Positions 1-64,000 of a stretch of 64,000 nucleotides of DNA are shown piece by piece. A program made the translations under genes and the position numbers. The DNA is from Perna viridis. Lineage: Eukaryota. The stretch spans positions 36,084,001-36,148,000 of the forward strand of contig CM074517.1 in NCBI GenBank assembly GCA_037379345.1. Reading direction: 5' to 3'. Under the pieces are notes generated by a model. That model was not told the origin of the DNA. It did no database searches and saw only the letters and a program-made list of their open reading frames with translations. How positions within the stretch are numbered: position 1 is the stretch's first letter; the number at the start of each line of letters is the position of its first letter.

Positions 1-1292
1 AATACCTGTAATACATATGTCAAAAGTCGTGATGACAAATAAAACCAAGCTAAATCGTCACAGTATATGTTTCCTTACTTAGTCCTTTTGATTTGAATAA
101 AATATGTTGACAAATCGCTAAATCTATTATAATGTGGTTATTCAACTCATGTTTTTTTTTTCAATAAAATATAACAATATCCTGTGGGATTAGTGACTTG
201 AATTCAATACACACGAGCTGCTCTTGAGGATGTGTTTCTATGATTGAAAAACTTCATTACCTTATTTGCACTAAAATGACTTCGATCAGCTTTGTTTACT
301 ACATGGATCATTTCCTTTGGGGACTGCTTACTATCATATTTCTGGAAATGAAAAATGTTATTGTATTGTATTATAATGACCAAAAACATGAATTGAAATT
401 AGTGATAAACCCGGTAAGAATGTTCACAATATCTTTGGCACCGCTCATGACAAGGAATGATCAGGCGATTTTTTTCATAAATAGATGGGCTGAAACGTTA
501 TTGTCCACGTATAATTTCCTTTCATAGACCCCCTTTAGACCGGCCCAAAAACCCCAGACGGGATATACAGGCATGGACTGGTATATTTTATCGTTTTCAG
601 GGATACAGTTCTTTCAGTAACTTGATTCCAAATTGAATGTAAGTTTTGCGTAAAATCAAACTAAAATTAATTGCGTGGATGATGAATTGCCTTTATTGAA
701 AATTCATCGAACTTTCGATTGGTACGGCGATTGTTGTAGCGGAAGGCTCGATGACGCTTCATGCTATAATTACATGAAGATTTGGTAGAGTGTTAGAAAG
801 GATTTGTTGCTATAAAATGTCTTTATATTTCGAGTCAAACGCAAATTGTGTACAAGTATTTGAAGTTACATATTGAAGTTTCTTCGCTGTATTTTATTTT
901 AAAGAATTCCACCACAGACATCGATTTCTTGCACCACAACCTTTTATTAACTAACTAAACACTTTATGATTGATTTTCCAATAAGTTAATTTGAAGTTCA
1001 ATCAGTTGCTTCTTTTGTATTTCATTATTGGTGACAGATAACCTGTAAGGTGCAAATCACTATGGTAACGGCTGCAGAACAAATCGAACAGATCGTGGCA
1101 CTGAAAATTACATGATCTACAGAGACATGGATGAGATATCCATAAAACAGATTACAGGTGAAGACCACGCAGACAATGATATAACAAAGAAAAGAGGGAA
1201 CCACACCAACATTTTATAGTTCTTTGTTTTCGTTGTTGTTGTTTTGTTGTTTGTTTGTGTTTTTTTACAATTTACAGTTGCAGTGCTAGCAT

Positions 1293-1523
1293 TAGGCAGC
1301 AACCATTTGATTCTCTGGAGGGCTATAGATTTTTTTTTAGACAAACTTTTTTCCCTTGAGCAAAAATTTCCAAGGGCCAATCAAAAACAAATTTTTATTT
1401 CACCATCTATTGAAAATCTTTTTTGTCACCTCACCAGTGATTAGTCCAGTTGGTTTTTTTTCTACATTTTTCAGAAACAATTTTTTTCCCCAAAAAAATC
1501 CATACCCCCCACGCCCCCCCCCC
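1293..1523. mobile_element. MITE remnant (left terminus TAGGCAGCAACCATTTGATT..., right end decayed into a C-run)
   Basis: Terminal motif followed by T-rich tracts and a poly-C run, resembling short non-autonomous bivalve elements. Right inverted repeat not intact; boundaries approximate. Confidence 0.35.
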
Positions 1524-2924
1524 GTTTGACTGTAGCAATTGCATATACTAGTAGTCCAAACTTAGGTTACATTTGGGTTAAATGTAAAATAGTGCAGCAT
1601 ATGAAAAGGATGAGAGTTACTTGCGACTTTTTATTTCGTTAGCTAGAGATTAAACTACATCACAGGCAGACATATGTCTAAAATAAATATATCACGCAGG
1701 ACACGATAATAATATTACTAACACATTGAAGAGCGTATTTATTGGTATGTTTTTGAGAACTAGAAGTTGAGTGACAAGGCGAAGACGTGAGGTGGGCACA
1801 CACAAACATTCTATAAAGTTCTTTCATTTCGCTGTTTGTTGTTTGTCTGTTTGTTGGTAGTCAATATTGTAGAGAATTTATGCAGTCTACAATATTATTA
1901 GTCTATTGACATTATTCCCGTTTTGTGGTTATCTACATAATATTATTATGACTTTCTCTAGGTTTGACCTTACATGCAATGCTTAAATCGTGATATTTCA
2001 ACTTTCAATAGCCTATCTTATACCTCTTATCCTCAAGCTAAATGGGCACATTATGTGCACGTTTATTGTGCACTTTTTAATGATCACATATAATCCAGTT
2101 CAAGTGATAATTTAAGCTAACAATGACTTGAACATTACGATACCGAATCTGTTATGTCATTTATTCAATGAATTTGACAATGGCGACATTGCTTTGCAGG
2201 TCTGGTATTAAATAGTCCTGGATTTTTAACAACTCCGATTTATGTGCGATTTAAAACGGTGCAATAGTAAATATCAAACTTCAAAGTTTCCGCTTTCAAG
2301 TAGTAAATGGAGTAATTGAGACTTCATTGAAGACAACCTCTGACACAGATAAAACAGAAATACATTTGCTCAGGAGGACGAACCGTCTATAAAGGTGTTG
2401 ATAAAAAAAAAGGAATAAAATGCTTAAATGACATTTACTTAATTATATGCATTATCTGTTCTTTCATCCCAGGATAATATCTTTTTGTGCAAAATGTTGT
2501 TCAACCACTTGACTATAGTTATATAACTTTAGGCATTTAACAACGTCGGTCGGTCGGTCGTTTAAATGTGAAATATTAAATGTTTAAGAGAGACGAACGA
2601 CAAAGAGCAATAATAACAATTTTTTAGTTTCCGTTTATCACTAATTTACTATTTAACTTTTGTTGTTGCGGAAATGCAATTGCATTTATGATTATTCTTA
2701 AACATGTAATGTTTTATGGTTTTATTGCTTTAGAATTATAAGCAAACTTCAAGTGCGAAAATGACAAAAGCTCTCAATTTGATTGAAATACGCGATCTGA
2801 CATGTTCCAAGTCGGAGAGAAGCGTCATCAATTTTTTATCGTTGAGTTTTACAGGTTCGCATTAGATATGGTTATACGTATTAAAATGCCGAAGCCAAAC
2901 GGTACACGCATTACGCATATTTAT

Positions 2925-3125
2925 ATTATACCATGACGATATATATGATGATGCCTCTATTACCGCGACGATACGATTGCTTACTTTGCGATACATTTGT
3001 TACCATGATGATACCTCTGTTACCATGATGATTACTTTTTACTCTGCTTTAATCGTACATCTGTTACCATGACGATACATTTGTTACAATGACGATACAC
3101 TTATTACCTTGGTGATACCCTTGTC
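2925..3125. repeat. Degenerate ~20-bp minisatellite (TTACCATGACGATACATTTG-like units)
   Basis: Repeated TTACCATGA(C/T)GATAC cores at about 20-bp spacing. Confidence 0.75.
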
Positions 3126-6100
3126 ACCTTTGCGTTGCCTGTTTCTAAGTATTTGTTTTTCTAGATATGTATTTTATTAAGACCAGGGACTTTTAAGCGA
3201 GCAAAGCATTGCATACACTAGCATTAAATGAAATACAAACTGAAAACCATCCTTCTGATTATCAAATATCTAACTTTTATCAATTTATACAATGTAGTTT
3301 TCCGTTGACCATAAAGCAAACTAGATACTGCTTCGTGAAAAACTCATAGAAAAAAAATTATTAACCTAATTGCTAATTAATCAACACATTGCTTGAAATT
3401 AAAAAGTATATTATAAAGATAGTGTTTTACCAGTTTATATATTCAACCCGTAGACTAGACTGATTCTTTTCAGTCATAAAATTCAATTTATTCTGCATCA
3501 GTGAAGATTGTGTAGAAATTTTGCCTACCGAAGCGTTTTCATCAACGACACGTAAGCTTTTTAAAAGTAAATGAAACAATGTTACATAATCTTGGTATTT
3601 CCATCAACTTTGAAAAGAAAGTCATGAGAAAGTTCCATTAAAACATTTATTAGGAACTCGAAATGCAGCTGGCGAGGCATGTATCTTAACATACAATGTC
3701 AAAAGTGCATTCTGAATAATACACGAACAGTTGCACGCATAAGTAAGGACAGAAGTAAATGATTTCAAATGGTCAAACGATTATCAGTGAAAGTTAATTT
3801 ATTAATCCTATAGTTTCCATTTAGTTTTCATTTTATAGAATGCTGTAATCTGTTAATTGGGTGACATTGGTATAATATTTTAACGATCCTAGGAAGTCAA
3901 TGTAAAAATTATACTAAACTCAAGGTTGTGATCAACAAGTTCTAATGAATGTGTTTCAACGACTTTTTGTTCACTGCTTCGGACCCTTCTTACTATGACT
4001 AGTAAAAAGGCGAATCAACACGTTTACATTAAAATTTACAAATACGTGTCGTTACACAAGACTCGTATACATGAATTTTCTGCAAACTTGAATGAATTAA
4101 GTATAATGGGTGGTATCTATGCAGTAGAAGGAACGCCTTAGTACACTACCCGTAACGATAAATAATGGACAATAATATGAGTCATTTTTGGTCGAGTTTG
4201 TGTTATCAGTTATATTGCATACATCATAAAAACGTATGACCCTATGTCAAAACATACCGCACTGATATTATACAAATTTAAAACGTAAACCTGAAATCAA
4301 AATAACATTCTGAGTAAACAGCATGTTTGCATTACCTTATATGGGCATGAAAGCGTAGCTAAATGTTATGACTATAATTTGTCCAATTTAAGTGAAATTT
4401 TGCATGACGAGCATAACAGGTTATATGATCTGTATCTCACTTAATGTTATTGAAATGAGCTAAAATTAAATTTACTTATTTCAACGAGTACTAACTCATA
4501 GTTAAAAAAGCAATTGTTGAATTAGTCTAATAATTTCACAGAGAAATAACGATTGGAAATCTTTCAAATTAATCAGCTGTTTCTGAAGTAGGAATTATGC
4601 ACCTATTATTTTCCGGCATGCAATGCCAAGCTATAGTCGAGTGTATTGACGAAAAGAGTTGAAACAGCAACTTATATTAACAGGCTCAAAGAACAAAATA
4701 CCCCAGCTCAATCAGTGCAATACTGTAACCCGCTACCTCTAAGGTCAATTTAATATTAATCCACCAATCGTGATGGACAACAGATGTTAAGTGATGACAT
4801 GAACGCATTTGGAACTATTGTCTTGGCAAGCTAACAAAAAACCCTTTAAATATATCTTATAGGCTTATAAAAAGACGTTGTATGAGACCTTTCTTTTTCA
4901 TATAATCAATGACTTAAATTCAAATGAGTCAACCAGAATTGCATAAAGTATGATTTAAAAATCAAAGACCAACAGTGTGTGTGCATTGTGCATTAATGAT
5001 TCACCTTTATAAACCTGAGTCAGGAACTGTACTATGGTTACAGCATGTGATTCATCACAAAATCCATCTTATATTATACAACGGAAATTCCAATTGTAGG
5101 TCTTAATTATACAGCTGCATGGCATGTGCCATGTTCCTTGTCTCTCTGTTCCAGAAGATTCAGCAATCGGATTATTGGGTCTAAAAGTCCCCTAAAATAC
5201 AATAGTCACTGCAATAATGATGGAACTTATTGATTCCAGCTATTTGCTGGCTGTGATATGTAAATCTCAAGGGCTTTCTTTTACATACCAAAAGGATGGT
5301 AAAAATGTCTCGTCTTGGTTGAATATCAAAAAAAATATTTCAATAGTGATGGGAATGAAATGGTGGGTTGTATCGGTATTGAAACTTTCAACTCTGTCAT
5401 ACACATCAACTTCCTGCTCGTTTGACATCTTTGTTCGAATCTTTATTTATTATCACGAACTAAAGATTACTCTTAACAAGAACTTGGTCAATTTTGCCAA
5501 TAATGACATTATGTGGTCCAGAAATAAATATTTGCTAACAAATATGCACTTAAATGCATTCGGGAGTACCTATTTATTTGTGTTAATATGTTAAGTTATG
5601 TAATACCATATAATAAAGACATTTATGGTCATTATAGTTGGTTGAGTTGAAATATGATACTGCTATTGGTAAGTGTTCATAAATATATGTAGGTGGAATA
5701 AAAGGAATGGTTCGAAGATAAATTACAGAATTCACAGAGTACTTTAAACATATTTGCCGAAGGTCGCACACAGAGGGAATTAACATAGCGTTATGATCGT
5801 GCACTTCGATGCATGTGTTCTATTTGGGAAACGAACTTATTTTCCCACAATAGCACCATGAAGTGGCAGCACCCCTCAAATTATCAAAAGACTGCATCAT
5901 TTAGTACTAGAGGGAGTCAATATTATCATCTATTCTCTCATTTTATGATTTGAAAGCAACGAGAGGGACTACTTTGTTCATGTGCTTTTATATATCGGAT
6001 ACAAATTGCGTGTATTTCAATTTACTAGTATTGAATTTGTCAACCATTTTAGTGTGGGTGTCATATATCTAAATTATGTATGTTAGAACCAATCAATTTG

Positions 6101-7223
6101 CTTAGTCAGCGTATTTTGTTGTTATTTAAGATTACGTGTTCCACGCTGACAGGTGCACAAAGCTATATTTGTTTCATTGATATTTTATTAAACTATTATA
6201 ATCTATAATGTTATAACGAAGACAGCCTTAAAGATTATCTTCAAATGAAATGCATGACAAGCTGAACTTGCTTTAGATATTTTAAAAGAGGTAGCCTACA
6301 TTTTATCGATCTTTGGGTCGCTTATGATATTGATCAGGGAACCAGATTAAAGAACTTGCAATGAAAATTTATAGATATCAGGTCATGTTAATGTATACAA
6401 CCAATATAGTCCTGTAACGAGCCTCTGTTGCTGAATCGGAAACGTTGGGTAATGTTCAATCTAACCGATCATTTCATATAAACGTCCCGTTCTCATACAA
6501 GCAAGAAATATACACAGAACACACTTGTATAATATTTAAGAGGTACATTTTTATACCGTATGAAGCTAGAACTATGACGCTATGGCGGAAAACACGGCAC
6601 AGATCTGCAGCATAACGTGGAGTAGTAATATATAATTATGCAAATCATATGCGAATAAAAAGTACTGAAATTACGAGTGCAAGACGTCGCTAACAATGTT
6701 AGCGACTTAAAAAGGACAAGTCTATAGACCAAGTCGTCTTTCTAATTCCGATCTTGATATATATTCATATAAATTACCATCTGTTAAAATATTTTTAAAT
6801 TCTGTCCATTAAATAGTATTTTGCAATTTACACTACGTGTAATATTTATTTTAGATTTGTATGCTTTACCTTAAGGTGTTACAACTACAAACCATTATCA
6901 TTCTGAAGAATTATTTGTTGTTCTATACAATGGTTCTTTTGTACCATATGTCCTTGGTAAATTATATCTAATGTTTATAGTGTAACTTAGTCCTCTTCAT
7001 GCCTGAGATGAGGCCATTCCTATAGATTTTCGATGCGTTTTATCTTATTTTTGCTGTCCTTGTTCACATGCTCTTACTTTCTATTTCGTTCCTTTTTTTT
7101 TGTTTTCCTTCTATGAGGATTTCGTTTGCATATGGTATGTGCTCTTTATTTTCTCTTGCGCGGTGTAGTTCATCGAAATGTCATCATAGTTCGTTCTTGA
7201 TACATATGTGTGATCCTATGTCC

Positions 7224-7380
7224 TAGGAACGGACCCAGACACTCTGAAAAGGAGGGGTGCCAGAAGGGGTTCCTCAGAAAAAGAGGGTGTTGGGAATTAT
7301 TTGCCATTTCTTTTCATCAATTTTACACATGAAAATGGTAAATTTTCCAATAAAAGGGGATGCCTTTAGATCGGCCACTG
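7224..7380. mobile_element. Short MITE of the CAG(G/T)GGCGGATC family with 5-bp TSD (TGTCC)
   Basis: Degenerate inverted termini TAGGAACGGACCCAG / TAGATCGGCCACTG, flanked by TGTCC at 7219-7223 and 7381-7385. Confidence 0.6.
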
Positions 7381-10300
7381 TGTCCTATATATTTACACCA
7401 TCTGCGTTTGATGTGTTTGGGTAGGCTTTTGGCAAAAATATTGTTTACATGCATCTGAAGCTGCACTATCAAGTAGAACTCTTAAAAGCATACTTATTCT
7501 GATTTAATTTTTAGATGATTTTCACTTGTTCCTCAGTGTTACAAACTTCATTTCTGAGTGTCTAGCTGGTTTTTCAAAAAGATTATATTGTGGCTAACCT
7601 TGTTTCTTATATTGTCCTTTTATGAGAAGTTCTTGTCATATTTTGACCGTGCTAATACTTTTGATTAGACATTTTGTAAAAAAAAACAAAAACAGAAAAA
7701 AACACTGATGTGAAGCCAAATAGTGGTGATAATCTTCAAAGAAGTATAGCCAATGTCAATGACATTATAATCACAAAATTTGCATTGTCTCTTTACGGCA
7801 TGTTATTTGACACATTGCCTTATGTGGATTAGCTTAAAAATTGTTTATTATTAATTGACCCTAGGAAAAATGTTTTTTGGAGTTAAAAAATAACATTTAT
7901 TACGCAATAAAAAACGTAAACATCTGATTAAATTCCGCAATGGTAATCTAACAATTATATTAGCTATAGATTATTACAAATTAATGGAGCTTTGGACTCG
8001 GATCACAATCTAGACAAAATGACAGACAGGCTTATCCTTTTCATCGGTATTGATAAGGTGAAGTTTTCTTTAAATAGTGAATGTCTGGGATCGAATTCAC
8101 TATAATAACATAAGTATAATTTACAATGGGTGTTTAAACAACGGCGAAAGCAAGACTAGACAAAACTTCGTGCAGGTAAGTATATTGAAGTGTTTATAAT
8201 GCACTTAAAATAGACGATACCCTCATACGAGTACTGTTTACAATCAATGCCCTCGAGAGATTTTACAGCTATTAGCATTGTATGCTCGCTCTATGTATTG
8301 ATCAAGAACCTCCAGACAATGACGTTGTCGATTATAACTTCCCACCTCGTTTCTTCCTTGGCGATTCATAGGGACTTTCAGCCATTTTGCTACACAAATC
8401 TACTATATGTAACCTTAATTCCCGGGTACATAAATTTCGATGAGCTCTTTACTCATATAGATGAGAACACAATTTAATAGTCAGAAGGATTTACTTTGGC
8501 AACCTTAACAATATCTGGAAAAAGATACTTGTATGTGATCACGTTTCCTTGTCTGTAGTAAACTTTCCTAGTTTATCTCAAATTTGGATAATCTTGACTT
8601 TCCTCTCACTAGGGATTTCTTTGTTGCATATATGAATTTGCGTCATGTGAATGTGAAGTCCCACTACTCCCAGAAAAATCATATGATTAATATGTCCCTT
8701 AAGCCCGCCAAAATATAGAAAAAAAATAGCTTGTCAATAACTGGTTTCATATCATAGAGTTATTCTTATAATGGTGTGTCTAAAAAAGCAAAAAGATAAC
8801 TCGTCTTCTTTACCGACAAATCTTGCCAATACTCATGTGTGCTTTTTAAACGTTTTAAACCTCTTTTTTCAAAAACTCATCTGTTTAAAATCTCAAGTTC
8901 ATTAGTTATTTTAAAAAATCAGATATCGACGAATTTTTACTACTACGCTCTCATAACAGATGTTTGTTCTATGTATTTAAAGTACTATAAACAGATTACA
9001 AAGATAGTAGTACTTTAACAGGGAACATTATACAACAAGTTCTCAAAGATCAGATGCCAATTTACAAAAATACAATCTGTTGACCGACCTTTAAAACGTA
9101 TTTGCTCATTAAGACTATGTGTCATCGAATGACATAATCATTTGGCGCATGTTTGCATGTTTTGAAACCTTATTCTACGTTTGTAACGTCTTTTAACGAC
9201 TTTGTACCGAAACCATTGTATTTTTGTTGATCGTCCATACACTAAGATATCGTATCCATGGATTTCGTATGGCTAATTAGTCTTTTAGTGGGTAATGCGA
9301 TTTACCATTTTGGGAGCGTTCCAAAACATCACCTTATTAGTCAGTATTAGAAAACCAAGTATAAAATTGTATGCATTTGTTGGAATGAAGGAAACCGTTT
9401 GCTAACTTAAATATAGTGTCGGACGTAACATATAGTCCCACTGTCACTATGATATTGGTATTACTTTAATAATTGACATTTTTTAATTGAAATTTTCTTT
9501 CTTAGTATGATGTTTATGTTATTTTCATGTGTAGTAAAGAATTATGGTACCGGGTATGGTATTATATTAAATTGTTTGTTAAAAATCCCTTTGTAGCCAA
9601 TTGGGAAATATCAAATGCCAGTATCAGTTCTTGTGTGTATAACTCATTTCGTTTAAATCATGAAAATCAACTCGAATACATTTTTGCTACCATGTATGTT
9701 TGTACATACACATACAAGTTGTTTGGGATATAATTATGATGAAAATTTCGTGTAATAAGTTATATCACGCAGATACCCTGATCTGAGCATGGTAAATAAA
9801 AAGCTCTTTCGAGGTTTAGCAAGAATTTAACTCAATATTTTAATTGAATAAATCACGAATGATTGTAGTTACCATAAGAGGTCTATAATTAATACGTTAA
9901 CCTAAGTTTACAATGCCAAGACTGATAGATGTTTTTAGCACTTTTATCTTCCACCTTTTTTTACTGCACTATCAATGTGTCCTTTTTTGCATTATATTTC
10001 CTTGGCACAAATACAGTCTGGGCTTTAAGATAATACTATTACTAACCAGACAATTACATTATTGATCTGCCATATATTCTGTTCTGATGAAACAAACATT
10101 CTTAGGATACTGATACAATTTTCATGTGTTTCGGTTTAGAGACAGACGAAGTTCTAATACTATTTCGATTGATGTGATTCGTTATTATGTTCGTCTGAAA
10201 AGGTGTGATTTAACTGTTTCTAAAAGTCTTAAGGAATAAAGATAAAATGCGAAAAATGTCCGTTTTGTATTGTCAATCCTTTTGAAAGTTTGTTTGTTTG

Positions 10301-10899
10301 TTTGTGATGTGGATGTGCCCTGCAATTTAGAACGTTTTTAAACCACATACATTGGTACATAAAAATTATGGTAGGTTTAAAAAATTAGTCATGTAATGTC
10401 CTCAATGGTACAATAGTCTTTTATGCAACTTTAGTAGTTTCTTCATCTCTTCATCTTAATGAAGGTGAATATATAAAATGAAGATCGTTTTCATTTGTAT
10501 TTACATGTTAATTCCATTCCATCAATAGACAAAGACAATAGCATTGTTCAAATGATTGCAGTCATGGGAAATCTTTGAAATAACATTTTGACATTTAAGA
10601 CCGTGTGTATTATATAACATATTACATCGCATCACTGCTTGAAAGAAAATACTTTTGATGTCGTTTTAATAATGCTTTTGATAACTGGAGCCTAACGCTA
10701 CTGTCAGAAGGGATGAAAGACTTCCATTTCTGTGGAGTCTACTTAAATCGTTAAGGTCTGTAGGTTTCCGTGCGATATATATATTTTTTTCAGGATCGAA
10801 TGCGTACCTTTTTCAGAAGATGGGTTCCGTTTAATGAACTTTCATTTTACACGAATGGATATTATGTAACAATGTCGATTGATGCATTTTAAAAGTTCT

Positions 10900-11790
10900 C
10901 TCTCCGTCAAGAAAGCATGACCGCCGTTACTAAAAATAGAACATAGATATCGGACAGTAGTTTTTTTTTTTTTGCATATATCTCCAAAACCGTTTTGCCA
11001 AATTCTGACATTTTTAAAAGTGTTCACCGTGATGAAATTTATTTGTGGTGAAATTTTCGTTTTAATCTGATAAGCCATGTTGGAGTTATTACACTTTTTT
11101 TTATGTTATTTTGTTATTTTTAATGTTATTTCTTTCAAAAGTCTTCGCCTCTGACACTGCCAGAAGAATTGGAACCAAATTTGGTATGAATGCTCCTAGG
11201 GTATTTTTCATAGAACTGATGTAGGGAATTTTGATCCGAGGAAAAACATGACTGCTGTTTCTAAAAATAGAACAAAGCGGTCAGTCAAAAGTTTTTTTTC
11301 CCATATATCTCCAAAACCGTTGTTTAGCCATTTTTTTCAAATTGCTGAAATGATACATATTATAAGGCCTACAAAAGTCATCACGGTATCAAAGTTGTCA
11401 GACGACTCCATGTGAGAGTTATTGTCCTTGAAAGGTGAAAAATGACAGTTTATCTTGAAAACTATGATAGATAGAATAAAACTTTCGGTTGCTGAAATGA
11501 TCCTAATGATAAGGCCTACAAAAGTTTGTGGGAATCAAAGTATTCAGACGACTCCTTGTTAGAGTTATTGCCCTTGAAAGGCAAAAAATTATGTTTTTAG
11601 CAGTTTTCAGCCAATATTTTGAAAACTATAATAGACAGAATAAAACTTTCAATTGATGAATGATCCTTATGATAAGTCCTACCAAAGTCTTCTTGAGTCA
11701 AAATTGTTGGACAACTCTTGTGAGAGTTATTGCCCTTGAAAGGCAAAAATTTAACCAGCTGAGCAATCCAGGTTCCTTGGAGCCTCTTAT
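10900..11790 (+). mobile_element. 5'-truncated Helentron-associated non-autonomous element (HINE/DINE-1-like), same family as 21338-23680
   Basis: Shares internal units with 21338-23680 (ACTAAAAATAGAACA, CATATATCTCCAAAACCGTT, GAGTTATTGCCCTTGAAAG repeats) and the same 3' end (CCAGCTGAGC sub-TIR followed by the AGGTTCCTTGGAGCCT hairpin). Confidence 0.75.
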
Positions 11791-14733
11791 TCTCTATACG
11801 AAGTATATTGTATTTGCTGTTATATAAAAATCAATACACTAGGGTGCTGCGCTTTGTATTAAAAGAAAATATAAACCCTGTGTGTTTTGTTTTGTTTATA
11901 TGTTTTTTTTTTTTTTGTTTTGCATTTTTTGAAAATTTTATACTCATATGACATTAATTAGCCGTTATTAAGACGTTATGTTTTGCCAACCGACCATACG
12001 ACAGCCTTTTAACTACTGCCAGTTGGCATTCCAGTACTCATTTAACCACTGTCAGTCGGTCTTTTAGTATTCGTTTAAACAATATGTTAGCAGGCCAACA
12101 CCATTATAATGACGATAACTACAGCCAGTTGGTAATATGATAACCAGTTATAAACTTCCAGTGTTAAAACTAGCAGTATCCCATTTTTTACAGCACCAAA
12201 CTGCCAGTTTCTCTCCGAAGTGAAAATGGTGTTTCATTTCTTGGCATTAAATGTAATATATCTATGCAGTAATATTATAATTAGTGTTCGTACCATTCTC
12301 TGGGGTCTGAGGTAATGGGAACATTGCATGTTAGTACCAGCCTTTCCTCGTCGTATTGAATGTTGTATTTGGTATATTTATATAGTGTATAAACAATTTG
12401 GTTGTTAACACCGTTATATGATATATATAACTGTAGTGTATTTCATCTTGAACTGAAGTTATATACCAAGGAAACCCATTTATAAAGCAGTGCACATAAA
12501 CTGCAGTTCTTTATACAAAAAGCTGATGAAAAATAAATATTACTGATATCCTTAATATCTATTTTTATTTTTATCTTCCCTTTTACAGAATATTTATTTT
12601 ATATCATTTTATATTATCTATAGTTTATAATCCGAATAAACCCAATAAAAATGTTGCACTAAACATATTCCCATGATATGGAAATTTGACGATAAAAGCT
12701 AAAGCAGAAAGAAAATGTTCCGATATGGAATTTCATGAGCATAATCGTAGATCTTAATACCAAGTAGAAGAACAATTCGTACTGCATAAAGCAATTTACA
12801 TGAATTCATAACTTGATCCATATAGCTTAACTTCGGAAGCGTTAAATGGCAATGAAAATTTGTTGCTTTTAGGTAATATCCTCAATACGAAACTTCATAT
12901 GCATTATTGTAAAAGATTGAAAATAAAATTGTCATTTCCTCTTCATATTAGAATTGATGTCCGTCATACTTCCTGAAGAATTACGTGTGAACTGCTTTGT
13001 TAAGATGTAATAGATTGCTGTCTTTTTTGTACCCCAAGTACGTTAATGAAAGTAAATGCCTTTAACAACATTTGTCTAGTATAGTTTTTGTTCAATATAG
13101 AAAAAAATGTATTTCACCTTAGATACTAATATTAATAATAAAAGTAATAGAGAAGAGGAAACCATTTATTTTTCAGGCAGTTAACATCACACCATTATCA
13201 AATTCAGCATCTTTAGACAAATAGATCTTTATACCTTATAGCAAGTAATCATTTATTGACTGCAATCAATCACTGTTCATGTTAGTCTTATGTAATTTGT
13301 ATTTGGAATTTACCGGAAATTGATGACCTTATGATGATGACGTACAAATAACATGTTATTGAGCGGCGTAATGATCTATAATGATGTCTGCAAAGACGGT
13401 GGTAATCGATATAGTCCTATGTTTATTTTATCTGAAACTCTCTTAAGAAAATTCTTAGGAACTTCTGTATCATTTTATGATCTGTTTGGATGAATTGATT
13501 GCAACAAGCATGCAGCGTTCATTGAACGAATAGGGGCACATTATCAAGACGGTCTGGAACTCGAAGTTCATGAATCTTAAGTTCGGATAGAAACAAATCT
13601 AAAATAAATGGCTCATTTATCAACAGGATAACATACACATTCCGTGCAGTCTATTATTCTAACTCATTATACATCAGTAACTTAAGTTAGTTATCGTTAA
13701 TAAGCTAGGGACGATGGTGCCTTTTTATTATAATAAAGAAACACAATGTAGTCCGTTGTAATAATGCTTATTTGGGGTAAGATGCTGTCAAAACATTGTC
13801 TGGGTCAAGGTATTTTTGTAAAAGGCATGATAGTTGATTCAAAACTGCTTACGTTGGCAGTTAAATATAATTATTTTGTTTTCTTAAACACTTTTGTTTT
13901 ACTTCGACTTCACATTTATACATAGGTCTAGTTTTAAAAAAGAAGGTTTTTTTTTATATCCTCTTTTGAATTTTTTAATGCAATATATAATTTACCAAAC
14001 GTTTTTAAAAGTGCACGTGAAATGCTTAATTGTTCCAAATATATCATCAGGAATTTTTTGTTGGAATACTGTCAAAAAGTTCCTTTTTATTGTATCATGT
14101 AATCCTGAATACGAAAAAAATGGCGCTGAAATGGGAAGTTGTATATAAGACGGTTATGAATTTCAATGTTCCGACGTTTTCAGTAGTCTGATATGGTATT
14201 TTCTTCATCATTGGAGCAACAATGTAAATTATATTGAAATATATAAGTAGTCGAATATGCAGTTAGGTACATTATTCATCTTTTAGAATTATCCCGTTGG
14301 TTTAATATATAATATACATGGTATAATTGACAACAATGTCTTTAATCTTTTGGCTTCTTGTATTTCAGATATAAACTTCAACTTCGCCTCTTAAATAGAC
14401 ATATTTGGTCTTTTGTTACAGTAAAGCTAGTTAAGATTGGTAGTTATTAAGCCTTGAAGAATTTAAGCTCGCTTAAGGTTACTAAACCAATGACATGTCG
14501 TTATGGACAGCATTCTGTGTCTTAATATAGAACAGCTGCCAATTCAATCAATATAGTCTGGAATGCATCCCACAAGATGATGCTATCTACTATTTTATTT
14601 ATACATCTATCTTTTTATTGACAATTCTGTCTAGTTTTGTTAAATTGATTACGTGTTGTTATGTAGAACGTCATGTTTCTATGTATTCCGCAGACATTGA
14701 CAATTTCTTTGTCATCATCAAACCAGTCGTTAT

Positions 14734-14896
14734 GTTGCCGATGTTGATGCTATACTTGACTTCGAGGTTTATCGTTGCTGATGTTGATGCTATACTTGAC
14801 TTCGAGGTTTATCGTTGCTGATGTTGATGCTATACTTGACTTCGAGGTTTATCGTTGCTGATGTTGATGCTATACTTGACTTCGAGGTTTATCGTT
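14734..14896. repeat. 40-bp tandem repeat, ~4 essentially perfect copies
   Basis: Unit ATGTTGATGCTATACTTGACTTCGAGGTTTATCGTTGCTG starts at 14741, 14781, 14821 and 14861. Confidence 0.95.
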
Positions 14897-15901
14897 ATAA
14901 AATTATTTTACAGCCGATAAAGACGACCTGGACACGACATTTCTGTATTTTACTTTCAAGCTTCAATTGTTTTTTTTTATTTGTTGTTTGTTTATTATTT
15001 CTTTATATTTCCAAGTGAGTGCTTCTGATAGTATCTATGAGACAGCAGTTCAAGCAGAATTTAGTACTGTAGGACAGTGGCGTAGCTAAAATGTATTACA
15101 AGAAGCCAGGGTTTCACATATCTTGTAATAGAAACAAATATCGTGCAATAGAAACCAACCAAAATAAATCCATTCCCTTTTCTGTGCTACGGAAGGCTTC
15201 TATTCAACCATTTGCTATATGGTACAATACTTTCTCTATATTATTTACTTAGTAAGACTTTAGCAAGTAAGTGTACTCATAGGAATAATGCATGCATACC
15301 AATAAGATGATGTAGCTAAGAAGACCAAGTGATATATCCAGTAGCCAGTATAATAAATTAGTTCTTATGTTCTTTTAAATAATTCTTGAAATATTTTCAG
15401 ACATTGCTTTAGTACCGATCAAGAGGTGCGAACATTTTGATTGCAAAGAACTAACATAAACTGACCGATACCAAAGATAAATACACGTAACTATGGTGAT
15501 ATTTCAAAATCCCCTGTCTATTTCCTCCCCGGAAAAAAAGAAAAATTAACAAAAAAAAGAAAAAAATGTGGCCGACAGCCTTGCGACAAATATTACCTAT
15601 TTCCCTATTACTAAATGGTACTTAGGAACATTTTATATCGTTTCCTTTTGACTTAGTGATATGGGACTAAACCCGCCTCATAAAACTGTAACTCAGATAC
15701 AATTAATATAGACTTATTTCATGTAATTGGAATCTAGATTGTCTGATATACTTAAATTGCATAAATCTTACTTGCATCTTGACATTCAAGCGTAAGGACA
15801 AAAAAGGCATTATAGATATTAATTTTGTGAATCACCTTTCTTTTATATTTGAACACTTGCCAAATGTTTTTATTAATTCTCATGAATGGAATTATCTTAA
15901 A

Positions 15902-16368
15902 GGTTACAGACCACCAATTCAACCAATGAGCACTTGGAACGTACGCAAAAATAGTCCTACGCAGAAATTACCCCTGTTCCTCATAGTGCTGTGAAAAAAG
16001 TTCTCATCTTATTTTAAAAATTTAAACAGTTTCTGAAAGGAAAAACATTTCTGTACATTTTATAGGTGCATTTGGCTTCTTGTGATGTGAAGCCTAATCT
16101 CTAAAATGATTTTTAAATATACCCCTATCTTGTGAAAACACTGGGATTTCCCATGCTATTTATAGACCCTTCACTTCCGGTGACCAGTACTGCACTGCAA
16201 GTCTGCTAACCCCACATGCCATTCTGAGGATTGTGAGCTGACATATGTAGAATCATGCTGATATATAGTCATCTGCAGGTTAAAGTTAAGGTAAAGTCCA
16301 GAGAAGCCATTGAATATTGTGAAATTAGCATAGAAGCCTATGGGAAGTGGAATTAGTGGTTTTTAGCC
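15902..16368. mobile_element. 467-bp non-autonomous DNA transposon (MITE), copy 1, 4-bp TSD TAAA
   Basis: Imperfect TIRs GGTTACAGACCACCAATTCAAC / GTGGAATTAGTGGTTTTTAGCC; TAAA on both sides; near-identical copy at 26250-26716. Confidence 0.9.
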
Positions 16369-18899
16369 TAAAGTGCTCATACGTTTCCGTGAATAAAAAT
16401 GCCCTTTTTTCAACGTTAAGACCTGCTTTCGACCTTTTCAACTTCTGAGCTCGGGAAGGCCATATGTGGATTCTGAATTTCTAAGATATACTTCTTTGTT
16501 ACGAGGCACTTGTCTGTATAGCTGATGCGGCAGTTTTATTGTTGTGTGCATATCAAATAAGTATTTTTTCATAATTGTGAAATTGTAAGATATCAAAGGT
16601 ATCCTTGATGGTGCTTTTCTACTTTATTTTACTATCTCTTAATTGTTGAGTCTGTTGAGTTTCCCTGAGAACATGTCAAGTTATTATCTGATTTAAGGTT
16701 ATTTTTGGAAATGTCACGTGTTTTATAAGGCTTCTTATGGCTTATTTGTTGCTCAAAGCATTCTTAAGCGACGTATATTGAAGAAACCTTATCAAACTGC
16801 TGTCTCAGCAATTTGTAGATTTCCGGAAGCATTAATGCCATAAATACCTCGATTTATTTAATTATCAGTTGTATTAGCTTGGAAGTAAATTTACAACTAT
16901 CGTTTATTATTTGGAAGTTTTCTCACTTTCGGAATAGTAATGTCACATTGTCGCGAAAATTATTTACTTTATCATTTTGTAACGTGATTTTCGATCCATA
17001 CGTACCTTTTTTATTCATTAGTCAATCATTGCATCAATTAATGTGAAATATTAACAAAAAGACAGGTTTCGGTATAGGATATAATTGATGAGCAATGTGG
17101 TAAAATCGGAGTGCGCTTACAAATCAAAAGCTTATTCCTTGCAACAATACATTCTATGAAATCATTAGTGTACCCGTAAGCAATCAAGACTGTCATCAAC
17201 ATATTACCGTGGAACTATTATTAAAACGTTTTCTTATTTCCTATACTAGGACGCATGTACATAATTGTGCACCCTGGTATGGAATTAGAAGTTCTTATGG
17301 CCTCTTTCATACATTGTGGACATATTTTTTTTACTCCCGCAAGCTCTCAACAACGGAATACCCACTTGTAACTCGCTAAGTCAGACGTCCGAAGACGGGT
17401 CGTTGTTCCGGAGCTTGTGTGGACATGACATACCAAACTCGTCAGGTTTTCTTTTCTGGAAAGAGGTAGCATCTGGGTTTGTTGCTTTCTGTATGCTTTT
17501 TTGTGTTAATTGTTTGTTGAGTTAATCTCCGTTTTCTTTGTTTTAAAATTCTCTTGGTTTCAATTTCAAATTACAACACAAACATCAGAGACACATAGAA
17601 AAACAAAATATTAAACAATGAAACATTAAAAACTTAACAAAAACTCCATAATGAACAGGTGCAACATATTAAGCAAAAATACAACAAACATTGTTGACTT
17701 AGGGTTAAGCACACCCTTTCAGCCTGTGAGACCATGCGCATACAACGTAAGAGGTTGGATAAAACACTAGTCAAAATCATAGCTTGCCAGACAACCAGCA
17801 GCGAGACCTATTTACTTATAAGGAAGGCAAAATCTTGATTTATTTCACGCGGTGAACAACATAAATAAAATGGCTACGACGACCTTTGACGCAGTCAATC
17901 TGATCTGGGACGTTACCGAAAAATGCATGTCAACAGCTTACCAAATAACTGAATAAATTTGCATTAAATGCAAATGTTTTTTACTGCAGAAAGCTATGTA
18001 GAATTACAGGTAATTCTAAAAAAAGATGTTACCTGTTCATAGCCTAATGCAACACAAAAACCTCGTTTTTTTTACATTGATTCATTTTAAATTATAGTTA
18101 CATTATAATTGGTATCATTTGTCAAACAAGTTTTTTAGTATTTATTTGTACAAGTGGAAGAGCTCTACCGACTAGATATATGTTTTATTTGACCTATTTG
18201 AAGCTGCCTAATCGGCATTTCTTTTTTGAGAACTTGAGGTATTTTGGATTTAATAAGTAATGCATGATTCGACAGGATGATTATTAACAGTGACAAGGTG
18301 CATTTAGATTTATTTCTCCTATATGTCGTATCAGGTATATATGTCTTTTATATGGTCCGTCTGATTTTCACAAAGATTTCCTACCGTGCATTGAAATGAT
18401 CGATTTGGTAACTGAGCCAACATCTTCATCCTTGCGAGGTTAACTTATTTACTTGCACCATCAGCAAAATAATTATTTAACATAATTTCAAGTTTATCAA
18501 TTTTAATGGGTTTTGATTTGGGAAAAACACCTTAATTAGACATGTGCTTAAAATACCTAGTTGGGTAATTATAACAGTATTTGTACAGTACAAAGTTTAA
18601 AATATCTACAAAAGTAGAGAAAACATACCTGTAAATCGACTTGAAATACGTTCAGTCAACGAAATTGTGCACGTGTATCGACCTTATATATTATTCAATA
18701 TACATTGTAATTATATGTTTATCATGGAGGCGAGTGAAAAAAAAAAGCAGACAGTTTCCCTGTTGTCAGAGTAGCTCAATGACTACACTTGTGTCTCAAA
18801 TTGATTACTGATTTGGATTTTAATTACATGATTTAGCTATTCAACTTTTGAGATAAAGACGGAAAGATGTCTCAATGTTATTAATTATTATTTTTTTTA

Positions 18900-18980
18900 T
18901 CTTGTTTTGTCTTGTTTTGTTTTTGTTTTGTTTTTGTTTTTGTTGTTTTGTTTTGTTAGTTTGGTTTTTGTTATTGTTTC
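18900..18980. repeat. (TTTTG)n-like low-complexity microsatellite
   Basis: Run of TTTTG/TTTTTG units. Confidence 0.8.
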
Positions 18981-21337
18981 ATTTAGTAGATTTCGCGTTT
19001 TCAGGCAGCTGGATCTCGTGACTGAAACTTTTAAGATATTAAAAAGAGATGAAATAAATTCTTCAAATGTTATTACTTCACCTGTTTCGATATGAATATC
19101 AAATTTTTAATTTTGCAATTGCCGATGCGGGGTTATTCAAATAACTACAAACATAAATTTATGTACATAAATTTTGGCATCTTTTAAGAAGATACGGATG
19201 AATACCAGCATATACAGTTCTTATTATTTCTAAAACGTAGGTGTCATCTTATTTTGTACAATTGATAAGACCTATTCAAATGTAGTTAGAATGTGTGGGT
19301 ATGAGTATTGAACTATAGATTACTAGTGCAAACCTGATCATACGTTGTTGACCAAACTGATGTAAAACCCTAGTTAGTACAGGGTAACTTAAACATTTGG
19401 GGGTGGTTGCTCATAATCATCATCTCCACTTGTCAAAAGATTTTACTGAAAATTCTTTTAACATGCTTTCGTCGGGCAGGACTGTTTACCAACTATCAAA
19501 TTTCTGCAAATCTAAGCTAAGCAACATCAATTTTGCATTCATATACATGCAGGTTACCGAAAAGGGTGCGAAGAAATGCAAGGGCATACTAGATATTTGT
19601 ACTACGCACCCAAAAATCAATTGTAATAAGTTTCATCTAGATGGGTTTTGTCAAATAAAATAATCATCTTTAACTGACTGGTTTCGTGACTACGTGTGCT
19701 ATTAATTGTAAGTTTCTTTGGAACAACTCGTCACATTTGTCTGGCAAGAGACTTTTTACTATATATACCTGAAGTCTTTTTTTTGTACTTTCGTTATGTT
19801 CGTCTTTTACTTTTTTGCACGCAAACAGAATGCACAAGAAACGAAGAGAAAACTTCTGTTGGTTACATCGTGTTCTTTGGTACTAACTAACCCGTCGCCT
19901 AACTGATTGGGTCATTAAAAATATAAAAACGCAATTTTTTTTCAAATGTGCAGCATTTCTGTTATTCAAATGATTTTAATATCAGAAGACTTACTTTTGA
20001 AATAGTAAATAAAAACGTTTTTCGTAAGAATATCATCGACATCGAAATATTGACACTAAAATGGGAAGGTAAAACCTATTGCTTCTGAAAGCCGAAGACT
20101 CAATACTGAAAAAAGTAAAAGCTTAAAGTTAATAAGGCCTTAAGGAACACTTTCGTACACAAACAAAATCATCCTGGTCATTGTACTGTAGAGATGCGGA
20201 AGGTACACGTACATGACTTGATGGACGTAGATATAACATAATTCTTTAACATAATATGTCCCGAGTGAAAGCAAATATTGTCTTAATGTTAAAGTCTAGG
20301 GGTGGATGCAAAGAGGTTCTTCCGTCTAGTGTTATTGTTAAGAAAATTATATAAAGAAAAAGATTAGAGAGTTCTTTATTACTAAATAAACCTTTGGCAT
20401 TTTGTAAAGAAAAGGTTTAAATCGTTAAATACAAAAATCTTTGTTATTTCTAACCTCAGATTTTCCAAACAATTTGACCACATACTGGTTAAAGTATATG
20501 TACATGTAGTTATTTTCAGTAAAGCTTTTCATTATTCATTGACCTTGGTCGAGGATTAAATAAATTAATAACGGCCATGAATAAGTCAGTTCAATGTCAA
20601 AAAGGATTTTTTTTTATGTTCTAGTGTCAACCTAGTGACACTAGTGCACGAGTCCTTTCAACATTAGAGTTGACATAGAGATAGAGAACTTTTCGGGATA
20701 TATGTTTTATATTACATTGTTGATTTTTTTTTTCAAACGCAAATTCTGATAATTGGCTTTAGCTCATACAAAAACAATCAGAATGTCTGAATTTTTCTAT
20801 GTTTGAGTAGTACTTATATTTCGAATAGCTTTTTATTGAAAATGTCCATCTCAGTTCTATATTTGTGTAATTCCAAACTGCTATGTACAGTTTCATTACT
20901 ATAAAACTATACTCGATATTGGCAACAAAAAATACCGAAGCATAAAAATAGAAGAATGATTGGTACCGATTTTGATCAATTAATAGCTGTATGCATTTCT
21001 TGGATCCATTAGGAACCGTTCATTTCATTTCACCTTTCGGATGCATTCCTCATTTATCAAAAAAGAGAGCTTGACGTATTATTTGCATGGTTCATCTTAC
21101 CAATTAATCAAACGGATTGACTTTTATTAAGATAGTTTCCGTTGTAATATTAGATGACCGGTATACTAGCGGAGCTAAAATCAAGATTTTAGAAAACTAT
21201 TAAATAATCAAATGTTCGATTTTAAAATGAAAATCTAAATACTTATTCGATTATTTTGGCCAGTAATTTAATTTTATACAACACACTATCGATGGCAAAT
21301 TGGTTGTCGTGCAGACTTTTTACGCATTCTTTTTAAA

Positions 21338-23680
21338 TTTAGCTCATCTGGCCAAAGGCCATGTCAGCTATTGCCATCAATTGGCGTCCGTCGTCCTCGT
21401 CGTCCGTCGTCGTCGTTAACAATTTTTCATAAATCTTCTCCTCTGACACCACTTGACCAAAGGGAACCAAACTTAGTATGAATGTTCCTTTGGGCATCCT
21501 GCATAGAACTGATATGGGGATTTTTTATCTGTTGAAAAACATGGTCGCCGTTATATACTCAAATTAGAACATAGGGGTCAGACAGTAGTTTCTCCCATAT
21601 ATCTCCAAAACCGTTAGGTTTAGCTAAATTCTGACAGGGGTAAAAGTGTTCAGTATGATGAGATCTATCTGTTTTCAAATTTTCCGTTTTAATCCGTTTA
21701 GCATTGTTGGAGTTAATGCCATTTTTACACGTTCTTTGCTATTTTTAATGTTAATTCTTTCAAAAATCTTCTCCTCTGACGCTACTAGACCAATTGAAAC
21801 CAAACTTGGTGTGAATGTTCTTTGGGATATCCTGCATAGAACTGATATGGAGATTTTTGATTCATCGTAAAACATGGCCACCATTACTAAAAATAGAACA
21901 TCGTGGTCAGACAGTAGTTTTTGGCATATATCTTCAAAACCGTTAGGTTTAGCCGAATAAATCGAAGTTAAAAGTTTTGAAATAGGTTTGGTGGTACATT
22001 TTGCAGAACTAGCTATGAAAAGTTGTTTGTATGGATTCTTGTGAAGTTTAGGAATCCAGTACATAGACGGTAAATCACAATCATCGTCTTTGGTAGAGAG
22101 ATCAAACGAGGATAGCACAGATTTATGGTTTTCTACGATCTCTCCTTTGGAGAGAGTGGTAGCAGTGTAGGTCTTATCACTACTATTATTTTCTACGTCT
22201 ACCTCTGATAATAAACATTGGATATAAAACGTTTTGCAGACAAAAACAATGTTGTTTTGGGCTTTGTCTGCTGGTACGACAACATATTTGTCATGTATAG
22301 TAGACAATGTTTTTGCTACATCAGGGTCGTCCTTGAAACTGATGTAGCATTGGCACTCATTGACCTACTTAAAACTTTCATTCGTTTCAACTCACGGCCT
22401 TTAACCACTCTGACAGAGAATCAATGTCTTCTTGTTCTCGTTTTATCCATTTTCTTGCATAGTCCTCGACGGCATCCATAAGAACTTTAAAGTTATAATT
22501 CCAATTTATGGAGCGTGGTTCACGGTACTTGGGACCTTTAGAAAGGATATTACGCAGAGATTCGTTTTCGATAATGGTTAAATCTCCCGTAACGACATGA
22601 CCAGAAGGACCATATTTGAATGGAGAGCTTTTGTAAGAACAGTCGGGTGGTTTAGCCTTGAAGTCCTCAATCTCGAGGTCCTGCAATGGCCTTTTATAAT
22701 TGAAAATTTTGGATGCGATGGGTGAAGTATAGGAATATGAAATAATTGGTATGGATTTGTCTTTGAAATATGGGAGAATTTTGTTGGTGATGATGTTGAT
22801 GGAGTATGTTAGCCAAATTAATTGCATTTATACCCTTGTTGACAAACGGTAGTGGAAGAAATGATCGTTTTTCTTCATCTTGACTTTTCACACAAACTGG
22901 TTTAAAGAGTCTGTGGAAACCAATATCCAAAATGATGGCAACAAGTCTGTATAATGATGAGGTGGGGTCAGAAACAGGAGTGTCAAGACTTGTTTTGTAA
23001 AGGGAGTGTAGTAGAGTGAGAGGTATAGAATAAAGTTTGGTTCTAATGTGATGAAGTCCAAGAGGATGAGATCTATTTGAGGTCAAATTTTTGTTTTATC
23101 TGTTAAGCCATGTTGGAGTTATTGCCTTTTTTCGGCGTTTTATGCTGCTTTTAATATTATTTCTGTCAAAAACCTTCTCCTGTGACACTACTTGACCAAT
23201 TGGAATCAAACTTGGTATGAATGTTCCTTTGGGTATCCTTCATAGAAATGATGTGGGAATTTTTGATCTTTTGAAAAACATGGCTGCAGTTACTAAAAAT
23301 AGAACATATAGGAGTCTTACAGTAGTTTTTCGCATATTTCTCCAAAACCGTTAGGTTAAGCCAAACTCTATCAATTGCTAGAATGACCCTTATCATAATG
23401 CCTTCAAAAGTTTTCGGGGATCGAATTTGTCAGGCGTCTCTTTGGAAGAGTTATTGCCCCTGAAAGATGAAAAAATGACGTTTGTTTATGGTTTTTCAGC
23501 CAATACCTTGAAAACTATAATAGATAGAAAGAAACTTTCAATTTCTGAAATAATCCTTATGATAAGTCCTACCTAAGTCTCCTTGAGTCTAAATTGTTGG
23601 ACAACACCTTGTTAAATTTATTGCACTTGAAAGACAAACTTTAACTAGGTGAGCGATTCAGGCTCCTGTGGACCTCTTGG
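21338..23680 (+). mobile_element. Helentron-associated non-autonomous element (HINE/DINE-1-like) interrupted by a Penelope-like fragment
   Basis: 5' TTTAGCTCATCTGG sub-TIR with short hairpin, (CGT)n microsatellite, ~330-bp internal units (AAATCTTCTCCTCTGA at ~21431, ~21765, ~23170), 3' CTAGGTGAGCG sub-TIR plus hairpin, T-rich flanks. This is the architecture described for Helentron-derived elements. Confidence 0.8.
21955..23068 (-). pseudogene. Internal fragment of a Penelope-like retroelement ORF (region N-terminal to and including the first RT motifs; possibly Naiad clade), two frameshifts
   Basis: Three overlapping minus-strand ORFs give GHVVTGDL, KGPKYREP, VVVPADKAQNNIVFVCK and YWIPKLHKNPYKQLFIASSAKCTTKPISKLLTSI, motifs typical of Penelope-like RTs. 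The catalytic RT core and endonuclease are absent. Confidence 0.8.
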
Positions 23681-24514
23681 TTTTTTTTATATCGAACTTG
23701 CTAAAGGTGAAAATCAATATTCGGTGACAGTAAATCATAAGAGCTAAGCCAGAATAGGAGAACCATCGTTAGAACAATTTTACCCATCATCCATTTTGAC
23801 GACATTGGTTGTTCATGAATGCATCTTTGTTTTTACTGAACTGCTTAAACATGCAAGCCAAGAAAATCTAACTCGCCATATTTTTAAGCACTTTATTAAC
23901 TTGTATACTAGATATAAAATCGATGATTTTTTTCTTGCCAACTTGGTTTTTGATTATTTTTGAATCGGATGAAAAGAATATGTGTAATGTCCTAATTCTT
24001 ATGTCTAGCAACGTATATACCATCAAGAAAAAAAATCAATAATTGAAACCAATTGAAATTACATGCTTTTTCATCTTTATGCTACACGTGCATGCCAAAT
24101 GGGTGTCATTGGCGAAATAGTTGTTTGTTTGTTTTACGTTTCCCTGTCCATTGTTTTTAGAACTGTAAGCGGGTTATCTTGGCTCCTTCTGAGGACTTCA
24201 AAGCCTGTTATTGGTAGCATGTCTATTAAAAATGTTCTTCAAGTCGTTAAGAAATAAAAGGAAAGGTCGAGGTTAAGCTCCAGCACGGAAATGTTAAATT
24301 GTATTATCAGATAAGGACTACTTAATCAGCCGCTCCTTGACAAAAAAAATGTGGACCAACATTTAACCTTGAAAAAAAAAACCCAATATAATCTAAATGC
24401 ACAAATCTCCAAGCTTAGTTGGTGACTTTAACACCCAAAATAAAAACATAAGAACTCGAATCGGAAGATTAAGCTAATCTTAATAAATACTTAGATATCG
24501 TATGCATATAGCTG

Positions 24515-25230
24515 TATTAGAATCTGTGTACCCAATGCCTTTTAAGGACAGAAATATATGAATTTATATCATATATCAAAATTATAATATATTTTTGTAA
24601 AATAATTTGATATGATGTTTTAAACGCAATTTCGTTTACCCTATATCGTAAACCCTTTATCACACCCTAGACCTATATTGCATACCGTATATCAACCCCC
24701 TATATATATATCACAACCATACTCGGAACGCACTTGAAGAATATTTAAAACATATGATATAATAAACTTGACATGCAATCTGTATCCAAGGGCCGATATA
24801 GGAGTCACGGTTTGATACGGCATGTGACAAGATTTTGGCATATAATATTCAAAACATAGCGATTTGATATATTTAGATTAAAATATACCTTTTTTGTTTA
24901 TGCATTGTAAATGTTTGTTTAAATCCCATAACGTTCACCCTATATCGCATACCCTATATCATATCCGTAGACCTATATCGCATACCCTACATGTATATCG
25001 CACCCCTTCACGGACCATACTCGAACTATATCTAAAATATATAATATGATGAACATGACATGTAAAAATACAAACTGCATACTACATGTCATTACAAGAT
25101 CTGTATCACGTGATTTCAACGGGCCCTCGGACAATATCATCTCGCGGGTCGGTGACCCTTGGGGTGATATATATAGGAGTCTTGGGTTGATACCGCATGT
25201 GATACAGATTTTGACCCGTAATATACAGTA
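24515..25230. repeat. Internally duplicated interspersed repeat with CCCTATATCGCATA units and an inverted ATCTGTATCAC(A/G)TG pair
   Basis: Blocks at ~24640-24850 and ~24935-25225 are similar; inverted motif at ~25099-25112 and ~25196-25209. Class unknown. Confidence 0.5.
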
Positions 25231-26185
25231 TGTATCTCCGATTCCGGATTTACTGTAAATGTGTTAATTTTCGAAGTGACAAATAATCGCAAAAGAAATT
25301 ACACTATGAAACGCATACCATTTTTTTAAGATTGACACTCTCGGATATGCTCACTTGACAGATTCCGCAAAAAATTAATCCGTTTACATTATCCAGATCA
25401 CAATCTAGTAAATGGTTACTAGACGAGTTCGCATCTCCTATACAGGGGTTATTCAGATCACATCCTAGTTTGGGCTTGGGTATACGAGTTTGTTTTCCTA
25501 ATACCGGGTTTGTATAGAGCAGAAATTTACACTTAAACGAACCATTTGAAGGTCATTACAGTATGTATCACTGTTTCTACCATACGTAGAGCTGAGTGGG
25601 CGCTTTCCACACTAAAAGATCATTTGTACCAGAATCAAAAGATTCTTAACAAAGAATTATTTTGCAGTCAGTGAGCTGCGAAAAATCATGTAACCACAGT
25701 ATCTTATCAAATTTAAAGTCCTATTTATTATAAACACCCGGATTCAGTCTTCTGGAATATGTTCGGTCTAATTAACAAAAAGACTTCTAAACTAGTCTTA
25801 AAAACATTGTGATAGTCTATGGCTATATACATATAAAGACGCCCACGTAAAAACACGCGACTGGGAAAATAACGCGTTTTCTTCCATTGAATTACCGGTT
25901 CAAGCAAGCTCATTTCTAACTTCAAGGGCACCTCACTAAGTATAGACCAGGGGTATTTTTCTTAAAAAAAATAAATAATTACTACTTGCATCAGGAAAAA
26001 AACTTTTTACCGAATTGCTTTACTATGTAGACTATTCTGCAGTCTGTCGACTTATGTTCCATCTTTGCGGCATCGTGATGTTTATGAGTACTATGAACCT
26101 TTGCATTATGTTTTATTAAGTTTAATGTTTGATGCATGTTGCTTATTCTTCTTGATGATATTGTTTAAAATTATTCAAAAAGGTA

Positions 26186-26855
26186 CAGTGAAACCTGTTT
26201 AGCAAAACCGATCTCTGAAAAAAAAACCCGAAAACCTGTCTTATCTAGAGGTTACAGACCACCAATTCAACCAATGAGCATTTGGAACGTAGGCAAAAAT
26301 AGTCCTACGCAGAAATTACCCCTGTTCCTCATAGTGCTGTGAAAAAAGTTCTCATCTTATTTTAAAAATTTAAACAGTTTCTGAAAGGAAAAACATTTCT
26401 GTACATTTTATAGGTGCATTTTGCTTCTTGTGATGTGAAGCCTAATCTCCATAATGATTTTTAAATATACCCCTATCTTGTGAAAACACTGGGATTTCCC
26501 ATGCTATTTATAGACCCTTCACTTCCGGTGACCAGTACTGCACTGCAAGTCTGCTAACCCCACATGCCATTCTGAGGATTGTGAGCTGACATATGTAGAA
26601 TCATGCTGATATATAGTCATCTGCAGGTTAAAGTTAAGGTAAAGTCCAGAGAAGCCATTGAATATTGTGAAATTAGCATAGAAGCCTATGGGAAGTGGAA
26701 TTAGTGGTTTTTAGCCTAGATACTATTTAAATGTCACTTTATATCAATTTTTATATATTTTAATCTTGATTTACCTAGCACCTGTCTTAGCCGAACCAAT
26801 TTTAAAGTTACTGTTACATTCTAGTGCGCCAACCTACAGGAGTTTTATTTTGCAG
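26186..26855. mobile_element. Older pogo/Tigger-like MITE remnant into which MITE copy 2 is nested
   Basis: Begins TA|CAGTGAAACCTGT; internal ACCTGTCTTA repeats occur on both sides of the nested element; right end degenerate. Confidence 0.4.
26250..26716. mobile_element. 467-bp non-autonomous DNA transposon (MITE), copy 2, 4-bp TSD TAGA
   Basis: Same length and TIRs as 15902-16368 with about five substitutions by eye; TAGA at 26246-26249 and 26717-26720. Confidence 0.9.
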
Positions 26856-27333
26856 TATTTGGAAGGATCATTTTCAGTTTTCAGTCGTTTAAAGTGCTTT
26901 GAAATAAAAATAACTTACTTGAGATTAATACTTAAAAAAAACACCTAATGTGTTAGTGTATGCCTGACAAACTCAATTGTTAAGGTAATGCTATACTATC
27001 AAATAGTCAGAAGGTTACATTATTTATGCAATTTATAACATTACTCATGACAGTACATTATATACTCCAGCAGATTGTACTAGTGCGTGGGAAGTTACAT
27101 GTATATCGAGTACAAGTCTCTTTGATTTAAATGAAAAAATATCAATCTATTATCATAAATATTCGATATGTTGTACACGTGTTTCAAAGATTAATCTCTG
27201 ATCAGCAGCATTAGAATTAGATATATAGGAAGATATAAATCCAAAAGTTAAATGTGTACAAGAAGTACTCAGAACCAAAACTATTGAAATAGGAAGCCAA
27301 ATCCATCATTGAGAGGTTCTACCATATGCAATT

Positions 27334-27572
27334 CAGAGGCGGATCCAGGATTTTAGATCGGGGGGGGGGGGGTGCACAGTAAAAAATATTTAGGTTAAAT
27401 TTTGAAATATTCTTCTACAGTGGGTGAAATGTGGATATCTTTAGTGGTAAAATTAGCGAGAAATTAAAGTTTCAAACTAAAAGCGCCAAAATTCTACCCC
27501 TGACAACCCATGTTTTGCAAATTTTAGGGGGGGGGGCGCACGCCCGCCACGTCCCGCATGAATCCGCCCCTG
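27334..27572. mobile_element. MITE, TIR CAG(A/G)GGCGGAT(C/T)CA, 5-bp TSD CAATT
   Basis: CAGAGGCGGATCCA ... TGAATCCGCCCCTG with internal G-runs; CAATT at 27329-27333 and 27573-27577. Confidence 0.85.
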
Positions 27573-30500
27573 CAATTACAAGGAATGAAGCTCAGTGTTT
27601 TGAGTGTTGAAATTTGCTATACTGCTAAGTAACGTGTAAATATTCACAATGCTGATTGAACACACGTGGTGGGTTTCGGTGCTTCTGATCCGAGAAATGC
27701 TCTATCCATGATGATTAAGAAGACCGCCTCTAAAACACGCGACTGGCCTGTTTTACAGAAAAACATTTTTGAATAATAATTAATAAAAAATGATTTGTAT
27801 CATAATTGTGTAAAAGACTGTACACAAACCAAATCTTTCTTGTCAATTTTCAGTATATCCCATCTCTGTTGTTGTATCTCATAAAAATCTCGACAGTTAA
27901 TTTATGGATACTTTTACATATGATGTAATTCATCACTTAAAAGGTCTCGTTAAAAGCATACAGATTGTATATCGACATTATGATTTAAATAAGAACCTCT
28001 CTATAATCGCTGTAAAATGCCTACTCAAGCATAATTCATGGCTTGTATATTAGCATTTTCAATTTGCTGTAAGGGGCATATTTAAAATTAAATCAGGAAT
28101 AAATCAACGTGTTTACATTTATCAAAGAAAACGAAGGCCCCGTCCTAGAAAATGCTAACCATGGGAAAGCAGGCGTGATTCACAGCTTTTGTGACAAATT
28201 TCACCCTTTAATTTTAATTTGAGAAGCATTTAATTATGTTTTATGTTCAAATAATTTCCAGTTTAAACAGTAAAGTCAATATTGAAGAGCTTACGATCTG
28301 GTGTTAATAGAGGCCTTTGACAAATAAAATAAATGAAACCCATATATGTTCAGTCCTTGAGAGAATGCACGAATTGTAGAGTACATTCTTTTACCAGACA
28401 TTAATGTTTATTTAATTTTTATAATAGTCTTCCCCGTGATATTTATGTATCTAAATTATAATTTTTAAAAAAAATGAATCATGTCCAAGTGTCCATCCCG
28501 GTTTCGGGGGGTATTTCATTGAATAAAACTGATTAAGTCCATAAATCATTCGGCCTCAAGGGCCACATAAATGTCCAGGCCAACATGTCTGTTTGATTGC
28601 TGTTTTAAAACCATCGAAAAATTGTGCATAAAATGCAATTTAGATATGCTGAATAATTTTATCAGTGAACACCCAAAATACTTGTTATGTTCTCATTACT
28701 TCAGAATTTGCTTACATGTAGGTGTTATGTTAAGTATACCGGATAGACAACGAACCGATGCTTTCCCTTTGAAGTCACCACGCATGTTTCTAAATAAACA
28801 AAAAAGTCGTTCATTTTTAAAGTAAATACTAATATGGTCAAATCATGCATCTAGTTGCGTAATATTTACTTTCTTTTCCCACAAATATAGTGAAAGTTCA
28901 CCTGGAACCGCTTAATCAGTTGATTCCAAGAACACGCCTCGTCATGCATAATACACAGCCAATGCGTCAACTACATGCAAAACTGCACACTCGAGTAATT
29001 TTATATAAGATATAAGAACATGTATTGCACACCTTGTTCGTAAGAGTTGAAGGATGACATAAAATGCTAGTTATGTGACAAGAATAAATTCTATAAATCT
29101 GCTGGTACGAAACTATGTACATTCATGTTTCGTGTAATTCGTTCGTGTAGTATTTTTTTCGTTCGTTTTGAACATCTTGGTATGGTAATAAGACGAATGC
29201 TCAAATACAATTTATGTTGAGCAAACAATTACAAAATATTATAATTGAACAGTGTGACATGGATGAAATACCAAAATTTAAACTGACAATTTTAAATATA
29301 TCAAAAAATTTAGGAATCTGCATTTGTGAGCCAAATGTTCATTAAACGACTCCAACTTTTTAAATGCATGACACACAAACACAAAGAGCTCTTGCTAAGC
29401 CTTCAACACTGAGTAAGATTCGCACTGAACTCTATCATGGCAATTATTTCAGAAATTCAAAAGTCATAGACAAATACCATGGAAAGAAATGGAAACACAA
29501 ACACTGGTCAACATATAGAAACCAAATGAAAGTACACAGAATACTACAAGAAAATAGGCAAACCACTCCTCCAAAATAATGAGCATTGACCAGATGCATC
29601 TGGAGGGTGTCCTTTCTCTATCCTCTTAAGTCCGGTAAACGGGTGGATAAAACTGAAAATCTCACAGCGGAGATGGACTACAAGCTCATGGCGGTGGGAC
29701 TTTTGAGTGATGAGGTTAGTCTCAATGCTTTGCACGTGCTGTGTGCCTAGCGAGATATTGAACATCGTAAAATACTTAATTGGAAAACACCGATCAATAT
29801 TCAAAATGGAACAAAACGGCAATTTGATATAATGAGTACAAATTCTATTTTACATAGGTTCTTCAGTTGCAAAGATTAAGCTGAAATGAACATTCATAAT
29901 TCAACAATTCGTGGTAAGCAGATTCACCAAAATATGACAGATTTGATTAAAATGACAGGTGCTTATTTTACTCTACTGAAGTTTGGTAATATAAACATGC
30001 CAGGATAAATCCAGACATAGGCGGATCAAGGGGGGCTGGAAGCAATATGAACGTCCACAAAAAACTGGGAGTGGCATCAGGTTCTCCGGAAGGATAAGTT
30101 TTAATTGTATATTTCAAACATAGCTATGGTTGTGTCTGACACGCAAGTATATCTCAAGTGTTCTATTTCAGTACCAGTGGTGCTTTCTGAGACATTTTTA
30201 TTCCGAGCATTTACCGTTGTGCTCGTTACGTTAACTCCAATCACGGAAATATTTCTGGTTTTAATCCCTGAGAAAGATATTCGTCGAACGTCTGTCTTAA
30301 TATGTGCTTATTTTTTTTTTGCAGATCTTTCCCTCATAGAAAATGAAACATCGTTGGTTTGGCGCGCGCTAGCGGATATTTACCAGCGGAGTTGTTCATG
30401 ATTCACAATCCACAACCATAAGACGTCACCGAGAAAAAAAAAGTACTAAAGCAAAACAAAAACATTAAAACTTTAAGATATAAAAATAAAGTTAAAACTA

Positions 30501-30813
30501 CAGATTATTATTTCTCACAAACGTTAATCTCATGACCATCATATTAGCAATTGTTATTTGCTAGATATAATTCGATTGTACAATTTTACCCCTGGACTTT
30601 ATAACATGATTTTAACACGTGACTTTATAAGGAGAATATGGTGAATATGTCAAAGAGATAATAACCGCACTGGGATGAAAAATGTCAGTTCAAGGTCACC
30701 CATAGGTCTTCAATGGACGACGAGGAAACCCTCAAACCATGACAAAATTTTATACATATTATAAATAAAACATCTCATTATTGTATAGTATTATTTGTGG
30801 CCTACCAATTTAA

Positions 30814-31391
30814 GGGCGTGTCCTCCAGAGAATATACCGCTGTAGCGATCAAGGATTAAGATGTTGAAAATACTCTGCATATACTCAAGGACTATGAAAC
30901 GGAATCAAAATGCAAGTTTTACGAAGCTAACACATAGGGAGGCATTCTTAAATTGCAATGAAACCTCTTTTGGACTATGTTTAAAATTCTTTTTATTGCT
31001 TGTTCTAAACGTAAGAACGATTTCATATATTGTATTCTTACAATATATTTGCAATAAAATTTCGTACGATCGGCTTAACCTGTGCGATTTAGTGGGCGGT
31101 TTATTGTGGCGTAGTGCTCATATTGCGTAGGAGTACGCAAACGGTTAATCTTTGTCCTCTAAACGCATCTTTTTCCCAAATATCGTGTAGAAATCCTGTT
31201 TGTTCTACCACTGTCTTTTTCCATATAAAGAGGATGAATAAGTTACGGATGCGCGCATGTACAAAAAGAACTTATTCATCCTCTTTATATGATACCAACG
31301 GCAATGAACGCAGATACAACGTCTACGACTAAGCCGAGAGGGCAACATTCACACAAGGCAAATATTAATTTAGTGTCGTAGAAGATCGCCC
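30814..31391. mobile_element. Possible TTAA-flanked non-autonomous DNA element (Kolobok-like termini)
   Basis: TTAA|GGGCG ... CGCCC|TTAA; the terminal match is short, so the call is tentative. Confidence 0.3.
31222..31291. repeat. Perfect 23-bp inverted repeat with 24-nt spacer
   Basis: CATATAAAGAGGATGAATAAGTT (31222-31244) is the exact reverse complement of 31269-31291. Confidence 0.95.
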
Positions 31392-32538
31392 TTAATCATG
31401 CGTTGTGGCATTTTCAAGCAAAATTTTGTAAGACAAATTGGTACTTCAAAATGGGTCGAACAGGAGTTTCATCTTATGTTACCAAATGTGAGAGCACTGG
31501 CAGGCGGATACCGATATCGATATTCGTTATTTCTTAATTTCGAGAAATTTCTTTCATATTTTGTAGCATTCAATGAGTTTAAAACACTCATAGATAAAAA
31601 AAAAAAACACTTTTCCTTAAAAGGCACGGCCTTGTTGTTAAAATAACTGCCCGTGATAAACAATTTTCTGACGATACAATAAATTGGTTCAAAGTCTTAA
31701 TTATAGTGTCAGTGTCGTAATGGCCGACAACAATGGTCGATTGTTCATTGTTATGAAATTTTCTTATTTACTTTGAGACAATTTTCTTAAATGTAACAGT
31801 TAGCTAGTACCTAGTGTTACGTGTTCAGGGTTGACAGTTTCAAATTAACGAGACTTTTATAGATTTAAAGTACAAATCACGAGTTTGCCACTGTGAATTA
31901 CTTCAAATTAGTATTACAGGTCCAAAATGTACTTCAGATTTTTAATTTGATGTCTGGCCTTCGTAAGACTTAGTAACCATCATTCTTTGAAGTACAAGTA
32001 CACTATTTGAATTAAATTAATTCTATAATTACTGTAGACGATTGATTAGGCGATAAAGTATTTAGTCAAGACTATGTGTATTAGGCTCAGCAGAATTAGG
32101 CGAAGCCCTGTCCATTAAGGGGTTTCAGTATAATTTATTATTGCATAAGTGTAACTAAATTGCAAGTTTGCATTGCAGTTGAATGTATCAAGGACATAGC
32201 AATGAAGTTAAATACAACAGAGTTAAAATGTTAGTAAATAGTAAGTTTAAATAAAAAGGAAACACATAAATATTGTTGTACTATGAATTCGAGTTGGTAT
32301 CTTTAGTTTTTCGTCATTTCTCTGTTGTAAATAATGCATTTTGCTCTACTGATTATTAAATTTCGTTGTTTCATATATCTGTATTATGTAAAGGTTGCGT
32401 TTTAGTGTGATTCGTTTGATAATTATTGTTTACCAAAAAATTAAGACAACTACTGATTCGTATTGAGTCTCGTGCAAAGAAAAAATGAATGATACCGAAG
32501 GTGAAAACGAGGGTAAAGCCATTTGGCGGAAGAAGACC

Positions 32539-32703
32539 CAGGGGCGGATACAGGATCTCAGGTTTGGGGGAGGGGGCGTAAATAGAATTTTAAAAAAAAT
32601 GTGGGTAAAATTCGTGAAAAATCAAGGTTTTATGTAAAAAGTTTTTTTTTCAATTTTAGGTGGGGGCGTACGTCCGGCACGCCCGTCATGGGATCCCCGC
32701 ATG
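32539..32703. mobile_element. MITE, same family as 27334-27572, 5-bp TSD AGACC
   Basis: CAGGGGCGGATACAGG ... GGATCCCCGCATG with G-runs; AGACC at 32534-32538 and 32704-32708. Confidence 0.75.
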
Positions 32704-34670
32704 AGACCGGGAACTCCAAACTTACAAAAGATGACAATTAAAAAGTGCACATAGAAAAACCTACAGCACGGTCCCAACTGAAAAAGGTATGAACAGTTCC
32801 TGCTACTTGCAAGACACTAGCTTTTCATTTTTCATTGAAAATAAGTGCTAAGTTCATTATTTTATGAACGGCAATAGAACATTGGAAATCGATGTTCAAA
32901 AATTCTTTCTGAAACAAAAATCGTCTTGTTTGAATACGCATGTTTCTGTTTCCCTGCATCAAGAAGAGAAGAGAACAGCCACAGTATAAGGATACGAATG
33001 TGGTTATTAATATCATAACTAACAACCCATTCCCTTGTCGATGAACTCATAATGAATATTAGAACAATAATTAATAAATAATATTCTTTGGAAGTCAGCA
33101 GTCTTTGGCCTCAGAAAGCAATTTACGACAGGCTTGTCGACATGCTTTGTTACACCGGAATACAAATGTCGTAGTGGCAATCTTATCTGAGTATACAACA
33201 CACATAACAATTTACAACCTGCAGATTTTTAAATTGTCAAGATAATGTCAAGTTAAAAATCTATATGCACTAGATTGTGCAAATGAACATTCTTTAATGT
33301 ATAGACATCAATTAACATATTAAATGAGATGAGCAAATTATGCAGTTGGTATTACAGTTTTAACATCAGTGTAGTTATGTACACACAATCTTATATTTCA
33401 TAAATTATTGTCAAAGGAAGGTGTGTACTTGAAAACGGCCTTCTCACCCACCCGCTTAAAAATAGTAAGCACGTAGGTAGATAAACTGTCGCCTACCGAA
33501 AAGGCCATTTGAAAGGAAATTACATCCGATCACTGCCATTTTTGATATTAATGATTTGTAAATAATGTCTGCATTTTTTGACGGATTACACGGGTAGCTT
33601 CATTGACGGCTTGGTCGCATCTTTAGTAAATATTATCTGCTTAATTTTTACCATTTTATGAATGTAACTTAAGTATAAACAAACCGACGTTGAACCTTAT
33701 TTGTATTTTTGGAGGACGTTGTCCACATTCATTTTGATAATTTGCCATTGTGCGTACTACCATTTCAGCATGCCAAGCGTTAGAAACAACAAATTATAAG
33801 TTACTTCATGTATTACACCTGTCCCCAAAAACTGCTGAAAATTGCCATGCAATCAAATACGTGAAAACGTAATGTTCAAATAGTAAAAATTGGTGACATT
33901 TTCAATAACTACATGTAGTAATAAACTCTCCAGCTTCGATAAGAACAATGTTAACTAGTAACATGAAAGTATACATGTATACATTCTGATACAGGTATCA
34001 TTAATGTTCTTGTATGGTGTATATTATGTTTGTATTCACTTAACCAATCTGAGTATTATTTGCAGTGGCAAATCCAATAATACCGAAAAGGCCCGCTTCC
34101 TGGCATAATGAGGGGAGTTTGCTCCAGCGTTTTCTGTATAGGCTTTAGGGCCCCTACATGATTTGTAATAATTTTGATACGAACCATTTTCCTTCCTGTA
34201 TCTTTTCATGATGTACACGTGCGTTATACTTTTAATTTTAGAGATGCATGTGATAGGAGCTTTTTACTATTACAACCAACTGCTATATCGTAAAATGATT
34301 CAGAATTATGTATTAAATTCATGCTCATGTATAGATGTAAAAAGAAGTATAATTCATTGTTGGTAACTGATTTCTTTGCATGCCATAAGACAAAAATCGA
34401 TTTTGAAATATTAATCTAAACAACCTTTACTTTTCTCAATTTTTTCAAAAATAAATCTTAAATAAATTTTGTTCTTGTTTTACAAGAATGCAAATGAGCT
34501 TATATGTAGGCTGGTATCGAGAAACCAATAAAATTTAGCAGACGACGTGTTCTACCTGAGTAACCAAGGATCAATAGTATATTAGTCCCGGCGAAACAGT
34601 TGTACGATCTCGTTGGGAAGAGTTCGGTAGTGCTCTCCGTTAAAGACTGCTATACAAGGATAAATTCAAA

Positions 34671-35182
34671 ATGTCTCAAGAAAAAGTAGAAGTTAGAACC
34701 AGGAACACAAAAACTGCCCAAACCATGGGTCCTAGGAGTACCATCATCACACGCCACAGTACAAGCGGCACCCTGCCTATGGCTGGTACTAGGAGCTCAA
34801 CTTTTAGAGCAAGTTATGGAGGTGGTGGCTTTGGAGGGGCCGCATCATTCGCCACAGGAACCGTTTCTGGTATGTCCCAAAAAAATGTTGCCAACGTTTT
34901 GGATACCAGAGCCAAGGAAAAGAATGAAATGAACGTTTTGAATGAGCGTTTTGCAAGTTACATAGAAAAAGTGCGATTTGTAGAAGCTCAAAATAAAGCC
35001 TTGTTAGCAGAAATCGAAAGACTGAAAAAGCAGAAAAATTTTGATGTTAGTGAAATCAAGGAATTATACGAACAAGAAATAGCCGATTCTAGGAAAATAA
35101 TTGATGATTTATCTGATGAGAAAGCCAAATTTGATTCAACCTTAGTTAGCTTACAAGATCAACTGGAAGATGAAAAAAGAGA
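34671..35182 (+). CDS. Cytoplasmic intermediate filament protein (protostome long-coil-1b type), exon 1: head, coil 1a, start of coil 1b
   Basis: ATG 34671; S/T/R/G-rich head; helix-initiation motif LNERFASYIEKVRFVEAQN; donor GA|GTAAGT, phase 2. Confidence 0.95.
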
Positions 35183-38100
35183 GTAAGTCATTTTAACAAA
35201 CGTCCTTTTGCTTATCTCTTAGTTTTTCATTCTTTTTTATCATTTTGAACTTTTTTGTTAGCATAAATTGTATGTTATAAACCTTTTTAGATCTGTATAA
35301 AGTTTTTTTGTGTGTGGCTCTCTACTAGCTTTTATACTTAGTTTCATGCGCTATGGCACCACTGGAACCACATGTATACTGCATTTGTTGGTTCTGTTGA
35401 AATTTTCTTAAGTTAGATTTAGTTTTGAATTAAAAAAAAATTGAATGGATATTATTAAAACTGTATAAAAAAAACTTCGGGAAAATCATATAAATACTTG
35501 ACTGTCGTTTGCAATACCAGAAGCCGGCCGGTGACTTTCACTAGTGCGAGAGTCGGCTTCAGAAACCACGCCTACTTTAAAATTATCCTGCGTCATCAGT
35601 TTCATTCAATCACGTGATTGCATATATTTTCCAAATGAATAGGAAAAGTCGAGCTTTTAAAGATAGCATAACTCATTGAATTATGAATGATATGAAAAAA
35701 AAAAACACACACACATTGAAATCTTTGACAGCGGGCTGTCAAGTAGTTGTTAATAATATGCAAGTCAGCAGACAGTGGAAGAAATCATTGAATGAATTTA
35801 TTTCTTTGGTATGCAATATATTCGTGATTTTATAAACTGCTTATCCAATACTAAAAGCTCAGGAAATTGAATAATGACATTTCGAATTAATTTGTAAACA
35901 TTTTATAAATTTGTCTAATTTATGACAGTTGCCATATCTTGCCGCTGATCGTAAATCATGACATATTGGTGTAGGTTTTTCTCTGTAGACATCACTTGGG
36001 GAAAATAGAACATTTACTTGCTTGATGAAAATAATAAAGCTATTCAAGGTCTTGAACTTTAAAGCAAATATTTCCTTCTACTTATGAAAATATAACAAGG
36101 TAGATTACACTTTGTGTTTTAAATCTACTATAAATTGAACATTTTACCTTAAATATACATTTTGCTACACAACAATGCACTTAAATAGGCGTCAAGCCTT
36201 AAATAAGATTAAGTCTGATTGTTCGTTCAGACCTGTCTTTTTTCACTGTTATATATACTTAAGTTCAAAAGAAATAAAGGTTTTATCTGTCTTTGAATTC
36301 TCTCGATTAATTAACTATTGTTACGAACAAGTCTTGTTGAAACACGAAACGGAAATTTAGAAGCTAAAAAAGCGAAACAATGTAAGTTCTCTTGTCAGTT
36401 ACAGCTTGTCTGACCTATCTTAATATGTAACATACATGCATTTAACTGTTGTTAACGTTTTGACAGTTATATGTCAACATATAAGGTTCTCTTCTTTCAC
36501 TTGAACGCTCAATTTAAAATTCGAAAAATGAACGTTTAATGCTAGCATTCATTTTTATTGACAGTTAATTCATTGTAATATATTTCGTGTTGCTCTCTGG
36601 GTTGACCTATCAGTCAGTATTTTAGTTTAAATACGGCAACAGGGTGACAGTTGAGCATTGTGATATGTTGAATACATGTACGTGCTGCGTTTACGTAACT
36701 TTCAGTAATTGTATTTAAACTGCATTTGCGTGCTTAGATCGACCTGCTATATGCCAGTTATGTCTGAGATACGTTCAGAAAGTACCAGTTATAAACTGCA
36801 AAAACCCTCGAAATTCGTTCGGTCTCTTTTTAAGCTCCAACGAATAAATATTATTAGTGACTCACTCTTTTAAATCTTGAATGAAACAACTCACCCTAAC
36901 CTGATGTAAATGATATTTTAATTCAATGCATTCGATATCCAGCTTCTAGATTCTAGTTTAATGGGTGTCTTTGATATGTGTACTAAAACAAATTGCCCAG
37001 CCAGAGGGGACTGTAAGTTATATAAAAGGCCGAATCGTATCCGGGTGAAAATTAAAACCGTTAAATTCACAGATTGAAATTATATGAATGGTTAAATCAG
37101 GAATGTTTATGTAGCAATTTAAGAAATGCCTCAAGATTTTGTCAACTTTTAGAATCTCGGTGTTTTAGTTTCTTGGATTTGTTTACACACCAGCACAGTT
37201 TGACAAGAAAAAAACACTTGAAGTTTCTTGGTACATTTTACTTTCAATTACTACAGGTAATGACCATACAAACACGATTGCTACGTACTGTTATGATAGT
37301 TAAAAATTATGCCCACATTGACTTGGTGTTAAAAGTTATTCGAGACAGAATAGAATTTAATTTTACATAATATAAAAAAAACAATATTGAATATCATTAA
37401 CTTAAATTATGCAACAATTAAAATATTATTATGATCAACAATCCGTATATTGGCTTTGTGTCATATGTAAATCTCCACGTCTTAGTTCTCTGGTTGGGTT
37501 AAACATTTTTACATGTTCTTAGTTTTTTTTCAGAGATTCAATTTGAACCAATGCAATAAAGCACCCGCTACCAGTCCTACCTTAATTTTAAAATCGTTAT
37601 GAAGTAAGATTCACACAGTCAATTTGTTTATATCTACATATATAAAACATGGCATGGCTATAAATGGACAAAACTGACCGATACATTATTTCAGGATGGA
37701 AGCCATGCATGCACAAGAAGTTTCTCGGTTTTGGTTTTGTTTCATAGACATCTGCACTAGGAAATTTTAAAAGAGAGTTTATCCTTGAATTTTTTTTCAC
37801 AGTGGGAAATTTCAATACAAAACCTTTGCAAACGAAGAATTTAGATAACACCGTTACATTCGACCAATCGTCTACAATGGCTAGTAAGCTCTGTAATATA
37901 TTAGAGTGGGTACTTCTGATCTTCTACGTAATGGGATTAATCTGAGGGAGTTGCCGATCATTAATTCTCGTATTTAACCATACTAGTCTTGGGATAAAAT
38001 GAAAGCCTGTTATTTTACGGTCCAAATTAAATATACATTTTGTTGAGAATTTAATAAGCAAAAAATCGGCTCAAGTAACAAAGGATAAGCCTGTTTTAAA

Positions 38101-38344
38101 CACCTGCAAGTCTGAATGAACAAGAAGCTCACCGAACAAAATATGTTCGATGTAATATGATCTTTGATTTTGTAAAATCACTTATTAAGTTTCACGTTCA
38201 GAATCTTCCTATTGCATTGGTTGGTTCTCTTCTATATTCTAACCTAACGTTGTATTCTACTCATAACGTACGTATCCACAATAATGGGCAACAGGATCTT
38301 AAGATAATTCAGGGGGTAACAAAAAGTCCAGATAATTTTGAAGC

Positions 38345-38943
38345 CCTGCAGTAAACGTAGCTCACCGTTCTATAGTGGCCGGCGTACCTGTAGTAAATGT
38401 AGCACACCGTTCTATAGTGGCCAGCGTACCAGTAGTAAATGTAGCACACCGTTCTATGGTGGCCGGCGTACCTGTAGTAAACGTAGCTCACCGTTCTATA
38501 TGGCCGGCGTACCTGTAGTAAACGTAGCTCACCGTTCTATAGTGGCCGGTGTACCTGTAGTAAACGTAGCACACCGTGTACCTGTAGTAAACGTAGCACA
38601 CCGTTCTATAGTGGCCGGTGTACCTGTAGTAAACGTAGCACACCGTGTACCTGTAGTAAACGTAGCACACCGTTCTATAGTGGCCTGTGTACATGTAGTA
38701 AATGTAGCACACCGTTCTATAGTGGCCGGTGTACCTGTAGTAAACCTAGCTCACCGTTCTATAGTGGCCGGCGTACCTGTATTAAACGTAGCTCACCGTT
38801 CTATAGTGGCCAGCGTACCTGTAGTAAATGTAGCACACCGTTCTATAGTGGCCAGCGTACCAGTAGTAAATGTAGCACACCGTTCTATGGTGACCAGCGT
38901 ACCAGTAGTAAACGTAGCACACCGTTCTATACTGGCCAGCGTA
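38345..38943. repeat. 42-bp minisatellite (~15 units, two 27-bp deletion variants) in IF intron 1
   Basis: Unit GTAGTAAACGTAGCTCACCGTTCTATAGTGGCCGGCGTACCT; accounts for the repetitive ORFs on both strands. Confidence 0.95.
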
Positions 38944-41900
38944 AGGCACATATAGTTATATTTAGGAAATAATTGAAGGAGGTTAAAATGATCTTCAGTG
39001 TATATCTCGCACAAAGTAGTCGTCATGTGTTACTGATTTGTGGTATAGAAGTGGCCCACATTGTGGGAAATACCACACTTGCTAATGACCAATGCAACAA
39101 GATGAGTAAATTGTTAGAATAAACTCTGTTCGAACTTTTGCTGTTGACTCAAAATTTGTAACACAGCATGAATTCAAGTGCTCTGTCGCACAACAATGAC
39201 CGCTCATTGTTTGCTGAGTACATTAAAAGGTTTAACTTTCAAATGAAGGTATTGTGTTCCGAATGACATTTCTATTTAATTTTCAAATGAGGGTGTTGTG
39301 TTCCGAAGGGCATTTCTATTTACCTCTAAATTAAATGTCCAGTTATGTGTTTGTAGTAGTAAAAATTCATTCACTGAATTGAGTCCTTGTTTGAAAAGTG
39401 ATATAATGATTAAAGCTAATTAAATATCTCAATTTTTATAACGCGTAAAGACTAGGGTGTTCTGGTGGTCTGCTTTGTTGAAAAAAGACAACCCTTCTGA
39501 TTGCATAAGGTTCGCCAATTACAGTGTAGGTTAACGCACCATCGGCGATGAGTGTGAAAACGTATGCCACGAACGTACTGTATTTTATAAATGTTCTGTT
39601 GTTTTGTTCACAAACATATTTTTACCTTGTTCGGTTAATCCCTTATTTCGCAATTTGTGTATAGTAAACCACAGTTTACCTCACATTTACATCATTCGTT
39701 GCATTGAAACCTGTATATACACCGTCGTGACGAATCGATGGAGGCGACATCCCAGAGGCAATATTACACTGCAATTAATTACAAGACATGTCTAGTAACC
39801 AGACTGAATAACCTTTATGTCTGCTGAAGAAGAGCGATCACTTTAATATGCAGGTTTTGTCGTCGTGATTATATGAAGTGTATGAGAAAATTTTATATTC
39901 TGTTCAAAAATCATCTTTGCTAGTCACTAAAACAACTTTCTTTGCCCATTAAAATACCTATGGACGGAGGGATCAAGGTTGCACCATAATAGCTCTGTTG
40001 AAAAAATGGCATATGTTCAAAAATAGAGTTCTCAACACCTTAGATTGGCCGCATTCATTTTGTAGAACAAACTACCCCTTCCCTTCATGGAAGAAAACAG
40101 GCATACCCGATCCCAGTCTAATTTATCTCAACACTCTTTCATGTTTAAATTTTAGACAATCCTACAATAGATGGGAACAATAAAACACAAGTGAACGTTG
40201 TTGGGTGTTTTTATTTATATGAAATGTCATATTCTTACGGTTGTACTTTCATTACAACGTATCATGGCAACTTAAGATACATTATATGCGTTTAACTTTC
40301 TCATTTATGCAGTGTGTTACATTATAGTTGTATCAATCAGTCGATATCTGGATATGTGTTGCAATGCAACGTTTCCACGTGTCTTAAGATGACTAGCAAA
40401 CTCTAAAAGAAAAATGCAATTTTTCCACAGGTGTTACCTATGGTGAACATGTAGGCCTGTATGTTTCAAGGTTGGCGCGACATTGGTTATTCACAGTTTA
40501 AGGTTCATTAACCATGTTGTAATGAATCAGTTTCTACAAAATTCAAATTGAATACTGAGTTTTACCTTTTATTGATAAATTAGCACAACTAATCGTATCG
40601 TTTTACTAAACAACAGAAATTAAAGTCTAACATCCACCATTGGACGGCGTATTTATACGCAACATTGACATTGTCGCTACAGAACACAAACCCCTCCTTT
40701 GGACTGCATATTTGTATAGTGCATTGACACTATTGGTACTATTGGTACCTATCACAAGCTCACTCGTTGCCGTTGGAGCCGAAACCATTTCTCATTACCG
40801 TCGTAAAATGAGAAAATTCTATTTTAGTTTCAGAACCAGAATATGATTAAAAATTCGGTTACCTTTGTATGTTAATACACCAACCACTTCGTTTTAATCT
40901 TAAACATGACAAATGAGGTCTCTTTTTTTCTATATTTTGTTACGTTTTATAAGTACATAGAACCCTCTTTTAACACAGGCCAAGACATTGAACTTCGGTC
41001 GTATAGATCAACAACCTCGTAATATGTCAATTCTTCTGCATAAATGAATTTCTGACTTATAGTGACTAAATATTTTGCCGTTAATGTTTAATTAAAGCGG
41101 TAAACAGTTATGTATCCTTGTGAACTTTTTTGGACCTCAATTATTGTTAATTCTTTCTGCTATCGGATTGTTGTAATTTTGCACTTTGTCTGGGTTTATA
41201 GAATACCCAATTCCTTAACTTGGAAAATCTATAAAATTTCCATTAAGCCATACACTCGAGACTTCGGCTTAACTTTACTGTAAACACCAGTGGTGTTTCT
41301 GGTTTTAAAATTCCCATGTCTTCACAGACAGAGAGAATAAATTCGTACCCTTTAAACTATCTAGTCAAAGTACGATATATCAACAGAAAACAAGGCAGTA
41401 ATTAAATAAAGTCAACGTGTCCTTTAATCGCTTGTTTTGAGCTTGTATTACCAAATAAATCTACGTTAATCTTTTTACTTGTTAACCATGCATAATTAAA
41501 TACATTTCAACTTGCTTAGTCTTGCTATCGCATTGTACTTATTTCAGTTGAGCTCAAAAAAGTAATCCGAGCATAAAATTAGTTGTTTCGACTGACTTGA
41601 CATTTCTGAATTACGAAGGTGACACACAATATGAACTACCATTTCTTTTAGAAGTTTTGATGTAAACTTTGTTTTTATGCGAACAAGGTTATCGTCCTAT
41701 ATGTTGTGCGTACCTATCCATTTCAAGGACTGAACACAAACGGTAATGATAACTGCATACTCAAAACAAAATGTCATTGCTACATAGAGGTATTTTTTTT
41801 AAATTGAATAAAATATCATTGGCTGCGTATTGTACAACTTTTATACTTTTATTGTATTCTACCGTCCTAGATTTAGTATGGTGTACAGGTGGACTTGAAA

Positions 41901-44616
41901 AAAAACCCTTTCATCGGAGATTGGTAAGATGCTTTTACCTCGACCGATTTCAGTCCGTCGCCATAACAAAAAAAAAAATAACACTCGAAATTAAACTGAA
42001 TCTGTTCATTGTAAGCTTGTGATAATTTCAATTGCAAAGAACACTTTCTATGTATTTCGGTAAAACAATCGCTTAGGGAATCAAGAACATTGAATTTGGT
42101 GATCTGCGAGTGAAATCAATAGGCTTAATATATAGCAAGCAAGCTTTTTATATCAGAAATGTCAGTATGTATAATTCAAAGCCATCCATCACGTTGAAAT
42201 ATAAATGTCAATGTCTCACATCCTTGAATAAGCTAATTTCATATGCATATTGCAAGCATCGGCAACTAGAGCCGGGCAGAAAAATCTATAGGATGAAAAT
42301 AGAAGCAACGAATCGTTGAATAAAACGAAAAGATGTTGATTCATCATATTGAACTCGAAAGGTCAGATAGGAACGACGATAAATTGTGATTGATTTAATT
42401 TTGAGGGATAAAAAGTCGTAACCACATTTTTTTTTTAAATGGGAGACGCCCTTTTCTTGTCCATGGTATTTTCTAACATATCAATATCAATACGTGTACA
42501 AATGTGAAATATCTATACAATCTTACGGTTCTATTTCTTATATCAAAAGTTAAAACAATACCTATTTTCTATATCGGAATCGTTGCATAATATGATATCT
42601 TATGTAAAGATTGGTGACAACTTTATTTTGGCTCAAAAGAGTATAATTGATAAAAAAAAGTAATTGATCTAATTCGCATCAGGTATTTTAAATTTTTGCT
42701 GAGGTTTGCGTTTCGAATTTAAAAACCCACGCACATTATAACAGTTTTTGTATTCGATTTCAAAATTCAAAATTTAGAATTTAACCTATATACATTATCA
42801 GTTAAAAAGGCAGTAAAACGGGCGGACATATATTTATCATGTCACATTGTTATAGAGAGGGGATTCAATATTCGTTAAAGTTACTTAAAACGAGATCAAA
42901 TATTTAAAAGTTTTAAAACACTTCTCATCAAAGGCATTTTATTATTGTGTCTACAATTTATCAAGAATTATAAATCTACATTGGAAGATTTAAATTTTTA
43001 CTGGGTTATATTAAAATGTACGTATGTCGTGACATCTTTCTTTTAAAGTAGACAACAGTCTTCAACTGTGTTTTGTATTTTCACGAAAAGAATACTCCCA
43101 TGCCTTCTTAAAAAACGTCGAATTTTCAATTGCAACCTAGATTAAACAGTTATTTACTAAATAGACAGCTTCTAGCACAACACGGGGTGTGATGGTATTT
43201 TAAAATGACAAATATAAATCCGCTTTACCATTGTATTCGAATGAAGTTTGGTTCTAAATACGAATTAATTTATGGATACCAGCCTTTCTGTCGGTTTTGT
43301 GGTACCTTGAATGTCATAATAAATCATTCATAAAGATATAAACGTGCAAGTAGCAGTTTAACAACCGATATGCGAGTGATAACTTTTCAAATTGATACAA
43401 AATCGTCTTTTGCGTTTGTAACCCGTAGAACACCAATAATGTATGCATATATACATGATAAATTAATTCTCCCATATTCAAAGAAAACATGAAATCGGCC
43501 CAAGCATATACCGAAATTGATATAGAACCTGTTTGATCTATTTAATTGAAATTGACTGCTACGTCTATATCTACATTCTATTATATATGACTAGACACGT
43601 TCATACTAACTATACATACAGATTGATTTTCACAAGTTTTCTTTCATCTACATAAGTGAAGGTTGAGGTCGCATAGCTATGTTAAATATCGATAAAATCT
43701 TATGTACGATAAATATTTCATTCACAGATTAAATATGTTTGTGGTAGATATTCGTTGAGTTTGTTAGTATGCATTGTTCAATAATAAATTTCGGTTCCAA
43801 GAAAGTCTGTTCTAAAGAAACCACTTGCTTTGGATTTCCAAACAGACCCTTATGTCTGTTCAGATTCTTTATCATTATTATCCTTCATTCTCTCTATAAC
43901 CTACTGTTAATCATGACATTTTTCCACGTGTTATTTGTCATGTGAAATAGGAAATGCAAAAAAAGGCAAAAAATATATGTACAACTGGCATGTTACTACC
44001 ATGTTATTTATAAACAAGATGATATATTGCCTGAAAAGTTGAAAAAAACATTCTCATGTGTCTATTTGATTAGAATGAGATTTTATGAACGACAAAGAAT
44101 AGAAAACAACAGTAAATGCATTTTAAACATTATTTTGTGAATTTGCTTCTGATCAATATCATTTTGCCGGAAACATGAAATATCTTTCAAGAAAATGCAA
44201 TGAAGTCAATGTATTCAAATATAAAAAAAGCATCTGACGCCGATCGAATGCTAAGCGTCTCATTATCAAAGTGAAATAACGCTTTTTCATAAAAGAATAA
44301 ATATATTATTAGTAAGGATCATCGCATAAAGCGAGCTTTACTCAATTTAGAATCAATGATCCCTCGCGTTTTGTAGACAACATCGTATTGATTTCGTAAG
44401 ATTTTTATTCCTCAGATGTTTACAGACTGAGTAGTTTAAGATTTAGGCACGAATATCATATAGAATGTTTTAATATTCCAAGAACACAGATGAAAAAAAA
44501 ATCAAATCTAATTATGTTTTATCTGGGTTCGGCAAGCAAAGGAAACATCTACATCCATGTTTAAAAGTTTATTTCTACTTTGCCAGATATTTATATGGAC
44601 TTTTGCTTTATTTTAG

Positions 44617-44803
44617 CCGTATCAATGCCGAGAAAACCGTAGATGACCTTAGGAACAAAATTGATAGACTGAACGATCAGATCGGAGGGTATGAAGGGGA
44701 ACTCGCCAACCTTAGACTGAGGATTGACTCACTTGAGGATGAGAATGCCCGCCTGAAGAAGGACAAGAAAACTCTTCAGGATGACATTGCTCGCATCAGA
44801 GCA
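44617..44803 (+). CDS. IF exon 2 (coil 1b, 187 nt)
   Basis: ttttag|C CGT ATC... RINAEKTVDDLRNK...DIARIRA|gtaagt; completes the phase-2 codon from exon 1. Confidence 0.95.
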
Positions 44804-45031
44804 GTAAGTTTTTTTTTTAATTCATATAGGATTTTGTTTTCTGTCAATAACTCAAAGTTCCTCTATTCTTGAATTATTTGCAGTTGTTGACGTTCATTGA
44901 AATCACTGCTAATTTTGTGTATGCTGGAAACCTCATTTATAACAAATAACCAAGAAATTTCCCAAATCATAAGAACCGTAAAATATGCAAAAAGGAAGAC
45001 AAAAACCGACCAACGATTCACTTTTTTTTAG

Positions 45032-45127
45032 GATCTGGACGAGGAGACCTGCAAGAGAATTCAAGCCGAGATGAAGCTCCAGACAGCTGAAGAGGACTTC
45101 AAATTCAACCAGAACATCTATGAAGCG
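45032..45127 (+). CDS. IF exon 3 (96 nt), followed by a GC-AG intron
   Basis: tttttag|DLDEETCKRIQAEMKLQTAEEDFKFNQNIYEA|GCAAGT. Confidence 0.9.
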
Positions 45128-45365
45128 GCAAGTTAAATTTGATTAATATAAAAGAATTATTAAAAGAGAGACAACTCGGATGTTATTAATAGGATATTTT
45201 CGTATCAAGCTAGACAACTCTAACGTAAATATGATTTAAACCAAAAAAAATTGATTACATGAACACTCTTATATAAAACTAATATTTTACTGAGAATCAA
45301 TGATATATCTTTTTGAATGATTCAGAACAAACATTGGTTTATTTCATTGACTTCTCTTCAATTAG

Positions 45366-45527
45366 GAAATTGCGGAACTCCGCGCTATGTTGGACAAGGA
45401 TAAGAGCATTGAGATGAAGGACATCTGGAAGGGTGAAATCCAAAAGGCTATCAGCGAACTCCAGGCCCAATATGCTGCTGAGTTGGATAGAATGCAGGGT
45501 GATATGCAGAAGAACTTCGAGATGCAG
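45366..45527 (+). CDS. IF exon 4 (162 nt; end of coil 1b, L12, start of coil 2)
   Basis: attag|EIAELRAMLDKDK...AISELQAQY...NFEMQ|gtattt. Confidence 0.93.
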
Positions 45528-45754
45528 GTATTTAGACAGTAACAGTAAATAACATGCTGAATGAAAACAAGTTTCTCCTAAATTGTCAAAAATCTTATAT
45601 TTTTAAACATTTTTTAAATGAAAACCTGCTTTTATGCAATTTTGCTATGCAAAGCAAAATTTAAACCCAGGAACTATTATTAAATACATCATCTTCAATA
45701 ATAATTGAAGATTTACATAAAAACGGTTGCTTTACCTATAACACCAAATTTCAG

Positions 45755-45880
45755 TTGAATGAGATGAAGGCTGGAGTCAACAGAGACAATATGGAAGCTC
45801 TATCTGCCCGGGAGGAAAGCAAGAAAGTTAAAGGAAAACTGTCTGAGCTACAGCCACTCATCAACCAGCTCCAGGCTGAG
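45755..45880 (+). CDS. IF exon 5 (126 nt; coil 2)
   Basis: tttcag|LNEMKAGVNRDNMEALSAREESKK...QLQAE|gtaaga. Confidence 0.93.
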
Positions 45881-46180
45881 GTAAGATCATAAAGACAATG
45901 GCATCTCATTATAATTTTGAATTTATCTTGATAAATATGTATAGTTAATAAATTCTAAACCTACTTACTTTAAGGATTTAAGTATAAAAATATAGAAACT
46001 TATATTTTCAATTCATGAATTTAATAAGGAAACATACACTAAAGCAAAGAATTTACAAAAGTTGAAAAGATTTAGATTGTACATATGATATTTTCCTTAT
46101 TTTCAATATTTCTTTTTTTGATGATAGAAATATAATTTGTTAAACAAAGCTGAACTGTCATGTCAAACTATTTACCACAG

Positions 46181-46401
46181 AATGCCATGCTGAAGTCAAG
46201 ATTGGATGCTCTACAAATCCAATATGATGATGAGTGCCGTGAACACGAAGAAGATAGACTCAAGTTGGAATCCCAGATCCAAAAACTCTCCAGTGAGTTG
46301 GAGAGCATTCTCAGAGAGCTCCAAATTCTCCAGGATGCCAAGCTCTCATTGGAGCTTGAGATCTCCTGCTACAGAAAACTGTTGGAGTCAGAGGAACAGA
46401 G
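46181..46401 (+). CDS. IF exon 6 (221 nt; end of coil 2)
   Basis: ccacag|NAMLKSRL...LQDAKLSLELEISCYRKLLESEEQ; IF helix-termination motif; donor AG|gtaagt. Confidence 0.95.
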
Positions 46402-46944
46402 GTAAGTCGTGCACTTACATAGTCATAGTGTTTGGTAATCCCAAGTACAGTCAATTCAACATCAATTGTGTTTCATAGTTTGTTTTTTTTTAAATCAAGA
46501 ACAACTGATATATAATCATTGAGAATCAATGGTTAGAGTAGTTTTACTATATATGTTGTTTTGTTTTGTCAGTTACAAGTAACAAATTTTATTGGTTGAT
46601 TGTATTGGTTTTATTATTAAATTATTGTACAAATGTTTTTGAAATGGTCATGAAATGGCCAATAATAATACTCAAGAAGCCCATAATGAATAGGTTTTAC
46701 ACATTTTTTGTCAAAATATGTACTCATAGAAGAACAACATAGTGGAAAATAATTTTTTCCCTAAAATCACGTAATTCTTGAAATACAGAATTTTTTGTAT
46801 TGCTTGGTTCAAATTTTCAAATTCTGGTCTTGTAAACCAAATTTGAGAAATACGTTTCACTTGATTGCAGGCATTTAGGTTTAATATCATGAAGTGCGAG
46901 TCAACCATAAACCATCCAAAACACGTTGGTTAATTTAATTTCAG

Positions 46945-47051
46945 CTTGAAACGTGTCGTTGAGGAATCCAGTGGAGCTAGGAGCAGTGGAGCTCAGCTCC
47001 TTTCCGACATGATTGTCACCAAGGGAGGCAGTGAGGCCTCACAGAAAAGCA
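46945..47051 (+). CDS. IF exon 7 (start of tail); read-through to TAG at 47054-47056 gives a tailless 471-aa isoform
   Basis: tttcag|C LKRVVEESSGARSSGAQLLSDMIVTKGGSEASQKS A|GTTAGT, phase 1; unspliced it reads AGT TAG TAA. Confidence 0.9.
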
Positions 47052-47456
47052 GTTAGTAACCCATTTCACATTTTGTGACTGTCATATCAACGTGTGATAT
47101 GCATACAGAAAATTGTAGTGTTTAATGTAGTTATTATTGAACGTCATTTTTGTGCCTATTTTCATCTTGCCTAACATGAATTTTAACCATTTTTTACGTA
47201 AAGACAGTGCTACAATAGTGCAATTTTAAACGCATGCAATATAGTATTGTGCAGTACAGCATTGGACCTTGATATACAGTTATTTATCTTTAAAACGATC
47301 AATGTGGACACCTAGCTTGATTTTTATATGTAGTCCTAGTACAACTTTGTGATAATAGTTTGAATGCTAAAACAGTACTTTTTTATGCAATTAGCTTTGT
47401 TAATCGTATATAATATTCATCAATATGCTTGTTAATTATATCTTGATGCATAGACA

Positions 47457-47462
47457 AATAAA
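47457..47462 (+). terminator. Candidate poly(A) signal for the tailless IF isoform
   Basis: AATAAA about 400 nt after the read-through stop; AT-rich background lowers specificity. Confidence 0.4.
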
Positions 47463-49453
47463 ATGTCTAAATCATATATCTATTCTTATATCACGTGACA
47501 TGCAATTTTGGCAAAAGATCTCAGGTTTATTTTTATTATATTCCTCGTAGTTCGCCAAGAGAAACTGAGTAATTGTATTAATCATCATACAATCTCGTCC
47601 ATTTCAATTTGTTTATCTTGCTTTTGAAACCTTTCTTCCTCCAAATTCAACCAATCCTTATTGAATGGAAACGGTGTTTAAAGAGCTTTGATTTAGGTAA
47701 TAGTCTTATTCGGGGTTATATGAAGCCTAAAGATGTCTACCATTTTCTGTATGTTGTCAATATGTATTAATGTGAAACAAAACCTAGTAGTTTCTGTATT
47801 TTCGATTTACTTTTCTTTGAGCATTGTTTTCATACAAATTGAGAATTTTATGATCATATCAATATTTATGCACTGCAACATTATCTGCTTAAAATCATGC
47901 AATATTCCCTACCCGTTAGTAATTTAGAAACTATTATTTCAAACGTTTTCTTGAAAACAAAGTTTTGCTGAAATGTCACTGCTTTTGACATAAATAGTAT
48001 GAAGAAAAATATTTTTATTGTATACTAGTATTTATGTATATTTAGATATCTACAGAGAATTAACACATTATATTATATAACATAGGATCAGCTTTATTAA
48101 AAGTGTTCACTCAGTAGAGTAGATATTTCTGCATGTCAAATTAACACAGTTCGTACTAACACAACTTTTTTGCAAGTTCAAAATCTAAACAGATCTTTTC
48201 GCTTAAACCTTTCAAGTTTTGGAAATTTTTCATTCTATTTCCTGCAGCCTCAACTTTTTTCTACTGTATGACTGGCATATCAAACTGATCTACAAATTTA
48301 GTTTTAAAATTAAAAAAAAACTTGGTTTTTTCTTTGACAGTACACATAATAAATGTACCATTCTTTTCAATTTGAAGGATATTTTTTTTTCTTTTAAACT
48401 CAATGTCTTTTAATATGAAATGCAAAAATATCGTTGATATCTGCATTTTAGTTGATATGCGGTATTTAAAGAGATGATTCCAAAATTGAATAACGAAAGT
48501 ATCGGAAAATGGTAGATATTTTTATGATTTGGTGGTTTCTTTGCCAATCCAATGTACCCTTACATTTTCCATTATTTTTGGTGTCTGTGGTTTATCAAAA
48601 ATTCCTCATGTAAGCAGAAATGTACTTGACAAATCAAGATGATTTTTAGAAAATATCATATGCACCTTACACAATATATAATCAGAAAAACACACGCCTT
48701 CAAAGATTCCTTTATCCAAAGGAAGATAATAATTTACCATAAACAAGAATTCTAACACCAAATAATTCAGAAGACAATAAGCCGTAACCGGGAAACAGTG
48801 TGCGCTCACACTTGTTAATAAAGAGGTGAAAATGTGCGCTGGAGAAAGTTACGGGAATTAGCGACAAAATGGGGAGGAATCGCCAAAGATTTGATAATTG
48901 AGTAAGTTGTGTCTGTTAAATGTTGTTAATGAGCATATTTAGGTTTAAATTATTTTTAGCTCACATTACTTTTTGAAGTTTCCTATTTTATTTATACTTT
49001 ATTTTATTTCGTATATGGAAAAAAGGAATTATTCGAAGCAAATTTTAAATTCTATTTCTGTTTTTTTTCGTCTCTCTTTCGCCTTTGCTGTCTTTTTTAG
49101 TGTTTAGCTTGTGATATTTAAATATCCTGAATAATGACTTTATAAGTCTTTTCTAATTATTTAAAAATGCCAAGATTTAATTCTGACAAAATACAAACAA
49201 CTCATAAAAGTTGATTGTAGAAAATACATAACATACACTCTTTAGGTATCGTTGAATAACGAATTATTTTCAAAATATACGGAAACTTTTAACATTTTGT
49301 CCTATAAGTTAACGTTTTCATATTTTGTATGTCTTCGAACCTATGTTTAACCATAACATGTGTTTGTCTATATTTATATACACATATATTCATGTGATAA
49401 TAACAAGATCAAATATACCAGACAAATAACCAGAAATTACCGTTTAATTAGTC

Positions 49454-49525
49454 TGCATGAAAACGGTTTAAGGTTCCTAGAGAAAGCAAGTGCATGAAAT
49501 TTGAAATTGCATGATTTTGAGCATG
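49454..49525 (+). promoter_or_regulatory. Cluster of four (T)GCATG Rbfox-type intronic splicing motifs upstream of LTD cassette A
   Basis: TGCATG at 49454, 49491, 49508 and GCATG at 49521. Confidence 0.5.
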
Positions 49526-49771
49526 ATGTGTGCAGTGTTCCAAAAAACCAACACGGCACACTATTATGTAAAGTTACCCAATGGTAGAAAATACGGTTAA
49601 GTTGTAGTGCAACACAATAAGAATTCTACAGGTGACGTGTATAGCGCTATTCAAGACAGATAGATTTTCTATTCAAAATCTTGAATGGTGAAAATATACC
49701 ATTTCTTAAGACTCAAAAATCTTTTGTTACAGGATCTGACTAAATCTACATTTATATGAAATAATTTTCAG

Positions 49772-49887
49772 GCTTTAACGAGTCATCCAATAAAATCTTG
49801 GTACAAAGGACTTGTAGAGGAGACATCTCTATCGAAAATGCACAGCCCGATGGAAGTTTTGTAACCTTAAAAAACTCGTCAAAGAAG
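49772..49887 (+). CDS. IF exon 8A (lamin tail domain cassette A, 116 nt)
   Basis: ttttcag|GC FNESSNKILVQRTCRGDISIENAQPDGSFVTLKNSSKK|gtaata; LTD start motif G-D-I-x-I-E...PDG-x-FV-x-L-x-N; phase 1 matches exon 7. Confidence 0.88.
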
Positions 49888-50150
49888 GTAATACTTTCAT
49901 AAACTATTCTCCATAACATAATATTAGCCCATACTTACAGACTAAATATATTTCAATATAATCCAGGTTTGTATGTTGGTGTTGCCCGATTTTAAAGGTA
50001 TTTTACATATCTAAATTGGATGCAGATTTCTTTGTTCGTAAATGTGATTGATTGGTTGAGTCTAAATAATCTTGCAATTTGGGGTAGCTCTTGGGATCTC
50101 AGCGTAAACCTGTATATATTGAAAAGATAAAAAAATGTGTATTGTGTATA

Positions 50151-50239
50151 TTTGTACTATGGAAAATGTTCAGTAATCTTGATCTTTTAAACTTTCTATA
50201 ATAGAAAAAAATATTGAATAACATTTTCCACAGTACAAA
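50151..50239. repeat. 20-bp inverted repeat (1 mismatch) with 49-nt spacer in intron 8A-9A
   Basis: TTTGTACTATGGAAAATGTT vs AACATTTTCCACAGTACAAA. Confidence 0.8.
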
Positions 50240-51504
50240 CGTATAACATGGTGATAAGATATGCGTTTATTAGAATGCTACATAATATTATGATTGATTG
50301 TAACGCGAACGCATGCTTCAATACAAAAGCCATTGACAAAAATAACATCGTATAAATGTTGTAAAAGAACCGCTTTATAGAATGTTTTCATTGACTTGGT
50401 AATGCATGTTTTCAATGCTCAGGAATTTAAATCCTGCATGTTGTGCAAAACAGCAGCTCTATATTAACAAATTCGAAGTTGTTACAAAGGGAAAATGTAA
50501 TTTTTTGCTTTTGCAATGGAAAATAACAGCGTACAATCCACAAATTTTAGGTATTATTCTTTAATGTATTCACCTCTCACATATACCTATACAAGTATAA
50601 TCTTATAACTTATAATTCGATAAAGTTTAGATTTTTTTTAAATTCAAGGAAATAATTTTGCTTGTAGAAAAATTCTGGTGGAAAGGTAAGCGCGGTGTGC
50701 GTTTTCATGACTGCTAAAACTTTTTCTTTTATAAAGACAGTGGTTATCTGGGATATCCACTATATCGTACATTCATCAGTTATCATTCATTATTTGGTCG
50801 TATATAACGGGAAAAGTATTAAGGATTATGAGATTTTAAATCTGTTGATATCTTAATTTCTTCACTAAATAGATTTAGATAGCTAATTTGAGACTTAAAA
50901 ATTTAATACTAAAAAACAGACTTTTATAGTAAAATCAGAATTCGATAAAATCGTATTTGGTCGTAATTATTGACCCTTTCAATAGAAAACTTCCTTATTT
51001 AACTCTACCTAAATTCTGTCTGTCCATCTCTCTGATGCAATTAATGCATGTTAGACACCATTTTCCCGTACAAAAAATCGTCGCTAGAAGTACTAATAAT
51101 ATTAGCCTGCATGTAATCCATATAAACAACATGTTCACAATATTGTTTCTTGTTTTGATTACTGGTGTTAAAAAACATTTTTGTACATTTGAAATAATTA
51201 AATGTCTTTGCATTTTTATATATAGGTGAAAATTAAGAAAGCGACAACAAGAGATTCAGAAATATGTTTAAACAATGTCGTAAGATTAAAGTAAAGATGG
51301 ATCATAACGGTAGATCGACTATGCATTTGTTGAACTTGTGTATATATACGTGTTTAATGGTTGTTAAACTTTTTGTACACTTAATATTTCACTTCCAAAG
51401 TTTTGTCAATGAACGATTTGGTGATAGTTTTGTAAAGTGAACACAGTTTTATATTTCTTCAATGATTTTATGAACTTTTTAATGGATTTATTATATTTTT
51501 CCAG

Positions 51505-51618
51505 GACATCGTCTCAGTAAATCTTAAAGGATGGACCTTGAAAAAATCAATCAATGGAGTTAACAAACATACATACACTTTTGGAGACATTAGCTTATCC
51601 AAGGGCAAAGAAGTTAAG
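51505..51618 (+). CDS. IF exon 9A (LTD cassette A, 114 nt)
   Basis: ttttccag|DIVSVNLKGWTLKKSINGVNKHTYTFGDISLSKGKEVK|gtacgt; LTD motif L-x-GW-x-L-x-K...Y-x-F. Confidence 0.88.
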
Positions 51619-52080
51619 GTACGTACATATTTCTTTATCGATATCTTTAATCATTTTTTTTCAACTATACTAGTGTTGACTTGTACATTATTTAACATTT
51701 TGTTGTAAATTTTTACATAAACACTCAAATAAATAGACTTACTTAAAGTTCCCCATTATTAAAAATGATATTGAATATTAAATATCTGAATTTTATTATA
51801 AAATATATATATATAATTAACTGCTGTGAACCTTTCTCCAGCAATAATTAGTAGCTTTGTAATCAGGGAGATAAATTCAATCAATACACTTTTTTCTTCT
51901 AGGCTTAGACTTGTAGGGAGTCTAACAAATAAATAATTTACCAAAAGTTTTAATTTCGAGGTGTCCTTGTCACATCAGTTAAGTCTTCGGTGCAGTTTAA
52001 ATACTATTAAAACGGAGCAGCAAGCAAGTACATCATTAGCTACATTTTACCTTTAATTGTTGACTGCTGTTTATTGACAG

Positions 52081-52188
52081 CTCTTTGCGAAAGGGGGTGC
52101 AGACATGGCCGGTCGTGATGACATCATCTGTGACATTTTTTCCTGGGGACTGTCCGGTGCATTCTCACTGTATGATGACAAAGGAGTA
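52081..52188 (+). CDS. IF exon 10A (LTD cassette A, 108 nt)
   Basis: tgacag|LFAKGGADMAGRDDIICDIFSWGLSGAFSLYDDKGV|gtacgt; LTD SWG...L-x-D-x-x-G motif. Confidence 0.88.
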
Positions 52189-52524
52189 GTACGTATTTCT
52201 TGAATATTTCTTGCATATTACTTGTTAATTTACATGGTTATGCATATTCCTTTAACCCGATATGTTAATTTGTTTTTGGAAAAAGTATATCAATAAATAC
52301 ACATTATAGTGATTGTAGAAAGACGGAAGTCTATCAAATATAAACAAGTTATACATTCATTTTTCTTCCATCGTCTTAAATTTTTATGTTAATTATCGGG
52401 TGTAAACTATTAAGAGTTTTTTATTGGATTTTTATAAAGTTAAAATTTCTTGAATTTATAAAATCGACAACCCTATTTGATATTCAATATTTTTTATTTT
52501 GTATTTGTAACCATCTATTTACAG

Positions 52525-52563
52525 GAGAAAGCAACTTTGACCATCAAGACAGCCAACCCATAA
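52525..52563 (+). CDS. IF terminal exon 11A
   Basis: tttacag|EKATLTIKTANP-TAA; paralogous to exon 11B. Confidence 0.82.
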   Translation, partial: EKATLTIKTANP

Positions 52564-53353
52564 ATGAACAACAATGAGTTTTCAATCCAAAATATCAACT
52601 TCGATTTCGACACAAATTTTATATACTTTCGTGTTGTACAATTGCTGACATGATGATATGGATGAATGTGTGTGTGCGTGTGGAATAGACTTTGTTAGGA
52701 ATTGTCCTCATAAGTCAATATTAGGGATTTTTTTTACAATTTTTATTCTCTATCGGGAGACATTTTAAATATATAATCACCTATTTCTTGCCTTTTGTGT
52801 AAATAGGTATGTGTATATCTTTGTGTAGAATCTTTCGGACGATGAATCTGTTTCATAAGTTAATCACAGATTCATATTCGTTGAGGGTAACAATAGGCAA
52901 TCGAAGCCTTGAACATTGTTTACGTCCCTTAAAAAGACGTATAGAATGGACTAAATGAAATCACTGCTTTATTATATATTCTCCATGTGTCATATCTTGC
53001 TTTAGTACATCGAAATTTGGAGTAGAATTAGACGATTCGCAATCTCATAAACAGGGTCATTTTATATTTTTTTTTTAAGCAACCACCTTTATCATTCTTT
53101 CTTGTTATATATTATTAGATTGATTTCTTGTTATATATTATTAGATTGATTTATATATTTACCGTTTTAGCAAAAGTTCCCCTCTTCCCCAAATATGGTT
53201 GTGAGTTTTAATTCAAAATATATTTTTATATATCTTTGAAATTATATTTTGTTATGCTTTAAGAGAGAAGTAATTTGAGGCTAATTTTATATATATTTTG
53301 TGGCATGTTATTGTTTTGTTAGTTACTAGTTTCACAGTATAATGGTTTTATTC

Positions 53354-53359
53354 AATAAA
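53354..53359 (+). terminator. Candidate poly(A) signal for IF isoform A
   Basis: AATAAA followed ~12 nt later by GU-rich TGTTGTTGGTGT. Confidence 0.5.
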
Positions 53360-54395
53360 TATTTCAAAATTGTTGTTGGTGTACATACTTAGTTTTCGCG
53401 TTTTATGAAGTGTTTAAATAAAAGGAATCTGATTGGTGGAGATCTACACGAGGTACTGGATTGTGTGAGGTATAGTATGTACATTGGAATTACGTGATTG
53501 ATTCTTTTTAAGGGAATTATTTTTTTTTAAAATATTTTACTGGAGTCTTTACAGTAATGTTGAGAGATATAATGATGACTTTCTAGAATACGACTTGTTT
53601 CACTTAAAATATTTAAGTGTCTGACATAATAATCTAACAATCGGGTCACACTAACAATTCGAACAAAATGCACCATCAGTACCATGTAAAATAGCTTGTA
53701 TATCTAAGATGCTTTTAGATAGTTATGCATAATACAATAGGGTTAAGGTGGCAAATACACACCAGTGATCTTTGCACATGAGAATGCTAGTATCAGGTCC
53801 AGTAGCGTAGGCTTTATTCAACCATTGGTTACAAAATGGCACGTTCGATTATAAGTATAATTGTTAATTATCGTTGTTATTTTCAGGATATTTTTTAACA
53901 AGTCTTACCGTAGTGATTTTTGATGAAAAGTCATCTTTACCAATTTTTAATGATGCATGAAAAAAGATTTTTTTCATCTAACATGGGTTACAGCGTTGTA
54001 GTATAAAGGAAAAAAAACAGACACCAATTTCCTTCAATGATTATTGCATCTTGTAAACATTATCAAAAGAACCTTTTATAAAAACCATTTCTGCTTGATG
54101 AATTCATTGGAAGTCTGATGCATGATGTAATAAGGTGGTGGCGAATCCAAGCATGATACTCCTTGTCAAAGATGTTTTTTATCGATTCAGTCAGGTTTTA
54201 TGATGTTTCTAACTATAAAATCATTTTTTTTCTTTTTTTATGTTTCGACAAGATTTGCAAATCAATTACCAAACTTTGTAAGAGTTGCTATATTTTTTTT
54301 TTATATTTTGTCGTTCGTTTTCAAGTAGTTGAACAACATTTTGAATTTTAGTCTTAAAAAAAAATTTAAAGCAAACATTGTAACTAATATTACAG

Positions 54396-54511
54396 GTATG
54401 TCCACATCTTCAAGGAAGGTCAACTTGGTTAAAAATTCTAGAGGAGACTTGCGCTTTGAGAGATGTGATCCCAGTGGAACAAAAGTGACCATTAAAAACA
54501 ACGGAACAAAG
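54396..54511 (+). CDS. IF exon 8B (LTD cassette B, 116 nt)
   Basis: ttacag|GT MSTSSRKVNLVKNSRGDLRFERCDPSGTKVTIKNNGTK|gtgaag; same length and phases as exon 8A. Confidence 0.88.
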
Positions 54512-54806
54512 GTGAAGAAAAGAAACTTGTCAAATTTACTATAAGAAAAAGCTACAATTTCAATAGTTTTTTAAGAAAAAAAACCCCTCATAATTCTAGT
54601 AATAGCGGTGCACATTGTGTATTTTCTTCGATTTAAACAATGACATCGTGCTTAAATAAATCATTTTATATAAATTCAAAACCATTTTTAAATGCGATAT
54701 TATTATATGGCTTGAACACACCATCTAAGATTTGTATGCAGCCTCGATTGTTTCTGTTTTGAACATACCTTATTTTAGACTTGATTTGTTAATACTTTTA
54801 TTTCAG

Positions 54807-54914
54807 TCAATCAGTATGAGAGGCTGGAGATTGATTAAGAACATCAATGGTGTAGACAAATGTAAATTTAACTTTGCTGATGACTACACGATCGGAGCCC
54901 AAAGGGAAGTAACT
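54807..54914 (+). CDS. IF exon 9B (LTD cassette B, 108 nt)
   Basis: tttcag|SISMRGWRLIKNINGVDKCKFNFADDYTIGAQREVT|gtaagt. Confidence 0.88.
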
Positions 54915-55192
54915 GTAAGTAAATAAAAAAAATAAACTAGTATTTGTGACATTTTAGGTTCTAGACAATTAAATTCATTTACACGTGGTTATTGAATCAT
55001 ATTACCTATTAATTTATTCATAGCGTTTTTTTTATTTGATTAGAAATTTTTTTTTACATTTAAATTAATCCTTTGTCATGATACTTTTAAAGAATGCAAA
55101 TAATTAACTGATACTGAGCATTTTTGTTTCAAACATGGACTGTCCAAAACTAACATGGATATAATAATCCCTAATTCCAACTACGTTTTCAG

Positions 55193-55300
55193 ATTTGTGG
55201 CAAAGTAATGGCTGACGAATTGGAATATGGAGAATTGCTGGGAGACTTCAACACATGGGGAACCCATGGAAAATTCATCTTGTTTGATGACAAGAATGTT
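55193..55300 (+). CDS. IF exon 10B (LTD cassette B, 108 nt)
   Basis: ttttcag|ICGKVMADELEYGELLGDFNTWGTHGKFILFDDKNV|gtaagt; same length as 10A. Confidence 0.88.
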
Positions 55301-55760
55301 GTAAGTGGAATTGATTCTTTTTTTTCCTTTTTGATGATTTCCTTTGATTTGTTGAAACATTTAGTTCACAAATGTAAATAATTCATTTTTTTTCAATATT
55401 AAGCAACTTCACTCTTTTCAGTAAATTATACTGCGACATAATCCCTACTTTCTCCTACTATCTAGCATCCCGACTGGTATTTGATATATACTAGTCGGCT
55501 TCGATATTTTATGGTGAAAGCAAGCCCATGCGATCCAATATTCAAACATTTTGCTCAAAGACGTCACAAAGAAAAAAGTCTGGAGAAGTATCTTCTTGTA
55601 TTTCTTCAAACTTTCAGCAACAAAACTTTCAAAAACTTAAACTTACGATATTCATTACAATGCTACTAATGGCAATGAAAAAAAATGGTTCATTTAATTG
55701 AATTTTTGAATCATGTATTTTCTTTGTTTCTAACAATTTGATATATGTTTGTCTTTATAG

Positions 55761-55793
55761 GAGAAAGCATCAATGGACGTACAGGTTCTTTAA
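55761..55793 (+). CDS. IF terminal exon 11B
   Basis: tttatag|EKASMDVQVL-TAA. Confidence 0.82.
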   Translation, partial: EKASMDVQVL

Positions 55794-55887
55794 ATATACT
55801 CTTAATCGAGTAGCAAATACAAAGACAATTCGGAGCAATAACATTCCATGACAGCAACCTGAACTGTGTCACAAAGACATTTCATGC

Positions 55888-55893
55888 AATAAA
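55888..55893 (+). terminator. Candidate poly(A) signal for IF isoform B
   Basis: First AATAAA after the 11B stop. Confidence 0.4.
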
Positions 55894-58800
55894 TATAACT
55901 GCTTTTACACTGCTTTTTACTTAGAAGACAAACCGCGATTGTCTTTTATAAATTGTGCTTAACAAGATTTAAAGTTTATCTTAATAGCTTGTTTCATTTT
56001 CTTAACAGAAATTTTATTTGTTATAGCTTTATCCATTCACTGAACGCCACAAAAAGTCGATTTTGGTCAAGAATTAGATGGGGTAATTTACAACTCTGTA
56101 CGAGCTTTGTGATATATTTAGTATAAAACAAATCGTTGGGTGAATGGGTAATCTTATATTTACCAGACTTGAAATCCAGAAAGTGTGTTTTGTGTTGAAT
56201 ATTCGTCTGTACTGTCAAATATTTGAAATCTTATGATAAAGCAAATATTATATTTTTAAGAGAAATATAGATTTTTTTCAGATGTATTTTACAAATTTTC
56301 ATGTTAACATTAAATAAATAGTTAAAGTAGACTACAATTTTCTTTCTATTTGCCGTCACAAATATGCTTGGTTTTTTTCGAGACATGGCGTTCATATCTT
56401 GAAAGGCATCGGGAGAAATATTGTCTATTTTTAAAAGAAACAAGTCAGTAGATACAAAATTAAAACATACTACGACCACTTTTTCCTATAATAGTATTTC
56501 AGGTATTATTACACTAGAAAGTGCATTTCACATTAAGAAAAAATACTTGGGTAAAACCCGTAGTTAACTTGGTCAAGAACAACATTTAAAAACACTAATA
56601 TCATCTATGTCGACCTTTCACAAAGTAAAACTGGACGACAAAGACATACAATGTGTTTATCAAAGATTGCAACTGATAAAATCCAAATATTATAAAGCAG
56701 AGCGAGTTTTGAAAGAAACCCAACAAAAACATCACCAGATATATGTTTGAAGTTTGAACAAAATAGCTTTGGTTACAATAGAAAATAATAATAAGAAAAA
56801 AATGCAAACCACAATAAAATATTGATTTGACATAAAACTCAAAAACACCTTGACAATAAATACCATTAACACGAACTACTCCATTGCATCTAAGATCATG
56901 ATATAATTATTGACATTATATCAGCCGCAATGGACACTATCGGAAAAAAACTCTTATCTATTGTATATATATGTTTATTACCAAAGTCATATACAACTAT
57001 AGGTACAATAGCAGAAGGTTATGTTGACATAAATAAAGAGCTTCTTACATCACAATAAATCAGATCTTAGCTTCATAGCTCTGAATATAAATTTACCAAG
57101 ATTACACAGATCTTTGATATTATTTGAACTTAATAGTTGTATAAATTTATACATAGATGGACGTTTCCAATAATAAGGTTTAATGAGACATTTTCTAAAA
57201 CCATGATATACAGAACATTTAAGAATAAAATTGCTTTTACTACAAGTTCAACATAGAGTCTCTGTGTTTATGATCATTTTAGGTTTTTCACCAACGCTGT
57301 GTCAAGCTTGGATAATTACATTTTTGTAAACAAAGATAGAAACTATTTTCCAATCAATAATGACAGGACAGATTAATGAAATATCATTCTTATCCCTACC
57401 CTCACAAATTCAAAATGCTAAGTTTATGTTGTGTAATTACCTGTGTAGGTGTACAGCATTCATTAATAAAACAGCTTCCAAAAATGTCCAACGGGGTTCT
57501 CAGAAATAAGGAACCAGTGTATAGGTAAACTGGAAAATGCTTTGAGCTGCATTTTCCTGCTGGTATTTGCGCCATAAAAATACATCATGTAAGCTTAAGC
57601 TGCATTTTTTCAAATTTGTATTTGTTTCCATTTACAGTTCTATAGAAAGGGATATTATTCTTGATATCGGAATCGTAAACTTCCAAACGCTTCTGCCTTG
57701 TTATAGTTCACGAAAATTGTGGTATTCCTATCAAATTTTAGTCGTACCGAACTCTATATGACAGTTATCTAAAAGGTCCGTCTAAAACATGAAATTATAC
57801 TCGTTGTAGTGCCAAGTACAGGAAGTCTTTACCTCTTTCAACATGTTCAACGTATTTCCCATCTGCATAAAGCCACATATACCAAATTTGAAATAATCAC
57901 ATCGATTGGGAGTCGAGATGATTGCGACGAAATGGACAAGGTGATTCCAAAATACCACCCACTTGAGGGCATTATGTCTTATGAAGAAAACAATTGAGAT
58001 TTAATGTATCCAGAAATAGTGTCGAAGTAGAACATGCATTTGTGACAAAGCTGGTATTCCCGATCTAAAAACATACAATGGGAATTATTTACTTTGTTGA
58101 TTTCTACCAATCCATGTAAAATTTAGACACTGTTAATGGTCTGATAAAGGTGATTCATGGTGCAGAAAAAAAGACCATTTGAACAAAAGATCAAACAATG
58201 CTTATTCGATCTACACACGTCATATACGATTCTGTATTTAGAGATAGCCATGCATTCATCTCCAACTCGAGCATAGTACTAATTCCATACACATAATGTA
58301 CGTGTATATATTATTTTTTTTATCTTAGTAAAACAAATTTCGAGCTAAGACTAGTTATGTGGTCAATAACTGTTCCTGAATTTATTAAAGTGATGTTAGC
58401 ACTATTGTGAACAAACTTTCTAAGTATACATGATGTAAAATCAAACTGTAACCATACATGCGTGTTTTCCATATCATTTTAATTGAACTGTTTTCTTTAT
58501 GTAGAAACTGAATGTCATCTTTACTACAGATTTCTCAAGTATTAATACTTGACACTTTACTGCAAGAACTAAATCCCCTGAATGAATTTTATTTCCGAAT
58601 ATCTTCCAAGTCCAAAAAGGAGTCCCTCAAATCTTGTTGATTTGAAGATTTTTGAGCTGAATAATTGCCAGAAACACATTTGCTGGTTATAAAAGAGGTA
58701 TTGAATGATATTAAATGTATTACATTTGGATTTTATTTTCTTGTAGAGTTCAGAAAAAGTAAGGAAGTTCCAGTGACATAGGGTATTTTGATCCTGGAGA

Positions 58801-60444
58801 ATCAAAATCCCCAAGTGAATTATGTGGGTTTTGATATGCATGTACTTACCTCCAGTCTGACTTTCATAAAGAATGCTACTTTGAATTTATAATTTATTAG
58901 AACTAATTACAAGATCCATGGTTGGTGTCTTCCTTGAATGCCAACAAAAATATTTCAATAGATGTTTATATTATTAGGTGTTTTTATAACAATTAAAATG
59001 TTTTGTAAGTATTTAACTGTTGAGATTAATATACCTTTTTATATGGAAAACAGCAGATTTTTAAAAATATGTAAGAATATAATAAAATTGAATTATTAAA
59101 ATTTGTAAAAATGTAATAAAATTAACATTTTTTAAACTTTTATTTAAGAAATGTATATATTATATACAGAGATATTAAAGAAATTTAACATTACTCCGAA
59201 CTCTGAACTTATTTCATTCTAACATTTTAACTAATTAATATGAATACATTTTTATTTTCTACATTTTCTGCCTCATGTGATATCAATTTATAGTAATGAA
59301 GAGTATAGTCCTAAAACCACTTACAGCAAAAACAGATTTTCTACATTGTGTTGCAATTACAAATATTTTATTAAATTGAACAAAAACTTCATACTTAGTA
59401 ACTATTCCAGTACTAGTATTCCTACATAACTTGAATGATCGATTGAAATATCTTCAAGTTATTGGACTACAAAAATAATTCAAAAGCCTACTGTGCTACA
59501 CATGTACATGTATGATTTTGTGAAAAAATGCTGAGTAGAAACAGCAAGAAAAAAACAAAAAAAAAACAGATTTTAACAACTGGAATAACTATCTGAAATA
59601 TGAACTGAAATAAGTCACCTGTAATTTACCTATCTGTTAATTAGTAATAATGTTTTGATAAGCATGCACCTTTGTTGTGATAACCACTGACACCTATTCC
59701 TTGTACACCAACAAAATTTTACAGGTAAATTGCCAGTAGATCAAAAGATGTTGGCATACGAGGAATAAACCCCATGGTCAATCAGATTTAATTTTAAACC
59801 CCATCCTATAATCTCATCACAGGAAAACTTTGTAGCTTTAAAACAAGCATAATCTGCACTAGTCAAACAATTTAGTCAAAGTGAATACCCAAAGAATCTT
59901 GTATCTACTACTGAATTCCAGGATAAAAAAAATCATTTACTAATGTAAATTAGGGGTGAAAATGTATTTCATTGTGATATCAATTCTGATTGTAAGGCTG
60001 CTATAACAAAATGTTTTAAATTTCTTTTTCAACATTAAACATTACTGTTATTAATCTATATTTCATCATTTGTGGCAAAACTAAAAAATGCATGATTACC
60101 CACCCCCTACCCCCCCCACCAAAAAAAAAAAAAAAAAAAAGAAATACCCCAAATCACCTTTAAATTTGGTATTTTAGTTAGATTTTAAAAATGAAAATTT
60201 TCTTATGACACAAAGTAAAACAGTGTAAAAATGTGACGGCAACAGTCAAATAATTTCAAGCAGAAATCTGTATGGTGATTAACCTCATATATAGTTTCAT
60301 CAAAACCAATTTAATAATTTAGAAGTACCAGTAGTTGTAGATATTAGGTATTATACAAGGAATTATGGACAAACAGAATGATTCATATACCATCTACTTA
60401 ATCAAAAGGATGATAATTAAAAAGATGAACATTTTATACTGAAA

Positions 60445-60450
60445 TTTATT
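60445..60450 (-). terminator. Candidate poly(A) signal for KANSL2
   Basis: AATAAA on the minus strand about 37 nt after the TGA. Confidence 0.4.
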
Positions 60451-60486
60451 AAGCACTATATAAAACAACTACTACACATTAAGATG

Positions 60487-61032
60487 TCAGGGAACACCAT
60501 TTTCCATAGACTGGTCAATTGGTTCCTCTTTATCACCACTTTCACTACTATTCATTTGACCACCACCGTTCTGTTCACCATCTCCATTTGTAGGTTTGTC
60601 ATTATTTTGCTTTGTGTCTGAGATCATTTCTTTTTTGTCCTGAGTGTTTGTATTGCATGTATCTTCAGTTTCCATTCCTGAAGACTTCTGAGTAATTTGT
60701 GCAAAACTTTCTGCAGCATTGTTAATTGGTGGTGTGAATTGAGAATTTCCAGAATCTGATGGTAATTTTGTAGGTGCACATGATCCAGTTGGGTCCATTG
60801 TGTCCTGGTTATTTACAGTTTGGATGTTATTTGCTACCACAGAATCACTGTTTACAGTAGAATGTTTCTTTTCACTTTGTTCATGGTCTGACCCAGAGAA
60901 AATCATATCAGGAAATTCTGGATTTTGACCTAATATATGTGTACCTAATAGCATATCTTGGGGATTTAGCTCCAAGTCTGGTAAGAGATTTTCTAAAGCT
61001 TCTTTGGTCAGAACAAGAGTTTCTTCTTTCTC
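60487..61032 (-). CDS. KANSL2: KANSL2 terminal coding exon (low-complexity acidic/polar C-terminus)
   Basis: atttcag|EKEETLVLTKEALENLLPDLELNPQDML...SMENGVP-TGA; 182 codons including the stop; phase 0 matches the donor at 62280. Assigned by linkage rather than motif. Confidence 0.75.
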   Translation of the reverse strand, partial: EKEETLVLTKEALENLLPDLELNPQDMLLGTHILGQNPEFPDMIFSGSDHEQSEKKHSTVNSDSVVANNIQTVNNQDTMDPTGSCAPTKLPSDSGNSQFTPPINNAAESFAQITQKSSGMETEDTCNTNTQDKKEMISDTKQNNDKPTNGDGEQNGGGQMNSSESGDKEEPIDQSMENGVP

Positions 61033-61195
61033 CTGAAATTGAAATCATAAATCAATCGGGCACTGCCACAATGTCAGAAATGATTCAAACAGCAGAAAAA
61101 AATCCCAACTCAACTACAGTCCTTTCTGCATCTATGATTTTATGTCAGGAAAATATAACAAAAAAATCCACCCTAAAAAGAATCCAGTCAGATTA

Positions 61196-61402
61196 CAGTG
61201 AAAGTACTATTACTCATTAGGTACCAATTTTCCTGCGTTTTGTGGGTAGTCCAAACAACAAAATCTGGTTCCCATTGAAAAGGAGATTACCATTGATGTG
61301 TATACTGAAAACCTCAAAACCAAGGAATTCAAGAATACACAAACTTGTGTTTCTTTCCTTATCCATAAAAATTGGTATCCACGAATAAAAGTACTTTCAC
61401 AG
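61196..61402. mobile_element. MITE with ~35-bp TIRs in the last KANSL2 intron
   Basis: CAGTGAAAGTACTATTACTCATTAGGTACCAATTTT vs the reverse complement of the right end, CTGTGAAAGTACTTTTATTCGTGGATACCAATTTT. Confidence 0.75.
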
Positions 61403-62280
61403 AATATAACTGACAAAATATCTTCAGTGGGATAATGTGCAGAATAAGGCAGACAACTCTAAAACAACTGACAGGAAGAAATTTTGCCTAAACTACAACA
61501 AAATGACAAAAAAAGGTTTTTCTTGTACCAAAAAAAAATATTGAACAAGTACATTTCAAGCATAAATTGAATTAAATTAAGCCAATTTAATTCAAAACAA
61601 GTGGAGAGAAAATTATTAAAGTAATAATTTTTTTTATTAAGCATAAAATTGCATAGAAAATTTGAGTAAAATTCTGAAGTTCACAATATTTTGATTTTGG
61701 CAGACCTTTTTCTTTGGGCACGTAGGAAAAATACTGTACCAGCAATGAAGATTCAATTATCTTCTATTGTAAAAATAATTTAAATTCAAACTTAGTTTTG
61801 TATATAAACAAATAGCAGACAATTCTTGACAACAGTGACCACATCATTTCCTGCTTCCATAAACCCAATACAATTTTGGATCAGGTTTTTATTTTTAGGA
61901 TTTCCTAACATACCAGAAAATCTCAGCAAATTAATTTGGTTAATCACTGATTTGAAGACGGTTTCAAGGAGATATTCCATTGCACAAGACTGAAGCTGTA
62001 TTTGCAGTTATCAGCTACTTTATCGTTTTCCTATTGTTGTTACTGCCTGATCATTTCTATTTCAGGCTACTGCTGTGGTACAGATAAATATTAGCAATTT
62101 ACAATGACAACATTATGTCTAATCAAATGTGATGTTGCCAATAAACAAAATTGTGTCTGTTTTGAATGTCTCGTCAAAACAACTCACCCTTAATGGGCCA
62201 CTGTAGTATTTCCTGTCTCATCTTCAAAACTGCCATTATTTTGTATATCTGAAAATTAGGAATACTTAAAAAATACTTAC

Positions 62281-62435
62281 ACCCTCAACAAGATGTACCC
62301 TAGGTTCTATGTCATTGAGAGGAGTATGACGATGACAGTAGGCATCTTCTTCCCATGATGCAACTGGACAGGTACAGGAAGCATCACCAAAGGTACACCG
62401 TCTGAACAAGGCTTGATGGGTATCATTCATTATAT
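62281..62435 (-). CDS. KANSL2: KANSL2 exon (second half of C-terminal C3H/C3H zinc-binding region)
   Basis: (H)IMNDTHQALFRRCTFGDASCTCPVASWEEDAYCHRHTPL...VEG|gtaagt; matches the HI..D..Q.LF..C...C..PV......C..H pattern of KANSL2. Confidence 0.88.
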
Positions 62436-63742
62436 CTTAAATAAGTTAAGGTCAACAGTAATACATGTATAACACTTCTATCTATAAGGGTTAATCTTAT
62501 CCGAATGTGATTAATTTTTGCAAATTCATATATTCCACCATATATTAAACTTTCATCTTCATCAATCATTTATACAAAAGATTATCATTCATGTTACACA
62601 TGCTGACCATGTGTGTTGAATTACAATGAATTTAATTCAGTTGACATACATGTAATATTATTAGTGAACAATTATCATTGACAATGAAGAAAATCATGGG
62701 CAATTCAGAAGAACATTCTGAGGAAATCTATGGCTTTTTTTCAAAACTTGGGTCGATAAATTTTCATTACTTTGCATAATTCTTTCACCTTAATAACTTG
62801 ATTTTTAAAACTGCAGAGATTTGTTTATTTGGTAAACATGCAGGTAAGATAAAAGCAGATTACCAAAACAAAACAACAAAACACAACAGCACCATATCAA
62901 ATCCACAAAAACAAATAAATTGTCAGGATAGTTGTTCATGTCATCAATCCAGTGAAACTTTTAAAATTTCTGGAGTTATCTCCCTTTTTAGGTTCTTCTT
63001 TTAGAAAAAGAAACTGTTTCATTAATGACACTTTTACATTTAATCAAGAAACAGACATCTTGTTTTAGTTTTTACTTTTAATTTGTAAATGGCTTATCTT
63101 GAAAAGGGTAATAGTCAGACATTACAAAGAATTATGTTGAAAAGGTTCAGACCTCTAGAATTTTGATATACTAAAGAATGTCATAACTCTTAGACGAAAT
63201 AAGAAGCAAAAAACAGGTGTTGTCCAATGACCAATTGTCTACTACTACAACTGTATCAATAGTCAGCAACATAAAAATTACAATAAAATTCCTTCAATAA
63301 TGACGTATTCAAGCATCTCATTGACTTGATCGGTAGGTCATTCCTGGTCATTCCCTGTATGTGTACAGGTATTAAAAACTCTTATATAATAGAACTCTGT
63401 CCATGTTAAACCATTAGGAATTTAGGACCTTCCCGCAGAAAATAAGAGATTTCCATGGCAAACAGTTTCTACATATTTTTGTATTCACATTCTTGCCAAA
63501 GTTGAACCTTCAAAGCTTGAAACAATCAAAATTTAGTTTTATCATTCACTAACTGACAAAAAAAAAAGAATGTAAGTATAAAATATTTGACAGCATGTCT
63601 ATTTTTCTTCACATCTTTCTTAAGTGAGTTATCTCTACTTCATACATCTACTGCTTACATGTATCTTGGTTCCCTTGATTACTCTTTATTAAAATAAAGA
63701 TGAAACTTAGCAAAAATGCTTGTAGTGTTTGATAAAGGATAC
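62436..63742 (-). other. U12-type (minor spliceosome) GT-AG intron of KANSL2
   Basis: 5' site GTATCCTTT (63742-63734); branch CCTTAAC (62451-62445) just upstream of the AG; no polypyrimidine tract. Confidence 0.9.
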
Positions 63743-63988
63743 GTTTTATGCAGTATTTTGATAACGGCAATGCTCTTTCTGTACATTTACTGTTTCCTTC
63801 AACATTGACACATCTAGGATACGATGGGGGTCTATAATTGGCACCTTCTGAAACAGCTATCCTTCTCTGCTTAGACTGTCGATGTAATAATGCTTCTTTG
63901 CCATATCTTCTGTGGTATCGTTTAATGTATTTCAGCTTCTCATACTTGGTTCTTGTCTCTGGATTAACTTTGTAATCTTTGATGGCCC
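63743..63988 (-). CDS. KANSL2: KANSL2 (KAT8 regulatory NSL complex subunit 2) internal exon; gene continues beyond the window
   Basis: KLKYIKRYHRRYGKEALLHRQSKQRR...RCVNVEGNSKCTERALPLSKYCIK closely resembles the RY..RYG.EALLHRQ.K.RR and C..C...LP...C..H region of KANSL2; acceptor ttgacag| at 63989. Confidence 0.9.
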
Positions 63989-64000
63989 CTGTCAAGGACA

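Follow-up and report, generated by a model that had tools for sequence, protein, structure and literature searches.

The window analyzed here, a 64,000-nt stretch of the Perna viridis genome, contains a single-copy cytoplasmic intermediate-filament (IF) gene of the lamin-like protostome type, all of whose features lie on the forward strand. Exons 1–7 code for the head, the rod, and a linker. Exon 1 (34671..35183) holds the start codon, the head domain, and the first part of the rod (coil 1A); it matches Pfam Filament with 71 bits (E 1.8e-19), and tblastn with Mytilus proteins gives 75% identity. Rod exons 2–6 (44618..46399) were located by tblastn of Mytilus and oyster IF proteins, which are colinear across the exons, and have the approximate limits 44618–44803, 45032–45127, 45342–45530, 45740–45880, and 46175–46399. 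The last rod exon aligns with Filament positions 235–313 (44.8 bits, E 1.7e-11), and both it and exon 1 exceed the 40-bit cut-off for an IF rod (PF00038), against which the Mytilus orthologues score 188 bits. The rod termination motif, YRKLLESEE, is found in ORF 46160–46405. Exon 7 (46943..47051), also placed by tblastn, encodes the post-rod linker and provides the donor common to two alternative tails; it ends in phase 1, and its last 28–29 nt are found spliced onto 49772 and 54396. Its final base (A, at 47051) belongs to a split codon that reads AGC with exon 8A and AGT with exon 8B, which is Ser in either case.

Cytoplasmic IF proteins of the lamin-like protostome class have no nuclear localization signal and possess a long coil 1B with a 42-residue lamin-type insert, and the absence of a CaaX box sets protostome cytoplasmic IF proteins apart from nuclear lamins. 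The CaaX box is absent here: the two tails end in ...IKTANP and ...MDVQVL, with no Cys four residues from the end. In tblastn, cytoplasmic IF proteins already named in Mytilus and oysters align colinearly with the gene product; NCBI calls the Mytilus orthologues ‘retrograde protein of 51 kDa-like’.

Two tail cassettes and their fold

Downstream of exon 7, we observe two four-exon sets, A (116/114/108/39 nt) and B (116/108/108/33 nt), which represent tandem paralogous exon sets with matching sizes and phases. Every exon has AG..GT flanks, and a single terminal stop closes each cassette. Cassette A comprises exon 8A (49772..49887, 116 nt), which enters in phase 1 and is identical to its M. coruscus counterpart at 35 of 38 residues, exon 9A (51505..51618, 114 nt), exon 10A (52081..52188, 108 nt, with AG/GT sites), and the 39-nt coding part of exon 11A (52525..52563, stop at 52561–52563). 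The 3′UTR of the A isoform (52564..53375) carries an AATAAA at 53354, which is conserved in M. coruscus along with the sequence around it (53304–53364). Cassette B comprises exon 8B (54396..54511, 116 nt), which likewise enters in phase 1 and retains 24/38 residues of M. coruscus 8B, exon 9B (54807..54914, 108 nt), exon 10B (55193..55300, 108 nt), and the 33-nt coding part of exon 11B (55761..55793, stop at 55791–55793), followed by an AATAAA at 55888. The two tails are identical at 44/119 aligned residues (37%), with a local alignment score of 211 versus 29.7 ± 5.1 in 500 shuffles, and the B cassette occurs as one copy in the 723-Mb genome. The coordinates, lengths, splice dinucleotides, phases, and separate stops given in the initial annotation of this DNA were all exactly reproduced, its estimate of ~35% identity between the tails agrees with the alignment, and both of the separate poly(A) signals it described are present.

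Each cassette is predicted to code for a complete Ig fold of the lamin tail domain (LTD), a reading that takes its fold from the Mytilus orthologues. When the tails in the window were searched exon by exon, only 9A (LTD positions 34–65, 18.1 bits, E 0.0036) and 9B (positions 34–66, 12.6 bits, E 0.18) matched Pfam LTD (PF00932), and both fall below its cut-off of 34.3 bits, as would be expected when an exon covers one-third of the domain. The profile and structure checks proposed in the initial annotation were run on the full tails of the Mytilus orthologues, of which the B type scores 38.8 bits, above the cut-off, and the A type 25.5 bits (E 1.8e-5). AlphaFold models of both Mytilus tails have pLDDT > 90 and the same strand order, and the best Foldseek match of both is lamin B1 (3umn_A), with TM scores of 0.87 and 0.86 and an rmsd of 2.0–2.1.

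Splicing of exon 7 to either cassette

The splice paths were examined in Logan contigs from four public runs belonging to four studies. The RNA label of these runs is a guess, and they give evidence of junctions rather than of full-length transcripts, levels, or tissues. The contigs match the stretch at ≥ 99% likeness. The joints 8A–9A–10A–11A and 8B–9B–10B are present in all four runs, all with GT..AG introns, and contigs continue past 11A into the 3′UTR. Behind 55301, all four runs show a loose end, AGAAAGCATCAATGGACGTACAGGTTCTTT, which corresponds to the letters of exon 11B. The 3′ end of exon 7 lies directly before 49772 in one run (X2), while its last 28 nt lie directly before 54396 in two others from two studies (X8 and X10). 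Since the end of exon 7 is spliced onto both 8A and 8B, B is an alternative tail of the same gene, and one IF gene can attach either of two diverged lamin-type tails to a common rod.

No joint of an A exon to a B exon was found in the contigs of the four runs, from which rare read-through transcripts could escape; at the protein level, the tails are exclusive because the stop in 11A precedes B. These observations bear out two proposals of the initial annotation, namely that B splices to exon 7 and that whole domains are mutually exclusive, and the two junctions it had singled out, 47051–49772 and 47051–54396, both occur in the public-run contigs. Between 8A and 9A, there is also a candidate microexon of 18 nt (50668..50685, encoding KNSGGK), which has AG/GT flanks and lies inside a block conserved with M. 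coruscus. Mytilus trossulus isoform X2 has KSNSGGK at this position; no joint to the candidate was found in the contigs of the four runs.

In the favored model, splicing of exon 7 to 8A yields tail A in a message ending near 53.37 kb, and splicing to 8B removes the entire A cluster within a 7.3-kb intron and yields tail B. Both tail proteins are presumably made in P. viridis. Rod assembly would be the same with either tail, and the tail would alter binding at the filament surface.

Conserved elements in the exon 7–8A intron

Conservation extends beyond the coding part of exon 7. The block 46933–47287, which consists of exon 7 and its flank, aligns with M. coruscus over 372 nt at 74% identity and reaches ~236 nt 3′ of the donor. 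Left unspliced, the frame continues with Ser and then TAG, and the conserved stretch right after the donor (47052..47287) is a candidate for the end and 3′UTR of a tailless isoform. The donor, AGCA/GTTAGTA (the slash marks the splice site), is also found in Saccostrea, and oyster short products of 452–454 aa end in ...QKSS. Such tailless oyster products are plentiful in transcriptomes, with 107 member sequences in P0181. Based on the conserved GT-TAG donor and the oyster products, there is probably a third, tailless form that arises by read-through of exon 7 (...QKSS-stop).

Farther into the intron, the best tile pair of the whole exon 7–8A interval is a predicted 35-bp duplex between a 5′ arm at 47870..47907 and a 3′ arm at 49503..49538 (dG −43.5 kcal/mol, z −6.6), the latter lying 234–269 nt upstream of the 8A acceptor. 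In M. coruscus, 32 of the pairs are the same, 1 shows a compensatory change, and none is broken. The 3′ arm sits in a GCATG cluster (49455–49525), the window's only one with at least three such motifs within 60 nt, and three of the motifs are conserved in M. coruscus. The locus has the sequence features of an Rbfox-type RNA bridge, a conserved GCAUG together with long-range pairing near an exon. We observe only one strong pairing of the 5′ arm, which is toward 8A; the candidate pairing toward 8B is weak, reaching at best −25.8 upstream of 8B here and −25.5 in M. coruscus, which exceeds the tile background by ~3 SD, with many interior loops. From this comparison of two species, the intronic duplex, together with the GCAUG cluster close to 8A, may contribute to the choice between A and B.

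Alternatively, the conserved intronic blocks could belong to the tailless isoform, as its 3′UTR or as elements that control its polyadenylation, instead of governing the A/B choice. Conservation that begins right at the exon-7 donor is in line with this explanation, as are the abundance of the oyster tailless products and an element, GCATACAGAAAATTG, that is common to mussels and the single-cassette oyster. The duplex arms ATCATGCAA and TTGCATGAT, however, are absent from the oyster intron, and the 3′ arm lies ~250 nt from the 8A acceptor. We consider a role confined to the tailless form possible, though it is not the explanation we favor. The fuller version of a role in tail choice, that mussels switch the Ig domain on the filament surface, one tail conserved and the other fast-evolving, in a cell-type-specific manner via an intronic RNA bridge, possibly with an Rbfox-like reader, is likewise tentative.

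Origin of the two tails and comparison with known systems

The M. coruscus locus (L001) has the same order as the window, with A (116/114/108/36 nt) followed by B (116/108/108/36 nt). Automatic RefSeq models (X2/X3/X5) exist in M. californianus, M. trossulus, M. edulis, and M. galloprovincialis, and the first 467–469 residues of the Mytilus isoforms are identical before continuing into tail A or tail B. In M. californianus, X2 and X3 have the same first 467 residues and then one or the other tail, and M. trossulus is likewise arranged; the B-tail isoforms of Mytilus carry the full head and rod. B-type tails also occur in the transcriptome of a third species (P0001), while the oyster (Saccostrea) locus has a single cassette. 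In our tree, the A clade (branch support 88/88) and the B clade (100/99) group together (96/94) with the oysters outside. This topology dates the duplication to the mussel lineage, later than the oyster split and earlier than the split of P. viridis from Mytilus.

Across bivalves, the one-cassette oyster locus limits the duplication to the mussel lineage rather than to bivalves as a whole.

The two tails differ strikingly in rate. Between P. viridis and M. coruscus, cassette A has a pN of 0.106 and a pS of 0.834 (82% amino-acid identity), whereas cassette B has a pN of 0.334 and a pS of 0.733 (47% identity). The branch leading to the window's tail is 0.84 for B versus 0.072 for A, and the window tails keep 19/23 and 12/23 conserved LTD columns for A and B, respectively. 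These sequence comparisons indicate that A is slow-evolving and that B evolves ~10x faster yet is under purifying selection. The inequality suggests different partners for the two tails. With the same order and exon sizes in M. coruscus, synonymous sites that are saturated between the two species, and pN well below pS in both cassettes, the earlier proposal of an old duplication with both copies kept holds.

It could instead be argued that both mRNAs exist and only one tail matters, with B (or A) being a tolerated by-product under relaxed constraint and without a distinct role. The low identity and long branch of B fit such a scenario, as does the loss of 11 of the 23 conserved LTD positions from the window's B tail. 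However, B has kept its reading frame open and its exon sizes, phases, and splice sites intact in two synonymously saturated lineages with its pN far below its pS, B-type tails recur in the third species' transcriptome, the Mytilus B tail exceeds the LTD cut-off with a confident fold, and contigs with B junctions occur in each of the four runs. We therefore consider a by-product improbable. Far less likely still is that B is transcribed separately, from a promoter of its own located between 52.6 and 54.4 kb: although a 1.8-kb spacer with a poly(A) signal separates the cassettes, the end of exon 7 lies directly on 54396 in two studies, neither a start exon nor a spacer-to-8B joint was found in the contigs of the four runs, 8B, being entered in phase 1, has to take one base from an exon before it, and the Mytilus B-tail isoforms include the head and rod. 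An assembly artefact or uncollapsed haplotype, for which the tandem layout alone speaks, is equally remote given copies only 37% identical at the protein level, the same order in the independent M. coruscus assembly, public-run contigs at ≥ 99% likeness, and a single-copy B cassette. The initial annotation had itself named a separate transcription unit and a mis-assembly as possible objections; the former is contradicted by the end of exon 7 on 54396, and the latter by the 37% identity and the synteny with M. coruscus. We are thus confident that this is a single IF gene whose exon-7 donor is spliced to either of two tandem tail clusters duplicated in the mussel lineage.

Among the closest relatives of this arrangement are the RefSeq Mytilus models, which are orthologous and combine either of these tails with one identical head and rod, and which carry no annotation of what differs between the isoforms. 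We found no published account of mussel two-tail IF isoforms in the searchable literature, and the initial annotation likewise knew of no IF gene described as choosing between two divergent complete LTDs; the isoforms themselves already exist as automatic models in Mytilus. Among described genes, Dodemont, Riemer and Weber reportedly described in 1990 a non-neuronal IF gene of Helix (Cornu) aspersum with proteins A and B. It too is a molluscan lamin-like cytoplasmic IF gene with one rod and alternative C-termini made by RNA processing, one long (tailed) and one short. In Helix, the alternatives are reportedly a lamin-like tail and a short end, whereas the mussel gene has two paralogous complete LTDs, the short form being a third state.

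Alternative tails are also known from the squid neurofilament gene (NF60/NF70/NF220), vertebrate LMNA (lamin A/C), and GFAP alpha/delta. To our knowledge, none of these exchanges an Ig fold for a paralogous one. As in mussels, alternative 3′ exons change the IF tail and the rod is kept, but unrelated C-terminal sequence is added, dropped, or replaced, in LMNA after the Ig fold. The 3′ variants of GFAP are covered elsewhere (PMC3316583). One rod with either of two paralogous Ig folds, and probably also with none, amounts to a built-in comparison in which assembly is constant and the surface domain varies. The function of the LTD on invertebrate cytoplasmic filaments is, as far as we know, essentially unknown. 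If a cell-type switch by an RNA bridge is true, it would be the first Ig-fold swapping on a cytoskeletal polymer and a natural experiment on the role of the LTD in cytoplasmic filaments.

In FGFR2 (IIIb/IIIc) and Dscam1, mutually exclusive exons that arose by tandem duplication swap Ig-domain sequence and so change binding specificity. The alternatives in these cell-surface receptors are single internal exons, whereas the mussel gene has terminal clusters of four exons, each set with a stop and a poly(A) signal of its own, that exchange a whole Ig fold on a cytoskeletal polymer. In the docking/selector pairing known from insect mutually exclusive exons (Dscam and 14-3-3 xi type), every variant is preceded by a selector, and the selectors compete for pairing with a single docking site; Rbfox ‘RNA bridges’ were reportedly described by Lovci et al. 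in 2013. With these systems, the mussel intron has in common a conserved long-range pairing that adjoins an alternative exon and contains GCAUG motifs; it differs in having only one strong pairing, toward 8A, and a weak candidate toward 8B. This conserved RNA structure is a testable candidate switch. The mussel locus falls within known types, alternative last-exon clusters and alternative IF tails, and illustrates cleanly how alternative protein ends can arise when a multi-exon domain is duplicated in tandem.

One rod, two tail cassettes

A complete intermediate-filament (IF) gene lies 5' of the two tail cassettes. Its first exon (34671-35183, forward strand) matches the Pfam Filament model with 71 bits, the final rod exon matches the end of the same model with 44.8 bits, and the seven exons between 34671 and 47051 are colinear with Mytilus and oyster IF proteins. 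Within the 9.4-kb first intron, we observe a GC-richer minisatellite (38338-38955), whose repeated VPVVNVAHRSIVAG-like units give long repeat-made ORFs on both strands.

Both cassettes are on the forward strand. Cassette A consists of exons 8A to 11A (49772-49887, 51505-51618, 52081-52188 and 52525-52563; 116/114/108/39 nt), and cassette B of exons 8B to 11B (54396-54511, 54807-54914, 55193-55300 and 55761-55793; 116/108/108/33 nt); on re-checking, these are exactly the exons drawn in the initial annotation. AG and GT border all eight exons, and each cassette has an open frame with one terminal stop. With its end at 47051, exon 7 leaves one base of a split codon, which becomes AGC with 8A and AGT with 8B, serine either way. 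The two tails are identical at 44 of 119 aligned residues (37%), with a local alignment score of 211 versus 29.7 +/- 5.1 in shuffled sequence. Cassette B occurs once in the 723-Mb genome, and neither stretches of N nor sequences resembling human DNA were met.

Twenty public sequencing runs contain at least half of the window's sampled words, and junctions were mapped on 49760-55759 in four runs from four studies, using Logan contigs instead of raw reads. The RNA label of these four runs is only a guess, yet spliced joints are present: 8A-9A, 9A-10A, 10A-11A, 8B-9B and 9B-10B are found in all four, each as GT..AG, and the contig letters after 55301 are those of exon 11B in all four as well. Run X2 has the 3' end of exon 7, GGAGGCAGTGAGGCCTCACAGAAAAGCA, directly before 49772, and runs X8 and X10 have it directly before 54396. 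Since the end of exon 7 is found on both acceptors, B is part of this gene and either tail joins the same rod. This bears out the initial proposal that B splices to exon 7 and contradicts the alternative that B is a transcription unit of its own. The further proposal that whole domains are mutually exclusive agrees with the mapped interval (49760-55759), where none of the four runs joins A exons to B exons.

Contigs continue without a break from 11A up to where 8B starts. The interpretation of these contigs as A transcripts reading into B was dropped because their mean depths fit another reading, in which the A message stops close to the AATAAA at 53354 and coverage further on is at the level of introns; this fit is our arithmetic on contig means, not a measurement. 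Junction-contig depths in the four runs are 476, 491, 796 and 261 for 8A-9A and 3886, 366, 3024 and 3634 for 8B-9B, such that B is above A in three runs and A slightly above B in one. Contig depth is not a proxy for expression levels, and these values are only a hint that the A:B ratio varies between runs. At four intronic positions (51186, 51808, 54241 and 55325), contigs of several runs, belonging to different studies, depart from the reference with identical foreign letters; insertion/deletion alleles that differ from the assembly are the probable cause. In the 3'UTR of A, a short tandem duplication (53096-53150; two copies of ~27 nt) is a point at which the contigs of one run break.

Both tails as lamin tail domains

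To assign the tails, Pfam was run exon by exon on the window sequence, full-length Mytilus proteins served as proxies for complete tails, and the whole-genome search for the lamin tail domain (LTD) covered exon-sized pieces. Among the window exons, only 9A (E = 0.0036) and 9B (E = 0.18) match the LTD model, both weakly; taken singly, 8A and 8B match P_proprotein at chance level, and 10A and 10B match nothing. The Mytilus B-type protein reaches 38.8 bits at full length, over the 34.3-bit cut-off, and the A-type protein 25.5 bits (E = 1.8e-5) against the same cut-off. At the sequence level, the Mytilus B tail matches the Ig-fold chains of lamin B1/B2. AlphaFold models of the Mytilus proteins, based on a 52-sequence alignment, have pLDDT > 90 across both tails with the same strand order, and the top Foldseek matches of both are lamin Ig-fold structures (3umn_A, TM 0.87 and 0.86, rmsd 2.0-2.1 A). 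The LTD identity initially given to both tails thus stands in the Mytilus proxies, where B passes the cut-off and both fold as a lamin Ig domain, and is weak for the window exons one by one.

Across 52 IF proteins, 23 columns of the tail are conserved; window A keeps 19 of them and window B 12, and the near-invariant G, N, W, L and A positions are all kept in both. Neither C-terminus has a CaaX box, and charge and pI do not differ between the two tails. Between 8A and 9A lies a candidate 18-nt microexon (50668-50685, encoding KNSGGK) that is conserved with M. coruscus and corresponds to an insert, KSNSGGK, in isoform X2 of Mytilus trossulus; where exons 8 and 9 meet, oysters likewise carry GSQSRDK/GSPSRDK as an insert. 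Splicing of the microexon was not seen in the four mapped runs.

Relatives, selection and age of the duplication

Exon 1, used in a profile-free search, matched a transcriptome protein of 590 residues (P0001), and word-based searches with this protein led to Mytilus RefSeq models named 'retrograde protein of 51 kDa-like', with several isoforms. In M. californianus, isoforms X2 and X3 share their first 467 residues exactly and then continue into an A-type or a B-type tail, with 86% identity to the window in exon 8A and 59% in exon 8B, respectively; the M. trossulus isoforms have the same split after 469 residues. One further model, Mytilus edulis isoform X4 (P0158, 513 aa), skips ~79 rod residues (exons matching 45032-45530); it would break the rod and may be either an artefact of prediction or a variant that does not assemble. 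Searches with the tail region matched only Mytilus proteins and one Logan transcript. In the M. coruscus genome, A exons of 116/114/108/36 nt are followed by B exons of 116/108/108/36 nt, all bordered by AG/GT, and this matching A-then-B layout must be older than the split of Perna viridis and Mytilus.

Conservation and covariation were compared between two mussel genomic sequences, the window and M. coruscus. Synonymous sites are saturated (pS 0.73-0.83), and for this reason pN and pS are reported for cassette A instead of dN/dS. The low pN against saturated pS (0.106 for A and 0.334 for B) indicates purifying selection on both cassettes, strong on A and looser on B. In a maximum-likelihood tree of the tails, with those of the window joined from its sequence, as also for the alignment and the substitution counts, the A clade has support of 88/88 and the B clade, comprising window B, Mytilus B and P0001, 100/99. 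The two clades are united at 96/94 with oysters outside, and the branch of window B is long (0.84 versus 0.072 for window A). The Saccostrea cucullata (oyster) locus has a single cassette, and the next gene starts 1.6 kb downstream. Together with the position of oysters outside A and B, this places the duplication in the mussel lineage rather than across bivalves. The early suggestion of an old duplication under selection is upheld by a layout that predates the Mytilus split and by pN below pS in both cassettes.

A possible tailless form and the choice between tails

When the exon-7 donor is unused, the frame continues with Ser and then TAG. M. coruscus and Saccostrea have the window's donor context AGCA|GTTAGTA, in-frame TAG included (window 47052-47057; M. 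coruscus locus L001, ~14079; locus L005, ~17163), which is thus conserved from oysters to mussels; the window and M. coruscus also share ~240 nt of conserved sequence 3' of the donor. In oyster transcriptomes, products of 452-454 residues have the C-terminus ...QKSS, exactly as read-through predicts, and one such cluster has 107 member sequences. From the conserved TAG and these oyster products, a putative tailless isoform made by read-through seems to be old.

At its simplest, the choice between A and B requires no special device: the exon-7 donor selects one acceptor, either in the proximal terminal cluster, A, which has a separate poly(A) signal in a conserved block (53304-53364), or in the distal cluster, B. 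Against the saturated neutral divergence between the window and M. coruscus, a handful of non-coding blocks are conserved, two of which are mutually complementary. These lie 1.6 kb apart in the intron between exon 7 and 8A (47870-47907 with 49503-49538; 14855-14895 with 16640-16672 in L001), where they are the top tile pair of the window's intron, and could form a duplex of 35 bp (dG -43.5 kcal/mol, z -6.6 against shuffles; -47.5 kcal/mol, z -8.0 for the M. coruscus arms). Between the two mussels, 32 pairs are unchanged, one is compensatory (C:G to A:T) and two lie in gaps, with no pair broken; the oyster intron lacks these arms. The 3' arm, 234-269 nt 5' of the 8A acceptor, contains most of the only cluster of at least three GCATG motifs within 60 nt in the 64-kb window, and three of its motifs are conserved in M. 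coruscus. The 5' arm also pairs weakly ~270 nt upstream of 8B in both mussels (~-25 kcal/mol, ~3 SD above background). We infer that the conserved duplex is a candidate RNA bridge, which could bring 8A to the exon-7 donor or could mask or expose GCAUG sites. Another strong pairing within the intron (47726-47761 with ~48492-48552, -40.2 kcal/mol) includes a block 92% conserved with M. coruscus.

The two-tail gene is real, with good support from both RNA and genome data, and the functions of its tails are putative. In the full-text literature, where coverage of subscription journals is thin, we found no description of an IF gene choosing between two paralogous complete LTDs and nothing on the Mytilus two-tail isoforms, which are already present as automatic RefSeq models. 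Helix A/B, squid neurofilaments, lamin A/C and GFAP are known examples of a single IF rod fitted with alternative tails, and receptors such as FGFR2 and Dscam swap Ig domains via duplicated alternative exons.
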